A DNA stretch of 64,000 nt from an uncultured delta proteobacterium (GTDB lineage Bacteria > Myxococcota_A > UBA9160 > SMWR01), in assembly GCA_963832165.1 (NCBI GenBank), contig CAWHTE010000005.1, positions 192,001 to 256,000 of the forward strand, in the 5' to 3' direction. Numbering within the stretch: the first letter of the stretch is position 1; every line of letters starts with the position of its first letter. The notes below the pieces were generated by a model. It was not told where the DNA came from, ran no database searches, and saw only the letters and a list, made by a program, of their open reading frames with translations. Below are positions 1 to 64,000 of the stretch, one piece after another. The position numbers were made by a program, and so were the translations under genes.

Positions 1-580
1 CGCCGAGCGCGTACAGCCCGCGCCAACCGAACGGCAGCCATTCGACGGTGCCGTACAGCAGCGCACCGAAGCCGTAGCCGATTGCGCCGACGCCGCCGAG
101 CATGCCGATCCCCCATCCGCGGTGATGGGCGGGGAACTCCTCGGAGACGACCACGAACGACGTGATCGCGGCCGCGACGATGCACGTGCGCGTGGCGATC
201 TGTGCGGCGATGAACTGCGCCGGCGATTGCGCGAGCGCGGTCGCGAACGAGCCCACGCTCATGCCCGCGATCGCGAGCAGCAGGATCCGGCGCCGGCCGA
301 TGCGATCGGCGAGCGGCAGCAGCAGGAACGCGGGCAATGCTCCGAATCGCGTCCATGCGGTGAACTCGCCCTGCATCGCCTTGTCGAGACCGAACGTCGC
401 AGCGATCTGCGGCAGCGCGTTGGCGAACATGCCGAGGTCGTAGTTCTCGAAGAACATCGCGAGCGTCACGAATCCGAGCACGCGCAGGTGCGCGGGCTCG
501 ACACCCTGCGGCACTCCGCCCAGAAACGGCGGGATCCACCACGGGTTCTGGCGCGGGGAGCGAAACCCCGATCCGCTCAT
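1..580 (-). CDS. MFS transporter (partial, runs off the window start)
   Basis: Manual translation from ATG at 580: MSGSGFRSPRQNPWWIPP...FFENYDLG...LADRIGRRRILL (MFS motif A); ATGA overlap with the upstream gene stop. Confidence 0.85.
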   Translation of the reverse strand, partial: MSGSGFRSPRQNPWWIPPFLGGVPQGVEPAHLRVLGFVTLAMFFENYDLGMFANALPQIAATFGLDKAMQGEFTAWTRFGALPAFLLLPLADRIGRRRILLLAIAGMSVGSFATALAQSPAQFIAAQIATRTCIVAAAITSFVVVSEEFPAHHRGWGIGMLGGVGAIGYGFGALLYGTVEWLPFGWRGLYALG

Positions 581-1989
581 CGCGTCGCTTCGGCTGCAGG
601 GGTGCTAGGCGCGCAGGGCTCATCCCAGATCGTGACATCGTCGACGCGATCGGAGCCGCCAGACGCCGGAGGCGCTTCCTTGAGGAGGTGGATCGTCACG
701 CTCTCGAGCTGTGCCCTGTCATTGCGTCGCGCATTCTCGCTGCGACACAGCCACACCGCGTACGCCTGCCGGACTGCCGGCCGCCGACGCCACAAGCCCC
801 GGTGATAGATGCGCCAGCGCCAGCCGAGATCGAGCTCGGACAGGCGCGTTGGGGTCGACCACGACGGCGCACCGCCCCAGAGCAGATCCTCTTCCGCGCC
901 GTCGGCACGCCGTCCGAGGACCACGAGCCAGCCGTCACCACGGCCCGGGTCCGCGAACATCCCCCACTTCTGAGTGAGCCCGCTGAGCTGGAGCGGTGCT
1001 CGCAGCGGCGCGGGAATCGACCGCTCGGGCAGCGTGCCCAGATTCGAGACGAGCACCAGGCCCAGGCACGCGAGCGCGAGCCATTGCCGTTTCCGGAGCA
1101 GGTCGGGCGCTCCACCGGCCCCAACACCGAGCCGATCCCAGAGGGTTCCCGGAATCAGCGCGCACCAGGCCACGATGCACACGAACGAGAAGAGCCCGAG
1201 ATCCAGCAGCAGGAGCAGCCCGAGGTGGAAGCCCCAGAAGCCGAGCACGAGCGCGGTGCGCAGCGGACCGACTCCGAGCGGCACGAACAGCAAGAGCGGC
1301 GCAATCGCCTCGAAATAGCGCACCGCGTGTGTGATCGCGGTGAGGAGCTCGGGGTAGCCCAGAGCGACTGCCGCAAGCGGTCTGGCGATCATCTCGTTCT
1401 GCAGCGCCACCGCCACCGCAGAGCCATCCGACCAGCTCGCTCCCGTCTTGAGCAGCGCGGAGAACGAGTAGATGCAGGCGAGCTGGAAGACGAATCCGAC
1501 GCTGCCGAATCCGAGGAAGCCCCGGGCCGGCGTGCCGCCGCGCCGGTCGATCGAAGCGCGCTCGGCCAGTGGCAGGAACAGCGACCAGAACAGCAGCAGG
1601 CACAGGACCGAGTCGCCCCAGTTCACCACGAGCGGGTTGCGGTGCTGAATCGAGAGCGTGAGGACCCAGGCCAGCGCGGTCGCCAGCCGTGTGCGGTAGC
1701 CCGCGACGAGACACACCCCGGCGAGCGCATGGATCACGAGCAGGCCGCCCGCGAATAGCGCGCTCCCATCGAGCAGGTGCAGCGAGAGAAGCCACCTTCC
1801 CCCGATGAACTCGCGCACGACGGCGCGCGGCACGGCGCCTGCGTCGCCATAGAGCGCGGTCGTGTCGCCCAGGCGCCCGCTTGCGTCGATCACGACGAGC
1901 AGCCCCAGCCCGACGCGGAACAGCGCCAGCGAGCGGCTGTCGAGCGCGAACAGCCGCTCCGGAATACCGCGCAGGAATGCCGGCATCAC
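577..1989 (-). CDS. HTTM-domain membrane protein
   Basis: 470 aa ORF; LDSRSLALFRVGLG, GYRTR, RNPLV, Q..CIY..SALLK, Q.WGMFA motifs typical of HTTM proteins. Confidence 0.8.
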   Translation of the reverse strand: MMPAFLRGIPERLFALDSRSLALFRVGLGLLVVIDASGRLGDTTALYGDAGAVPRAVVREFIGGRWLLSLHLLDGSALFAGGLLVIHALAGVCLVAGYRTRLATALAWVLTLSIQHRNPLVVNWGDSVLCLLLFWSLFLPLAERASIDRRGGTPARGFLGFGSVGFVFQLACIYSFSALLKTGASWSDGSAVAVALQNEMIARPLAAVALGYPELLTAITHAVRYFEAIAPLLLFVPLGVGPLRTALVLGFWGFHLGLLLLLDLGLFSFVCIVAWCALIPGTLWDRLGVGAGGAPDLLRKRQWLALACLGLVLVSNLGTLPERSIPAPLRAPLQLSGLTQKWGMFADPGRGDGWLVVLGRRADGAEEDLLWGGAPSWSTPTRLSELDLGWRWRIYHRGLWRRRPAVRQAYAVWLCRSENARRNDRAQLESVTIHLLKEAPPASGGSDRVDDVTIWDEPCAPSTPAAEATR

Positions 1990-2060
1990 GGCCCGATCGC
2001 GCCGCCGCAGGTTCTCATGTCGCGATCATGCGCGAACGGATCGCGGTTGCAACGGAGCAG

Positions 2061-2088
2061 TGGCGTCCCCAACGGGAGTCGAACCCGT
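2061..2088 (-). repeat. att site: duplicated 3' end of tRNA-Glu
   Basis: tggcgtccccaacgggagtcgaacccgt identical to 11531-11558. Confidence 0.95.
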
Positions 2089-2113
2089 TGGGTTTCTCCG
2101 CAACCGCTTGCAA

Positions 2114-2359
2114 TCACGACTCTTTCCTCCGCGCGAGGTTGTGACGGGTTTGTGACGGTCGCCGCGCTAGGTGGCGCACCAGCAGCGCTCGTAGAAAATC
2201 GCTCGGCGACTCGTCGCCCGTGGCGTCTTCCAACGCCCGCGCCTCATTGGCGGTCAGGTTCACCGTCACCCGTATCTTGCGCCGCTCGCCGGGAGGGAGA
2301 GGCTTCCGACCCGATCCGGGCCTCGGTCCTCCCCACTCGCCTTTGGTTTTGCGACGCAT
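2114..2359 (-). CDS. Small DNA-binding protein (GGxRxGxGRK segment plus ribbon-helix-helix-like region)
   Basis: WGGPRPGSGRKP followed by IRVTVNLTANEARALE...SDFLRALL. Confidence 0.6.
   Translation of the reverse strand: MRRKTKGEWGGPRPGSGRKPLPPGERRKIRVTVNLTANEARALEDATGDESPSDFLRALLVRHLARRPSQTRHNLARRKES
2139..2158. promoter_or_regulatory. Putative integrase arm-type binding sites (left end)
   Basis: ttgtgacgg twice with 11-bp period; same motif and period at 11474-11493. Confidence 0.7.
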
Positions 2360-2806
2360 CAAACCATCTTACGGGCTCACTGCTCTCGCCGCCACAGGCG
2401 CGGCTCGAACCACCGGGGCCACTGATTCGCCCACCACCCGTCGTGCGGCGAGCGCGTGTTCGGCGAGATCGTTCCGGGCGGTCGAGAGCGCGGCCGCTCC
2501 GTTCATGCGTCCAGCGTCGTCTCCCCGCTCTCGTCCCCGTCCTCGCCCGCAACGCCGGTTTCGCAGGTCGGGTAGCCGCGCAGCCGCTGTGCCTCCATCG
2601 CGATCCGTTTCGCCATGCCGTCACCACCGAGAGACTCGATGACAGCCCGAGAACAAGAACAACCACGTGCGCGCGTGCGGCAACGAAACACGGATCCTTG
2701 TTCTCGGGGTCTCCGGGTGCCGGAGGCAGCACCGGCATCCCATAGAGGACGCGGAACATCATCTCGTCGCCATCGATCCCAGACTCGCGGCGGTACTCGT
2801 CGGCGC

Positions 2807-3157
2807 TCACGATGTACTCGGCCACTGAGATCGCGCTCGGGTCCCTCCGTGCAGATCGACGTTCCACCAGAATGGCTGCGCGAAGCCCATCATCAGTGAA
2901 GTGAGCCACTCGGCCGCGGCATCGGGGATCAGGAACCGGCCCTTGCCGCGCCGCTGCGAATCCTCCGCCAGCTGACGGGCGCGCCACTGTGCAACCTCGT
3001 GCAGCCGAAAGAGGTAGTCGCTCCTTCCGTTTCTCCGCCGCTCGTGCGGACAGCCGCGGCGAACCCAGTTGTCAACCGTTACCAGGCTCACGCCGTACTC
3101 ACGCGCCAGGTCGGAGCGGTTGTAGGTCAACTCGCTCTCGTCTTCCGTCCCGCTCAT
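2807..3157 (-). CDS. Terminase small subunit-like (lambda Nu1-type winged HTH) protein; may extend to ~2503 through frameshifts
   Basis: YNRSDLAREYGVSLVTVDNWVRRGCP...YLFRLHEVAQW resembles the Nu1 N-terminal DNA-binding domain. Confidence 0.65.
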   Translation of the reverse strand: MSGTEDESELTYNRSDLAREYGVSLVTVDNWVRRGCPHERRRNGRSDYLFRLHEVAQWRARQLAEDSQRRGKGRFLIPDAAAEWLTSLMMGFAQPFWWNVDLHGGTRARSQWPSTS

Positions 3158-3194
3158 ATAAACAACCCCCTAGCGGCTGCAGTGCCTAGGCCGA

Positions 3195-3241
3195 TCGGGC
3201 GCGGTGCCCGACTCCGCAAGCAAGGACTCCAGGAAGGACCC
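3195..3241 (-). other. Candidate cos packaging site (cosQ-like GGGTCCT plus cosN-like dyad)
   Basis: Minus strand GGGTCCTTCC (3241-3232), then dyad TCGGGC-ACCGC-GCCCGA (3211-3195), just upstream of the Nu1-like gene. Confidence 0.55.
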
Positions 3242-3393
3242 GCGAAGTCTATGTGCTACGGAAAGCGTAGCACCTGGAGCGCTTCGCTCGGGGTCGCCGG
3301 TCCTTTTGGAATCCGGCCTCCGCGGGGCTGGAACTTTCCCACAGGCCGCTAAGGCGGAGGCCGGTCAGCTGCAGCGCCTTCCATAGTAGGCGA

Positions 3394-3399
3394 TGTCAA
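3394..3399 (-). promoter_or_regulatory. Outward-facing -35 (TTGACA) of the IS circle-junction promoter
   Basis: On circularisation TTGACA-17 bp-GATCAT is formed (GATCAT at 4913-4908). Confidence 0.7.
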
Positions 3400-3715
3400 G
3401 AGCATGGTACTCCGTTATTCGACCTAGCGGCGTCGAACGTCCAGGCATCATTCGATCGATCGGCACCGTACGGGTCCATCCGCCATCCTCCTCCGCGTTC
3501 TCCTCGGGCCGTGAAGCGTGCGGGCTTGCGAACCATGCTTCCATCGGGGCCTCGAAGGCCATCGCTTCATTCGGTCCTGCGAGGGGGCATATCCTTGTTA
3601 TTGGGCCTGCAACCGCAGTCGCGGCCACGCGTTGGCACGGATGCTTCCCCTCGACCCTGTGCCCCGGAGATCCAGATCTCGCTGTAGCAGACGATGCTCC
3701 GTCGATGCAGAGCGA
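3400..3715 (-). ncRNA. Putative bridge/seekRNA of the IS110 element (exact ends unknown)
   Basis: Two stem-enclosed internal loops with target-matching (CCAACGC, TAACAAGG) and donor-matching (ATGGAAG) segments. Confidence 0.65.
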
Positions 3716-4771
3716 TCAGTGGGTGACGAGATTGTGGATCTTCCCGGGGTCGTACTCCTCCTGTGTCTTCCACATGGCCAGCACGATCGCGGCGATCTGC
3801 CGCGCCACCGTGAGCTTGGCCAGGTTCGGCTTCGTGCCGTTCTCGAGCTGCCGGTCGTAGCCCTCGCGCAGCGGATTCGGTCCGCAGTGCGCGACGACGG
3901 TCGTGGCCGCGCCCTTGAAGATCGCTTTGAGCATCCGGTTGTGGTTGAAGTTCAAACCGCGCGTCTGCACGACCCGAGCCTTCACCCATCGGCCCTGGTC
4001 CTGCACCCAGTCGCTCGACGACCGCATCACGACCCCAAAGCCACAGTAGGCCCAAAACTGCCGCTTGGTGCGGAAGCGGTACGGGGTCACCACGATCGGC
4101 AGCATCTGCGCGACCCGGATCGGACCGAGCCCGGGCGCAGTCTCGAGGATCCGCGCGATCCGATGCCGATGCGACTCGCGCAGCATCGCCGCTTCCGCTT
4201 CGGCCTTGAGCGCTTCGAGCTGATCGAGCTCGCGTCCCAGGAGCTCGACGGCTTCCCGTGTCGCCGGCGGCAGCGCCTGCGCACGCTTCGCCCGTTCCTC
4301 GAGCTTGTACAGCGCGTCGCCCGCACACGGCAGGCCGCGAGACCGAAAGAAGCTCTTCAGTCGACTCTTCACCCGCGCCACGTCCCGGGTCACCATCGTG
4401 TACGTCCGAGCCCGATCGCGCAACGCCGTGAAGAGCTTCGCGTCCTTGTACACCGGCCGCTTGATCCCCCCGGTGCGCAGCTTCTCCGCGAGCCCATGCG
4501 CGTCGATCGCGTCGCTCTTCTGGCCCGGCTTCCACTCACCGCGGTACACGACGAGCTCGTCCACATGGGGCGAGAGGATCTCGTAGAGCCACTGGCTCCA
4601 CTCGCCTTCCTCGATGCACAAGTGCAGATTCCCCGCGAACGATTGGAGGTAGCCCACGAGCGCCTTCCCATTCGTCTCCACCACGTCGCGCCGGATCTGC
4701 TTCCCCGACGCATCCAACCCGCAGAACGTGACACTCGCGGCGTGCACGTCGGCTCCGAGATAGCGTTCCAT
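3716..4771 (-). CDS. IS110-family transposase/recombinase
   Basis: YLGADVH, CIEEG, KSDAIDA (DEDD RuvC-like domain); PGLGPI, YCG..V.RSS C-terminal domain; AGGAGG RBS before ATG 4771. Confidence 0.95.
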   Translation of the reverse strand: MERYLGADVHAASVTFCGLDASGKQIRRDVVETNGKALVGYLQSFAGNLHLCIEEGEWSQWLYEILSPHVDELVVYRGEWKPGQKSDAIDAHGLAEKLRTGGIKRPVYKDAKLFTALRDRARTYTMVTRDVARVKSRLKSFFRSRGLPCAGDALYKLEERAKRAQALPPATREAVELLGRELDQLEALKAEAEAAMLRESHRHRIARILETAPGLGPIRVAQMLPIVVTPYRFRTKRQFWAYCGFGVVMRSSSDWVQDQGRWVKARVVQTRGLNFNHNRMLKAIFKGAATTVVAHCGPNPLREGYDRQLENGTKPNLAKLTVARQIAAIVLAMWKTQEEYDPGKIHNLVTH

Positions 4772-4918
4772 TGCGGTCCTCCTTCGTTGGGCGTCCATGC
4801 CCAGGTCGTGTTTCAACCCGAAGCATGTCCCCAGCGGAGGAGACCGCCACCGCGCCTCGATGCTGCCTTCCCATGCAGCGCGCCTCGATCGAGGACGTGA
4901 CCTACTTATGATCCCTTG

Positions 4919-5455
4919 TTAGGCCGCGGCCAGCTCGCCAGCTCGGCCATGGGTAAGCAGCTCGCGGAAGCTCTCAGGAACGTGTGCAACCAGTTGCGAG
5001 CGAAGATGCCAGAGGCCGTTTCGCCCAACCTGGACATCCGCGGCCGCAAGGAAGAGAGTTTGTATGTGAACTGGCGGATCGCCAGAGACCGTGCAGATCG
5101 AAACGATTGTGGCGGTTGAGATAGAACGCGGAGTTGTGATAGGGGGGACATACTCGCGCGAGGCGACCATCGTTCTTGAGCGAGCCTGTCCGTCGCCGAT
5201 TTCGAATGCGACTTGGATGTCGCGACCGCCCGAGTCGTAGTGCCCGAGAAACAGCCGGACGGGATGCCCCCCGGGAGCACCACGCTCGGACTTGCACCAG
5301 GAAACCTTGCCAGCTCGGATGACGAAGGACACCGCAACGATCGGTTCGGATGCGGCCGCTGTACCGCGCCAGTCGCGAACCGCCGCTGGAAGCCAAGCGC
5401 CTGTGAGGGCGACGTCGAGCCGTCGACAGGCATCGGATTGGAACGCATCCAGCAT
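4919..5455 (-). CDS. Integron cassette 3, hypothetical protein
   Basis: 178 aa ORF fills the space between two attC sites; its stop TAA lies within the GCCTAAC inverse core. Confidence 0.7.
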   Translation of the reverse strand: MLDAFQSDACRRLDVALTGAWLPAAVRDWRGTAAASEPIVAVSFVIRAGKVSWCKSERGAPGGHPVRLFLGHYDSGGRDIQVAFEIGDGQARSRTMVASREYVPPITTPRSISTATIVSICTVSGDPPVHIQTLFLAAADVQVGRNGLWHLRSQLVAHVPESFRELLTHGRAGELAAA

Positions 5456-5470
5456 GATTCTCTTGCCGCG

Positions 5471-5595
5471 GCCTAACGGATCGGCGTTGAGCTGCCGGCC
5501 GCTGACCGATTCGCGACGGCTCTCAACGCTCGCCGCCAGAATGCTACCACCGTTCGGAAGGGCGCAGGACGGTCAGCTCCAACGCCTTGTTGGGC
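5471..5595 (-). other. attC site (125 bp)
   Basis: GCCCAAC...GTTAGGC; imperfect palindrome with AAGGCGTTGGAGCTGAC / GCAGCTCAACGCC arms. Confidence 0.9.
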
Positions 5596-5622
5596 AGCGC
5601 CTAGCGCATCTAGACAAGGACG

Positions 5623-6003
5623 CTACCGAAGCAGTGCATCAAGGTCGTCCCGCCAGGGATGCCGGTCCGGAGCTGCCCACTCCCCACTTGGCGGTGGAAA
5701 GTTCGAACGAGCGTAGGCGCACCTTGTAGAGAAGTCGACCACCGCGTAGAGGCGGTCGTTGATGAAAAGGCCGGCCTTCTGGCCGTCTGGAGACCAGACG
5801 ACGCGCACGATCGCCTCGTGGTGATTATCGGCAAACTGGGACGCCTTGTAGATCTGGACCGCGTCTAGGATTGAACCGCGTTCGCGATCGTGTGCGTAGA
5901 AGTAGCCCGATTCGCCGTCGTCTTCGAACACAACACTCACGGGCGAACTCGGTGAGTCGCTCGCGAACCACGCTTCTTTGCCTGGTGTGAGGTGCTCAAG
6001 CAT
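5623..6003 (-). CDS. Integron cassette 2, DUF2251-like protein
   Basis: VVFEDDGESGYFYA...ILDAVQIY...VWSPDGQKAGLFIN...AVVDF pattern. Confidence 0.75.
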   Translation of the reverse strand: MLEHLTPGKEAWFASDSPSSPVSVVFEDDGESGYFYAHDRERGSILDAVQIYKASQFADNHHEAIVRVVWSPDGQKAGLFINDRLYAVVDFSTRCAYARSNFPPPSGEWAAPDRHPWRDDLDALLR

Positions 6004-6011
6004 TCGGCGCT

Positions 6012-6171
6012 GCCCAACGGATCGGCGCTCAGCTGCGAGCGCGCTGACCGCGATGTTACAACACGGCGCCACGCCGCCAGACCGCAAGAGCCGCTGGCGA
6101 GGCGAAGCGAGCCCAAGCGGCGATGCCACGAGAATCCACTGGCGCTCGGCAGCTGCAGCGCCTTGTTGGGC
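6012..6171 (-). other. attC site (160 bp)
   Basis: GCCCAACAAGGCGCTGCAGCTGCC...GCAGCTGAGCGCCGATCCGTTGGGC. Confidence 0.9.
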
Positions 6172-6192
6172 GGCGTGCTGCCATTCAACAGC

Positions 6193-6822
6193 TCATCTCG
6201 CGAGCGATTGAACTCGCTGCAGCATCTCAACTCGATCTTTCGTGGTCGGGGGGACAAGCTTGCTGTCCGCTACGAATGCGGGTGCCCCGTGTCCAATAAC
6301 GAACCTCGTCCCGAATCTTACCCGCGGGTTGTACTCCAGTACTTCGACTTTGGTTCGGGTGGGACCATCATCCCGTAGATGGATGATGAAGTCGCAGTGA
6401 AATGGCAGAGGCTTTCCAGATGCCGTGTATTCGGAATACCACTCCATAGCACCATTAAGGAAGATATCGTGCTTTCTCGCCTCGGCCGAAAGGCGACGGT
6501 ATCGGTCCATCGCAGGGTCATCCTTACTGTTACGACTTGGAGGCGGCCAAGTATTCTCGTCTGTCGGAACGAAATTACCAAGTGAAAATGACCTGTATTC
6601 GAGGTGCGGGGTTACTAGCGACCTGCCGGGAAGGCGAACAGTAGCTCTGTCCACCAACTTCTCGCCTAGCGCACCATCGCGGATCTTCGCCGAGACGTCG
6701 GCAAGACTTAGCGGGACGACGCCCTCAACGAAATCTCTGGTTTCAGCGGCTTGCCGCTCAACCTCCCCCCCGCAGGAGAAAAGGAGCGGCAGAAGAGCGA
6801 TCAGTAGTTCCTTGCGCTCCAT
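6193..6822 (-). CDS. Integron cassette 1, putative lipoprotein
   Basis: MERKELLIALLPLLFSC signal peptide/lipobox; visibly lower GC than the flanking chromosome. Confidence 0.7.
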   Translation of the reverse strand: MERKELLIALLPLLFSCGGEVERQAAETRDFVEGVVPLSLADVSAKIRDGALGEKLVDRATVRLPGRSLVTPHLEYRSFSLGNFVPTDENTWPPPSRNSKDDPAMDRYRRLSAEARKHDIFLNGAMEWYSEYTASGKPLPFHCDFIIHLRDDGPTRTKVEVLEYNPRVRFGTRFVIGHGAPAFVADSKLVPPTTKDRVEMLQRVQSLAR

Positions 6823-6918
6823 ACGCAGCTTTCGCATCTGCGGCAAGCAGGCCGAGAACACTACGGAGGCAATCAATCCGAACCCTCGAGCGCAATTTGG
6901 TGGTGTTCCATTCACGCC

Positions 6919-6960
6919 GCCCAACTACTAATGGATTGCGCTCCCCCAACAGCAAACGCT
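6919..6960 (-). other. Candidate attI site (crossover G6925/T6924)
   Basis: GTTGGGCGGCGTG is complementary to the end of cassette 1, but is preceded by AATCCATTAGTA rather than an attC arm. Confidence 0.6.
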
Positions 6961-7403
6961 GCGAGAGCTTGCAGCCTATTGTACCGGCGGTTGTGGGGAG
7001 CGGTCGCAGAATCGCGGGGTTTGGGCGGGAGTCGAGTCCAATTAGGCTGCGAGATTTCGCAGGATAAGAGGGAGACGGGCGCGGGGGGCGGTCGCAGCTC
7101 TCGGTTCTCGCAGCCTATGTCGATGTTCGTTGCGGGCATCCGGCGTCGAAGCTCGCGACGGAGCACGTGAATCGCGTGACTGGAGCGGCGGCAAAGGCTG
7201 CGAGGCGATGGACGCATCCACGTGATCCGCAGCGGTGGACGAATCGTCCGGCGTGGGCAGCCGCGAGCGAAGCGGGGCGGCGAGACGCAGGATCGCAGGC
7301 GACCACTCGATCAGTGCAGGTCGCCCGGTTGCGTCGATCGCGAGCACGAACGGCGCGCAGCCACTTTCGAGGCGGAGCGGCCCCAGGATGCGGCCTCGAA
7401 TCC

Positions 7404-7500
7404 GGTGCGGCTGGTGCAGCCGGTGCTGCCTTCCACATCCTTTTCCCTGCGCGCGTGGGGGGGAGTTAGCGAGAGCTGCACCACCTGCACCGCGTGCACC
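7404..7500. repeat. Putative replication origin: inverted iteron triplets
   Basis: GGTGC x3 (7404, 7413, 7422) and TGCACC x3 (7477, 7486, 7495), both with 9-bp period, immediately downstream of the primase-helicase. Confidence 0.65.
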
Positions 7501-7513
7501 TTGGCCCTGGTAG

Positions 7514-9032
7514 TCATCGGGTCCTCACCCCCTTGAATCCTCGAACACCGCCGTGCTGCGCCGTCTCTTCGAGGTCGGGGTTCTGGCGCAGCCGCTCGTA
7601 CACGGCCTCGGCGCGCAGTGGGAAGCGGTGCCCGTTGTCCGCGCACCATATTCGATAGCTCGCGTACAGCGCCGTTCGCGGCGTCACGGCCTGCGCGTGC
7701 TCAGCGAGCAGCGATCGTCGAGCCACCCGGCCACTGAGTCGAGTTGCCGCCGATAGTCGCCACCTGCATCGCGCACGGCCTTCGGTAGCTCGAAGCGCCC
7801 GCGTTCGATGAGTCGGCGCAGGGCATCGACGGCCGCCACGAGCAACCCCTCAAGCTCAGCCTGCGTCGTCAACTTCGCGACGAGGTAGGGGTCACGCTTC
7901 TCGGGGGCGATCACGCTCTGCATCGGGACCACGATCCAGCGCTCGAACGACGCTTCGCTCTGGTCCCTGGAGTACGGCGCTTCGTTCGCCGAGAAGATCG
8001 GCAGCGCGAAGCTCGTGAACGAAAACGGCTGGCCGTACTTCCGCTCGGCGTAGATCGCGTCGCCGCCGGTCATCATCTTAAACACGTCGGTGCGCTCGAT
8101 TGCCCTGGCGTCGAGGTCGCCGCAGACGTTTGCCAACTTTCCATAGAGCGCGGCGGCGGCAAAGCGAGACTCGGAGAATAGTTGCAGCGGTACCGAGGCG
8201 ACGTTCGCCGCTCCGAGCAGCGCGCGGATGATCGAGAGCAACACCAACTTGCCGTTTCGACCCGGCCCGAGGAGCAGCACCGCGGTGTGCAGCGAAAGAT
8301 CCGCGAGCAGCGCGTATCCGATGATCTCCAGCACGAGCTGCACGGTCGGCTCGTCGGGCAGCACATCTCCGAGGAAGGCTTCGATCCGCATACAGCAGGA
8401 GTGCACGTGCCACTCGATCGGGATCTGGATCGCGCTGCGGTGCTCAGGTGTGTGCGGGCGCAATTCACCGGTGCGCCAGTCGAGCAGCCCGTTGCGGACG
8501 TTGAGAAATTGCTCAGGTGGACGGTGCGGGATCGTTGGCGCTTCAGACGCAGCCACGAGATCACTTCGTCGGAATGCCGCCGCTTGAACTTCTGGCCCAA
8601 CCGGTCGCGCACCCAGGCGCGCGCGTGCTGCTCGCCGTCGGCGACGTAGACGCCATCGCTGTAGCGATACAGCCGATCGTCGTCGCCGAGGGCGAGATGA
8701 TGTTCGCGTTTGAGCAGGACGCCTGCGCGCGATGGGGTGAATCCGCTCTCGCCGAAGAACTCACCACCCGCGGTACTGCCATTGGCAGTAGATCGTGCCC
8801 CGGCGGTTCGCGAGCACAGCTCACCGAGCCCGAGCGCGTCGAGATGTTCCGAATCCGATCTCCCACAACCGCAGAGCAGAACAACGCCACCATCGCGACC
8901 CGCGCGGGCGGCCATCCAAGGCGGTGCGCCGTCTTCGAGTGGACACCGAGCGCGTCCGCTCGGGTCGAGCCCGCCGAGCCCAGCATCTTCGAGCGCGACG
9001 TGGACGCGGTCGATCGCGGCCGCCGCCGTCAT
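7514..9032 (-). pseudogene. P4/D5-family primase-helicase (SF3), split by at least 2 frameshifts
   Basis: Three overlapping ORFs: Cys-rich N-terminus; NVRNGLLDWRTGELRPHTP, GPGRNGK, LYGKLAN, AERKY; C-terminal wHTH LYASYRIWCADNG. Frameshifts could be assembly errors. Confidence 0.85.
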
Positions 9033-9217
9033 TCGCCCGGCTCCGCCGTCGCCTCGGACGCGACGAGCCGCACCGGCCTCTCAAGACGCGCCAGACGCCG
9101 CCGTTCGAGCGCGGCCAGCTCCGACGCAAGGCGCTGGACCACTTTGGGGTCGTCCGAGCGGCCGAGGATGCGGACGCCACCGCCCAGGACGGACTCGATC
9201 AGTAGAGCCTCGCGCAT
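9029..9217 (-). CDS. Small hypothetical protein
   Basis: AGGAGG RBS; ATGA overlap with the primase start. Confidence 0.55.
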   Translation of the reverse strand: MREALLIESVLGGGVRILGRSDDPKVVQRLASELAALERRRLARLERPVRLVASEATAEPGE

Positions 9218-9265
9218 GGGTTCCGACCTCCTGCCCGTCTACTCCGAGCCAGGAGGTGTTTGCGC

Positions 9266-10162
9266 TTACACGGCCCTACGAAATTTCGCGCGGATCCGAC
9301 CGAGGTGGACGCGAACGGTGGATGACGCGAGCCCGACGTGCTCGGCAGCAGCCTCGCTCTCGCCACCGTTCTCGTACATCGCGGCGACGATCTCGCGTTC
9401 GCGAGGGCTGAGCGCGGTGGCTGAACGGGCGCACTGGATTTGCAATTCCACCTCGCGATCCGACGCGGGGAGGTCCTCGACGTTTAGATCGGTGTGGGGA
9501 CGGTCCATCATCTCGCGAACGTCCCGCCGAACGATTGAAAACACGGCGTCAGCGAGCGCCTTCCGAAAACGCGGATTCTCGCGGCGGCAGAGATGGAATG
9601 GAAGCGAACCGACCTTCGCGGCCGCCTCGGGGGTCGCCGCCAGTACCAGCTCCCGCCGCAGCTCCTCCCGCTGGCGTCCCTCACGGATCGCAATTCGCCA
9701 GAGTGCGCGCTTCACCTCCGCGCGCGCATCGGGGTGTCCGTGGAACCCACCGAAAGCATTTGCAATCCATGCATCTGCAATCCATTCCGCCGCCAGATCG
9801 CGCGCATCGTCTGCGTAGGGCCATCCGCCGCGGTGCCGCATCGCACGAGCGGACCACGCCAGGTCTGGCTCCGCCGGAGTCTTCGCCTCCTCAACGTAGC
9901 CCTCCGCCATCCTGACGGTCTGTGCGGCCGCCTCGAAGTCCAAGGATGCGAGTACCGCGCGTAGCGCCTCTTGGGCCACATCCAGCATCGGCTGGAGCGT
10001 GCGCATAATCGCGCGGTACTGGCGATCGTGTTCGGCCACTAGTTCGCGCACGTGTTGCACGAGCCACGGCGGCGGCAGAACGTCACACGCTCGCTCTCCG
10101 ACGGGAGCGTCGGGCGCTGCAAGGATCTCGGCGGCCGTCAGTAGTCGAATCGCCTCACTCAC
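9266..10162 (-). CDS. Regulator with C-terminal LuxR/sigma70 region-4 HTH
   Basis: LSPREREIV...AAEHVGLASSTVRVHLGRIRAK. Confidence 0.7.
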   Translation of the reverse strand: MSEAIRLLTAAEILAAPDAPVGERACDVLPPPWLVQHVRELVAEHDRQYRAIMRTLQPMLDVAQEALRAVLASLDFEAAAQTVRMAEGYVEEAKTPAEPDLAWSARAMRHRGGWPYADDARDLAAEWIADAWIANAFGGFHGHPDARAEVKRALWRIAIREGRQREELRRELVLAATPEAAAKVGSLPFHLCRRENPRFRKALADAVFSIVRRDVREMMDRPHTDLNVEDLPASDREVELQIQCARSATALSPREREIVAAMYENGGESEAAAEHVGLASSTVRVHLGRIRAKFRRAV

Positions 10163-10173
10163 CCGTGGAAATC

Positions 10174-11325
10174 CTACTGCGCTCGCGAACGTCGCGCGAT
10201 TTCGAGCATCCCTTGGTCGAGTCGATTCGCGTAGCGCCGCGTGCTGCGAGAGTCGGCGTGCCCGAGGTAGTCGCGAACGGCGCGCTCGTTCTTGGTCCGC
10301 TCCATCGCTTCGGTTGCGAACGTGTGCTTAGTGCCCTCGTACAGCTTCACCGGCTTCGGCAGCCCGGCCTCGGTGCACGCGGCCGTCCACCGCTCGCGGA
10401 GCTGCCAGTGGGACCAGCGCCGACCCGATCGGGGGTTCGGGAGCAGCACCGCACCAGGATCGGCCGCGAGGCGCTTCTCGGCGGGCCAGCGTGCCTCGAT
10501 CCATGCGGCCACCAGCTCGGGCACCGGCACATCGCGATTGCGGCGCGTCTTCGTCGGGCCGACGCGCGCGCTCGGACCGGGACCCTGCACTGCCTTCGTG
10601 ATCGAGAGCCGCGGCGGATCGCCGGGGCGGTAGTCGGCGACGGTGAGCGCGCGAACCTCGCCGGGACGCAGCCCCATGAACGCCATCGCCAGGTGCGCGC
10701 CGCGGTCGGCTTCGGGGATCGCATCGAGGATCGCCTGTTGCGTCGCAGGCGAGAGAATCGTCGGCGTGTAGTTGGCCTGGGCGACGTGCGGGAACGCGGG
10801 AACCTCGCGCAACGTGCGCTGGCGCTGGCACCAGCGCAGGAACGCGCGAAATGCGCCGAGCACGTGTCGGCGCGTCTTGGGCGTAGAGCGCGCGTTCCTT
10901 CGCCATCCACAGCGACCACGATTCGAGCGCGCCCTCGGTGACTTCCGTCAATCCGCGCGCGCCCGACCACGCCACCTCCCCGCCCTTCCGGCCGTAGCGT
11001 CGATACTCGCGCACGGTGAGCGGGCTCCGATCGCCGATCTGAACGAGCCCGTCCATGTGTTCGAGCCAGCCCGTGTAGCGGTTGGCGATGCGGTGAATGT
11101 CGGCGACGACGGGCAGGAACTCCGAGACCGCTTCCTCCCGCGGCGTCCCCTGCGCGATCTTCACGCGGATCACGTTGAGCACAGCCTCGGCCATCGCTCG
11201 GTTGTCGCGCGAACGACACACCGGCGAGCCCGTGGATCCACCCGAAGGGCCTCGCGTCGATGCGCCAGCGCTGACCGTCCGACGTGCGCCGGACCTCACG
11301 ACAGCTTCCGGTCCCCGCGCGCCAT
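10174..11325 (-). pseudogene. Tyrosine integrase, about 3 frameshifts (real or assembly errors)
   Basis: GLRPGEVRAL, TKT, LYEGTKHTFAT, LGHAD..STRRY; N-terminal parts lie in other frames; adjacent to the tRNA att site. Confidence 0.85.
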
Positions 11326-11473
11326 CACGAGCACCGCGAGCATGTGCTCGGATTCGGTGCGAAGGCGGAAAGCGTCCATGCCTTCCGACTCCGCGCCGCG
11401 AGCGGATTTCGTTTACAGCGAACGCAACCGGTGCCGATCCCGTTGGGGCTCAACCCGGAGGAAGGGCTCCGAC

Positions 11474-11493
11474 TTGTGACGCAGTTGTGATGG
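11474..11493. promoter_or_regulatory. Putative integrase arm-type binding sites (right end)
   Basis: ttgtgacg / ttgtgatgg with 11-bp period, matching 2139-2158. Confidence 0.65.
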
Positions 11494-11530
11494 CCGTAGG
11501 TGGGTGTAACTAACTGAAATGCGTGCTATT

Positions 11531-11606
11531 TGGCGTCCCCAACGGGAGTCGAACCCGTGTCGCCGCCTTGAAAGGGCGGTGTCCTAGGCCTCTAGACGAT
11601 GGGGAC
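11531..11606 (-). tRNA. tRNA-Glu (TTC)
   Basis: GTCCCCATCGTCTAGAGGCCTAGGACACCGCCCTTTCAAGGCGGCGACACGGGTTCGACTCCCGTTGGGGACGCCA; cloverleaf and CCA end. Confidence 0.97.
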
Positions 11607-11636
11607 GGCCGGCGCGCAAGATAGCGGAGCGAGGCT

Positions 11637-12269
11637 TCAATTCCCCGGCGCGATCGTATCGGCGACGCGCCACAGATACCACGACGCGACGCTGCGGTAG
11701 GGACGCCACGGCTCCGCGAGCACCTCGAGCTCGCGCGGCTTCGGCAGCTCGCGCAGCCCGTAGAGCTGCATCGCGCCCTTGCGGACCCCGTAGTCGCCGA
11801 CCGGCAGCACGTCGGGCCGCCCGAGCGAGAACATCAGGAGCATGTGCGCGGTCCACTCCCCGATCCCGTGGATCTGCGTCACCGCCGCAACGACGTCCGC
11901 GTCGTCCATCGCGCGCAGCCTTCGGTTCGACACGTCGCCCGCGGCGAACGCGGTCGCCACCGCGCGCACCGCGGCGATCTTCTGGCGCGAGAGCCCGGCC
12001 GCGCGCAGCTGGGTGTCGGGCGCCTCGAGCAGCAGCTCGGGCCGCGGGTAGCGCCCGCGCCACGGCGCGCGCAGGCGCGTGTCGATCGTGCGCGCGGCCG
12101 CGCCCGCGAGCTGCTGGTAGATCACCGAGCGCAGCAGCATCCGATACGGATCGCCGCGGTGCTCCATGGAGCACGGCCCGACGCGCCGGATCACGACGGC
12201 CAGAACCGGATCGCGCCGCAAGAGGGAGCGGCGCGCGCGAGCGTGTCCGTTGTCGTCCGGGGGAGTCAT
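11637..12269 (-). CDS. alkA: DNA-3-methyladenine glycosylase II (HhH-GPD family)
   Basis: SVIYQQL, IHGIGEWTA, DVLPVGDYGV, WRPYRSVASWYLW. Confidence 0.9.
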   Translation of the reverse strand: MTPPDDNGHARARRSLLRRDPVLAVVIRRVGPCSMEHRGDPYRMLLRSVIYQQLAGAAARTIDTRLRAPWRGRYPRPELLLEAPDTQLRAAGLSRQKIAAVRAVATAFAAGDVSNRRLRAMDDADVVAAVTQIHGIGEWTAHMLLMFSLGRPDVLPVGDYGVRKGAMQLYGLRELPKPRELEVLAEPWRPYRSVASWYLWRVADTIAPGN

Positions 12270-12371
12270 CGAGCGGCGGATGGTAGCTGCCATGGGTCTG
12301 CACGCGTCCAGTGCCACCGGAACGCTCGCACGGCTCCGGCCCGTGCGACTTCCCGCCGATACGTCGGGGCG

Positions 12372-14237
12372 ATGGCGAAGGCTCAATCGGAGGGGGCTGC
12401 GCCCGGAGGCGTGCAGCGCGGCGTGCTGCGTCCCGCGCTCGGGCTCGAAGAGGTGCTCGAGCTGCTGGTCCAGCACCAGCTGCTCTCGGAGGGCCAGGCG
12501 CGCGAGGTAGCCGGGCGCGCCACCACGCTGCGCAGCAGCGTGCTCAAGGAGCGCGTCGGGTCCGTGCGCTCGCAGGCGGCCGCGCGCTATGACGTGTCGC
12601 CGGCCGAGATCGTGGCCGCGGCGCACTTCCCCGATCCCGATCCGAAGCAGGGCAAGATCGACGAGAACTCGGTGGCGAAGGTGCTCGCGGCGGCCGCGGG
12701 CGCTCCCTACCTGAAGATCGACCCTCTCGCGATCGACAACGATCTGGTCGCGAAGATGCTCTCGCGCCCGTTCGCGCACCGCCACGTGGTGATCCCGATC
12801 GCGCGCGAGCGCGACGCGATCGCGCTTGCGGTGACGGACCCGTTCGACACCGCGCTGCGCGACTCGCTCGAGCAGATGATCCAGGCGCCGCTGCGCTACG
12901 TCGTCGCTGCCAAGTCCGACATCATCGCGATCATCGATCGCGTCTACGGCTTCCGCTCGAAGGTAAATCAGGCGCAGGCGCAGCTCGGCCGCGGGGCCAC
13001 CGGTGGCGCGCTCGTGCAGCTCGTCGAGCTGCGCAGCAACGCCGAGCTCGCGGCGACCTCGAACGACGAGCACGTCATCGCGGCCGTCGACTATCTGCTG
13101 AACTACGCGTTCGAGCAGCGCGCCTCGGACCTCCACCTCGAGCCGCGCGCGAAGGACGCGGTGATCCGGTTCCGGATCGACGGCATCCTGCACGATATCG
13201 AGAACCTGCCGCTCGCCGTGCACGGCGCGGTGGTCTCGCGGATCAAGGTGCTCGCGGGCATGAACATCGCCGAGCGCCGCCGCCCGCAGGACGGCCGGAT
13301 CAAGACCCACCGCGCCGAGCGCGAGGTGGAGCTGCGCGTTTCGAGCATGGCGACCGCATTCGGCGAGAAGATCGTCGTGCGCGTGTTCGACCCGAGCGTG
13401 CTCATGACGAACCTGCAGGACCTCGGCTTCACCACGGCCGAGCGCGAGCGTTTCGAGAAGTGGATCACCTGCCCGAACGGGCTGATCCTCGTCACGGGCC
13501 CGACCGGCTCCGGCAAGACCACCACGCTCTACTCGACGCTCCGCTACCTCTCGGGCCCCGAGCTCAACATCACGACGGTCGAAGACCCGATTGAGATGGT
13601 CGACTCGCGCTTCTGCCAGGTGCAGGTCAACCCGCAGATCGACGTGACGTTCTCGAATGCGCTGCGCACGATCCTGCGCCAGGACCCCGACATCATCATG
13701 GTCGGCGAGATCCGCGACGCCGACACCGCGAACATGGCGGTGCAGGCCGCGCTCACGGGCCACCTGGTGTTCTCGACGCTCCACACGCGCAACGCCGCGG
13801 GCGCGGTCACGCGCCTGGTCGAGCTCGGCGTCGAACCGTTCCTGCTCTCGAGCGTGCTGCGCGGCGTGCTCGCGCAGCGCCTGATCCGGCGCATCTGCGT
13901 GCGCTGCGCAGTCGAGGGCACGCTGAATCCCGACCAGGTGACGGCGCTCGGCATCAAGGTGCCCGTCGAGCGCCGCGAGCGGCTCGTCGTGCGCTGGGGC
14001 GAGGGCTGCGTCGACTGCCGGCACACGGGCCTCTACGGGCGCACCGGCGTGTTCGAGATGCTCGACGTGGGCAAGCGCGTGCGCGCGCTCATCAACGAGG
14101 GCAAGGACGCCAACGAGATCGACCGCGCCGGGCGGATCGAGGGCATGGAGAACCTGCGCGAAGCCGCGCTGCGCAAGCTCGCCGACGGGCTGACCACCTA
14201 CGAAGAGGTCGCCCGCGTCACGGTGGACACCGAGTGA
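12372..14237 (+). CDS. GspE/PulE/PilB-family secretion ATPase
   Basis: ASDLHLEP, GPTGSGKTTT, LRQDPD, TGHLVFSTLH, CxxC zinc motifs. Confidence 0.92.
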   Translation: MAKAQSEGAAPGGVQRGVLRPALGLEEVLELLVQHQLLSEGQAREVAGRATTLRSSVLKERVGSVRSQAAARYDVSPAEIVAAAHFPDPDPKQGKIDENSVAKVLAAAAGAPYLKIDPLAIDNDLVAKMLSRPFAHRHVVIPIARERDAIALAVTDPFDTALRDSLEQMIQAPLRYVVAAKSDIIAIIDRVYGFRSKVNQAQAQLGRGATGGALVQLVELRSNAELAATSNDEHVIAAVDYLLNYAFEQRASDLHLEPRAKDAVIRFRIDGILHDIENLPLAVHGAVVSRIKVLAGMNIAERRRPQDGRIKTHRAEREVELRVSSMATAFGEKIVVRVFDPSVLMTNLQDLGFTTAERERFEKWITCPNGLILVTGPTGSGKTTTLYSTLRYLSGPELNITTVEDPIEMVDSRFCQVQVNPQIDVTFSNALRTILRQDPDIIMVGEIRDADTANMAVQAALTGHLVFSTLHTRNAAGAVTRLVELGVEPFLLSSVLRGVLAQRLIRRICVRCAVEGTLNPDQVTALGIKVPVERRERLVVRWGEGCVDCRHTGLYGRTGVFEMLDVGKRVRALINEGKDANEIDRAGRIEGMENLREAALRKLADGLTTYEEVARVTVDTE

Positions 14238-15712
14238 GCGGGGGTGCCGCCGCGGAAGAGCTGCGCGCGCTCGTGCGCGCGGGCTGGCGACTCGCCATCT
14301 TCGAGACCTTCGAGGAGGAGCGCGCGCTGAACCTGCTCGAGCGCGTCGCGAGCAGCAATGAACGCGCGCTCGTCACCTGGACCGTCGCCGCGGGACTCTC
14401 GGGCAACGGGGACGGTGCGGGCTCGCTCGACGCGGGGCTCTCCGCGATCGCGCGCTGCGACCAGCCCGCGCTGTTCGCGATGCTCGATGCGCACCGCTGG
14501 CTCGACGACGCGATCGGGCTGCGGCGCCTGCGCGATCTGCTTCCGCAGCTCGGCGCGCGCAAGCAGTGCATCGTGCTGGTCGGCCCGGTCTTCCATCTGC
14601 CGGTCGAGATCGAACGCGACGCGGGCCACGTCGCATTGCCGCTGCCGAATGCGGCCGAGATCGCGCATCTGTTCCAGCGCGTGCTCGAGCAGGGCGAGAC
14701 CAAGGTGGATGCGCAGGTACTGGGCCAGGCGATCCGCGGCGCGCTCGGGCTCTCATCGGGCGAGGCCGTGCGCGTGCTGCGCAAGGCGCTGCGCACCGCG
14801 GGCGCGCTCGATGGGCGCGCGGTGGCCGAGATCGTGCGCGACAAACGCCGCGCACTGCACCGCACACCCGCGCTCACATTCCTCGACGACGGTACCGGGC
14901 TCGACGACGTCGGCGGGCTCGGCGACCTCAAGAGCTGGCTCGCCGAGCGACGGCGCGCGTTCACGGACGAGGCGGTGGCATTCGGGCTGCCCACGCCGCG
15001 CGGGCTGCTCCTGCTCGGCGTCCAGGGCTGCGGGAAGTCGCTCTCCGCGCGCGCGGTCGCGCGCGAGTGGCAGTTCCCGCTGCTGCGCCTCGACCTCGCG
15101 GCTGCGTTCGGAGGAGAGCGCAGCCCCGAGCTCGCGCTGCGCGAAGCCGTCGAGGTGGCGGGCTCGCTCGCGCCCGCGGTGCTCTGGATCGACGAGATCG
15201 AGAAGGGGTTCGCCGCGGCGCTCTCGGATCCGGTCGCGTCGCGCGTGTTCGGCTGGTTCCTCACCTGGCTGTCCGAGAAGCGCGAGCCCGTGTTCGTGGT
15301 GGCGACCGCGAACGACGTGCAGGGACTACCGCCCGAGCTCTTGCGCCGCGGGCGCTTCGACGAGCTGTTCTTCGTCGACCTGCCCACGGCCCCCGAGCGC
15401 GCCGAGATCCTGCGCATCCACCTGCGCAAACGCGGGCGCGATCCGCTGCACTTCGAGGTCGATGAGCTCGCGCTCGCGGCCGAGCGCCTGACCGGGGCCG
15501 AGCTCGAGCAGGTGGTGGCCTCGGCGCTCTACACCGCGTTCGCGGAATCGCGCGAGCTCTCCGACAACGATCTCGCCAACGCGATCGAGCAGACCGTTCC
15601 GCTCTACGACACCTACGAGGAGCGGATCAAGGAGCTGCGCGACTGGGCCCGCCACCGCGCGCGGATGGCTTCCGTGGATGGGCGGATCGCCGAGCTCTTC
15701 TCGACGCGCTGA
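14234..15712 (+). CDS. AAA ATPase, Ycf46-like
   Basis: VGGLGDLKSWL, GVQGCGKS, LWIDEIEKG, LPPELLRRGRFDE. Confidence 0.88.
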   Translation: MSGGAAAEELRALVRAGWRLAIFETFEEERALNLLERVASSNERALVTWTVAAGLSGNGDGAGSLDAGLSAIARCDQPALFAMLDAHRWLDDAIGLRRLRDLLPQLGARKQCIVLVGPVFHLPVEIERDAGHVALPLPNAAEIAHLFQRVLEQGETKVDAQVLGQAIRGALGLSSGEAVRVLRKALRTAGALDGRAVAEIVRDKRRALHRTPALTFLDDGTGLDDVGGLGDLKSWLAERRRAFTDEAVAFGLPTPRGLLLLGVQGCGKSLSARAVAREWQFPLLRLDLAAAFGGERSPELALREAVEVAGSLAPAVLWIDEIEKGFAAALSDPVASRVFGWFLTWLSEKREPVFVVATANDVQGLPPELLRRGRFDELFFVDLPTAPERAEILRIHLRKRGRDPLHFEVDELALAAERLTGAELEQVVASALYTAFAESRELSDNDLANAIEQTVPLYDTYEERIKELRDWARHRARMASVDGRIAELFSTR

Positions 15713-15731
15713 ACGCGTTAGAATCGGACGC

Positions 15732-16661
15732 GTGGAAGACCGCACGATCGTGCGCGAGCGCGCACAGAACATCTGGGCGAGCTTTGCGCGCAAGTTCGAG
15801 CCGATGGCCCAGGCGTCGCACCTCGAGCCGATGCCGAACCAGGAGCTCGCGCGGATCGGCGGGCTCGCGGACGCGAAGGACGAGATCCAGACCTACGCGA
15901 GCGCGGCCACCAACCCGGACGTCTACGCGCGCTGGGGGACGCATCCGCCCAGCGGCGTGCTGCTATTCGGACAGCGCGGCGTGGGCAAGGAGCTGCTCGC
16001 GCGTTCGCTCGCGAGCCTCACGCAGACGTCGTTCCTCTCGCTCGCGATCCCGAAGCTCGTGCTCGAGGTGGTCCACCGCGGCGGCAAGGTCGGCGAGCTC
16101 GTGGCGGGCTGGTCGACCGCGCTCGCCGAGATGCCGCCGCTCACGGTGCTGTTCGACGAGCTCGAGTTCCTGCAGGCGGAGGAGATCGGCACGCGCCGCC
16201 TCGATCTGCCCGTGGGCCCCGTGATGGATTTCCTGCTCGACATGGTCGATCGCGCGATCGCCGTCGATCACGTGCTCGTGCTGGGATCCACGTCGCACCC
16301 GGGCACGCTGCGCCGCGCGTTTACGCAGCCCGGGCGGCTCGAGCGCGTGGTCGAGGTGAGTCCGAGCTATCCCGGCGACATCATCGAGGCGCTGCGCATC
16401 CACGCCGCCGACGCGGAGAAGCTCGCCGGGCGTTCGCTCTTCGATCAGATCAACTGGGAACAGATCGTGTCGAGCGTGCCGATCCGACCGATGCCGGGCG
16501 ACTGGGTGCACATCCTCCACTCGGTGCTGCGCCGCAAGGCGCGCTGCGAGGCGGCGGGAGACGGCGTCACGCCCGTCACCACGGCCGACTTCCACGAGGA
16601 GGTCGAGCGGTTCCAGAAGGCGAGCAGCCGGCTCGCGACGCCCACCGGGAACTACGTCTAG
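15732..16661 (+). CDS. Divergent AAA-family ATPase
   Basis: IGGLADAK, GVLLFGQRGVGKE, LFDELE, PGRLE. Confidence 0.8.
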   Translation: MEDRTIVRERAQNIWASFARKFEPMAQASHLEPMPNQELARIGGLADAKDEIQTYASAATNPDVYARWGTHPPSGVLLFGQRGVGKELLARSLASLTQTSFLSLAIPKLVLEVVHRGGKVGELVAGWSTALAEMPPLTVLFDELEFLQAEEIGTRRLDLPVGPVMDFLLDMVDRAIAVDHVLVLGSTSHPGTLRRAFTQPGRLERVVEVSPSYPGDIIEALRIHAADAEKLAGRSLFDQINWEQIVSSVPIRPMPGDWVHILHSVLRRKARCEAAGDGVTPVTTADFHEEVERFQKASSRLATPTGNYV

Positions 16662-16669
16662 GCCACCCC

Positions 16670-17758
16670 ATGGATACCTGGCTCGTCACGGGCGGCGCCG
16701 GATTCATCGGCTGCAACTTCGTGCGCATGGCGCTCGCCAAAACCCGCGCGCACATCGTCGTGCTCGACAAGCTCACCTACGCGGGCAACCTCGCCAATCT
16801 GGCCGATTTCACCTCCGACCGGCGCTTCTCGTTCGTGCGCGCCGACATCGCCGACCGCGAGGCGGTCGCGGGCGCATTCCGCGAGCACCGGCCGAGCGCC
16901 CTGCTCAACTTCGCCGCCGAATCCCACGTCGACCGCTCGATCGATGCTCCCGCCGATTTCGTGCGCACGAACGTGACCGGCACGTTCGAGCTGCTCGAGG
17001 CGGCGCGCCATCACCTCGCAGGCGCCGACGCGGACACACGAGCGCGCTTCCGCTTCCTGCACGTCTCCACGGACGAGGTCTACGGCTCGCTCGGCGAGAC
17101 GGGCGCGTTCTCCGAGACGACGCCCTACGAGCCCAACTCGCCCTACTCCGCCTCCAAGGCCGGCGCCGACCACCTCGTGCGCGCCTATCACGCGACCTAC
17201 GGAATCCCCGTGCTGATCACGAACTGCTCGAACAACTACGGCCCCTACCAGTTCCCCGAGAAGCTGATCCCGCTCATGATCCTGAACGCGCTCGAGGGAC
17301 AGCCGCTGCCGATCTACGGCGACGGCCGCAACGTGCGCGATTGGCTCTACGTCGACGACCACTGCGAGGGCATTCTGCTCGCGCTCGAGCGCGGGCAGCC
17401 CGGGCAGAAGTACAACCTGGGCGGCTTCGGCGAGCGCACGAACCTCGAGATCGTCGATGCGCTGTGCGCAGAGCTCGAGCGCGTGCATCCGGCCGCGAGC
17501 AATCCCGCGATCGCGGGCGCAAGGGCGTACGCGGATCTCAAGCGATTCGTCGCGGACCGCCCCGGACACGACCGGCGTTATGCGATCGACTCGGCGCGCG
17601 CGCAGAAGGAGCTCGGCTGGCGCCCCGCGCACGACCTGTCCCGGGGTCTTGCCGCCACCGTGCGCTGGTACCTCGAGCACCGCGAGTGGTGCGAGGAGGT
17701 ACAGTCAGGGCGGTATCGCCGCGAGCGGCTCGGACTCCGGCACGGGACGCGCCCCTAG
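16670..17758 (+). CDS. rfbB: dTDP-glucose 4,6-dehydratase
   Basis: TGGAGFIG, AAESHVDRS, STDEVYG, YSASK, DRPGHDRRY. Confidence 0.97.
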   Translation: MDTWLVTGGAGFIGCNFVRMALAKTRAHIVVLDKLTYAGNLANLADFTSDRRFSFVRADIADREAVAGAFREHRPSALLNFAAESHVDRSIDAPADFVRTNVTGTFELLEAARHHLAGADADTRARFRFLHVSTDEVYGSLGETGAFSETTPYEPNSPYSASKAGADHLVRAYHATYGIPVLITNCSNNYGPYQFPEKLIPLMILNALEGQPLPIYGDGRNVRDWLYVDDHCEGILLALERGQPGQKYNLGGFGERTNLEIVDALCAELERVHPAASNPAIAGARAYADLKRFVADRPGHDRRYAIDSARAQKELGWRPAHDLSRGLAATVRWYLEHREWCEEVQSGRYRRERLGLRHGTRP

Positions 17759-17774
17759 CTCGCGAGGAGGAACC

Positions 17775-18371
17775 ATGCGAAGACTGCTCCTGGGAATCGC
17801 GCTGTCGAGCGCGCTCGCGCTGCCGGCGCTGGCCGCGTTGAAAGAGGGCGAGGCCGCGCCCACCTTCACGGCCCGCGTGTCGGTGGCCGGTAAGGAATCA
17901 AACTTCTCGCTCACGGACGCACTCGGGAAGGGACCCGTCGTGGTCTACTTCTATCCGTCGGCGTACACGACCGGCTGCAATCTCGAGGCCCACGCGTTCG
18001 CGACCCAGATGGACGCGTTCAAGGCGGCGGGCGTGACCGTGATCGGCGTCTCGCACGACAGTATCTCTCGGCTCAACGACTTCTCCGCCGATCCGAAGTA
18101 CTGCGCGGGCAAGTTCCCCGTCGCCTCCGATCCCGACGGCGCGATCGCGCGGTCGTTCGGTCTCGCGGTGATGGATGCGAAGCCCGGAGCCAAGGACACA
18201 CGCGGTCAGGCGATCGATCACGCGTTCACCGAGCGCACGACGTTTGTGATCGCACCGGGTGGCAAGATCGCGAAGGTCCTCTCGTCCGCCGACGACCGGA
18301 TCGCGCCGTCCGATCACGCGGTCGAGTCGCTGCTGGCCGCGCAGAAGCTCGCGAAGCCCAAGGCCCGCTAG
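17775..18371 (+). CDS. Exported peroxiredoxin (Bcp-like)
   Basis: Signal peptide; VVYFYPSAYTTGC; GAGGAGG RBS. Confidence 0.85.
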   Translation: MRRLLLGIALSSALALPALAALKEGEAAPTFTARVSVAGKESNFSLTDALGKGPVVVYFYPSAYTTGCNLEAHAFATQMDAFKAAGVTVIGVSHDSISRLNDFSADPKYCAGKFPVASDPDGAIARSFGLAVMDAKPGAKDTRGQAIDHAFTERTTFVIAPGGKIAKVLSSADDRIAPSDHAVESLLAAQKLAKPKAR

Positions 18372-19057
18372 AACAGCGACGGCTGGCGCAGGGGCTCGGG
18401 CACCGCGTCCAGCAGAGCAGCGTCGTCGTTCTCGATCCGATTCACGCGCGTGCCGACCGGGCGCAGCGCGAGCGCATCGGGCGCGAGCGGCGCGAGCAGC
18501 TCCGCGAGCGAGGCGACGTCGCGCGTGGGGTCGAGCCACGCCGCGTAGGTATCGGGCGCGAGGATCGCGGGCATGCGGTCGTGCAGCTCGGCGATGCGCG
18601 CGTTCGCGGCCGTGGTCAGCAGCGCACAGGTCTCGAGCCGCGCACCGCCCGGGGCGATCCAGCGCTCCCAGAGTCCCGCGATGCCGAGCGGCGCGCCGTC
18701 GCTCGGCGCGATCCAGTACGGCTGCCGGAAGTCGCCGCGGTCGGCCCACTCATAGAAGCCGCTCGCGGGAACGATGCAGCGCCGTGCGCGGAACGCGTCG
18801 CGGAACGCGGGGCGCACCGCGGCCGTCTCCGAGCGTGCGTTGATGAGCGCCGCGCCGGCCGCCTCCGGACCCGACCACGCGGGCACGAGCCCCCAGCGCA
18901 GCAGTCCCGCGGCGCGCTCTCCGCCGTCCGCGCGGATCGCGAGCACGTGTTGGCCCGGCGCGATGTTGAAGCGCGGCGCGCAGTCCGGCGGCGCACCGAG
19001 CCCGAAACGCTCTGCGAGCGACTCGGGAGTGGAGGTCAGCGTGAATCGGCCACACAT
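18368..19057 (-). CDS. SOS response-associated peptidase (SRAP/YedK family)
   Basis: MCGRF N-terminus, RFNIAPGQ, INARSE, HDRMP. Confidence 0.95.
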   Translation of the reverse strand: MCGRFTLTSTPESLAERFGLGAPPDCAPRFNIAPGQHVLAIRADGGERAAGLLRWGLVPAWSGPEAAGAALINARSETAAVRPAFRDAFRARRCIVPASGFYEWADRGDFRQPYWIAPSDGAPLGIAGLWERWIAPGGARLETCALLTTAANARIAELHDRMPAILAPDTYAAWLDPTRDVASLAELLAPLAPDALALRPVGTRVNRIENDDAALLDAVPEPLRQPSLF

Positions 19058-19245
19058 AGACTCGCACCCAGACTACCGATTCTGGGAAGCGCGGCGCCCC
19101 GAGCTGCCGGCTCGTGATGTACGCAACTCGTGCGCAGTCAGATCGCGCAACGCGCCGCGCGAGCGGACCGACTCGGCGATTGCGCTGACCGCGCACGTTT
19201 CTTGCACCAGCGGAGCGCACACCTGGAATCCCGGGAGGACCCTCC

Positions 19246-20769
19246 ATGCGCCGAGCTCGCAGCCTTGCGATCACCCTCGTCACGCTCAGCGCCGCGCACA
19301 CGCTCGGCTGCTGGTCCGTTCACAAACGCGAGAACGACCTCGACCGATCGCCCGTGGTCAACCACGGCGCCGGCGCGACCGTCATCTACCCGGGCGGGAA
19401 CGCACCGATGCATCCGGGCAACTTCCATCCTCGCGAGGCCGGCTACGGACAGGGCGTGCTGTCGCAGCCGGGCGCTCCGCCGAACACCTACGCACCGGGC
19501 GCGGCACCCAGCTACAAGCCCGGTTCAGCGCCCGCTCCCGCACCCGCACCGACTTCCGGAAACTATCCCGTGCCGCAGAACGCGGTCGCGCGCAACGTGG
19601 CCGTGCCGCCGCCCGAGTTCGGCTCGGGCAACGGCAGTGCGAGCAGCAGCGGATCCGCGGCGCCGCGCGGCGCAGGGGTCGCGATGCTCGGCGGCACCGA
19701 GATCGAAGAGACGCAGCACATCAAGATCAACGAAGAGCCCAAGTGGCTCAAGTACATCGCGCTGCCGTTCGTGGCGCTCGCGGCGCCGATCAAGTACGGC
19801 GCCGACAAGATGGCGGGCGACCCCGCGCCTGCGCCGACCGTGCCGCGCAACGAGCACCAGGCGCGGCCCGAGCTCCAGACCGCGCCCGCGCCGACCGACT
19901 ACGAGACCACGCGACTCCAGGGCATGGAGCGCGAGCTGGCCCAGCGCGGGGCCACACCGCCGCCCGCGCCGAGCGCAGCGACACCGGCGCCCGTCGCACC
20001 CGGCTCGAGCTTCTCGGACGAGCTCGCGGCGCTGCGCCGCCGCGCCAATCCCGCGCCTGCCCAGCCCGTGCAGCCCGTGCAGCCGACTCAGCCCATGCCG
20101 CCGGTGCAGCCCACACAGGCGCCCCTGCCCCCGGTCTCGGCGCCGCCCGTGATCGCGGCCGCGAACCCCGCGCCACCCGTTGCCACCCCGAGCACCGGCC
20201 AGGTCGATCGCGACGGCGACGGCCGCACCGACCACTGGATCACGCGCGAGAACGGCGCGATCGCGCGCGAGGTATTCGACGAGAACTTCGACGGCAGACC
20301 CGACCGCACGCTCGTCTACGATCCCGCGTCGCACCAGGTGGTGCAGCTCGAAGAGGACGCCAACTTCGACGGCAGAAGCGATGCGTTCACGGCGCTGCGC
20401 GGCGGACAGGTGATCGGACGGCGCGTCGACGGCAATGGCGATGGCCAGATCGATTCGTGGAGCATCTACCGCGCCGGCGTGATCACGCGCCTCGAGCGCG
20501 ACGCGAACGGCGATGGCTTCCGCGACCACGTCGCCTACTATCAGGAAGGCCGCCTCGCGCGCGAGGAGCGCGACGACGACGGCGACGGCCGCACCGACCT
20601 GATCAGCTACTTCGACCAGGGCGAGCGCGTCTCGCGCGTCGAAGAGGACTCGAACGGCGATGGCGAGATGGACGTGGTCTCCCACTACGAGAACGGCCGC
20701 CTCGCGCGCCGCGAGGTGCTCGACGCATCGGTGCTGAGCGCGAACCCGCCGGAAGCGGATCCCAAGTAG
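19246..20769 (+). CDS. Putative lipoprotein with Pro-rich linker and Dx[DN]xDG repeats
   Basis: Signal peptide ending TLGC; seven Dx[DN]xDGxxD repeats at the C-terminus. Confidence 0.7.
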   Translation: MRRARSLAITLVTLSAAHTLGCWSVHKRENDLDRSPVVNHGAGATVIYPGGNAPMHPGNFHPREAGYGQGVLSQPGAPPNTYAPGAAPSYKPGSAPAPAPAPTSGNYPVPQNAVARNVAVPPPEFGSGNGSASSSGSAAPRGAGVAMLGGTEIEETQHIKINEEPKWLKYIALPFVALAAPIKYGADKMAGDPAPAPTVPRNEHQARPELQTAPAPTDYETTRLQGMERELAQRGATPPPAPSAATPAPVAPGSSFSDELAALRRRANPAPAQPVQPVQPTQPMPPVQPTQAPLPPVSAPPVIAAANPAPPVATPSTGQVDRDGDGRTDHWITRENGAIAREVFDENFDGRPDRTLVYDPASHQVVQLEEDANFDGRSDAFTALRGGQVIGRRVDGNGDGQIDSWSIYRAGVITRLERDANGDGFRDHVAYYQEGRLAREERDDDGDGRTDLISYFDQGERVSRVEEDSNGDGEMDVVSHYENGRLARREVLDASVLSANPPEADPK

Positions 20770-21272
20770 TGCCGCGAACCCCGGTCCAGGCGTTCGCGTT
20801 CCTGTTCGGGCTCTGGCTCGCGCTGTGGTTCTCGCCGTTCGGCGCGCGCGGCGAGACGGCGACGGGCGCGTTCGGAGGCCTCGAGGCATCGCTGCACCAC
20901 GGAGTGAACGCGGTGCGCGCCCAGCAGCACCTGATCCCGCTCGAGCGCCGCCCCGAGCTCGACGCGGTCGCGCTCGCGCACAGCCAGGACATGGTCGCGC
21001 GCCACTTCTTCGCGCACGAGAGCCCGGAGGGGCACAACGCGCTCAACCGGCTCGAGAGCGCGCGCGTCGAGGGCTTCTCGCTCGCGGCGGAGAACATCGG
21101 CATCACCGACCGGCCCGATTCCAACCGCGAGATCCTGCGCGCGTGGATCGAGTCCGAGGTGCACCGCACCAACCTGTTCGCGCCGCCGTTCAACGCCACG
21201 GGGATCGGCATTGCGCGCGCGCCCAACGGGTCGCTGGTCTACACGCAGCTCTACGTCACGTATCCGCGGTAG
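20769..21272 (+). CDS. CAP/SCP domain protein
   Basis: HSQDM...FFAHESP, AENIG, W..SEVHRTNL, GIG. Confidence 0.85.
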   Translation: MPRTPVQAFAFLFGLWLALWFSPFGARGETATGAFGGLEASLHHGVNAVRAQQHLIPLERRPELDAVALAHSQDMVARHFFAHESPEGHNALNRLESARVEGFSLAAENIGITDRPDSNREILRAWIESEVHRTNLFAPPFNATGIGIARAPNGSLVYTQLYVTYPR

Positions 21273-21284
21273 CATCGCGGGCCC

Positions 21285-22154
21285 GTGAAGGTCCATCTCG
21301 TCGACGGCACCTACGAGCTGTTCCGCCACTTCTTCGCGCTGCCCTCGCACACGCGCGCGGACGGGCAGGAGGTGGCCGCCGTGCGCGGCGTGCTCGCGTC
21401 GCTAGTCGGCCTGCTCGAGGAAGGAGCGACCCACGTGGGCGTCGCGACCGACCACGTGATCGAGTCGTTCCGCAACGACCTCTACCCGCACTACAAGACC
21501 GGCGCGGGCATCGACCCCGCACTGCGCTCCCAGTTCGAGCCGCTCGAGGAGGCGCTTGCCGCGGCGGGCTTCGCGGTCTGGCCGCTCGTCGAGTACGAGG
21601 CCGACGACGGCCTCGCTGCGGCCGCCGCCCTCGCCGCGGCCGATCCGCGCGTCGAGCGCGTGCTGATCTGCACGCCCGACAAGGACCTCGCGCAGTGCGT
21701 GATCGGCACGCGCGTGCAGCTCTTCGACCGGCGCCAGCGCGTGGCGCTCGATGCAGCGGGCGTGCGCGCGAAGTTCGGCGTCGACCCCGAATCGATTCCC
21801 GACTATCTCGCGCTCGTGGGCGACAGCGCCGACGGCTTCCCGGGGCTGCCCGGGTGGGGCGCGAAATCGGCGGCCGCCGTGATCGGCCACTACGGCCACC
21901 TCGAGAAGATCCCGGCGTCGCCCCAGGACTGGGCCGTGCCCGTGCGCGGCGCGGCCAAGCTCGCGGCCACGCTCGAGGCGCAGCGCGCCGATGCGCTGCT
22001 GTTCCGGCGGCTGGCCACGCTCGCGCGCGAGGGACCCGCCGTGGGCGCGCTCGACGACTGGCTCTGGCGTGGCCCGACCCCGGCGTTCGCGGAGATCGCG
22101 GCCGGGCTCGGGGCGCAGGCGCTCGCGGTGCGCCTCGCGCGGCTCGCGCGTTAG
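21285..22154 (+). CDS. Stand-alone 5'-3' exonuclease/flap endonuclease
   Basis: LVDG, FRNDLYPHYK, EADD, DKD, LVGDSADGFPG. Confidence 0.92.
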   Translation: MKVHLVDGTYELFRHFFALPSHTRADGQEVAAVRGVLASLVGLLEEGATHVGVATDHVIESFRNDLYPHYKTGAGIDPALRSQFEPLEEALAAAGFAVWPLVEYEADDGLAAAAALAAADPRVERVLICTPDKDLAQCVIGTRVQLFDRRQRVALDAAGVRAKFGVDPESIPDYLALVGDSADGFPGLPGWGAKSAAAVIGHYGHLEKIPASPQDWAVPVRGAAKLAATLEAQRADALLFRRLATLAREGPAVGALDDWLWRGPTPAFAEIAAGLGAQALAVRLARLAR

Positions 22155-23011
22155 TGCAGCGACGAGAGCGTGGCCGTGGTCCGGCGGTCGTCCCAGTAGA
22201 TGTCGATCGGGGCGGACGCGTCGAGGTGCGCGGGCAGCACCGCATAGCCGAGCACACGCTGGCCCGCGGCGAGATCCCCCAGCGCACCGTCGATCACGCC
22301 GAGCTGATCGGGATTCGCGGGATCGGGGTGGAATGCGACGTGGCCCTGCACGAAGGTGAGATTGGCGTGGATCGCGCCCGCCTTGCGCGCTTCGGCGCGA
22401 AACACCACGACCGGGCCGCGCTGTCCGCCGCCCTGGGTCGCTAGCGCCGCATGCACGCGCTGCTCGAACAGCGCCGAGCGCGCGAGCTGGAGCATCGCGG
22501 TGCGCTCGCCGTCGGCGCTGAAGCGCGACACGGCCGCCGGAGCGACCGACTGCGTGAGCGCGACGATCTCGTCGAGGTCCTCGACGTCGCTCGGCGTCAG
22601 CGCGAGGTCGAGCCTGCGCGCGGCCGCGGGTGTGAGTGCTGCGACCTGGGTGGGCGCCGTCGGAGGCGCCGCGGGCGCGGTCGCCGGTACGGGTGCCGTC
22701 GCGGGGGCAGGTGCGGTCGCGGGGCTCGGCGGCGCCGAGGGCGGGACCCCCGACTCGACGAGGTTGTAGGGATTGTTCGGATCCGCGAGCCGGTTGAAGC
22801 GCTCCCAGCCATACGGGCGCGGCAGAAGCTCGGGCTGGAGCGGCGGGAGGTCCTGGGGGTCGACGCGCTTGGCCTCGCGACACGGAATTGCGTCGGCGCT
22901 CTGAACGATGAAGATGCTGCCATCCGGGCACACGCCGCTGATCGCGGCAGCGGCCGGGGCGGCGGCGAGCAGGGTCGCGAACGCGCTCAAGAGGCTCGGT
23001 CGGATCGGCAT
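22151..23011 (-). CDS. Hypothetical exported protein
   Basis: Signal peptide, Cys pair, Pro/Ala linker. Confidence 0.65.
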   Translation of the reverse strand: MPIRPSLLSAFATLLAAAPAAAAISGVCPDGSIFIVQSADAIPCREAKRVDPQDLPPLQPELLPRPYGWERFNRLADPNNPYNLVESGVPPSAPPSPATAPAPATAPVPATAPAAPPTAPTQVAALTPAAARRLDLALTPSDVEDLDEIVALTQSVAPAAVSRFSADGERTAMLQLARSALFEQRVHAALATQGGGQRGPVVVFRAEARKAGAIHANLTFVQGHVAFHPDPANPDQLGVIDGALGDLAAGQRVLGYAVLPAHLDASAPIDIYWDDRRTTATLSSLH

Positions 23012-23184
23012 GGCGGGACACCTCTCAGCGTCCAGTCTACCTTGAAAAATAAAGCAAAATCAATGGGATACGAGCCAGATGTCGCGCGATTTCGAGGCGC
23101 GATCTTTCCCGCGTGCGCTCGCCTGCTTGGCGCGGGTTCTGCGCGCGGCTGAACCCTCGCGGATCGCCGCGCAACCCCGTGCGT

Positions 23185-23820
23185 TTAGTGCGTGGTGAGC
23201 GGGGCGAGCTCGATGTCGTCGACGTCGTCTTCGCCGAGGTCGTCGTCGGGCAGCGCGGGCAGCGCGGGCGCCGCCACTTCCTCGACCTCGCCCGCCTCCG
23301 GGAGCGCCTCGATCGCGCGCAGCGCGGGCAGATCGCCGAGCTTCGCAAGACCGAACACCTCGAGGAAACGGCGCGACGTGGCGTACACGATCGGGCGACC
23401 CGGCACCTCGCGGTGTCCCGCGATGCGCGCGAGCTGGCGGTCGAGCAGGCTTCGCAGCACCGCGCCCGCATCGACGCCTCGGACGTGCTCGATCTCCGCG
23501 CGCGTGACGGGCTGGCGATACGCGATCACCGCGAGCGTCTCGAGCGCTGCGGGCGAAAGCCGCAGCGGACGCGTCGTCTGGATCTCGCGCAGGTAGGGAG
23601 CGAACTCCGGCAGGGAGCGCAGCTGGTAGCCGCCCGCCACCTCCCAGATCTCGAACGCGCGTCGCTGCTCGGCGTATTCCGCGTTGAGCTCGTCGACGAT
23701 CGCGCGTACCTGGGACGGATTGCACGACGGCAGCACCCCGGCGATCCGCGCGGGCGGCATCGGCTCGTTCGATGCGAGGATGATCGCTTCGACGATGCGG
23801 CGCTCCTGCTCACGTTCCAT
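23185..23820 (-). CDS. scpB: SMC-Scp complex subunit ScpB
   Basis: LSPAALETLAVIAYRQPVTRAEIE..RGVD, GRPIVY. Confidence 0.95.
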   Translation of the reverse strand: MEREQERRIVEAIILASNEPMPPARIAGVLPSCNPSQVRAIVDELNAEYAEQRRAFEIWEVAGGYQLRSLPEFAPYLREIQTTRPLRLSPAALETLAVIAYRQPVTRAEIEHVRGVDAGAVLRSLLDRQLARIAGHREVPGRPIVYATSRRFLEVFGLAKLGDLPALRAIEALPEAGEVEEVAAPALPALPDDDLGEDDVDDIELAPLTTH

Positions 23821-23876
23821 CGGTTCTCCTCTTCGCGCGGCGGATTGCGCCCTTCGGGCCGATCCGCCCTAGGTCG

Positions 23877-24746
23877 TTACATCAGCTCGGAGACGCGCTG
23901 CTCCCAGTCGCTCGCGCCGCCCTCGCCGCGCCGGCGCACGTGGATCGCGCCGTGCGGGGCACCGAGCTCGTCCACCCCCTGATACAGGCCGATCGCCTCG
24001 AGCCGCGTGAGCTCGAGGATGGCGAGGAACGTGGCGACGATCAGTCCGCGCGAGAGCGGTGCATCGCCCGCGAGCAGGTCTTCGAACTCGCACGCCTCGC
24101 GCGAGGTGAGCGCCCCCATCACCGCCACCATGCGCTCGCGCACGGTGATCGTCTCGACCTCCACCTCGTGCGCCGCGCCGGTGTGTCCCCCGCGCGCGAG
24201 CGCGCGGCGCATCGCGTCGACGAGCTCGAACAGCCCGACCTCGATCTCGCGCTCGGCCTCGGGCAGAGGCTCGACGCCCTGCGCGTGCGCGGAGAACACG
24301 TCGCGCCCGAGCAGCTGGCGGTCGCCGATCTCGCCCGCGACCTCCTTGAAGCGCTGGTACTCGAGCAGGCGCGCCACGAGCTCCGCGCGCGGGTCGATGT
24401 CCTTGTCCGCGATCGCGCTCGGATCCGGCGGCAGGAGCATCCGCGACTTGATCCAGGCCAGCGTCGCCGCCATCACGAGGTATTCGCCCGCGATGTCGAG
24501 CTGGAGGTCGCGCATGAGCTCGAGGTATTCGAGGTACTGCTCGGCGATCCGCGCGATCGGGATGTCGGTGATGTCGACTTCGTCGATCCGGATCAGGTGC
24601 AGCAGGAGGTCGAGCGGGCCCTCGAAGATCGGCAGCTTCACGGCGCACGTGGAGGCGCCAGCCGACCACTCGCGCTCGATCGCGTCGGTGGCTCCCGCAA
24701 GAGAATCGGGCGTTCCGTCCGAAGGGGGCGGACCCGCGGTTGTCAT
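23877..24746 (-). CDS. scpA: Segregation/condensation protein A
   Basis: FEGPLDLLLHLI, EYLVMAATL, FLAILEL. Confidence 0.95.
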   Translation of the reverse strand: MTTAGPPPSDGTPDSLAGATDAIEREWSAGASTCAVKLPIFEGPLDLLLHLIRIDEVDITDIPIARIAEQYLEYLELMRDLQLDIAGEYLVMAATLAWIKSRMLLPPDPSAIADKDIDPRAELVARLLEYQRFKEVAGEIGDRQLLGRDVFSAHAQGVEPLPEAEREIEVGLFELVDAMRRALARGGHTGAAHEVEVETITVRERMVAVMGALTSREACEFEDLLAGDAPLSRGLIVATFLAILELTRLEAIGLYQGVDELGAPHGAIHVRRRGEGGASDWEQRVSELM

Positions 24747-24881
24747 GCTCACTCCGGCACAGGCTCGGCGGAGGGGGGAGGCGCGATCGAGTATCGGAGA
24801 TCGGATCCGCCGAGGCAAGCGCCCGGATGCGCGTGAAAAATTTGCGCGCGAGCCCGCGCGAACGCTTACCCTGCGGCCCCG

Positions 24882-26303
24882 ATGGACGATTTGCAGCAGC
24901 GGGAGCGCGAGCTCGCCCAGCGCATCGCGAGCTTCGTGAATCCGAGCAGCCCGCACGCCGTGGCCGCCGCGACGGCATTCCTGCTCACCTTCTACGTCGG
25001 GCTCGCGCTCGCCTACCGCGACGCGGTCCCGCTCTTCGAGGCTCCCGACGAGCCCTCGCACATCCACTACGCGGCGTTCGTGTACACGCACGCCCGCCTG
25101 CCGCGCCAGCAGTCCCTCGAGGTGCCCGGCGAGGGGATGCAGGCGCCGCTGGTCTATGCGGTGTCGGCGCCGCTGCTCGGCAATACCGGGATCGACGTCG
25201 CGCATGCCGCGGACGAGCTCCGGCTCGCCCTGCTCCCGTACTACTCCCACCCGCAGGAGAAAGCGGGCGGCCCCGCGATCGCCGCGTTCGAGCACGGCAA
25301 ACGCCAGTTCGTGACCGACGGCAGCCTCGAGCCGCTGCGCGTGCTGCGCAGCACGAGCCTCGCCTTCGGCCTGCTGACGGTGATCCTGACCTTCGCGGCC
25401 ATGTGGCGGCTGACGCGCGATGCGCGGATGGCGCTGCTCGCGGGCTCGCTCGTCGCCTTCAATCCACAGTTCCTGTTCAGCTCGGGCTACTTCTCGAACG
25501 ACCCCGCGGCCGCGGCGATCGGCGCCGCGGCGCTCTGGATCGTGGTGCGCGCACTCGAAGACCCGGAGCGCGCTCCCGCGCGCCGCGACTATTTCGCGGG
25601 CGCACTGCTGATCGGGCTCGGCGCGCTCACGAAGACCTCTACGCTGCCCGGCCTCGCCGTCGCGGCCGTGACGCTCGTCGCGGTCGATCATCGCGCGCGG
25701 CCCCAGGTGCGCAGGGATGTCGCGAGCGCGGCCGCACTCGTGCTGCTGCTCGCGGGCCCGTACCTGATCTGGGCGGCCAAGTACCGCGGCGGCCTGCTCG
25801 GCATCGACGCCGTGGTGGCGTCCACGGACATGATGCACCGCGCACACGGACTCGGCGGTCAGCTCTATCTCCTCGCGGGAAACTACTGGCAACGCACGCT
25901 CGAGTCGTTCTGGGGCCGGTTCGGCTGGTTCAACGTGCTCGTGCCGAGGGCGACCCTCCTCGCATTCTTCGCGATCACCTGGACCGGCGCGCTCGGATGG
26001 ATCGCGGGACGCGAGCGCCTGCTCCCGGAGAGCCTGGGCTCGCGCTTGCTGCGGCGATACCTGCTCGCAGCGTTCGGAGCCACGCTCGCCGTGCATCTCG
26101 CGATGAACCTCATGATCACCAATCCGCAGGGCCGCCTGCTCTTCCCGTGCATCTCGCAGATCGCGTTCCTGCTCGCGCTCGGCATCTACCGGTTGATCGG
26201 CAGCCCGAAGCGCATGCTTCCGCTCACGATCAGCGTCGTCCTGCTTCTGGTCGCGCTCGACGTCTACTGCCTGCGCGGCGTGCTCGTGCCCGCGTACCGG
26301 TAG
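24882..26303 (+). CDS. GT-C fold membrane glycosyltransferase (DUF2142/PMT-like)
   Basis: PDEPSH, SND, QGRLLFP, multiple TM segments. Confidence 0.7.
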   Translation: MDDLQQRERELAQRIASFVNPSSPHAVAAATAFLLTFYVGLALAYRDAVPLFEAPDEPSHIHYAAFVYTHARLPRQQSLEVPGEGMQAPLVYAVSAPLLGNTGIDVAHAADELRLALLPYYSHPQEKAGGPAIAAFEHGKRQFVTDGSLEPLRVLRSTSLAFGLLTVILTFAAMWRLTRDARMALLAGSLVAFNPQFLFSSGYFSNDPAAAAIGAAALWIVVRALEDPERAPARRDYFAGALLIGLGALTKTSTLPGLAVAAVTLVAVDHRARPQVRRDVASAAALVLLLAGPYLIWAAKYRGGLLGIDAVVASTDMMHRAHGLGGQLYLLAGNYWQRTLESFWGRFGWFNVLVPRATLLAFFAITWTGALGWIAGRERLLPESLGSRLLRRYLLAAFGATLAVHLAMNLMITNPQGRLLFPCISQIAFLLALGIYRLIGSPKRMLPLTISVVLLLVALDVYCLRGVLVPAYR

Positions 26304-27800
26304 GCGCAGCGCGCGACGCCAAACGCGGCGGCGGGCAGTGCCAGGAGCGCCGCGCGCTCGCGCCAGTCTGGCGGTGGCGGCGGCCGCAGCGAGATCCGCC
26401 GCGCAGACCACGTGCCCTGCGGAAGCTCGTCGCGCACGCGCCCGAACTCGTCCACGACCGCGGAGAGCCCGCCGTGCGCAACGCGCACCAGCGCGAGGCG
26501 CTGCTCGATCGCGCGAAAGCGCGCGAGCTCCAGCAGCTGCCGGCGCGCGGCCGCGCTCTGCAGCCAGCTGTCGTCGGCGAGATTCACGAGCGCGAAAGCG
26601 GCGGGCGTCCGCCGGCGCGCGGCGATTCCGGGGAACAGGACCTCGTAGCAGAGCAGCGGCGCGACGCGAACCGGCCCGCGAAAGGTCGGCGGGCCCTCGA
26701 CCTCCTCGACGCGATTCCACGCGGCGGCGCCGCCGAACAGGCGCACGAGCAGCGCATCGCCCGGAAAGCGCCGGCTCGATTCCAGCAGCGGGATCGCGCG
26801 CGCCTTGTCGAGCCGCGCCGTGATTCCGCGTTCGGGCTCGAGCCACACGACCGAGCTCCGGTAGCGCTCCGTTCTGCCCGCGCTGGACGCCATCACGAGT
26901 CCGGTCAGGACCGGAATGCCCAGCTCGTCCACCCACGCGAGGAGCGACGCGGAGAGCTCGCGCGACCCGTCCACGCGCGCCGTGAGCAGATTCTCGGGCA
27001 GCACGAGTGCATCGATTCGGGTCGTTTCGCGTGCCACTGCGCGGTCGGCGAAGGCGCGCACGCGGTGCAGGTGGAGCGGCTGGAGGGCGTCGTTCCAGCG
27101 CTCGCCGCGCGGCAGGTCCGGCTGGACCAGCAGCAGATCGACGGTCTCGGTCGACGCGTGTGGACGCATCGCCTCGGCGACGGGAAGACCGAAGTGCGCC
27201 AGCGCGAGCCAGCTCGCGCCGAGCGCCAGCGCGAGCTGTGCTGCGCCCGCGCGCTTCCGTCCGAGATCGGCCAGCGCACAGTTCGATGCGACGAGCAGCG
27301 CCGAGATCAGGGGCACACCCGCCACCGCGGCGAGCTGCGCTACGCCGATCGCACCGCGCTGCGACACGCCCAGCAGGCCCGCGGGCACGCCCCACCACAC
27401 CCGTCCGATCGCGGTCTCGCCGGCGAACACAGCCGCCGCGATCGCGAGCGCGCGCGGCCCCGGACCCCAGCGCGCCGTCGCGCGCGACGCGACTCCGATG
27501 AGCCCGAACACCGGGCCGGGCTCGCCCACAGCGACACGAGCACCAGCCCCGCGAGCGACGCAGGCCGCGACGCGCCGAGCTCCGTGAGCGCCGCCGGAAG
27601 CCAGGCGAGTCGCGATCCCATGGAGCGCTCCCGCGAACGACGCCGAGCGCGGCTGCTTCGAGCCATCCCGCCCTGCGCGCCGCCGCGAGCAGCGGAATCA
27701 GGAACACCCCGCCGAGCGGCCAACCCGCCTCTCGATGCACCGGCACGGCGAGCAGCAACGAGCTCAGCGCCGCGAGCGCAACCCGCTCTCCAAACGACAT
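26264..27800 (-). CDS. lnt: Apolipoprotein N-acyltransferase (about 2 frameshifts in the N-terminal part)
   Basis: Nitrilase triad context LPE, DK...P, LLCYE; N-terminal TM helices in adjacent frames. Confidence 0.8.
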
Positions 27801-27961
27801 GCGCGAACTCGAACGGCGACCGGGCCCTTCGAGAATAACCGGGTCGCAGTCAGCAGCGCTGCTGCAGGAGCTCGAGCGGATCGGGGCGTCCGGCAAGACC
27901 GACGGAGCCGGGGAGAAAGCCGCCCAGGCTGCCGGACGCTATCGGCGTCTGGCCTGGCTCC

Positions 27962-28387
27962 TCAGCTTCCGCCGAGCTGGATCTCCACCAGCGTGCCGAA
28001 GCCCGGGAGCGCGTTCGGTCGTAGCCGCCCGAACACGTCACGCGTGTGGGCGGGGTCGTCGCGCACGGCGCGCGCGCGGCCCGCGAGCGTCTCGCCGCGC
28101 AGCCACAGCGTGACAGGCTTCTCGTCTCCCACGATCTCCTTCCACCACCGACCGTCCGCGGCGGCGTAGACGCGGTTGCCCTCGCGCAGATAGTTGACGG
28201 GGATGCGCCGGCCGCTCGGCAACGTCAACAGCATCACCTTCTGCGCGCGCTCACCATCCGGATCGCCGATCAGCTCGCGCTCGACGCGCGGATTGGCGAC
28301 GCGCGCGAAGTAGAGCGAGCTGCCGAGCACCAGCGCGACCGCGCAGGCGAGCGCGGCGATCGAGAGAGTCACCACGGGTCGTTTCAT
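27962..28387 (-). CDS. Deazaflavin-dependent nitroreductase-like (split-barrel) protein
   Basis: LLTLPSGRRIPVNY, WWK.I, GRARAV; N-terminal TM segment. Confidence 0.6.
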   Translation of the reverse strand: MKRPVVTLSIAALACAVALVLGSSLYFARVANPRVERELIGDPDGERAQKVMLLTLPSGRRIPVNYLREGNRVYAAADGRWWKEIVGDEKPVTLWLRGETLAGRARAVRDDPAHTRDVFGRLRPNALPGFGTLVEIQLGGS

Positions 28388-28470
28388 CCAGGCGTTCCGG
28401 TTTCCGGCAATTTATCATCGAGCGCAGGGCCGGATCGAAGCCGATCGCCCGCGATCGAGGAGGAAGGTCC

Positions 28471-29622
28471 ATGCGAACCCAGCTGATGGAGGAGCTCGGC
28501 ATCGAGTTCCCGATCTTCGCTTTCACGCCACTGCCGCGACGTCGTCGCCGCGGTCACGAAGGCCGGCGGGCTCGGCGTGCTCGGCGCCGTCGCGCACACC
28601 CCGAGCAGCTCGAGATCGAGCTCGACGTGGATCGACGAACGAGGTCGGCGGCCAGCCCCTACGGCGTCGACCTGCTGCTGCCCGCGAAGTACGTCGGCGC
28701 CGAGCGAGGGCGGGCATCGACGCCGCCGAGCTCGGCGGCGCTGATCCCCGAGCGAGCACCGCGCGTTCGTCGACGACGCTGCTCGAGAAGTACGAGCGTG
28801 CCGCCGCTGCCCGACGAGGACGAGCGCATGACCGGCCGGCGTCGGCTGGCGCCTGGTCGCACAAGGGCGCCGAGCCGCTGCTCGACGTCGTCTTCGCCCA
28901 CCCGATCCGCCTGATCGCCAACGCGCTCGGGCCGCCGCCGCGCTGCATGGTCGAGCGGGCGCACGCGCGCGGACGTGCTCGTGGCCGCGCTGGCCGGCAC
29001 GGCCGCAGCACGCCGAGCGCCAGCAGTGCCGCCGGCGTCGACATCATCGTCGCCCAGGGCAACGAGGCCGGCGGCCACACCGGCGAGATCGCGACGATGG
29101 TGCTCGTGCCCGAGGTCGTCGACGCGTCGCGCCCGATCCCGGTGCTCGCCGCCGGCGGCATCGGCACGCGGCCGCCAGATGGCGGCCGCGCTCGCCCTCG
29201 GCGCCGAGGGCGTGTGGTGCGGCTCGGTGTGGCTCACCACCGAGGAGGCCGAGACCCACCCGGTCGGTCAAGGAGAAGTTCCTCGCGGCCGACGTCGTCG
29301 CGACACGGTGCGGTCGCGCTCGCTGACCGGGCAAGCCGGCGCGCAAGCTGCGCACCGCGTGGACCGACGAGTGGGACAGCCCGGCGCAACCCCGAGCCGC
29401 TGCCGATGCCGCTGCAGATCGAAGCTCGTCGCGGAGGCGCAGGAGCGGATCCAGCGCACGGCTCACAACCGACGCGGCGATCGGCCGAGCTCGCGAACTA
29501 CTTCGTCGGGCCAGATCGTCGGCTCGCTGAATCACGTCAAGTCGGTGCGCGCGGTAATGGAGGAGTTTGCGCTCGAGTACGCCGACACGATGGAGCGGCT
29601 CGACGAGATCGCAGAGCCGTAG
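28471..29622 (+). pseudogene. Nitronate monooxygenase-family protein, heavily frameshifted
   Basis: Fragments: LGIEFPIFAF, GVDIIVAQGNEAGGHTG, PVLAAGGIG, GAEGVWCGSVWLTTEEA. Confidence 0.85.
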
Positions 29623-29644
29623 GGGCGCCCGAAGGCGGCGGCGC

Positions 29645-30550
29645 TCAGTGGCCGGATTCGATCCGCTCGAGCCAGCCGAGCAGCTCGCGATGGACCTGCT
29701 CGCGGTTCGTCTCGTTCAACACCTCGTGGCGCGCGCCCGGGTAGTAGATCGCCTCCACATCGAGCCCCGCGCCGCGCATGCGCTGCTCGAGCACGCGCAC
29801 GTTCGAGCCACCGTTCGAGACGGGATCGGCGTCGCCCGTGAGCAGCAGGATCGGGAGATGGGGCGGGATCGCGGCGATCGCATCGGGCTCCATCTCGCGC
29901 GTCGCCATGGCCATCAGGTCGGCGACGAAACCGTGGGTCATCGGCAGTGCATCGCCGCAGAACGGATCTGCGATGTAGGCGTCGACCTCGGCCGGGTCGC
30001 GCGAGAGCCAGTCGAAGGGCGTGCGCGCGTTCTCGATTCCGGCATTGAAGGCCGAGAGGCCGGCGAAGGGCTGATCGGCGAGGCCGGCCTCGACGGCCTC
30101 GCGCACGGCGCTTGCCGTCTCGAGCAGGGCCCCGTCCGCGCCGGGCGAGCCCGACAGCGCGAGACCCGCGAGCGAGGCGCCGCGCTGCTCGGCGAAGGCC
30201 TGCGAGATCAGCGCGCCCATCGAGTGCCCGAACAGCACCGTCGGCAGCGCGCCGACGTCTGCCTGTGCGATCTCGATCAATTGCGCGAGATCGCCCAGCA
30301 CGCCGTTCATGCCCGAGGGGCCCGTGCGGCCGCGGCCCGTGGAGGCGGCGGTGAGTCCGTGGCCGCGATGGTCGGGCGCGTAGACCGCATAGCCGCGGTG
30401 CGTGAGCGCCCCGGCGACGCGCCCATAGCGGCCCGAGTGCTCCGACATCCCGTGCGCGATCACCACGACCCGCCGCGGCTTTCCGCCCGGCAGCCAGCGT
30501 CGGTAGAACACGTCCACCCCGTCGCCATCGCGGAACTCGAGCTCGTCCAC
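29645..30550 (-). CDS. Alpha/beta hydrolase (lysophospholipase-like)
   Basis: HGMSEHSGRY, DHRGHG, GHSMG, DPV, RHEVLNE. Confidence 0.92.
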   Translation of the reverse strand: MDELEFRDGDGVDVFYRRWLPGGKPRRVVVIAHGMSEHSGRYGRVAGALTHRGYAVYAPDHRGHGLTAASTGRGRTGPSGMNGVLGDLAQLIEIAQADVGALPTVLFGHSMGALISQAFAEQRGASLAGLALSGSPGADGALLETASAVREAVEAGLADQPFAGLSAFNAGIENARTPFDWLSRDPAEVDAYIADPFCGDALPMTHGFVADLMAMATREMEPDAIAAIPPHLPILLLTGDADPVSNGGSNVRVLEQRMRGAGLDVEAIYYPGARHEVLNETNREQVHRELLGWLERIESGH

Positions 30551-30638
30551 GCTCCCTCCTCGTCGGCGGTCGGACACATTGAGAATCCACGTCCGAAAGA
30601 GATGACCGCCCGCAAGCGCCCGGAGCCCAGCGACGCGT

Positions 30639-32187
30639 TCACTTCCCGACTTGTGCCTTCGCCGCTGCGCGTCGCTCCTGCTGCTCGGTGAGCAGACGGT
30701 AGGCGACGTAGTACTTGAAGATGTTGCTCACGTAGGTGACCGTTTCGCGGCCGATCCGCTCCGAGGCGACGCGCTCGACGTTGCCGAACCACACGTTCGG
30801 ATCGAGGCCCCGCTCCTCCGCCTCGCGGCGGAGCTGCCGGATGCGTCCCGGCCCGGCGTTGTAGGACGCGAACGTCATGAGCGCCTTGTTCAGATTGTCC
30901 ATCGGCTCGTTCGTGTAGTAGCGGTCGACCATGAACCGCATGTACTTCACGCCGGCGTGGATGTTGGCATCGATCTCGGTGATGTCGCCGACGTTCAGCT
31001 CCTTTCCGGTCGGCGGCATGACCTGCATCACGCCAATCGCGCCAACCGGGCTCTTGACGTTCTGGTCGAGCGTCGATTCCTGGTAGCCCTGCGCCGCCAT
31101 CAGCAGGTAATCGAGGTTGTACTGCGCCCTGTACTTCTTGAACAGCTCGACCACCGCCTGCAACTTCCGGCGCTCGGCATCGGCCGCGGCGTTCTTCGCG
31201 TACTTGACGTTCTGGAGATAGCGACGTTCGATCACGTTGCGAAAGGCGTCGCCCTTGCCGTGCTTCCGGATCCACGCGTTGACGACCTCTCGGAGCTTGG
31301 GATTCTCCTTGCGAAACGCGACGGCCAGGATGCCGCCAGACCGCACGGTGACGTCCCGGTGCACCGTGAGGTCGGTGAACACCTTGCTCCAGAACTCGGC
31401 GAGATAGTCGTCCACGACGGTGATCGGCGCGAGGCCGGCGTTGACCATCTCGAGCACGTCATCGTCTTCGAGCACGTCGGGGGCGACCGTCGATCACCAC
31501 CGGCGGCTTGCCGCGCGCTTTCAGTTGCTCGTTCAGGCTGACGAGGCTCTCGTCGTAGATGCTCCCCTTGCGGACGAACACCTCCTGGCCGGCCAGATCG
31601 TCCACCGTGACGATCGGCGGCGCTCCTGGCCCGGTGACCACCACTTCGCTCACATTGGTGCGCGTCGGCTCCGAGAAGGCGACGAGTTTCTCCCGCTCGG
31701 GCGTGACGGTCACCATGGCCGCGACCATGTCGACCTTGCCGCTCGTGAGCGCCGGGTACAGCTGATCGCGCGACATCGGCACGATCACCACGTGCACCTT
31801 GAGGTTGCCGGTCTTCAAGTCCGCGTTCAGATCCTTCTCGAACAGCTTCAACGACTCGTACGTCAGCCCGCGCTCCTGCCCCTTGTCGATGAAGTAGTGC
31901 GTGCGGTTGAAGGTCACGCCAACGCGAATCGCGCGACGCTCGACCATCGCGTCGAAGTCGCCGGTGAACGGTGCGTCGATCTTGCTCCGCACGCCTTCCG
32001 GAAGCGCGTCGAACGGCGAGGCGGTGTCCGGGATCGGCGCCTCGTCTGCGGACGATGCCGGCGAGGTGCCCGGCGGCGCAGCCTGCGGCTCTGTTCCCGG
32101 CGCTTGCTCCTGCTCTCGGGAGCAGCCCGTCGCGGCCGCGACGGCCAGCGCGACGACAACCCACATCGCTGCGAATGTGACTCTCAT
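30639..32187 (-). CDS. MltF-like lytic transglycosylase (SBP plus SLT domains), one frameshift near 31480
   Basis: Lipoprotein signal, SBP domain, QES, GAIGVMQ, ASYNAG. Confidence 0.85.
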
Positions 32188-32270
32188 GGTCGAGCGCTCC
32201 GCGGTGCCCGCTAGCCGGGGCATTTGGCCGAATGTTACTCCTCGGACCTTGCGGGAATCCAGTTGGACTA

Positions 32271-32296
32271 CTCCGCTCGGCTGCGCCTCGCTGCGC
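32271..32296 (-). repeat. Dispersed REP-like repeat, copy 1
   Basis: GCGCAGCGAGGCGCAGCCGAGCGGAG; similar to 51210 and 53901. Confidence 0.7.
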
Positions 32297-32404
32297 GAAT
32301 CCCTCCCCTTGCACGTGATACGGAGGTAGTGCCGCGAGAGCTCGCATGAGCGTTTCGGGCGCCGATTACTGCTAGTTCGCTCCGACCACGGGTGCGGTGG
32401 TGAT

Positions 32405-33721
32405 TCACCGCTTCGGGCGCCGCCTGCGCCGCGCCACCTCCTGCGCGAGCGCGAGGGCCTCCTCGCGCGAGTGCAGCGCACCGTCGAGATAGGCGGAGCG
32501 GATCCGCTCGAGTGCGCGTCCGACGCTCGGGCCCGCGAGACCCGCCGCGACGAGGTCATCACCCGTGACGGGCAAGCGTCGATGGCGGTCGTCGCTCGCA
32601 TAGCGCACCACGCGCCGGCGCAGCGCCGGAGGTGCACCCGCGTACACCGCGTAGAGCGCCTCCTCGGAGAGGTCGCCGAGCACCGCATCGATCGCGCCGC
32701 GCCCGCGCCCGCGCGCGAGCGCGCGCACCGCGCGCTCCGCCTCCTGCGGCAGATCGGCGACGCGCCGCGCGGGCTCGCCGCGTACGCCGAACCGGCGCAG
32801 CGCGCGGCGGCGCAGTGCGGCGGGCAGCGGCCCGAGCCATACCCCGAAGCCGGCCATCCACGCGCGCCACCGCCCGCTCTTCCAGGGCGGCTGAGCGATC
32901 GCGCGTCCGAGGCGCCGCAGCGGCAGCGCGGATTCGCGCGGAAGCCGAAGCCCGGGCTCGAGCGCGCCGAGCACGTGCCAGTCGTCGAGCAGGCGCAGCG
33001 CGTGAGCGGGATCGAGCCCGCGGTGCGCGTCCTCGAACACGCGCTCGAGCTCGCGACGCAGCCGGTCACCGGATACGGGCCCGAAGCATCCGTCGCGCAG
33101 CGCGCTGCGCAGCGCGACGCGCGAGCCGGGCGCGAGCGAGAAGTCGAGCCGCGGACCGAGCCGCCCCGCGCGCAGCGCGCGCGTCGGATCGTCGTGGAAG
33201 CTCTTCTCGTGCAGGATGCGCAGTCGGCGCGCGGCCAGGTCCGCCATGCCGTCGAAGAGATCGACGATCTCGGGATGACGCGCGCGCGCCGCCCGTGACA
33301 GCGGGAGCGCGAGCGCGTTCACGCTGAAGTCGCGCCGCGCGAGGTCCTGCGCGAGATCGCCCGGCGCCACGGTCGGCAGCGCGCCCGCGTGCGCGTAGCT
33401 CTCGCTGCGCACGGTCGCGAAGTCGATCGCGGCTTCGGGCGTGCGCAGCTCGGCGGTGCCGAAGCGCTCGTAGCGGGTCACCTTGCCCGCCGCGCCGGCC
33501 GCGCGCGCCGCGAGCGCGCCCGCGCGCGCCGGATCGGGGTCCTCGATCAGGAGATCGATGTCCACGAGCGGACGGCCGAGCAGCCAGTCGCGCACGGGTC
33601 CACCCACGAGCAGCACCGATACGCCGTCCGTATCGGCCGCGCGCAGCACCGTGCGCACGAGCTCCGCGGACGCGGGCGGCAGGCTCGCGAGCGCTGCATG
33701 CGCTCGAGACTCGCGTGTCAC
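32405..33721 (-). CDS. CCA tRNA nucleotidyltransferase / poly(A) polymerase family
   Basis: VGGPVRD, DID, DLARRDFSVNA, SFHDDPTRALR. Confidence 0.9.
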   Translation of the reverse strand: MTRESRAHAALASLPPASAELVRTVLRAADTDGVSVLLVGGPVRDWLLGRPLVDIDLLIEDPDPARAGALAARAAGAAGKVTRYERFGTAELRTPEAAIDFATVRSESYAHAGALPTVAPGDLAQDLARRDFSVNALALPLSRAARARHPEIVDLFDGMADLAARRLRILHEKSFHDDPTRALRAGRLGPRLDFSLAPGSRVALRSALRDGCFGPVSGDRLRRELERVFEDAHRGLDPAHALRLLDDWHVLGALEPGLRLPRESALPLRRLGRAIAQPPWKSGRWRAWMAGFGVWLGPLPAALRRRALRRFGVRGEPARRVADLPQEAERAVRALARGRGRGAIDAVLGDLSEEALYAVYAGAPPALRRRVVRYASDDRHRRLPVTGDDLVAAGLAGPSVGRALERIRSAYLDGALHSREEALALAQEVARRRRRPKR

Positions 33722-34656
33722 GACCGGGCAGAGCCTCCGCCGCGCGGATGGCGGCGCTCCACCGTCTCGCGCAACCGCGCGCGACTCACATGCGTGTAGA
33801 TCTGGGTCGTCGAGAGGTCGGCGTGGCCGAGCAGCGTCTGCACCACGCGCAGATCGGCGCCGCCCTCGAGCAGATCGGTGGCAAACGCGTGTCGCAGCAC
33901 GTGGGGCGACACGCGGTCACTCGCGACGTTGGCCCGCCGCGCGATCGCGCGCAGCCGCGCGAAGAAGTTCTGGCGCGTCATCGCGCGTCCGCGCCGGGTC
34001 AGGAACAGCGCCTCGGGCTCGCGGCGCGCGCCGCGCGTGAGTAGCGGCCACGCCTCGGCGAGATAGCGCGCCACGGCCTCGAGCGCGGGCTCGCCGAGCG
34101 GCACCTGTCGCTCGACGCGCCCCTTGCCGACCACGCGCAGCCACCCGCCGCGCTGTTCGAGCGCCGCGCGCGGCAGACCCACGAGCTCCGACACGCGCAG
34201 TCCTGCGCCGTAGAGCACCTCGAGCATCGCGCGGTCGCGCAGCGGGAGCGGACCCTCGCCCTGCCCGGCCGCCTCGATCAGCGCCGCGGTCTCGTCGCGG
34301 CGCAGGATGCGCGGCAGCGTGCGGTCGACGCGCGGCGAGTCGACACCGCGCACCGGATCCACGCTGAACGCGAGGGTTGCGCCCGCGAAGCGCAGCAGAC
34401 GGCGCGTGGCGACGAGCGCGCGCGCGCGGCTGCGCGCTGCGAGGCCGCGCCGCGAGAGCGCCGCCGCGAAGCCCGCGAGGTGCTCGGGCGCCACGTCGTG
34501 CAGGCTGCGCACCGCAGCCGCATCGAGGAAGCCCGCGAGCTGCGCGAGGTCACGGCCGTACGCCTCGACGGTGCGCGGCGAAAGCCCGCGCTCGACCGCC
34601 GAGTGGCGCAGGAACGCGTCGATTCCGCTCCCGATCTCAGACGGCTGCGGCTGCAT
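33718..34656 (-). CDS. xerD: Tyrosine recombinase XerD
   Basis: GLRVSE, GKG, SPHVLRHAFAT, LLGHADLSTTQIYTHV. Confidence 0.9.
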   Translation of the reverse strand: MQPQPSEIGSGIDAFLRHSAVERGLSPRTVEAYGRDLAQLAGFLDAAAVRSLHDVAPEHLAGFAAALSRRGLAARSRARALVATRRLLRFAGATLAFSVDPVRGVDSPRVDRTLPRILRRDETAALIEAAGQGEGPLPLRDRAMLEVLYGAGLRVSELVGLPRAALEQRGGWLRVVGKGRVERQVPLGEPALEAVARYLAEAWPLLTRGARREPEALFLTRRGRAMTRQNFFARLRAIARRANVASDRVSPHVLRHAFATDLLEGGADLRVVQTLLGHADLSTTQIYTHVSRARLRETVERRHPRGGGSARS

Positions 34657-37339
34657 GCCCATCGCCCGACCCCATCGCCGCGAGCAGGTCGCGACGCAGC
34701 GCCGCGATCGCATCCTCGTCCGAGATCTTCCGGCCCTCGTCGTCCTTCAGGTAGAACGTGTCGCTCACCTGGTCGAGCACCTTGCCCGCCTTCGAGATGT
34801 AGACCTCGTAGCCGTGCTCCGCGATCACGCGCGTGAGGTCGTGCAGGAGACCCAGACGATCATTCGCGAGCACGTCGACGATCGTGTAGAAGTCCGACTC
34901 CTCGTTCGAGATCTCCACCTCTTCGGACTGGCGCGGCGACGGTGCCATGCCGCTGCCTAGCGGTCGCCCGCGACGCGTCAAGAGCTCGGCCACGCCGATC
35001 TCGCCCCCGATCACGCGCTCGAGCGACTTCAAGAAGTCCTGCCAGACCATCTCGCGCGCTGCCTCGTCGCCCGCGGGCGTCGTGACGCGGTAGATCTCGA
35101 GCGCCATCCCGTCTCGCATCGTGTAGACGTGCGCACCCAGGATGTTCATGTGGTGTGCGCTGAGCACGCCCGACACGTTCGAGTAGAGCCCGTGCACGTC
35201 GCGCGTGTACACGATGAATTCGGTGAAGTCGCCGCGCATCTCCCGGATCCCGTGCGTGAACAGCCGGCCCTGGCGGTATTCCATCGCCACGCGCGCGTGG
35301 CGCGCGATCTGCGTGGGCGTATGCGAGATGAAGTAGCGCTGCGGGATCAGGTCGAAGTACTCGCCGATCGCCGCCTCCGAGACGCCTTCGCCGCGCAGCT
35401 CCTCGGCCGCCGCGGTGCGCCGCGTCTCGACACGCCGCTCGAACAGCTCCGTCGCGCGCGCCATGTCGTCGGCGCCCGTCTCGAGCAGCTCGCTGGTCTT
35501 CTCGAACAGCTCCTGGATCAGGCTGCCCTTCCACTCCGTCCACGCCTTCTTCGACGACGCGCGGATGTCGACCACGGTGAGCAGGTAGAGCAGGCGCAGC
35601 TGGCTGCGGTTGCCCACCGTGCGCGCGAAATCGAGCACGAGGCGCGGGTCGGAGAGATCGCGCCGCTGTGCGATGTGCGACATCACGAGGTGCTCCTGCA
35701 CCAGGAACACCACCGTGTCGATCAGCTCCGGGTCGAGGCCCATCCGCTCGAGGCACGTGCGCGCGAGCACCGCGCCCTTCGGCGAGTGGTCCCCGCCGAA
35801 GCCCTTGCCGATGTCGTGCATCAGGCAGCCCAGGATCAGCGGCAGGAGATCGTCTTCGTCGCGCACGAGCTGAGTCAGTCCGGGCAGCTCCTTCTCGAAG
35901 TCGCCCTTCCACAGCCGGCGCACCTCTTCGACCAGGAAGATCGAGTGCACGTCGATCGTGTACGTGTGGTACATCACGTGCTGCCAGCGGTTGACGATGT
36001 GCTCCCACTCGGGCAGGAAGCGCGCGAGCAGCCCGACTTCGTTCATCGTCACGAGCGTGCGCGTCACGCGCCGCTCCGCGCGCAGGATCTCGAGGAAGAG
36101 CGCGACGGCGGCTGGATTGCGCCGGTAGTCGTCGTCGATCAGATCGAGGTTCTCGCGGATCATCCGGCGCGCCTTGCGCGTGAGCGGAACGTCGTGGCGC
36201 TGGGCCACCACGAACGCGCGCAAGAGCAGCAGCGGATCGCGGCGCAGCTGCAGCCCATGCGGGATCTCGAGCTGGCTGTCGGCGATGCGCAGCCCCTCCT
36301 CCACGTCGCGCACGCGGCGCCGGCGCGGCTTCGCCACGCGCGCGTGGCACTGCTCCATGATCAGCGACGCGGAGTTGAGCACGTTGCGCGCGTGGCGGTA
36401 GTAGTCGCGCATCAGGTGCTCGACGGGCAGTCCCTCGGGCCCTTCCGGCTCGTAGCCGAACGCCACCGCGATGTGCTCCTGGAGGTCGAAGCTCATCTGG
36501 TCGTGCTTGCGGTCCGCGAACAGGTGCATCTCGTTGCGCACGCGCCAGAGGAACTCCAGCGCCTCGTTCATGCCCTGCATCTCCTGGTGCGTGAGCAGCC
36601 CCTGGTGCAGGAAGTCGCTGCGGCTCCGCGTGCCCGGCAGCGCCGCCTGCATCGCCCACCACGCAGCGTGGTAGTCGCGCAGCCCGCCCGCGCCCTCCTT
36701 CACGTTCGGCTGCAGGAGATAGAGCGAGTCTCCGTAGCGGGTGTGGCGCTGCTGGGTCGCCTCGATCAGCCCTTTGATGAAGGGCTCGGGCCGATCGAGC
36801 AGGCGGTCCTGCACCATGCGCGTGAACTGGTGGAAGAGCATCCCGCTGCCGGCGAGGAAGCGCGGCGCGAGCAGCGAGGTGCACACCGTGGTGTCGCCAC
36901 GCGCGAGCTGGATCGTGTCTGCGAGCGTGCGCGTGGAGCCGCCCAGTGTCACCTGGGCGTCCCAGAGCCAGGTCTGGAGCCGCTCCGCCACCGCCTTCAC
37001 GTACTTCGTCACGTGGTCGCGGTACAGGCACAGGAGGTCGACGTCCGAGTGGATGCTCATCTCGCGGCGCGCATAGCCGCCGACCGCCACCACGCAGAAC
37101 TCGCTCGGGCCCTCGCCCCCCTCGTTCAGGTACTGCGCCTCCGAGAGCTCGAACAGCCGCCGCACGAGCCCGTCGATCAGATCCGAGTGGGACTTGTTCA
37201 GCTCGCGGCCCGAGGCGCCCGCGGCGTGCCGATCGCGCAGGTGCTCGCGCGCAGCGGCCAGGTAGCTGCGTGCGGCGAGTGCGACCTCGTTCGGGCGCTG
37301 ATCGAGCCGCAGCACCGCCGATACGTCGGGCAGGCTCAC
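34637..37339 (-). CDS. glnD: [Protein-PII] uridylyltransferase
   Basis: AVGGYAR, SDVD, PNVKEGAGGLRD, HD domain, two ACT domains. Confidence 0.95.
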   Translation of the reverse strand: MSLPDVSAVLRLDQRPNEVALAARSYLAAAREHLRDRHAAGASGRELNKSHSDLIDGLVRRLFELSEAQYLNEGGEGPSEFCVVAVGGYARREMSIHSDVDLLCLYRDHVTKYVKAVAERLQTWLWDAQVTLGGSTRTLADTIQLARGDTTVCTSLLAPRFLAGSGMLFHQFTRMVQDRLLDRPEPFIKGLIEATQQRHTRYGDSLYLLQPNVKEGAGGLRDYHAAWWAMQAALPGTRSRSDFLHQGLLTHQEMQGMNEALEFLWRVRNEMHLFADRKHDQMSFDLQEHIAVAFGYEPEGPEGLPVEHLMRDYYRHARNVLNSASLIMEQCHARVAKPRRRRVRDVEEGLRIADSQLEIPHGLQLRRDPLLLLRAFVVAQRHDVPLTRKARRMIRENLDLIDDDYRRNPAAVALFLEILRAERRVTRTLVTMNEVGLLARFLPEWEHIVNRWQHVMYHTYTIDVHSIFLVEEVRRLWKGDFEKELPGLTQLVRDEDDLLPLILGCLMHDIGKGFGGDHSPKGAVLARTCLERMGLDPELIDTVVFLVQEHLVMSHIAQRRDLSDPRLVLDFARTVGNRSQLRLLYLLTVVDIRASSKKAWTEWKGSLIQELFEKTSELLETGADDMARATELFERRVETRRTAAAEELRGEGVSEAAIGEYFDLIPQRYFISHTPTQIARHARVAMEYRQGRLFTHGIREMRGDFTEFIVYTRDVHGLYSNVSGVLSAHHMNILGAHVYTMRDGMALEIYRVTTPAGDEAAREMVWQDFLKSLERVIGGEIGVAELLTRRGRPLGSGMAPSPRQSEEVEISNEESDFYTIVDVLANDRLGLLHDLTRVIAEHGYEVYISKAGKVLDQVSDTFYLKDDEGRKISDEDAIAALRRDLLAAMGSGDGHAAAAV

Positions 37340-38538
37340 GGCACGCTCGCCGTGACCGATCCGAACCCGTTTCGGTAATCGGACAGCCCCCGTGCGATCT
37401 GCTCCGCGAGCGCCCCGACGTAGCGGTCGTCGCGCAGCCGCTTCGCCTCGCCCGCGTGGGTCACGAACCCCGACTCGACGAGCACCGAGGGCATGCTCGA
37501 CAGGAACAGCACGTAGAACGGACCTTTCTTCACGCCGAGATCGGCGACGGGCCGGTACTCGCGCGGAAGCCCCGTGATCAGCTCGCGCTGCAGGTGTTCG
37601 GCGAGGCGCCGCGACGAGGGCGACACCTCTCCCACGCGCAGCTTCGCGAGCGTGCGCTGGAGTGCGTTGAGCTGCGCTCGGCTCACGCCGTTCTCGCGGG
37701 CCGCGACGCGCAGGCTGTGCCGCTCGTGGTTCGCATCGGGGTAGTAGGTCTCGATGCCGTGGAGCGAGCGGCGCCGCGCGGCGTTCGCGTGCAGCGACAC
37801 GAACACGTCGCCGCGCGCACCCTCCGCGATCGCCGTGCGCTCCTCCAGCGAGAGCGTGCGATCCCCGTTGCGCGTCATCACCACCGAGAAGCCGCGCGCC
37901 TCGAGTCTCGGCTTGAGCGCGAGCGCAAGCCGCAGCGTCACGTCTTTCTCGCGCAGCCCGCCCACGCCGATCGCGCCCGGGTCGTTCCCGCCGTGTCCGG
38001 GGTCGAGCACGACCGTCTGCGGAACGCGCAGGTCGGCCGGCAGGCGCGCCGTCTCGGACCCGGACCCGGACCCGGATCCGTGTCCGGGCGCGGGTGCGGA
38101 CCCGGGCTCGGTCGAGCGCGCATCGAGACGCGATCCGTAGACGTCGATCACGAGCCGGTTGGGGTGCGTGAGCAGGAGCACGCGGTGGCGCACGTAGGTC
38201 TGGAGGTCGAGCACGACGCGCGCGTCGCGGCGCGTGTTCTGGCCGATCCGCACCCCGCGCAGCAGGCCGTCGCCGACCGGCACGCCCTGATCGAAACGGG
38301 TGCCGACCCAGACGCCCTCGAGGTCGAGGTAGATGCGCTCGGGCCGGCCGTCCGCGGGCGGCAGCTTCTGCGGCGTGCCCTTGAGCACGGCCTCGCCCGA
38401 CAGCTCCACCACCACGCGCGTGTAGTCGGGATAGGACCAGTGGCGCAGCTCCACGACGTCGAGCAGCGCCGGCGGGCGATCGACGCCCGCGAGCAACGCG
38501 GCGAGCGCGGCGAGCACGCCCGAGGCCGCGGGGCTCAC
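37336..38538 (-). CDS. N-acetylmuramoyl-L-alanine amidase (AMIN plus Amidase_3)
   Basis: LDPGHGGNDPG, EKD, SLHANA, SVLVESGF. Confidence 0.93.
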   Translation of the reverse strand: MSPAASGVLAALAALLAGVDRPPALLDVVELRHWSYPDYTRVVVELSGEAVLKGTPQKLPPADGRPERIYLDLEGVWVGTRFDQGVPVGDGLLRGVRIGQNTRRDARVVLDLQTYVRHRVLLLTHPNRLVIDVYGSRLDARSTEPGSAPAPGHGSGSGSGSETARLPADLRVPQTVVLDPGHGGNDPGAIGVGGLREKDVTLRLALALKPRLEARGFSVVMTRNGDRTLSLEERTAIAEGARGDVFVSLHANAARRRSLHGIETYYPDANHERHSLRVAARENGVSRAQLNALQRTLAKLRVGEVSPSSRRLAEHLQRELITGLPREYRPVADLGVKKGPFYVLFLSSMPSVLVESGFVTHAGEAKRLRDDRYVGALAEQIARGLSDYRNGFGSVTASVP

Positions 38539-41211
38539 GACTCGTCCTCCCGCAGCGCGGCCTGCCAGCGCGCGATCGCCGCGAGCGCCTCGAGCGGGGT
38601 CGTCTCCTCGGCGCGCAGCGCGCGCAGCGCGTCGAGCACCGAAGCTTCGCGCGGATCGCGGCGCGGCTCGCCGAACAGCGCGAGCTGCGCATCGGCGTCG
38701 GGCGCGGGATCGCCCGCATCGGCGGCCAGGCGCGGGCGGCCGCGCGCGTCGAGCTCGCCGCCCTCGAGGTTGGCCAGGATCGCGCGCGCGCGCCGGAGCA
38801 CGGGGTCGGGCAGCCCCGCGAGACGCGCCACCTGGATGCCGTACGAGCGGCTCGCGCCTCCTTCGACGAGCCGGCGCAGGAACACCACCTCGTCGTTCCA
38901 CTCGCGCGCGGCGAAGTGCGCGTTCGCGACGCGCGGCTTGGTGCGCGCGAGATCGGTGAGCTCGTGATAGTGGGTCGCGAACAGCGTGCGCGCGCCGAGC
39001 CCCGGCGTGTCGTGCAGGTACTCCGCAACCGCCCACGCGATCGAGAGCCCGTCGAACGTGGAAGTACCGCGCCCGATCTCGTCGAGAATGATCAGGCTGC
39101 GCGGCGACGCATGCGCCAGGATCTCCGCGGTTTCGCGCATTTCGACCATGAACGTCGACTCACCCCGGGCCAGCCGGTCGCTGGCGCCTACGCGCGTGAA
39201 CACGCGGTCTACCACCCCCACCCGCGCGCTCTCAGCGGGAACATACGATCCCAGCTGCGCGAGTAAAACAATCAGCGCCACCTGGCGCAGATAGGTGCTC
39301 TTGCCCGACATGTTCGGGCCCGTCAGCACGAGCACCTGGCGGACGGCCGGGTCGAGCTCGGCGTCGTTGGGCACGAACGCACCCGCCCCGCTCGCGACCA
39401 GCAGCGGCTCGATCACGGGATGGCGGCCCGCGCGGATCTCGAGCCGCAGGCCCGCGTCCACCTCGGGGCGCGTCCAGCCGTCGCGCCGCGCGACCTCCGC
39501 GAGCGAGGCCAGCGCGTCGAGCTCGGCCACCGCCTCCGCGGCGCGCGCGATCTCCGCGGCCGCCTCGAGCGAGGCGAGCCGCAGGCGCTCGAAGATCTCG
39601 CGCTCGAGCGCGGCCGCGCGCTCGGTGCCGCCGCGCACCTGCCGCTCGATTTCGCGCAGGCGCGGCGTCGCGAATCGCTCCGCATTGGCGAGCGTCTGGC
39701 GGCGCTCGTAGTCCGCCGGCACACGCTCGAGATTCGCCTTGGTCACCTCGATGCCGTAGCCGTGCACGGGGTGGAAGCGGATCTTGAGCGTGGGAATCCC
39801 CGTGCGCGCGCGCTCCTCGGCCTCGAGCCCCGCGATCCATTCGCGACCCTTGTGGACGCCTTCGCGAATCCCATCCAGTTCCGTGTGGAAGCCCGCGCGG
39901 ATATAGCCGGTTTCGAGCGCACCGCGCGAGCCGCGCGGGAGCGGGCGCACCTCTTCTTCGAGCGCCTCGCGCAAGAGCTCCGCCACGCGCGGGACGGGCT
40001 CGGGCACCGGCAGCGCGGCGGGACGCTCCACGTGCAGCAGGTCGTCTTCCGCACGCGCCGAACGCCGCGGCGACCCCCGGCAGCGCCTCGAGCGATCCGC
40101 GCAGCGCGGCGAGGTCGGGCGGGGATGCGCCCGGGCGCGCGGCCTTCGCGAGCAGCCGCTCGAGGTCCCGCACGGGCCCCAGCGCTGTGCGCGCGCGCGC
40201 GCGCAGCCGGTCGCGCTCGGCCAGGAACGCCACCGCGGTCTGGCGCGCGCGGATCGCCTCGGGGTCGACGAGCGGATACGCGAGCCAGCGCGCGAGCCGA
40301 CGCGCGCCGAGCGGCGTGCGCGTCTCGTCGATCCGCGCGAGCAGCGTGCGCGCGCGCGATCCGTCCTCGGCGTTGCGGAACAGCTCGAGGTGCGCGCGCG
40401 TGGCGGCGTCGAGCACCATCGCATCCGAGAGCGCATAGCGCCGCAGCCGCGCGATCTGCGCGAGCGCGAACGGCTGATGACGGCCGACGTAGTCGAGCAG
40501 CGCGGCGGCCGCGCGCGAAGCCGGGTCGTCTGCGTCCGCGCGCAGGCCGTCCGGGTGGCGCGGCGCGCGCGCGACGTCGAAGCACTCCGCGCCGACGCGC
40601 TGGCGCGCGGCGTCGGGCAGCGCGCGCGCGAGCGACGCGGCGAGCTCGGCATCGTCGGGGATCAAGAGCTCGCGCGGGGCCACGCGACGCAGCTCCTCGA
40701 CCAGCGCGGCCGGCAGACCGCCCGCGGGCCGCTCGAGCGCGGTGGCGCGCAGGTCGCCCGTGGTCGCGTCGAGCACCGCGAGTCCGATCACGGGCCCCGG
40801 ATACAGCGCCGCCACGGCGAGCTCGGCCGCCGCGTCGATCGCGTGCGGATCGCTCGCGAGCCCCGGCGTCACCACCTCGACGACCTCGCGCCGCACGAGC
40901 TGCCGCCCCGAGACCGCGCGCGCGTCCTCGACCTGCTCGCAGATCGCGACGCGATGGCCGTGCTCGGCGAGCACGGCGAGGTACTGGTCGGCGGCGTGTA
41001 CCGGCACGCCGCACATCGGCACCGCGTCGGGCTTGTTCTTGTCGCGCGTCGTCAGCGCGATGTCGAGCAGCGGCGCGGCGATCTCCGCGTCGCGCAGGAA
41101 CATCTCGTAGAAATCGCCCATCCGGTAGAACACGATCGCATCGGGATGCGCCGACTTGATCGCGAGGTACTGGCGCATCATGGGCGTGTCGAGCGCGGAC
41201 TTCTCGCTCAT
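38535..41211 (-). CDS. mutS: DNA mismatch repair protein MutS (one frameshift near 40055)
   Basis: TPMMRQY, GDFYEMF, GPNMSGKSTY, DEIGRGTST, SYGIQVA. Confidence 0.95.
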
Positions 41212-42236
41212 CCGATCCGCTCCCGCGTGCGCAACAAGCCGCGCCGCTCCAGCACGTCGAGCAGCTCGGCGTACTCCTTGGTCGCCTCGGGATCGCGGTG
41301 CTCGGAGAGCAGCAGGCGCCCGAGCACCGCGCGCGCCGCGAGCTGATCGGGCTCGCGGTCGAGCAAGCGGCGCAGCTCGGCGAGCGCCTCCTCGATCTCG
41401 CCGCGCGCCGCGAGCGCGCGCCCGAGCGCGAGCCGCGCGTGCAGGTCGTCGGGGCGCTCCGCGAGCAGCCCGCGCAGGTAGCCCTCGAACTCGCGCGAGC
41501 GGTCGAGCGCGGCATAGGCCGACTCGATGTGCGGATACACGAGCGCGCCGCTCTTGCGGTCGATCGCGGGCACGCGGCACCACGCGGCGAGCGCCGCCTT
41601 CGATCGGCCGCGCTCCGCCTCGATCTGGCCCTGCAGGATCCACGCGCGCACCGAGCGCGGGTCCGTGTGCAGCGCGCGCTTCACGGCGCGCCGCGCATCG
41701 CGCGTGCGGCCTTCGGCCTGGGCCGCCTCGGCCATGTCCACCCAGAGCGCCGCGAGCTCCGCCGCGGAGTCGCGATTCTCCACGCGCGCGAGGCGGCGCT
41801 GCATCTCGATCGCGCGCGAGTGCTCGCGCGCGTCGCCGAGCAGCTTCACGAGCGCACGCAGCGCGGGCGCGTGCTGCGGGTCGCGCTCGAGCACCTCCTC
41901 GTACGAGGCGATCGCGCGCTGCAGGAAGCCGCCCTGGCGAAAGTCGGCCGCGAGGTCGGCGAGGCAGGTGATCCGCTGCTCGCGGTCGAGATCGCGGCGC
42001 AAGAGCAGATTCTGGTGCAGCCGGATCGCGCGCCCGACGTCGCCGCGCATCCGGTAGAAGCGCGCGAGCGCCAGGTAGGGCTCGACGCTGTTCGAATCGA
42101 GCTCCGCGCTCGCGACGAGCAGCTGCTCGGCGCGCTCGTGATCGCGGTCGAGCACCGCGAGCAGCGCCGCGCGCGTCGCCGCATCGGCGTCGCGCGGCGG
42201 AACCGCGCCTCGGCGCCGGCGGATCCAGTCGAACAA
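41208..42236 (-). CDS. LapB-like TPR protein
   Basis: RAIRLHQNL, TPR helices; located downstream of lapA-like and ihfB. Confidence 0.75.
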   Translation of the reverse strand: MFDWIRRRRGAVPPRDADAATRAALLAVLDRDHERAEQLLVASAELDSNSVEPYLALARFYRMRGDVGRAIRLHQNLLLRRDLDREQRITCLADLAADFRQGGFLQRAIASYEEVLERDPQHAPALRALVKLLGDAREHSRAIEMQRRLARVENRDSAAELAALWVDMAEAAQAEGRTRDARRAVKRALHTDPRSVRAWILQGQIEAERGRSKAALAAWCRVPAIDRKSGALVYPHIESAYAALDRSREFEGYLRGLLAERPDDLHARLALGRALAARGEIEEALAELRRLLDREPDQLAARAVLGRLLLSEHRDPEATKEYAELLDVLERRGLLRTRERIG

Positions 42237-42237
42237 A

Positions 42238-42592
42238 TCAGCGCCCCCATCGGCGCGCGGTCGCGCTGTCGCTCTGCGCGGCGGCCTGCGACCCCGCGGT
42301 GTCGAGCGGCAGGTTGCGGAGCTGGTGGATCTCGGACTCGAGCCCGCCCACCGCCTTGCGGTACCGCCGCTCGAGCATCTGCGAGCGCAGGCTGCTCCAC
42401 AGCCAGCCGCCACCCGCGAGCGCGAATCCGGCTGCGAACGCGCACAGCAGCGCTTCCCAGACTTCGAGTTGGATCTCGCCGAACAGGAAGTCGACCGCAA
42501 CGACCTCATCGTTGCCGGACTTGAGCCCCCATCCACCCACGAGCAGGGCGGCAACCAGGGCCACCGCCGATCCAGCGACGCACCCAGCGCAT
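42238..42592 (-). CDS. LapA-family membrane protein (start uncertain; possible frameshift near 42567)
   Basis: Two TM segments, N...V.VDFLFG, LESEIHQLRNLP. Confidence 0.7.
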
Positions 42593-42631
42593 GTGACGGA
42601 TTCTCCGGGGGGGCGTCCGTGATCAGCGGAG

Positions 42632-42940
42632 CTAGTCGTTCGAGGACGAAGACGGCTGGCGCCCCGCGTCCACCATCTCCTTCAGTTCCTTGCCCACCTT
42701 GAAGAACGGAGTCCGCTTCGCCGAGATGTGCACGGGCTCGCCCGTCTTCGGATTCCGGCCCTCGCGCGCCTCGCGCACCTTGACCTGGAAGCTGCCGAAG
42801 CCGCGGATCTCGATCCGCTCGCCCTCGCGCAGCGCCGTCGCCATCGAGTCGAAGATCGTGTTCACCACGATCTCCGTGTCCTTCTTCGAGATGTGCGGCG
42901 TCTTCTCCGCCACCGCCTCGATCAGTCCACTCTTGGTCAT
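42632..42940 (-). CDS. ihfB: Integration host factor beta subunit
   Basis: MTKSGLI, IEIRGFGSF, GRNPKTG, PFFKVGKELKE. Confidence 0.92.
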   Translation of the reverse strand: MTKSGLIEAVAEKTPHISKKDTEIVVNTIFDSMATALREGERIEIRGFGSFQVKVREAREGRNPKTGEPVHISAKRTPFFKVGKELKEMVDAGRQPSSSSND

Positions 42941-42943
42941 GGC

Positions 42944-44652
42944 CTACTCCTCCCCTTCCGGCCCGGAAGAGCCCTCGGCCTTCCGGGCGAGTTTTTCGGC
43001 GAGGAGGTCACCCAGCGTCGTCGCCTGCCGCGCCGACTGCTGGGCCGCCAGCTTCTTGAGCGATTCGCGCTGCTCGCGATCGGTGAGCGCGCGGATCGAC
43101 AGCGAGATCTTCTGCTCGTCCGGATCGACGCGCGTGACGAGCGCCGTCACCTGCTGGCCCGGCGCTGGACCACGTCGGCCGGGTTGTCGACGCGCTCGTC
43201 GGCGAGCTCGCTGCTGTAGATCAGGCCCTCGATGCCCTCTTCGAGCTGCACGAACGCGCCGAAGTCGGCCACGTTCGTGATCGGGCCGGTCACCTCGCTG
43301 CCGACCGGGTACTTGCCGCATGCAGCTCGTCCCAGGGGTTCGCCTGGAGCTGCTTGATGCCGAGCGAGAACTTCTCGTTCTCCTTGTCGATCTTGAGCAC
43401 CACGGCCTCGACCATCGTCGCCCTTCTTGAACTTCTCGCTCGGGTGCTTGATCTGCTCGGTCCACGAGATGTCGGAGACGTGCACGAGGCCGTCGATGCC
43501 CTCTTCGAGCCCGACGAAGACGCCGAAGTTGGTGATGTTGCGCACCGCGCCCGACACGCGCGTGCCGACCGGGTACTTCTGCTCGATCACGCTCCACGGG
43601 TTCGGCTCGATCTGCTTCATGCCGAGCGAGATCTTGCGATCGCGCTCGTCGACGTCGAGCACCACCGCTTCGACCGTGTCGCCGACGTTCACCACCTTGG
43701 ACGGGTGCTTGATGCGCTTGGTCCACGACATCTCGGAGACGTGGATCAGCCCTTCGATGCCCGGCTCGAGCTCGAGGAACGCGCCGTAGTCGGCGAGCGA
43801 GACGACGCTGCCGGAGATGCGCTTGCCGATCGCATAGCGCATCGACGCGTCGATCCACGGATCGGGCTGGATCTGCTTCAGGCCCAGCGAGACGCGCTCG
43901 TTGTCCGAATCGAACTTGAGCACCTTGACCTTGATCTCGTCGCCGACCTGGAAGATCTCGCTCGGGTGGTTGACGCGGCCCCACGACATGTCGGTGACGT
44001 GGAGCAGGCCGTCGATGCCGCCGAGGTCGATGAACGCGCCGTAGTCGGTGAGGTTCTTGATCACGCCGTCGACGATCTGGCCGGCCGCGAGCGTCTGGAG
44101 CGTGGTCTCGCGCATGCGCTTGCGCTCGCTCTCGAGCAGCGCGCGGCGCGACAGCACGATGTTGCCGCGGCTCTTGTTGAACTTGATGATCTTGAACTGC
44201 AGGCGCTGACCGACGATGTGCTCGAGGTTGCGCACGGGCCGCAGGTCGACCTGCGAGCCGGGCAGGAACGCCTTCACGCCGATGTCGACGGCGAGGCCGC
44301 CCTTCACGCGCGAGAGCACGAGGCCCTCGACCGCCTCGTCGGCCTTGTACGCGCGGCTGATGTCGTCCCAGACCTTGAGCCGGTCGGCCTTCTCCTTCGA
44401 GATCACGACGCGGCCGTCGTCGTCTTCGGCCTCCTCGAGCAGCACGTCGACCTCGTCGCCGGGCGCGACGAGCACGGTGCCGTCTTCGTCCATGAACTCC
44501 CACGATGCGACCATTCCTTCGGACTTGAATCCGATGTCGATCGACACGTGCTCGTCGTCGATTGCGAGCACCCTGCCGCGCACCACCTCTCCCTCTTTCA
44601 GGGAGCGGATGCTCTTCTCGAACAGGTCAGCGAAGGATTCGGTATTGCTCAT
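42944..44652 (-). CDS. rpsA: 30S ribosomal protein S1 (about 3 frameshifts in the 3' part)
   Basis: [32 protein letters not shown]1 repeats. Confidence 0.95.
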
Positions 44653-45566
44653 AGGCCTTGATCGGGATCTCCCTTGGAACGGTCGCCGCGCGCACGCGGG
44701 GCATCGGTTTCGGTTCTGGACGCCGGCTCTGGAAACAGCGCGATGCGGGCCGCGGAGAGTAGCCGGTCCAACCCCTCCGCGTCGCCTGCTTCGAGGGCCC
44801 TCGCGATCGCCTCGAGCTGCGCCCCGGCCCCGAACAGCGGCGCTGCGAGCGCCTTGCGGTTCGCGGTCAGGATGTCGGCCCAGAGCTCGGCATCGCTGCG
44901 CGCGATCCGGGTGAAGTCCCGGAAGCCCGCCCCCGCCAGTTCGGCGGCCGTGGCCGGGGCCCCGGCCAGCGACCCCGCGAACGCGAAGGCGAGCAGATGG
45001 GGCAGATGGCTCACCCAGGCGACCTCCGCGTCGTGCTGGGCGGCCGTGCGCCGCACCACGCGCGCTCCGAGCGCCTCCCAGAACGCCACTACGCGCGCAC
45101 CCGCGGTCGGGTCGGCCGCCTCCGTCACGATGCACACCGCGCGCTCGAACAGGTCGGCGCGCGCGTGCCCCATGCCGCGGTGGTGGCTGCCCGCCATCGG
45201 ATGCGAGCCGACATAGCTGCAGCCCGGGGGCAGAAGACCCGGGAGCGTATCGACGAGCGGCGCCTTCACGCTGCCGACATCGGTGATCACGGTACCGGGC
45301 GTGAGCCCGGGCGTGATCTCGCGCAGCAGCGCGGGCATCGCGCCGACCGGCGACGCGAGCACCACGAGGTCCGCGCCGCGGGCCACTTCGGCGAGCGGTG
45401 CGATGCGATCGACCGCCCCGCGCGCGAGCGCCTCCGCGCGCGCCTCGGCGCTGCGCGTGGCGCCGACCACCTCGCGCGCGGCACCGCGCTCGCGCGCTGC
45501 GAGCGCGACCGACCCGCCGAGCAGCCCGAGCCCGACGACCGCGACGCGCGCGAGCGGCGCACTCAC
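44649..45566 (-). CDS. tyrA: Prephenate/arogenate dehydrogenase
   Basis: GLGLLGGS, TDVGSVK, HPMAGS, HD..VA..SHLPH, GFRDFTRIA. Confidence 0.9.
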   Translation of the reverse strand: MSAPLARVAVVGLGLLGGSVALAARERGAAREVVGATRSAEARAEALARGAVDRIAPLAEVARGADLVVLASPVGAMPALLREITPGLTPGTVITDVGSVKAPLVDTLPGLLPPGCSYVGSHPMAGSHHRGMGHARADLFERAVCIVTEAADPTAGARVVAFWEALGARVVRRTAAQHDAEVAWVSHLPHLLAFAFAGSLAGAPATAAELAGAGFRDFTRIARSDAELWADILTANRKALAAPLFGAGAQLEAIARALEAGDAEGLDRLLSAARIALFPEPASRTETDAPRARGDRSKGDPDQGL

Positions 45567-46664
45567 GATGTGCGCCCCAGGATGCGCGCGAGCGTCTTCA
45601 CGAGGCGCTCGTTCTCCTCGGGCAGTCCGATCGTCACGCGCACGCAGTCGGGCATGCCGAAGCCCGCGAGCGGACGCACGATCACGCCCTCGCGCTGGAG
45701 CCGGTCGAAGATCCCCTCCCCCGCGCGCACGAGCACGAAATTCGCATCGCGTGGGCCACACCTCGACGCCGAGCGCGCCGAGCTCGCGCGTGAGGTACTC
45801 GCACGCCCTCCGCGTTCACGCGCCGCGAGCGCTCCGCGTGCTCCTCGTCGTCGAGCGCCGCGAGTGCTGCCGCCGCTGCGAGCCGATTCACGTTGAACGG
45901 ATGGCGCGCGCGGTTCAGATAGTCGGCGAGCTCCGCGTCGCACACGCCGTAGCCCACGCGCAGCCCCGCGAGGCCGTAGATCTTCGAGAACGTGCGCATC
46001 ACGATCGTGCCGGGGCGGCGTGCCGACCCACGCGATCGCGTCGGGGAAGTCGGGGCGGCGCGCGAACTCGCGATAGGCCTCGTCGACCACGAGCACGAGC
46101 TCGGCGGGCAGCGAGCGCACGAACGCGTCGAATGCCGCGGCCCCGACGCTCGTGCCGGTCGGGTTGTTGGGATTGCACACGAACACCACGCGCGTGCGCT
46201 CGGTGATCGCGGCGCGCAGCGCGGGCAGGTCGTGTACGAGCGCGGCGTCGAGCGGCACCGTCACGGGGGTCGCGCCCATGCCCTTCACCACGATCGGGTA
46301 CATCGCGAACGACGGCCACGCGAACACCGCCTCGTCGCCGGGGCCCAGGAACGCCTTCACGACCAGCTCGAGGATCTCGTCGGCGCCGCAGCCGAACACG
46401 AACTGCTGCTCGCCGACTCCGAAGCGCTTCGGCGAGCGCCGCGCGCAGATCGAAGCACGCGCCGTCGGGGTAGCGGTGGACGCCCGCGAGCGCGTCGCGC
46501 ACCGCGGCCAGCGCGCGCGGCGACGGGCCGATCGCGCTCTCGTTCGAGGCGAGCTTGATCGCGCCCTCGATCCCGAGCTCGCGCTCGAGCTCCTCGGGCG
46601 GCTTGCCGGGCTCGTAGGGAGCGAGCTCGCGGATGTGTCGCTTCACGATGCGTTCGAGCGCCAC
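45563..46664 (-). CDS. hisC: Histidinol-phosphate aminotransferase (about 4 frameshifts)
   Basis: [33 protein letters not shown]. Confidence 0.9.
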
Positions 46665-46665
46665 G

Positions 46666-47818
46666 TCAGCGACTCCCCACCGCAGACGGCGACCGCGCGC
46701 TCTCCGAGCGCGGGAACGAGCCGAGCACGCGCGTCGAGTGGGCGACGCGCGACGCGGCCTCGAGCGCGCGGTGCACGGCCGCCTCCGAGCGGTGGCCCTC
46801 GCAGTCGATGAAGAACAGATACTCCCAGGGCTTGCCCGCGATCGGCCGCAGCTGGATCGAGGTGAGGTTCACCTTCTCCTGCGCGAACGGCTCGATCAGC
46901 CGGTGGAGCGCGCCGGTCTCGTCGCGGCGGATCGTGAACACGATCGAGGTGAGGTCGCGCCCGCTCGGCGGCGGCGGATCGCCGCCGATCACGAGGAAGC
47001 GCGTGCTGTTGTCGCGGCGGTCCTCGATGCTCGACGCGATCACGGCGAGCTCGTACACCTCGGCCGACAAGCAGAGAGCCGATCGCCGCGCACTCGGGAT
47101 CCGCGGCGGCGCGCTGTGCGGCCGCGGCCGTGCTGGCCATCTCGATGCGCGGCACACCCGGCAGCTGCTGGTCGAGCCAGCGCCGGCACTGCGCGAGCGG
47201 CTGCGGGTGCGAGATCACGCGCTTCACGTCTTCGATCCGCCCGCTCTTCGAGAGCAGCGCGTTCGACACGCGCAGCACGCGCTCGGCGCACACGGTGACG
47301 TCGCGATCTCCGAACGAGTCGAGCGTCTGCGTGACCACGCCTTCGGTGGTGTTCTCGACGGGCACGATCCCGAGCTGGGTGCGCCCGGACTCGACCGACG
47401 CGAACACGTCGGAGATGCTCGCGACGCCGCACAGCACTGCGAGCGAGCCGAAGTGCTCGCGCGCGGCCTGGTGCGAGAACGTGCCCTCGGGCCCGAGATA
47501 GGCCACGCGGATCGCGTCCTCGAGCGAGCGCGTGCCCGAGATGATCTCGCGGAACACCGGGCCGAGCGCCTCGGACGGAAACGGCCCCGGATTCCCCTCG
47601 CGGAGGCGCTCGACGATCCGGCGCTCGCGGGTGGGCTCGTAGACCGCGGTTTCCGCGATCTGCTTCGCGCGGCCGACCTCGGTGACGAGCTCCGCGCGCT
47701 CGTTGAGTCGCGCGAGGATGGCGTCGTCCACCGCGTCGATGCGCGCGCGCAGGCGCTCGATCTCGAGCTCGGCAGCAGCCGGGTCGAGCAGCGGGCGATC
47801 CGATTCGGCACGCGACAT
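46666..47818 (-). CDS. pheA: Chorismate mutase/prephenate dehydratase (one frameshift near 47070)
   Basis: LRARIDAVD, LGPEGTFS, PVENTTEG, NSTRF, ACT domain. Confidence 0.93.
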
Positions 47819-48040
47819 GGAGAAAACGCGCTAACCCCTTGAAAAATCAGGGCGCAGAGTACTCGACCCCCTTGCGGGCCGCAAACGATCGCGGCCCGAT
47901 TTCCGTTGCATCTCGGCAGGTTACCGGGCCGGCCGCCCGCACAGGCTCCCTCTCCCGCGGGGGGAGGGTTTAACCTCGCGAATCCACTCGCGCTATCCGG
48001 CTTCAAGCGGTGCGCGAGCAGCGTCGATAAGCGCAGCGGC

Positions 48041-49663
48041 GTGAGCATTCAACCGTCGAAGGCTCCGGTCCGTGACGTCACGGGCGAGCGGCCCGCTGGA
48101 TGGAGCGGCCTGGCGTCGAAGCTCATCCTCTTCGTGTTCGCCTCGACGTTCGTGACCGCGACGATCGTGTCGTGGATTTCGATCCAGTCCACGAGCGGCT
48201 CGCTGCGCGGCATGATCGAGCGGCTCTACCCGCTCTCGCTCGACCACGCCGCCCAGCGCATCGAGCCCTGGGTGACCCAGGTGCGGCTGCAGCTCGAGTA
48301 CGCGGCCAACGATCCGCAGGCCGACGCGGCGACGCTGTCCGCCGGCGAGCACGCGCAGCTCGACGGGCTCGCCGTCTACGGAAGCGACGGCGTTCGCGAG
48401 CGCGCCTGGGGCCTCGCGCCGAAGCGGGCGGCCGCTGCGCTGCGCGCGAAGGATCGCGTCGCGGCGATCCAGCTCGACTCGGGCGGCTGGGCACTCGCCG
48501 TGGCGCGCGCGCGGGCACCGGATGGCGTCGAGCTCGTGGGCGTCGTTTCGCTCGCGCGGCTCGTTCCGCTGCTCGAGGTGGAGCTCCCGAACGAGGACGC
48601 GTTGATCGCGCTCGTCGACGGCAAGGGCCGCGTGCTCGCGCGCGCGGGCAAGCCCCCGGGCGACCTCGCGCTCGACCGGATCGAAGTGAACGCGCTCCAC
48701 TCGCGCGGCGCGCTGCGCGAGACCGAGATCGAGGGCGAGCACGTGATCGCCGCGTCGCAGCGGATCGATCTGCTCGACTGGCACGTCGCGATCATCACGC
48801 CGTTCGAGACCGCCTACGCGCCGGTGTTCTCGGTGGTGACGCGCGTGTTCACGATCGACCTCTGCATCATCCTCGCGTTCAGCATCCTCGCCTATCGCAT
48901 CACGGCGCGCGTGGTGCGGCCGATCGGACACCTGTCCGAGGCCGTGCGCCGCGTGATGCTCGGACACGCCGAGCTCGAGGTGCCCGAGGTGTCGTCGCGC
49001 GACGAGATCGGCCTCCTCACGCGCACGTTCAACGACATGATCCAGCAGCAGCGCGCGCAGCGCGAGGAGATCGAGGAGGCCAACCGGCACCTCAAGGACC
49101 GCAACCATCGCCTGCAGCAGGCGAACGAGGTGTTGAACCAGCTCTCGATCACCGACGGGCTCACCAAGCTCCACAACCACCGGTTCTTCCAGGACCACCT
49201 CACGCGCGAGATCCGGCGCGTGGAGCGCACGCAGGAGCCGCTCGCGATCCTCGTGATCGACATCGACGACTTCAAGCGCCTGAACGACCGCCTCGGCCAC
49301 GCCGCGGGGGACGAGATTCTCGCGCGCATCGCGCAGATCCTGAACGGCGCCGTGCGCGGCAGCGATCTCTGCGCGCGCTACGGCGGCGAGGAGTTCGTGA
49401 TCCTCGCTCCCGGCACCGACACGCAGGGCGCCTATCTGCTCGCGGAAAAGGTGCGCACGGCGATCGCCGAGTCGTCGTTCATCGTCGACGACTCACTGCG
49501 CCCGCTGCGCGTCACGGTGTCGGTCGGGGTCGCCGCGTTCACGGGCAACCGCAAGCGCTTCTTCCAGAAGGCCGACCAGGCGCTCTACCGCGCCAAGGCC
49601 GACGGCAAGAACTGCGTGATCGTGCACGAAGACGACATGCCCGAGGATGGGCCCTCGGCCTAG
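48041..49663 (+). CDS. Membrane sensor diguanylate cyclase (HAMP plus GGDEF)
   Basis: Two TM segments, DEIG.L..TFN.M, TDGLTKLHN, RYGGEEF. Confidence 0.93.
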   Translation: MSIQPSKAPVRDVTGERPAGWSGLASKLILFVFASTFVTATIVSWISIQSTSGSLRGMIERLYPLSLDHAAQRIEPWVTQVRLQLEYAANDPQADAATLSAGEHAQLDGLAVYGSDGVRERAWGLAPKRAAAALRAKDRVAAIQLDSGGWALAVARARAPDGVELVGVVSLARLVPLLEVELPNEDALIALVDGKGRVLARAGKPPGDLALDRIEVNALHSRGALRETEIEGEHVIAASQRIDLLDWHVAIITPFETAYAPVFSVVTRVFTIDLCIILAFSILAYRITARVVRPIGHLSEAVRRVMLGHAELEVPEVSSRDEIGLLTRTFNDMIQQQRAQREEIEEANRHLKDRNHRLQQANEVLNQLSITDGLTKLHNHRFFQDHLTREIRRVERTQEPLAILVIDIDDFKRLNDRLGHAAGDEILARIAQILNGAVRGSDLCARYGGEEFVILAPGTDTQGAYLLAEKVRTAIAESSFIVDDSLRPLRVTVSVGVAAFTGNRKRFFQKADQALYRAKADGKNCVIVHEDDMPEDGPSA

Positions 49664-49723
49664 CGGCGCTCGCGAGTGAGCCGCTGACCTTGCAATCCTC
49701 ACCGCTTCCCCCACCCTGCCCGC

Positions 49724-50342
49724 GTGACGGTCGTGATCGGACTCACGGGTGGGATCGGCTCGGGCAAGAGCACGGTGTCGCGCCTGTTCCAGGCGCTCGG
49801 CGCGACGCGTGATCGACGCGGACGCGATCGTGCACGAGCTCCAGGCACCCGGGATGCCGATGGTCGAAGAGCTCGCGAGAGAGTTCGGCCCGGGCATCCT
49901 CGACGCCGCGGGCGCGCTCGACCGCAAGGCGCTCGGCGCGATCGTGTTCAACGACGAGGCCGCGCGGCTGCGGCTCAACCACATCGTGCACCCGCAGGTC
50001 GGCGCCGAGTTCGCGCGCCGGCTCGCGGCCGCGCTGGCCGAGAAGGCGAAGCTCGTCGTGCTCGACATTCCGCTGCTCTTCGAGGGACGCGAGTCGGGGC
50101 GCGGCAGCTCGGCCGCGCGCAACGTCGAGACGACCGTCGTCGTCTGGGTGCCCGAGCCGGTGCAGATCGAGCGGCAGATCGCGCGCGACCGCTGCACGCG
50201 CGCGGAGGCCGAGCAGCGCGTGCGCGCGCAGATGGCGCTCGACAAGAAGCGCGAGCTCGCCGATCACGTGATCGACAACAGCGGCACGATCGCGGAGACG
50301 GAGCGCCAGGTGCAGGCGCTGTACGAGCGGCTCACGGGTTGA
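49724..50342 (+). CDS. coaE: Dephospho-CoA kinase (one frameshift near 49805)
   Basis: GLTGGIGSGKST, IDAD, LDRKALG, DIPLLFE. Confidence 0.93.
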
Positions 50343-50352
50343 GAAGCGCGCG

Positions 50353-50371
50353 GAAGGCGGGATCCGCCTTC
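50353..50371. terminator. Hairpin between convergent coaE and trpA
   Basis: gaaggcgg-gat-ccgccttc; no clear U-tract. Confidence 0.4.
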
Positions 50372-50384
50372 GGCTCCTCCCGCC

Positions 50385-51182
50385 CTACTTCCGCAGCGGG
50401 CGCTTGAGCTCGGCGACGAACGCGGCGGCCGCATCGACGGCCGCGTCGCCCGACCCCGCGCGCTCGATCCGGTCGACGAGCGCGCTGCCCACGACCACAC
50501 CATCGGCGAAAGCGGCGATCCGCACGGCGTGCTCGGGGGTCGACACGCCGAACCCCACGCAGACCGGGACGTCGGAGACCGCGCGCACCGCGCGCACCTC
50601 GGCCTCGAGCGTCGCCGAGATCGCAGTGCGCGCGCCGGTCGTGCCGGTCAGCGACACGAAGTAGAGGAAGCCCGCCGTGCGCTTCGCGAGCATCTCGAGC
50701 CGCTCGGGCCGGGTCGTGGGCGCCGCGAGCAGGACCGGATCGACGCCGCGCGCGCGCAGCGCCGCGTGCAGGCCCTCCCCTTCCTCGGGCGGCAGATCGA
50801 CCGCGATCAGCCCGTCGACCCCCACCTCGGCCGCAGCGGCGGCGAACTCCTCCTCGCCCATCGCGAGCAGGTTGTTCGCATAGCCCATCAGCACGATCGG
50901 CACCTCGACCTGCGCGCGCACGCGCCCGACGAGCTGGAGCACCTTGCGCAGCGACGCGCCCGCGCGCAGCGCGCGCTCGCTCGACCGCTGGATCGTCGGT
51001 CCCTCGGCCATCGGATCCGAGAACGGCACGCCCAGCTCGATCACGTCGGCGCCCGCGAGCGCGAGCGCGGGCACGAGTGCCTCGGTGGTGGCGAGGTCGG
51101 GATCGCCCGCGGTCACGAACGGGATCAGCGCCTTCTCGCCGCGAGCGCGCAGCGCAGCGAAACGAGCATCGAGCCGGCTCAT
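50385..51182 (-). CDS. trpA: Tryptophan synthase alpha subunit
   Basis: IELGVPFSDPMAEGPTIQ, DLPPEE, VGFGVS. Confidence 0.97.
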   Translation of the reverse strand: MSRLDARFAALRARGEKALIPFVTAGDPDLATTEALVPALALAGADVIELGVPFSDPMAEGPTIQRSSERALRAGASLRKVLQLVGRVRAQVEVPIVLMGYANNLLAMGEEEFAAAAAEVGVDGLIAVDLPPEEGEGLHAALRARGVDPVLLAAPTTRPERLEMLAKRTAGFLYFVSLTGTTGARTAISATLEAEVRAVRAVSDVPVCVGFGVSTPEHAVRIAAFADGVVVGSALVDRIERAGSGDAAVDAAAAFVAELKRPLRK

Positions 51183-51209
51183 GCAAGGAGACCGACGAAG
51201 TCGGTCGAC

Positions 51210-51236
51210 GCGCAGCGAGGCGAAGCCGAGCGAAGG
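51210..51236 (+). repeat. Dispersed REP-like repeat, copy 2 (trpB-trpA gap)
   Basis: GCGCAGCGAGGCGAAGCCGAGCGAAGG. Confidence 0.7.
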
Positions 51237-51237
51237 C

Positions 51238-52459
51238 TCATGACTTGCGGCGCTTCGCGAGCAGCTCGCGCACCTGCGGCGCGTCCTTGTCGCCGCGCCC
51301 CGAGAGGTTGATCACGAGCAGCGCGTCGCGGCCGAGCTCGGGCGCGAGGCGGCGCGCGTGCGCCACCGCGTGCGCGGACTCCAGCGCGGGGATGATGCCC
51401 TCGGTGCGCGAGAGATAGAGGAACGAGTCGAGCGCCTCTTCATCGGTTGCGGTCACGTACTCGGCGCGCCCGCTGTCGCGCAGGTGCGCGTGCTCGGGCC
51501 CGACGCCGGGATAGTCGAGCCCCGCCGAGATCGAGTGCGCGGGAAACACCTGGCCGTCATCGTCGAACAAGAGCAGGCTCTTCATGCCGTGCAGCACGCC
51601 GGGCGCGCCCGCGGAGAGCGCGGCGCCGTGGCGTCCGGTCGTGAGGCCCTCGCCGGCCGCTTCGACGCCGACGAGCCGCACGCCCGCGTCGGCCAGGAAC
51701 GGATGGAAGATTCCCATCGCGTTCGAGCCGCCGCCGACGCACGCGACGATCGCATCGGGCAGGCGCCCCGTCGCGGCCAGGATCTGCGCGCGCGCCTCGA
51801 TCCCGATCACGAGCTGGAAGTCGCGCACGATCGTCGGGTACGGATGCGGCCCCATCACCGACCCGATGCAGTAGTAGGTGTCGCGCACGTTGGTGACCCA
51901 GTCGCGCAGCGCCTCGTTGGTGGCGTCCTTGAGCGTCTTCGAGCCGCTCTCGACGGGGCGCACCTCGGCACCCAGCAGCTCCATGCGGAAGACGTTCAGC
52001 GACTGGCGCTCGACGTCCTCGGCGCCCATGTAGACGGTGCAGCTCTGACCCAGGAGCGCCGCGGCCGTGGCGGTCGCGACGCCGTGCTGGCCCGCGCCCG
52101 TCTCCGCGATCACGCGCGGCTTGCCCATGTGGCGCGCGAGCAGGCACTGGCCCAGCACGTTGTTGATCTTGTGCGCGCCCGTGTGCGCGAGGTCTTCGCG
52201 TTTCAGCCAGATCTGCGCGCCGCCGAGGTCTTCGGTCATCCGGCGCGCGAAGAAGAGCGGCGTCGGCCGACCCGCATAGTTCGCGAGCAGGTCGTCGAGC
52301 TCGGCCTTGAACTCGGGGCTCTTCGACACGCGCGGATACGCTTCGGTGAGCTCGTCGAGCGCGGCGATCAGCGTCTCGGGGACATAGCGTCCGCCGTAGT
52401 CGCCGAAGCGACCGCGCTCGTCGGCGGCACTGCGTGAATCCGGACCGCGCTGCGCTCAT
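51238..52459 (-). CDS. trpB: Tryptophan synthase beta subunit (frameshift within the first ~10 codons)
   Basis: [38 protein letters not shown]. Confidence 0.97.
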
Positions 52460-53100
52460 TTCGCCTCGGCCGGCTCCGGCTCCGGTGCTTCGGCCGCACG
52501 CACCGCCTGGACGAAGCGCTTGATCTTCTCGGCATCCTTGCGGTGCCCGGGGCCCTCGACCCCGGAGGCGACATCGACGCCCCACGGCAACAGATCGCCG
52601 AGATCGGCGAGCGCGCCGCCGACGTTGTCCGGGTCGAGCCCGCCGCCCAGGATCACGTCGCAGCCGCTCTCGATCAGCTCTGCGGCGTCCGACCACTTCC
52701 ACGGCTTGCCGCGCCCGCCGCCCTCCGTCGGGTGATCGAGCAGCAGCATCGTGCCCGGGTATTGCTCGGCGGCTTCGGGGTCGGCGCCGCGGATCGCCTT
52801 GATCACGGGCAGGTCGACCGACTCGACCTGCTCCTCGGTCTCGTCCCCGTGGAACTGCAACCGATCGAGGTCGACGCGGCGCAGCACGCGATCGATCTCC
52901 TCCTGCTCCGCGTTCTGGAACACGCCGACCAGCTCGACGCGGCCCGCGACGCGCTCCGCGATCGCGATCGCGGCCTTCAGCTCGAGGAAGCGCGGCGAGG
53001 TGGGCACGAAGTTGAGCCCGAGCAGATCGGCGCCCGCCGCGATCGCGCTCTCGGCATCGTCCGGGTGAATGATCCCGCAGATCTTGATACGAACGTTCAC
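52456..53100 (-). CDS. trpF: Phosphoribosylanthranilate isomerase
   Basis: IKICGI, LQFHGDE, GVDVASGVE. Confidence 0.95.
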   Translation of the reverse strand: MNVRIKICGIIHPDDAESAIAAGADLLGLNFVPTSPRFLELKAAIAIAERVAGRVELVGVFQNAEQEEIDRVLRRVDLDRLQFHGDETEEQVESVDLPVIKAIRGADPEAAEQYPGTMLLLDHPTEGGGRGKPWKWSDAAELIESGCDVILGGGLDPDNVGGALADLGDLLPWGVDVASGVEGPGHRKDAEKIKRFVQAVRAAEAPEPEPAEAK

Positions 53101-53879
53101 GAGGCCCTCCGCAGGCGCCGCAATGCGCCAGCCACATCTGCTTCGCGCATCAGCGATTCGCCGACCAGAAACGCGTGCGCGCCGGACGCGGCCAGTCTCG
53201 CCATGTCGGTGCGCGTGAAGATGCCACTTTCCGCCACCACGACGACCCCCTCCGGCACACGCGGCGCGAGCCGCTCGGTGACACCCAGATCGGTCTCGAA
53301 CGTGCGCAGGTTGCGGTTGTTGATGCCGAGCACGCGCGCGCCCGACGCGAGCGCGACGTCGAGCTCCGCCTCGTCGTGCACCTCGACCAGCGCGCAGAGT
53401 CCCAGTGCCTCGGCGCGCTTCCGCAGCGAGGCGAGCGCCTCGGGCTCGAGCGCCGCCGCGATCAGCAGCACGGCGTCGGCGCCCGCGACGCGCGCCTCGT
53501 CGACCTGGTAGGCGTCGATCACGAAGTCCTTGCGCAGGAGCGGCACGGCGACCGCGCCGCGCACGGCGGCGAGGAAGTCGAGGTGCCCGCCGAAGAACGA
53601 CTCGTCCGTGAGCACCGAGATCGCGGCGGCCCCGCCCTCGGCATACGCGATCGCGCACGCGACCGGATCGAAGTCCGCGCGGATCTCGCCGCGCGAGGGC
53701 GAGCGGCGCTTCACCTCTGCGATCACGCGCGGCTCGGGCCCGCGCGCGATCGCACCCGCGAAGTCGCGCAGCGGCGCCGCGGATTCCTCCGCGCGGCGCG
53801 CGAGCTTCTCGGGCGCCTCGCGCGAGCGCGCGGCCGCGAGCTCGCCGCGCTTGTGGTCGAGGATCCGGTCGAGAATCAT
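53097..53879 (-). CDS. trpC: Indole-3-glycerol phosphate synthase
   Basis: IAEVKRRSPS, LRKDF, GINNRNL, AESGI. Confidence 0.96.
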   Translation of the reverse strand: MILDRILDHKRGELAAARSREAPEKLARRAEESAAPLRDFAGAIARGPEPRVIAEVKRRSPSRGEIRADFDPVACAIAYAEGGAAAISVLTDESFFGGHLDFLAAVRGAVAVPLLRKDFVIDAYQVDEARVAGADAVLLIAAALEPEALASLRKRAEALGLCALVEVHDEAELDVALASGARVLGINNRNLRTFETDLGVTERLAPRVPEGVVVVAESGIFTRTDMARLAASGAHAFLVGESLMREADVAGALRRLRRAS

Positions 53880-54940
53880 TTCTTCTCCGCACGCTGCTGG
53901 CCTTCGCTCGCCTTCGGCTCGCTGCGCGCAACTTGCCCTGCCGCGACCAGCGCGGCGAGCTTCGCGCGCGCGGCACCCGAGTCGATGCTCTCGCGCGCGA
54001 GCGCGAGCCCCTCCGCGAGATCGGCCGCGGCACCGGCCACCCAGAGCACCGCGGCCGCGTTCAGTATCACGATGTCGCGGCGCGGCCCTTCCTCGCCCTC
54101 GAGCACCTTGAGCGCGATCGCGGCGTTCTCGGCCGCGTCGCCGCCGCGCAGCCCGTCGCCGGAGTAGAGCGGAACGCCCAGCGTCTGCGGATAGATCGTG
54201 AACTCCCGCACCGAGCCGCCGTCGAGCAGCGCGGCGTGCGTGGGCCCCGTGGTGGTGATCTCGTCGAGCCCATCGTCGCCGTGCACGACGAGCACGCGCT
54301 CCGATCCGAGCTGGGCGAGCGCGGACGCGAGTGTGGGTACCAGCGCGGGGTCGTAGACGCCGATCATCTGGCGCCGCACGCCGAGCGGGTTGAGCAGCGG
54401 CCCCATGCAGTTCATGAGCGTGCGGATCCCGAGCTCCTGGCGCACGGGCGCCACGTGGCGCATCGCGGGATGGGCGATCCGCGCGAAGAACGGCGCGATC
54501 CCCACCTGGGCCAGCACGCGCGCGGACGCGGCCACTTCGAGCTCCACGGCCACGCCGAGCGCCTCGAGCACGTCGATGCTGCCCGACTTGCTCGAGGCGG
54601 CGCGGTTGCCGTGCTTCGCCACCGGCACGCCCGCGCCCGCCACCACGAACGCCGCGGTCGTCGAGATGTTGAAGGTATGGGCGCCGTCGCCGCCCGTGCC
54701 GCAGCTGTCGACCGTGCGCGGATCGAGGCAGGGAGCGGTCACCGCGACCGCGCGCAGCGCGCGCGCCGCGCCCACGATCTCCCCGACCGTCTCGCCCTTC
54801 GTGCGCAGCGCCACGAGCAGCGCCGCGATGCCCACGGGCGTCGCCTCTCCCGCGGCGATCTCCGCGAACGCCGCTTCGAGCAGCTCGGGCGACAGCTCCT
54901 CGCCGCGCACGGCGCAATCGATCGCGGCGCGCACGCTCAC
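53876..54940 (-). CDS. trpD: Anthranilate phosphoribosyltransferase
   Basis: CGTGGDG..TFNIST, KHGNR, GLDE. Confidence 0.96.
   Translation of the reverse strand: MSVRAAIDCAVRGEELSPELLEAAFAEIAAGEATPVGIAALLVALRTKGETVGEIVGAARALRAVAVTAPCLDPRTVDSCGTGGDGAHTFNISTTAAFVVAGAGVPVAKHGNRAASSKSGSIDVLEALGVAVELEVAASARVLAQVGIAPFFARIAHPAMRHVAPVRQELGIRTLMNCMGPLLNPLGVRRQMIGVYDPALVPTLASALAQLGSERVLVVHGDDGLDEITTTGPTHAALLDGGSVREFTIYPQTLGVPLYSGDGLRGGDAAENAAIALKVLEGEEGPRRDIVILNAAAVLWVAGAAADLAEGLALARESIDSGAARAKLAALVAAGQVARSEPKASEGQQRAEKK
53901..53927 (-). repeat. Dispersed REP-like repeat, copy 3 (inside the trpD 3' end)
   Basis: GCGCAGCGAGCCGAAGGCGAGCGAAGG, read in frame as RSEPKASEG. Confidence 0.7.
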
Positions 54941-55527
54941 GCGGCGGCTCGTCCGCGGCAGCGCGCGAGGAAGTTGCCGAGCAGCTGCTTGCCGCACGCG
55001 GTCAGGATCGATTCGGGATGGAACTGCACCCCCTCGATCGGCAGCGAGCGATGGCGCACCGCCATGATCTCCCGGTCCGCGGTGCGCGCGCTGATCTCGA
55101 GCTCCGCGGGACACGACGACTCCTCGATCACGAGCGAGTGGTAGCGGGTCGCCTCGAGCGGCGACGCGACGCCCTCGAACACGCCCTTCCCGTCGTGCTC
55201 GATCACCGAGACCTTGCCGTGCATGATCCGGCGCGCCCGCACGATGCGGCCGCCGAATGCCGCGCCGATCGACTGGTGTCCCAGGCACACGCCGAGCAGC
55301 GGCGTGCCGCGCTCGGCGCACGCGCGCACGGCGTCGAGCGATATGCCCGCGGCATCGGGATCGCCCGGGCCCGGCGAGATCACGACGCCGGCCGGACCGC
55401 CGTCGAGCAGCGCCGCGGCCGACACCGCGTCGTTTCGCACCACGTCGACCTGCGCGCCCAGCTCGGAGAGATACTGAACGAGGTTGTACGTGAAGGAGTC
55501 GTAGTTGTCGATCATTGCGATCCGCAT
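54937..55527 (-). CDS. trpG: Anthranilate synthase component II
   Basis: IDNYDSFTYNL, SPGPG, GVCLGHQ, QFHPES. Confidence 0.95.
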   Translation of the reverse strand: MRIAMIDNYDSFTYNLVQYLSELGAQVDVVRNDAVSAAALLDGGPAGVVISPGPGDPDAAGISLDAVRACAERGTPLLGVCLGHQSIGAAFGGRIVRARRIMHGKVSVIEHDGKGVFEGVASPLEATRYHSLVIEESSCPAELEISARTADREIMAVRHRSLPIEGVQFHPESILTACGKQLLGNFLARCRGRAAA

Positions 55528-55538
55528 GACGGCACTCG

Positions 55539-57027
55539 CTAGTCGACTCCCTCTCGCGCCATGTCGATCGCCTCGATCAGCGCACGGCCCTTGTTGACCG
55601 TCTCCTGGTACTCCGACTCGGGGTCGGAGTCCGCCACGATGCCCGCGCCCGCGCGCAGGAAGATCTCGCCGTCCTTCACGAGCAACGTGCGGATCGCGAT
55701 CGCGGTGTCCATGTTGCCCGAGTAGTCGATGTAGCCGACGCAGCCGCCGTAGGGCCCGCGTCGCAGCGTCTCGAGCTCGTCGATGATCTCCATCGCGCGC
55801 ACCTTGGGCGCACCCGAGAGCGTTCCGGCCGGGAACGTGGCGCGCAGCAGGTCGAGCCAGTCGAGTCCCTTGCGCAGCCGCGCCTGGACGTTCGAGACGA
55901 TGTGCATCACGTGCGAATAGCGCTCGATCGTGGCGTACTCGTTCACGCACCACGCTGCCGTACTCGGCGACGCGCCCGACGTCGTTGCGCCCGAGATCCA
56001 CGAGCATCAGGTGTTCGGCGCGCTCCTTCGGGTCGGCGAGCAGATCGGCTTCGAACGCGCGGTCTTCCTCGGGCGTGCGGCCGCGCGGGCGCGTGCCCGC
56101 GATCGGGCGCACGTCGATCTTGCCGTCCTCGAGGCGCACGAGGATCTCCGGCGAAGACCCGATCAGCACGGGACCCTCGCAGCGCAGGAAGAACAGATAG
56201 GGACTCGGGTTGATCACGCGCAGGTGGCGGTAGATCGTGAACGGATCCACCTGGAGCGGGATCCGGAACTGCTGCGACAGCACCACCTGGAAGATGTCGC
56301 CGGCCTCGATGTACTCCTTCGCGTGCTTGACGCTCTCGTGAAACGCCTCGCGCGTCACGCTGCGCCGCACGTCCATCGGCGCGCGCACGGGAACGCTGCG
56401 CGGCTCGGCCGGCAGCGGCTCGCGCAAGCGCTCGACCACCGCCTCGACCGCCGCGGCCGCCTCGGCGTACGCGCGGCCGAGATCCGTGCCGGCTTCGACC
56501 GGGACGTGGCGCACGATCGCCGCGGTTTTGCGCATGTTGTCGACCACGACGATCGTCTCGGGCAGTACGAACCAGAGATCGGGCATGCCCGTCTCGTCGG
56601 GGTTTTCGTCCGGTACGCGCTCGACGAAGCGCACCCAGTCGTAGCTGACCAGGCCCACCGCGCCGCCGAGGAAGCGCGGCAACCGCGTTCCTTCGATCGT
56701 CACGGGCCGCAGCGCCGCGAGCTTCGCGCGCAGGATCTCGAGCGGATCGCCGGGTGCGTGGATGCGCTCCACGCGCCCATCCTGCTCCCACTCCACTTCG
56801 CTGCCGCGCGCGCGGAACAGCGCGCGCGCTCCCGTGCCGATGAAGCTGAACCGGCCCCACTTCTCGCCGCCCTCGACCGACTCGAACAGGAAGCTCGTGT
56901 GGCCGTCGTCGAGCCGCCGGAACAGGGACAGCGGCGTGTCCATGTCCGCGAGGATCTCGCGCACCACCGGTACCCAGTTGCCCCGCTTGGCGAGCTCCTC
57001 GAAGGATTCCTGGGACGGGCGAAGCAC
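55539..57027 (-). CDS. trpE: Anthranilate synthase component I (one frameshift near 55947)
   Basis: [40 protein letters not shown]. Confidence 0.95.
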
Positions 57028-57108
57028 GGTGCGAACTCGAACGGGCCGCAGTGGCCCGGGGTGTAGAGGCGCAAAAACCGGCGCCGGTTCGGAGGCTTAC
57101 CAGAGGGC

Positions 57109-59526
57109 CTAGTTGCCGTCAAGCAAGCTCGGGCGCGGTCGCGGCGGCTCGCCGCCGAGACCGACCAGGCGATAGATGAGCTTCGCATCCACGCCGCGCT
57201 TGCGGTCCTGACTCAGCTCGACGCCGAGCGCCCAGCAGCCGCAGCGCGACAGGTATTCGACCCGGCCCTGATTCGCGAGCGAGCGATTGCCCTCGATCGA
57301 GTAGGCGATCCCGTAGGCGACGCTCCAGCGCGCCGTGAGATCGAACGAGACGCCGCCGCGGATCTGGTTGATGTGGTCGACCTCGGTGTGCTGGCCGAAG
57401 CGATCGCCCGCAGGGAAGTCCTCGAACAAGAGCGGGATCTCCCGCGCCCATCGGTAGCCGCCGTGGAGCGCGACGCCCGGAAAGCTCCAGCGCGCTTCCG
57501 CGAATCCTTCGTCGACGCGCCCCGCGGTGGGATCGACATCGGCGTGGAAGCCCAGGTCGAGCTGCTCGAGCGGGAACGCGCGGCCGTCGAGGATCACCGC
57601 ATCGAAGCGCGTGTTCTCGACGTCGTAGAGCCCGAGCAGCACGAAGTCGGCGAGCAGCGCGCTCCTGCCGTCGCGGGATCCGTAGAGGCGGTTGCCGAAG
57701 CCCGCCGTCGCGCGGCTCGCGCGGTCGATCCGATCGGCGTCGTCGCGCGTCACCGCGTCCAGGTCGAGCGCGCGGATCCGGTCGAGCGGCACCGCCGTCG
57801 CGGGCACGAACAGCGCGTTGCGATCCTGCGGGCGCGTGTAGGCCAGCGCATAACCCGCCTTGGGCTCGAGCACGTGCACGAGCTCTGCGTAGCGCCGGCG
57901 CAATCGCGTCGACAGGTCGACGCGCGCCGTCGGAAAGCCGCGCTCGCGGAAGTCGCGCACGCGCGAGTCGTAGAGCGTCTCGTGCCAGCCCACCTCCGGC
58001 ACGAGCGATATGCCCCAGGCATCGAGCGGCACCGCGAGCCGGGGCTGGAGCTGCATGCGGTGGCCGCGATCGGTCAGCGGCTCGCCCTCCTGGTAGACGC
58101 CATCGCCCTCGGTGCCGCCGAACAGATCGAAGTCGTCCTGGAACGGATCGGGCAGCGGGCCGAGCTCGCTGCGCGTCACGAGTCCCGGCGTCGGGTCGGG
58201 CAGAGCGTCGACGCCCGTGTCGAGGAACAAGCCGCGGGCTCCGACCAACTCCGGCGGCACTTCCAGCTCGTGCTCGGCGCGCTTGCGCGCCTCGAACCAG
58301 GTGTACTCGACGTCGAACGAGGGCATCAGGAACGGGATGCCCGGCACGCGGCCCGGAAGGATGTCGACGCGCGCGGTCGGCCAGCGCTGCAACAGGTACC
58401 GGTCGCGGTCGAGGTCGTCGGGGTTCTGCAGGTCGTCGACGAAGCGTCCCCCCACGCGGGCGCCGGTCCGCCCGATCGTGCCGACCGAGCGCGAGAGCAC
58501 CGCCTCCGACTCCAGGAAGCGGTCGTGGCGGTGGACCTCGAGCTCGCGGAAATCGAACGGCACCTCGTTGTCCGAGGCGAAGCGATAGTTGGTCTCGAAG
58601 CGCAGCTCGGCGGGCAGATACCAGTCGTGCGCGCCCGACGTGCTCCAGCGGTTGCGGCCGAACGGCTCCTGGGGCGTCTTCGGATCGATCTTCATGTCGC
58701 GGTAGTAGGCGGCCTGCGCCACGCCCTCGGAGTTCTCGCCCGACACGTAGTCGAAGCGGCCCGCACCGCCGGCGCCCCGTTCCACCGAGTAGCGCGGCGT
58801 CATCACGAGGCCCGCCTGGTCGGTGATCGCCCAGAAGAACGGCAGCCCGAACTCGAAGCCGTCGAAGCTGCCGAGCGAGAACTCCGGGAACAAGAGGCCC
58901 GTCTGCCGCTCGGTCTTGACCGGAAACACCATCCACGGGATCCATGCCACGGGCACGCCGAACACGTCGAACGTGGTGTTGCGCGCGGTGGCATAGCCCT
59001 CGACCTCGAGCTCGGCCTCCTCCGATTCCAGCACCCACGGCTCGACGTCGTCCGGCTTCGGGCAGCGGCAGGTGGTGAAGCGGCCTTCGCGGAACGAGTA
59101 GGTGCGCGGTCCGGTCTTGGCGATCTCGGCCGCGCTGGCGCGGAAGCGCGAGGTCTGCGACTCGAGCCGGCCCCCGTGCACGGTGCCCTGGATCGTCTCG
59201 AGCTCGAACTCGACGAAGTCGGCGGTCACGAGGTCCCCGGCGTCCTCGAGCTTCACGTTGCCGCTCGCCACGCCCGCGCCGGTCTTGCGGTTGAAGGCGA
59301 CCCAGTCGGCGCGCAGCGTGCGCCCCGACTGTCGGATCACCACGTTGCCGCGCCCGATGTAGAGCTCGCGCTCGATGTCGTAGTGGAGCGCGTCGGCCGT
59401 GAGCTCGAACGGCTCCTCTTTCAGCCGCTCCGAGAGATCAGACAGGCCGTCCGAGGTCTGTGCAGCCGCGGCGTGCGCGAGGACCACGGCGAGAGCCGCG
59501 ATGCAGAGGCGGACGCCCAGCGGCAT
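57109..59526 (-). CDS. lptD: LPS-assembly protein LptD
   Basis: Signal peptide, FTTC, RQTGLLFP, beta-barrel C-terminus with CGCW. Confidence 0.85.
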   Translation of the reverse strand: MPLGVRLCIAALAVVLAHAAAAQTSDGLSDLSERLKEEPFELTADALHYDIERELYIGRGNVVIRQSGRTLRADWVAFNRKTGAGVASGNVKLEDAGDLVTADFVEFELETIQGTVHGGRLESQTSRFRASAAEIAKTGPRTYSFREGRFTTCRCPKPDDVEPWVLESEEAELEVEGYATARNTTFDVFGVPVAWIPWMVFPVKTERQTGLLFPEFSLGSFDGFEFGLPFFWAITDQAGLVMTPRYSVERGAGGAGRFDYVSGENSEGVAQAAYYRDMKIDPKTPQEPFGRNRWSTSGAHDWYLPAELRFETNYRFASDNEVPFDFRELEVHRHDRFLESEAVLSRSVGTIGRTGARVGGRFVDDLQNPDDLDRDRYLLQRWPTARVDILPGRVPGIPFLMPSFDVEYTWFEARKRAEHELEVPPELVGARGLFLDTGVDALPDPTPGLVTRSELGPLPDPFQDDFDLFGGTEGDGVYQEGEPLTDRGHRMQLQPRLAVPLDAWGISLVPEVGWHETLYDSRVRDFRERGFPTARVDLSTRLRRRYAELVHVLEPKAGYALAYTRPQDRNALFVPATAVPLDRIRALDLDAVTRDDADRIDRASRATAGFGNRLYGSRDGRSALLADFVLLGLYDVENTRFDAVILDGRAFPLEQLDLGFHADVDPTAGRVDEGFAEARWSFPGVALHGGYRWAREIPLLFEDFPAGDRFGQHTEVDHINQIRGGVSFDLTARWSVAYGIAYSIEGNRSLANQGRVEYLSRCGCWALGVELSQDRKRGVDAKLIYRLVGLGGEPPRPRPSLLDGN

Positions 59527-59579
59527 GCGCGGGCACCCTACACGAAGCAGCGCCGTTTCGCAGCGAAACTACCTCGCCT

Positions 59580-60272
59580 CTAACTCGACTCGAGCGACCC
59601 GCTCAGCGCTTCGCAGTTGGGAATGTGGAGCACGTCGTCCTCGAGGGTGACCAGCTTGCGATCGAAGAGCTGATGCAGCGCCCGGTGCACCTCGAGCATC
59701 GACAGGCCCGCCGCGGACGCGATCTGGGACAGCTTCGATTCGACGCGCATGCCCACCTCGCGCTCGGTGACCCCGAGCCGCAAGAGCGAGCGCACGACCG
59801 GGCGCATCAGGTCGTCGACGCCGAGCGCCGCGAGCCGCCGCTCGGCCTCGACGAGGCGTCCGACCAGCACGCGGATCATCCGGATCGCGATGATCGGCTG
59901 CTCGAGACACATCGCCTCGAGCGTCTCGCGGTCGAGTGCGATCAGCCGCGTGGCGTTGACCGCGACGGCGCGCGAGCTGCGCCGCTCGCCGCCGACCACA
60001 CCGAGCTCGCCGAAGAAGTCGCCGGGCCCGAGCCGCGCCACGACGCGCTGCTTGTCCTGGGTCTCGCGGACCAGCTCGACCTCTCCGGACTGGACCACGT
60101 AGAGCTGGTCGCCCGGGTCGCCCGCATCGAAGATCACCTCGCCGGGCGAGAGCGTGCGCTGGTAGTAGCGCCGCACTCGGACCGAGGTGAGCTCTTCGGG
60201 CTGGGGCTGGGACACGGCCTCCTCCACCCTCGCCAGCGCGAGGCCGAGCCGTGGCCCGGCGCGGGATCCCAC
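59580..60272 (-). CDS. Crp/Fnr-family cNMP-binding regulator (start may be further downstream)
   Basis: GEVIFDAGDPGD.LYVV..G.V, GDFFGE, RS..A; C-terminal HTH. Confidence 0.85.
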   Translation of the reverse strand: MGSRAGPRLGLALARVEEAVSQPQPEELTSVRVRRYYQRTLSPGEVIFDAGDPGDQLYVVQSGEVELVRETQDKQRVVARLGPGDFFGELGVVGGERRSSRAVAVNATRLIALDRETLEAMCLEQPIIAIRMIRVLVGRLVEAERRLAALGVDDLMRPVVRSLLRLGVTEREVGMRVESKLSQIASAAGLSMLEVHRALHQLFDRKLVTLEDDVLHIPNCEALSGSLESS

Positions 60273-60329
60273 AGCGATTTCGACCGGTTGGAGGACGGGC
60301 TTGAGCCGATCCTGCCGGGCGGATACGCC

Positions 60330-60827
60330 CTACGAGCCCATCAGCGGCGCGATCGCGGCCTCGACCTCCGCCGCCGTCGAGACGCCCACGATCACGGTAT
60401 CGATCCGGCCCTGCGGGTCGACGATCACCGTGGCGGGGAAGCCGTAGACGTCGTAGCGCCGCGCGAGATCCTCATCGCCCCCGACCAGCAGCGGGTACTC
60501 GGCGACCGCCTCGTTCTCGGTTCCCCACGTGCGCACTTCTTCGGCGCTCGCACCGCCCACCTCGAGACCCAGCACGACGAGCTTCCCGGACGACCGGTGC
60601 GCCCTCCACACCCGGTTCAGCTCGGGCGGCTGGAGCACGCACGGCTCGCACCAGGTCGCGAAGAAGTCGATCACGACGGTCTGCCCGCGCAGGTCGGACA
60701 GCTTCACGGTGCGCCCGTCGAGGTCGACGTGGGCGAAGTCGGGCGCGGGCGGATGGGCGCGTTCGGGCGCGCACGAAAGCGACAGCGCGAGCCACGCGCA
60801 CGCGAGCACCGCCGTGCGCGCGGTCAT
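60330..60827 (-). CDS. TlpA-family thiol:disulfide oxidoreductase lipoprotein
   Basis: FFATWCEPC, GFP. Confidence 0.9.
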   Translation of the reverse strand: MTARTAVLACAWLALSLSCAPERAHPPAPDFAHVDLDGRTVKLSDLRGQTVVIDFFATWCEPCVLQPPELNRVWRAHRSSGKLVVLGLEVGGASAEEVRTWGTENEAVAEYPLLVGGDEDLARRYDVYGFPATVIVDPQGRIDTVIVGVSTAAEVEAAIAPLMGS

Positions 60828-61600
60828 TGCAGCGCCCGCTCCGCCGAGGTGATGAAGTCGTTCAGGAACGCGAGCGGGCCGTTCAGCATCGTGAAGCGAT
60901 TGATCGCGAGCAGGAATCCGACCCCCACGAGCACGAGTCCCGAGCCGATCTCGAGCGCGCGGAAGTGACGCTTCACGCGCGCGAACGCCGTGAAGAAACG
61001 CTCGATGCTCCAGCCCGCGACCAGGAACGGAACCGCGAGCCCGGCCGAGTAGACGAGCAGGAGGCCCATCCCCTGCAGCACCGTCTCGCGCCCGCCCGCG
61101 AGCGTGAGGATCGCCGCGAGGATCGGCCCGATGCACGGAGACCAGCCCAGTGCGAAGCCCGCGCCCACGAGCGCCGCGCTCGCGGTGCCGTGCCGGTTCA
61201 CCGCGAACGTGGGACGCGTGTCGCGGTAGAGCGCGCGGATCGGCGCGATCCCGGTCATGTGCAGACCCAGCAACAGGATCATCACGCCGGCGATCTGGCT
61301 GATCCCGATCTCGAAACCGAACAGGTCGAGTCGCCACGTGCGAACGACGCGGCCCACGGCCACGGCGCCGATCCCGAGCACCACGAACACGGCCGAGAAC
61401 CCGAACACGAAGCCCCAGGCCGCGCGCATCACGCGCCGACGCAGCTCCGTGTCGGTATCGCCTTCGCGCAGCTCCTCGACCGACAGGCCGGAGACGAGCG
61501 AGAGATAGGCCGGCATCAGCGGCAGCACGCACGGCGAGAGCACGGAGAGCAACCCCGCGACGAACGCCAGGAAGATGTCGGGACTGGCTTCGGGTGCCAT
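60824..61600 (-). CDS. ccdA: Cytochrome c biogenesis protein CcdA
   Basis: LSPCVLPL.P.Y, GWSPCIGPIL. Confidence 0.92.
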   Translation of the reverse strand: MAPEASPDIFLAFVAGLLSVLSPCVLPLMPAYLSLVSGLSVEELREGDTDTELRRRVMRAAWGFVFGFSAVFVVLGIGAVAVGRVVRTWRLDLFGFEIGISQIAGVMILLLGLHMTGIAPIRALYRDTRPTFAVNRHGTASAALVGAGFALGWSPCIGPILAAILTLAGGRETVLQGMGLLLVYSAGLAVPFLVAGWSIERFFTAFARVKRHFRALEIGSGLVLVGVGFLLAINRFTMLNGPLAFLNDFITSAERALQ

Positions 61601-61703
61601 CACGCGGAGCAAAGCACCCGGCTCTGACCCATGCCAGCAGTCTCGGGGCGCCAGCGCGTGGCTGGCGCCCCGAGATCTGCGACGATCCGAAGATCGATCT
61701 GGC

Positions 61704-62099
61704 TCAGTAGTCCGCGGACTCGAACGAGGCGTCCGGCGGTGCCGCCGCTGCCTGCTGCACCTCGCGGTACTGCGGCTCGCGGCCATAGAACTCGATGGTG
61801 CGCTCCATGCGGATGTGGTCCGGTGTCAGGACGTAGTCACCGCGCACGGCGGGCGACACGATCGCCTCGAGCACCTGGGTATCGCCGCCCGAGAGGCCCC
61901 AGCCCATGCCGCCGATCAGCAGGCCCATCGTCGCGTAGCAAAGCTTCACCGGCCCGTAGATGAGCGTGCTCAGGGCCGCCACCGCCCCGATGCCGCCCTC
62001 GCTCGGGCCCGAACCCAGATCCGCCCGCGCCGCCGTCGGTGCGGCCGCCACCACCAGGATCAGCGCCGTAAGGATCGCGCTGCGTCGCACTGCATTCAT
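61704..62099 (-). CDS. Hypothetical exported/membrane protein
   Basis: Signal peptide; YGPVKLCYA..G; RBS-like GGGAGG. Confidence 0.65.
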   Translation of the reverse strand: MNAVRRSAILTALILVVAAAPTAARADLGSGPSEGGIGAVAALSTLIYGPVKLCYATMGLLIGGMGWGLSGGDTQVLEAIVSPAVRGDYVLTPDHIRMERTIEFYGREPQYREVQQAAAAPPDASFESADY

Positions 62100-62399
62100 G
62101 TCCAACCTCCCGATCGCTGCACGCGGGCAGCGATCGCCGCTTGGTGCCGGCACCACGCCGGCCCCGATTGTCCCCGCGCTCTTCCGGAGTCGTGACGCAC
62201 GACCCCCGAAAGGAGATGGCTCTGGCGCAGCCCAGCCCCCCAGCCGGAACCACGTCGAGGTTCATCTCACGAAGACGACTGACCTCGGGACGGCGCCGTA
62301 CGTCCAGCCTTGGACGCAACCAAACGCCGTATCCCCCCGATCGGGAGCATGAGCGCCCCCTGGGGCCACGTCAAGCCCCTGTGCGAACTTCGCGTGGCT

Positions 62400-62849
62400 T
62401 CAGAACTCGCGCCGCGTATCGAGCAGGATCGTGACGGGCCCGGAGTTCACGAGCGACACGTCCATCGTGGCCTGGAACCGGCCCGCGACCACGGGCACGC
62501 CCGCCTCGCGCGCGGCCTCGAGCAGCGCGTCGAGCAGCGGCGCGGCGCGGTCGGCGGGTGCGGCCTGCGTGTACGAGGGCCGCTTGCCCTGCCGCGCATC
62601 ACCTAACAAGGTGAACTGCGAGACCACGCCGAGCGTTCCGCCCGTGTCGAGCAGCGAGCGGTTCATGCGGCCATCGGCGTCCGGGAACACGCGCAGCCCG
62701 ACCAGCTTGCGCGCGAGCTCGGCCGCGTCCTCGAGCGTGTCGTCGACCGCCACGCCGACCAGCGCGAGCAGCCCCTCGCGCATGCGCGCGATCTCCTCGC
62801 CACCCACGTGCACCGCGGCCTCGCGCACGCGCTGAGCCACGGCTCGCAT
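62400..62849 (-). CDS. dtd: D-aminoacyl-tRNA deacylase
   Basis: MRAVAQRV, SQFTL, NSGPVT. Confidence 0.96.
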   Translation of the reverse strand: MRAVAQRVREAAVHVGGEEIARMREGLLALVGVAVDDTLEDAAELARKLVGLRVFPDADGRMNRSLLDTGGTLGVVSQFTLLGDARQGKRPSYTQAAPADRAAPLLDALLEAAREAGVPVVAGRFQATMDVSLVNSGPVTILLDTRREF

Positions 62850-62852
62850 GCG

Positions 62853-63365
62853 CTAGATCTGGTCCTGTCGCGCGAAGCGCCCCTCGTAGCGCGCCTCGCC
62901 CTCGGTGCGCATCAACACGATCTGACACAGGCGCACGCCCGCGTGGATGCGCAGCGGATGACCCGAGACGTTGCTCATCTCGAGCACCTGGCGGTTGTCG
63001 ACGCCGGGCTGCACGAACGCCGAGGTGACGTGGATCATGAGGCCGAGCCGCGCGAAACGGCTGCGCCCTTCCAGGAATCCGCACAGGTTCGCGGGCAGCC
63101 GGATCCGCTCGCGCGTGATGCCGTGGATCGTGCTGCCCGGCATGAGTACGTAGGGCTCCGCGAGCGTCGCGACGCGCGTGTAATCGCGATAGTCGGAGTC
63201 GGCCACGAGATCGATCGCCTGCTCGGGATGCTCGATCACGCGGATCTCGTGGCCGAGCGTGAGATCGATCGATGCGGCGCCGAGCTGATCCGCTTCGAAG
63301 GGCGTGATCACGAGCCGCCCCGCGTCGAGCTCGGCGCGGATTGCATCGCGCGTGAGTACGGTCAT
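62853..63365 (-). CDS. dcd: dCTP deaminase
   Basis: ASIDLTL, GRSRFARLGL, VQPG, LE. Confidence 0.88.
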   Translation of the reverse strand: MTVLTRDAIRAELDAGRLVITPFEADQLGAASIDLTLGHEIRVIEHPEQAIDLVADSDYRDYTRVATLAEPYVLMPGSTIHGITRERIRLPANLCGFLEGRSRFARLGLMIHVTSAFVQPGVDNRQVLEMSNVSGHPLRIHAGVRLCQIVLMRTEGEARYEGRFARQDQI

Positions 63366-63412
63366 CGTCGGCTCGCGCGGGTCATCGGGCGTCGCATGAT
63401 ACCGTAGGGTTC

Positions 63413-64000
63413 ATGCACCCGTTCTTCGCCCTGCCGCGACCGCTCGCGATCGGGCACCGCGGGTGCGCGGGCGAGGTGCCCGAGAACACCATCGCGTCGT
63501 TCCAGCGCGCGGTGCGCGATGGCGCGGTCGTGATCGAGACCGACGTGCACCTCACGCGCGACCGCGTTCCGATCCTGTTGCACGACGGCGACGTCGCGCG
63601 CGTGACCGATGGCGAAGGCGCCGCGCGCGATCTCGACTGGGACGCGATCCGGCGCCTCGACGCCGGCTATCGCTTCAGCACGCCGGACGGCCGCACGCCG
63701 TTTCGCGGCGAGGGCCTGCGCATCCCGACCCTCGCCGAGGCGCTCGATGCGCTGCCGGGCATGCGCTTCAACCTCGAGCTCAAGGAAGATCGGCCCGAGA
63801 TCAGCGAGCGCGTGCTCGGAGTGATCCGCGATGCCGGGCGCGAAGAAATCACGCTCGTCACTTCGGGTGAGGACCGGCTCATGGAGAAGCTGCGCAGCGC
63901 CGTGTCGCACTGCAGCGCGCGCGTGGCACTCGGCGCATGCACGGGCGATGTCGCGGGCTTCGTGCGCGCGGCGCGCGACGGCGTCGCGCCGCCGTCCGGG
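63413..64000 (+). CDS. Glycerophosphodiester phosphodiesterase (partial, runs off the window end)
   Basis: Manual translation: IGHRG, PENT, IETDV, HD, IPTL.E, NLELK. Confidence 0.92.
   Translation, partial: MHPFFALPRPLAIGHRGCAGEVPENTIASFQRAVRDGAVVIETDVHLTRDRVPILLHDGDVARVTDGEGAARDLDWDAIRRLDAGYRFSTPDGRTPFRGEGLRIPTLAEALDALPGMRFNLELKEDRPEISERVLGVIRDAGREEITLVTSGEDRLMEKLRSAVSHCSARVALGACTGDVAGFVRAARDGVAPPSG

Follow-up and report, generated by a model that had tools for sequence, protein, structure and literature searches.

An island integrated at a tRNA-Glu gene of an uncultured delta proteobacterium joins phage-satellite genes to an integron array headed by an attI site, and it raises the question of whether such arrays are the accessory module of a satellite family, filled by a host IntI in trans and spread by a helper phage, as the original prediction held, or whether this one island captured its array locally. 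The island covers 9.5 kb of the window (the whole stretch of 64,000 nucleotides that was analysed), and its backbone genes are co-oriented on the minus strand. It was compared with the host genome (G000) and with 192 other genomes of the order (193 including the host). The features, read from the tRNA gene towards the distal repeat, are the following.

11531..11606, minus strand: tRNA-Glu(TTC), integration site (ARAGORN, Rfam RF00005); the 3'-terminal 28 bp are the proximal att repeat
10174..11375, minus strand: tyrosine integrase (PF00589, E 2e-12), frameshifted
9266..10162, minus strand: 298-aa candidate regulator with a C-terminal sigma-70 region 4/LuxR-type HTH (PF08281 E 1e-6, PF00196 E 7e-6)
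9029..9217, minus strand: 62-aa ORF, no meaningful family match in Pfam, PHROGs or NCBIfam
7514..9032, minus strand: D5/P4-type primase-helicase (TIGR01613 E 8e-56, above cut-off)
7405..7500, no strand: replication origin with two inverted GGTGCA/TGCACC iteron sets (word density)
6915..7069, minus strand: attI head (alignment of 16 heads; relatives have homologues immediately 3' of intI)
6193..6840, minus strand: cassette 1 ORF, ~215 aa, lipoprotein-like N-terminus (by eye)
6012..6171, minus strand: attC1, intact, 160 bp (bottom-strand hairpin -45.2 kcal/mol)
5623..6003, minus strand: cassette 2 ORF, DUF2251 (PF10008 E 2e-27)
5471..5595, minus strand: attC2, intact, 125 bp, R''/L''/L'/R' boxes (bottom-strand hairpin -28.4 kcal/mol)
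4919..5455, minus strand: cassette 3 ORF, 178 aa, stop codon within attC3 R''
3381..4915, minus strand: IS110-family (IS1111-attC-type) element between attC3 R'' and L'' (transposase 3716-4771)
3313..3380, minus strand: attC3 right remnant, L'' box and stem, ending before L' and R'
3195..3241, minus strand: cos candidate, GGGTCCT at 3235-3241 and a downstream dyad at 3195-3211 (conservation; dyad read from sequence)
2503..3157, minus strand: Nu1/Rpp-like terminase small subunit gene, ~210 codons (phrog_57 E 9e-9)
2114..2362, minus strand: small gene, start motif GGxRxGxGRK (further integrated elements have homologues at 44-46%)
2061..2088, minus strand: att repeat at the distal end, 28 bp, a duplicate of the tRNA-Glu 3' end (100% identical to 11531-11558)

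The satellite-like backbone that had been predicted was recovered in all its parts, namely att repeats, integrase, primase-helicase, iterons and a Nu1-like gene, and the tRNA was the sole Rfam match on the window. The integrase matches an intact integrase of G056 across three frames with 48% identity, with one clear frameshift near 10895 and a probable one near 11180, and the gene after it carries, by Pfam and PHROGs, an HTH of the sigma-70 region 4/LuxR type and not AlpA. The primase-helicase is 59% identical to an intact primase of G017 and has frameshifts near 8550 and 7700 together with a change of Walker A from GKS to GKL. The iteron words GGTGCA/TGCACC occur four times exactly within 105 bp (7401-7505), where at least four were seen in one of 52,713 genome bins of that size, and the G017 element has the identical layout of two inverted iteron sets after its primase. 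The small gene at 2114..2362 probably encodes a ribbon-helix-helix regulator; a similar gene of the G017 element has a weak RHH_1 match (E 0.012), and the window protein has no family match beyond phrog_7471 (E 0.05). Among the island ORFs scanned with Pfam and PHROGs, there was no tail, holin or other phage structural gene and no capsid morphogenesis gene. The latter is a core PICI component, yet is absent in many bona fide PICIs.

The Nu1-like gene does match terminase small subunits (TerS), with the correction that it is a single gene, interrupted by frameshifts near 2850 and near 2645, whose three pieces align to one intact 209-aa gene of G018. Its likeness is confined to the N-terminal wHTH, a region matching excisionases too: beside lambda gpNu1 (1j9i, E 0.0016) and RppC (6hlk, E 0.1) it matches the excisionase phrog_66 (E 4e-7). 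Its atlas neighbours are Terminase_5/Phage_Nu1 at 0.88-0.89, which serves as a lead only, and the protein database held no homologue of similar length to the window TerS piece. The cos candidate proposed near 3240 gained from comparison, with GGGTCCT, which we take from lambda to be cosQ-like, kept upstream of the TerS homologue in three of the four aligned loci (the window, G018 and G135, not G115).

The island thus resembles the Gram-negative cos-type PICIs such as EcCICFT073 (PMC6092414, PMC6739421, 10.1101/2022.09.14.508007) in its tRNA att repeats and integrase, in a primase-helicase with an origin of two inverted iteron sets behind it, in a cos-like site, in a wHTH protein akin to lambda gpNu1 and, weakly, to RppC, and in its 9.5 kb of co-oriented genes, among which no tail or lysis gene was seen. 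It differs from them in that no AlpA/MerR/Stl regulator was identified in the island, which has the sigma-70 region 4/LuxR HTH instead, in having no capsid morphogenesis gene and in its frameshifted core genes. Its extra DNA, the attI-cassette array, lies between origin and cos, whereas that of PICIs is usually placed after terS or next to the integrase.

As the backbone has five clear frameshifts in 3.4 kb (six counting the probable one in the integrase) along with the Walker A change, it is probably defective. The host comparison gave eight frameshifts in 48.7 kb of 40 genes (Poisson P 3e-4), with a reference of 123 of 468 proteins, from closer relatives. As six of the 40 host genes are also affected, the decay may partly be assembly error; the Walker A substitution is a change that an indel error would not produce. 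A GpA-type (lambda-type) large terminase was absent from the host assembly and present in three of 43 family genomes.

The array starts with the attI head, which comprises a core GTTGGGC (6919-6925) that fits GTTRRRY at the array head, a TACAAT hexamer and two inverted palindromes of the form TAGGCTGC-N8-GCAG at about 6957-6980 and 7040-7067. The palindrome motif was found almost only at heads; a LexA box was considered for it and set aside, since inspection by eye did not show the motif ahead of recA or of two lexA-like genes. No sigma-70 consensus promoter was seen in the head. Three other heads are preceded by a ~250-bp repeat, which is dispersed in its own right and does not occur in the window. 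The window attI is 81% and 77% identical to heads of its own genome on C11 and C7, and at most 70% to nine foreign heads, the shuffle baseline being 52%. Judged from its sequence, it is a true attI site.

Behind it, the three attC-bounded cassettes of the original prediction stand as to the attI and the cassettes themselves; only attC1 and attC2 are whole, with perfect L boxes, folding bottom strands and an L'-R' spacer of 8 bp, and attC3 is split by the IS and truncated. Related attC sites do occur elsewhere in the genome, attC1 being 83% identical to a host attC on C2 and at most 72% to 28 foreign attCs, and attC2 is nearer to attCs of G001 (72%) than to any of its own genome (67%). The first ~35 nt of the attC3 remnant match IS-interrupted attCs on C2 and C7, both of which reach full L'/R'. 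The cassette 1 protein has 14 homologues with 40-68% identity, all at most 'hypothetical', and no NCBIfam or PADLOC match; that of cassette 3 has a 28% homologue at C11:624k and no Pfam, NCBIfam or PADLOC match. None of the three window and three G005 cassette proteins gave a PADLOC defence match. The island was rightly said to lack intI, and the absence extends to the assembly (89% complete), with a best TIGR02249 score of 72.6 bits against a cut-off of 265. Two intact attC on one strand with no neighbouring intI make the array a CALIN. The proposed dependence on an IntI in trans is supported.

The predicted innermost layer was also found, as an IS110-family element sits inside attC3. Its transposase matches PF01548 and PF02371, as well as NF033542 at E 2e-32, which is under that model's cut-off, and its sub-terminal inverted repeats were read by eye. 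A 99.6% identical copy occupies the same attC position on C7 of the host genome, and both copies are inserted after R'' of an attC. The element shares with the IS1111-attC group (ISKpn4, ISPst6), cited in PMC11187229, an IS110-family transposase and insertion at one attC end, and it is placed there by family and attC position.

The host genome has five attI heads without intI, four of them at ordinary chromosomal spots (a count that leaves out one of six rows, a reverse self-match). Of the 28 heads in relatives, 21 stand alone and seven lie directly 3' of intI (G005, G006, G031, G018, two in G028, and G023), where intI is directly upstream of the head and in the same orientation. A head model built without the intI-linked heads finds those 3' of intI in G005 (E 4e-15), G006 (9e-10) and G031 (4e-9). 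Four relatives keep 4-6 heads per genome with a single intI, and two heads within one array were seen at C4 and on two metagenome contigs; six of the 12 metagenome pattern matches (L153-L157, L160) were dropped, as they look like chance in coding DNA. An attI downstream of a co-oriented intI is known from archaeal integrons (PMC9668308). The window head agrees with such integrons in its homology to attI directly 3' of intI at the seven loci of relatives, and differs from them in standing alone, the relatives keeping one intI and several solo heads.

For this backbone, the claim that attI and cassettes form the accessory module of a satellite family was not borne out, as neither attI nor attC was present at any of three primase-related or five TerS-related loci among the 192 other genomes; among these relatives, homologous islands without the array are what was found, as a one-off capture would predict. 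In G018 the primase lies 353 bp from the intact TerS homologue and the slot is empty, primase then TerS being the gene order of both G018 and G115, and the G017 element is complete from att to att without an array. As the closest relatives are without the dock, local capture is likelier than a new family. As they are also few and distant (primase 49-59%, TerS 37-53%), a closer sub-family keeping the array could exist unsampled. Integrase homologues occur in 41 of the 193 genomes, and the matched integrases point towards their tRNA, with element-side flanks scanned. The 53 loci do not qualify as sister islands, since none matched the window primase or TerS and an attC scan found an array only at G056. 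In viral and genome collections, relatives of integrase, primase and TerS were distant only, and those scanned had no attI.

We therefore think it fairly probable that the island is a decaying cos-type PICI-like satellite at tRNA-Glu that captured, in the host lineage, a dispersed attI platform without intI. The intact island would have been excised by its own integrase and replicated from the iteron origin, and the Nu1/Rpp-like protein and cos would have let a cos-type helper phage package it. The cassettes would have been loaded at attI in trans, by a co-oriented IntI like those of relatives, which have it at a single locus and several solo heads elsewhere. The head itself may have arrived in the way that other heads of this family came to lie downstream of ordinary genes, for which the likeliest mechanism is that IntI excised segments bearing attI and re-inserted them; no junction sequence identifies the route. 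Later the IS would have entered attC3, and a deletion would have taken the right half of attC3 and fixed cassette 3, while the backbone gathered its frameshifts. Given an IntI, cassettes 1 and 2 could still excise and new cassettes join.

A less likely, though tenable, reading is that satellite-like elements of the genus recurrently carry attI as a cargo dock filled by a host IntI in trans, and are one vehicle spreading solo heads between loci and cells. The sister genome G005 speaks for it, where two element ends are each bounded by a tRNA att fragment, of tRNA-Gly (45 bp) in C56 and of tRNA-Arg (43 bp) in C61. These ends are 87% identical over 715 bp and run from a DUF5681-like viral gene to attI and then to cassettes differing between the ends; the pairing of attI with an integrated element is therefore not unique to the window, and the predicted shared attI with different cassettes, which fails for the window's backbone, holds for these elements of another backbone. 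Moreover, G005 encodes intI elsewhere, and its tRNA-Arg integrase fragment is 73% identical to the integrase of the G017 element, which bears the closest relative of the window primase. However, these elements have another terminal gene and a slot that adjoins att instead of lying between origin and cos, and they are split over contigs with no P4-type primase found. The DUF5681-like gene (atlas 0.94, 171 shared features) reaches only E 0.045 against the terminase small subunit phrog_18735 and has its start and body in different frames in both copies. The two ends may also be a single capture event, in G112 this terminal gene lies next to a tRNA att fragment and attI is absent, the fetched flanks (many of them short) of 19 of the relatives' 21 solo heads contain neither a satellite gene nor a tRNA att fragment, and the head pattern was found in no viral contig.

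That the array is instead the remnant of a complete integron whose intI was deleted within the satellite appears improbable. Such a deletion would leave the window structure, as intI lies directly upstream of the head in relatives; complete integrons are found in G056, next to a related integrase at tRNA-Met, and in G001, next to an att fragment of tRNA-Arg, and intI loss is the standard model of CALIN formation (PMC11389934). Against this, tblastn with two congener IntIs found no intI remnant at 7070-7400, and with five heads here and 4-6 per single intI in four relatives, repeated deletions are hard to invoke. Misassembly of the array into the island at the repeated IS is more improbable still: the near-identical copy on C7, the indel errors of the assembly and the truncation of attC3 beside the IS would suit it, but attI and the three cassettes connect to the origin and primase with no IS in between, the far flank of the IS leads into cos and TerS in the primase-TerS order of G018 and G115, the contig measures 375 kb, and the IS flanks differ from those on C7. 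Capture of a solo head by a satellite remains our preferred explanation.

Precedents are described in PMC4889954 and PMC9892861: prophage M16-3 of Shewanella has a CALIN with its own attI, and phages have 17 CALINs, listed in PMC9892861, which could include a satellite-like carrier. These CALINs share with the window array at least two attC, no nearby intI, a phage-related carrier and a presumed reliance on IntI in trans, and that of M16-3 also shares the own attI. Here the carrier is a satellite-like island and not a prophage as for M16-3, intI is absent from both element and assembly, and the attI is one of several genome copies.

If the capture explanation holds, the island is a clear natural case of mobile elements nested four layers deep, solo attI docks are able to enter satellites, and a phage-satellite route joins the prophage and plasmid routes for cassette arrays. 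If the docks are recurrent, satellites would carry a cargo slot that is refilled by the host integron. Taken further, this would be a distributed integron with one co-oriented intI and 4-6 solo docks per genome, in which tRNA-integrated satellites repeatedly adopt a dock as a reloadable cargo bay; we hold this to be rather unlikely, and under it helper phages would move host-loaded arrays and docks between cells. On a broader level, genomes of one bacterial family contain several attI-headed arrays each, alongside a single intI or none. Software that detects just attC and intI would label such arrays CALINs and overlook the retained docking site. The loading of CALINs in trans has so far been mostly assumed; the family offers cognate pairs of an intI and solo attI sites within one genome.

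The island spans 9,498 bp between two att repeats, a perfect 28-bp direct repeat (2061-2088 and 11531-11558) that duplicates the 3' end of tRNA-Glu(TTC), in a source genome of 5.5 Mb (G000; 11 contigs, GC about 70%, completeness 89%). Starting at the tRNA, its order on the minus strand is:

Tyrosine integrase, minus strand, PF00589
298-aa protein, minus strand, sigma-70 region 4/LuxR helix-turn-helix (HTH)
62-aa ORF, minus strand, between the 298-aa HTH protein and the primase-helicase
D5/P4 primase-helicase, minus strand, TIGR01613 (E 8e-56)
Origin
Integron array
cos candidate
Nu1-like gene (TerS, Nu1/Rpp-like terminase small subunit), minus strand
Small gene, probable RHH, minus strand, last gene of the island, after the Nu1-like gene

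The origin holds four exact GGTGCA/TGCACC words within 105 bp, a density reached in one of 52,713 genome bins, and two inverted iteron sets likewise lie 3' of the primase in a related element of genome G017. The Nu1-like protein is similar both to phrog_57 (E 9e-9) and to an excisionase family (E 4e-7), and among solved structures to lambda gpNu1 (E 0.0016) as well as RppC (E 0.1). The motif GGGTCCT, a cosQ-like candidate by analogy with lambda, lies about 80 bp upstream of TerS in the island, G018 and G135, and is absent in G115. The satellite-like backbone of the original prediction was recovered by repeat identity, PF00589, TIGR01613, iteron density and phrog_57.

Beyond the distal att lies a host gene for an HTTM-domain membrane protein (577-1989; PF05090, E 6e-8), and in the congener G005 the same tRNA-Glu(TTC) holds an unrelated integrative element (L296, contig C18). 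Two more satellite-like islands occur in G000, at tRNA-Lys on C3 (L168:3100-13126) and at the end of C4, where the island runs off the contig (L241:12500-18889); each carries a large-terminase-like gene, the two being 52-54% identical.

PICI features and Rpp are described in PMC6092414 and PMC6739421. Of the five PICI components given in the SatelliteFinder preprint, integrase, primase and TerS are present and a capsid gene is absent, the regulator being unassigned; the array also sits elsewhere than the usual PICI accessory sites. By this comparison the island would work like a cos-type PICI, its membership being incomplete. A GpA-type large terminase was not found in the G000 assembly; 3 of the 43 family genomes encode one.

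The backbone appears damaged. The closest relative of the Nu1-like gene, in G018, is a single 209-aa gene spanning three ORF pieces of the island, whose own gene therefore carries two frameshifts. Alignment to intact homologues shows two frameshifts in the primase, along with a Walker A change (GKS to GKL); in the integrase, one frameshift is clear and a second probable. Clear frameshifts number five in 3.4 kb of island versus 8 in 48.7 kb of host genes (40 alignable genes, 6 affected; Poisson P 3e-4). As host genes are also affected, part of the island frameshifts may be assembly error; the Walker A substitution is not an indel error.

The array opens with a 155-bp head built on the core GTTGGGC, with the hexamer TACAAT and two inverted TAGGCTGC-N8-GCAG palindromes. 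A profile trained only on solo heads, i.e. attI sites without adjoining intI, found homologues directly 3' of co-oriented intI in G005, G006 and G031; by coordinates, heads also directly follow intI in G018, G028 (twice) and G023. PMC9668308 describes attI downstream of intI. Judged by these homologues, the site predicted as attI-like is a real attI. The noted lack of intI also held: none exceeded the cut-off anywhere in the 89% complete G000 assembly, nor was a remnant of it left upstream of the head. Three of 6 congeners encode intI, as do 20 of 36 family genomes.

Three attC-bounded cassettes had been proposed, and two of the attC sites are whole:

6012-6171, attC1, complete R and L boxes, 8-bp L'-R' spacer, bottom-strand hairpin
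5471-5595, attC2, complete R and L boxes, 8-bp L'-R' spacer, bottom-strand hairpin

The third is interrupted after R'' by a 1,535-bp IS110-family element, and its right part can be aligned to the attCs of C2 and C7 over some 35 nt, ending before L' and R'; cassette 3 is therefore fixed. A 99.6% identical IS copy occupies the equivalent attC position on C7, a targeting that is the behaviour of the IS1111-attC group as described in PMC11187229. The cassettes encode one DUF2251 protein and two proteins without assigned function, the three giving no PADLOC match. Two further IS110-family elements lie in G000 attC sites (L006:8005-9400, L007:6690-7820, L009:6400-7515), one of them present as two identical, reversely oriented copies at the R' end. 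The C2 array is headed by a different attI-like site, and its first cassette is partly duplicated in tandem (L006:10045-10375 and 10895-11250).

The window attI is nothing particular to the island: four further heads lie in G000 (C7:814299, C11:96029, C4:697222 and C4:693112; loci L005, L007 and L008), following ordinary genes or inside an array, and C1 and C2 bear additional arrays. Heads occur in 11 of 43 other family genomes, 28 in total (7 adjoining intI, 21 solo), with six per single intI in G005, five each in G006 and G031, and four in G018. The integron architecture is distributed, with 4-6 heads and one intI or none per genome, and solo heads just 3' of unrelated host genes. A related head also occurs on six metagenome contigs, none of which contains intI; two of them have two heads.

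A dispersed repeat of about 250 bp with a terminal 20-bp palindrome (L005:7995-8235, L007:5700-5930, L008:8340-8570 and at least five further G000 sites) precedes three G000 heads and closes the C2 array; its palindrome alone occurs 11 times. The start of one and the same divergent gene, presumably DUF222/HNH-like, stands before each of three G006 solo heads (L166:3480-4122, L040:6320-6659, L230:3540-3890). Two heads share one array on metagenome contigs L149 and L150 and at L008:4113-4196, and one cassette ends at a head rather than an attC, which suggests that attI-bearing segments may move as units.

The original prediction made attI plus cassettes the accessory slot of a satellite family, and this did not survive comparison with 192 other genomes of the order. 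Backbone relatives comprise three loci with a related primase (E 1e-25), including a G017 element complete from att to att, and five with a related TerS; none of the three or the five has attC or attI. The primase lies 353 bp from TerS in G018 and is followed by TerS in G115; the array is therefore inserted into a conserved gene order. Relatives of the island's integrase do not share its backbone, and one of 53 scanned loci (G056) has an array. This is a complete integron with seven attC beside a related integrase at tRNA-Met (L062:16973 to L063:12266, C9), adjoining genes that by eye look like mobilisation genes (MobC, relaxase); a second att was not found in 60 kb. On G001 C7 a complete integron adjoins a tandem row of tRNA-Arg att fragments, just past the final one (L037:171-3354).

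Integrated elements might instead adopt an attI dock recurrently, for which two contigs of G005 speak. Both end with the same kind of series, in which a 3' att fragment of a tRNA is joined by a small gene, an attI head and cassettes:

L038:8992-10648, C56 element end, 45-bp tRNA-Gly att fragment, contig ends inside array
L225:13226-15298, C61 element end, 43-bp tRNA-Arg att fragment, contig ends inside array

The ends are 87% identical across 715 bp and bear different cassettes, so that the expected sharing of one attI by differing cassettes on tRNA-integrated elements was seen, but on a backbone other than the island's. The terminal gene common to both is similar to DUF5681 proteins of viruses (atlas 0.94; terminase small subunit PHROG weak, E 0.045), and the tRNA-Arg integrase fragment is 73% identical to the G017 element's integrase. 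However, these elements are split over contigs and possibly reflect one capture, no P4-type primase was found for them, and G112 has the same terminal gene without attI. For the remaining 19 solo heads, neither a satellite gene nor an att fragment occurs within the fetched flanks, and the viral collection gave no match to the head pattern. Recurrent docking seems rather improbable.

PMC4889954 defines CALINs and states that attI could not be searched for, PMC11389934 treats CALINs as mobilised in trans, and PMC9892861 reports 17 phage CALINs and a Shewanella prophage CALIN with its own attI; the word "satellite" does not occur in PMC9892861, and 10.1101/2024.07.02.601686 mentions satellites only in passing. 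No satellite family with attI-cassette cargo was described in the literature searched, where subscription papers were mostly outside coverage.

The window head shares 81% and 77% identity with other G000 heads and at most 70% with nine foreign ones, and attC1 is 83% identical to a G000 attC versus a best 72% among 28 foreign attCs; attC2 is nearer G001 attCs (72%) than G000 attCs (67%). The head and attC1 similarities point to capture in this host lineage. On balance we favour a decaying PICI-like island that probably took up a solo attI platform of its host.
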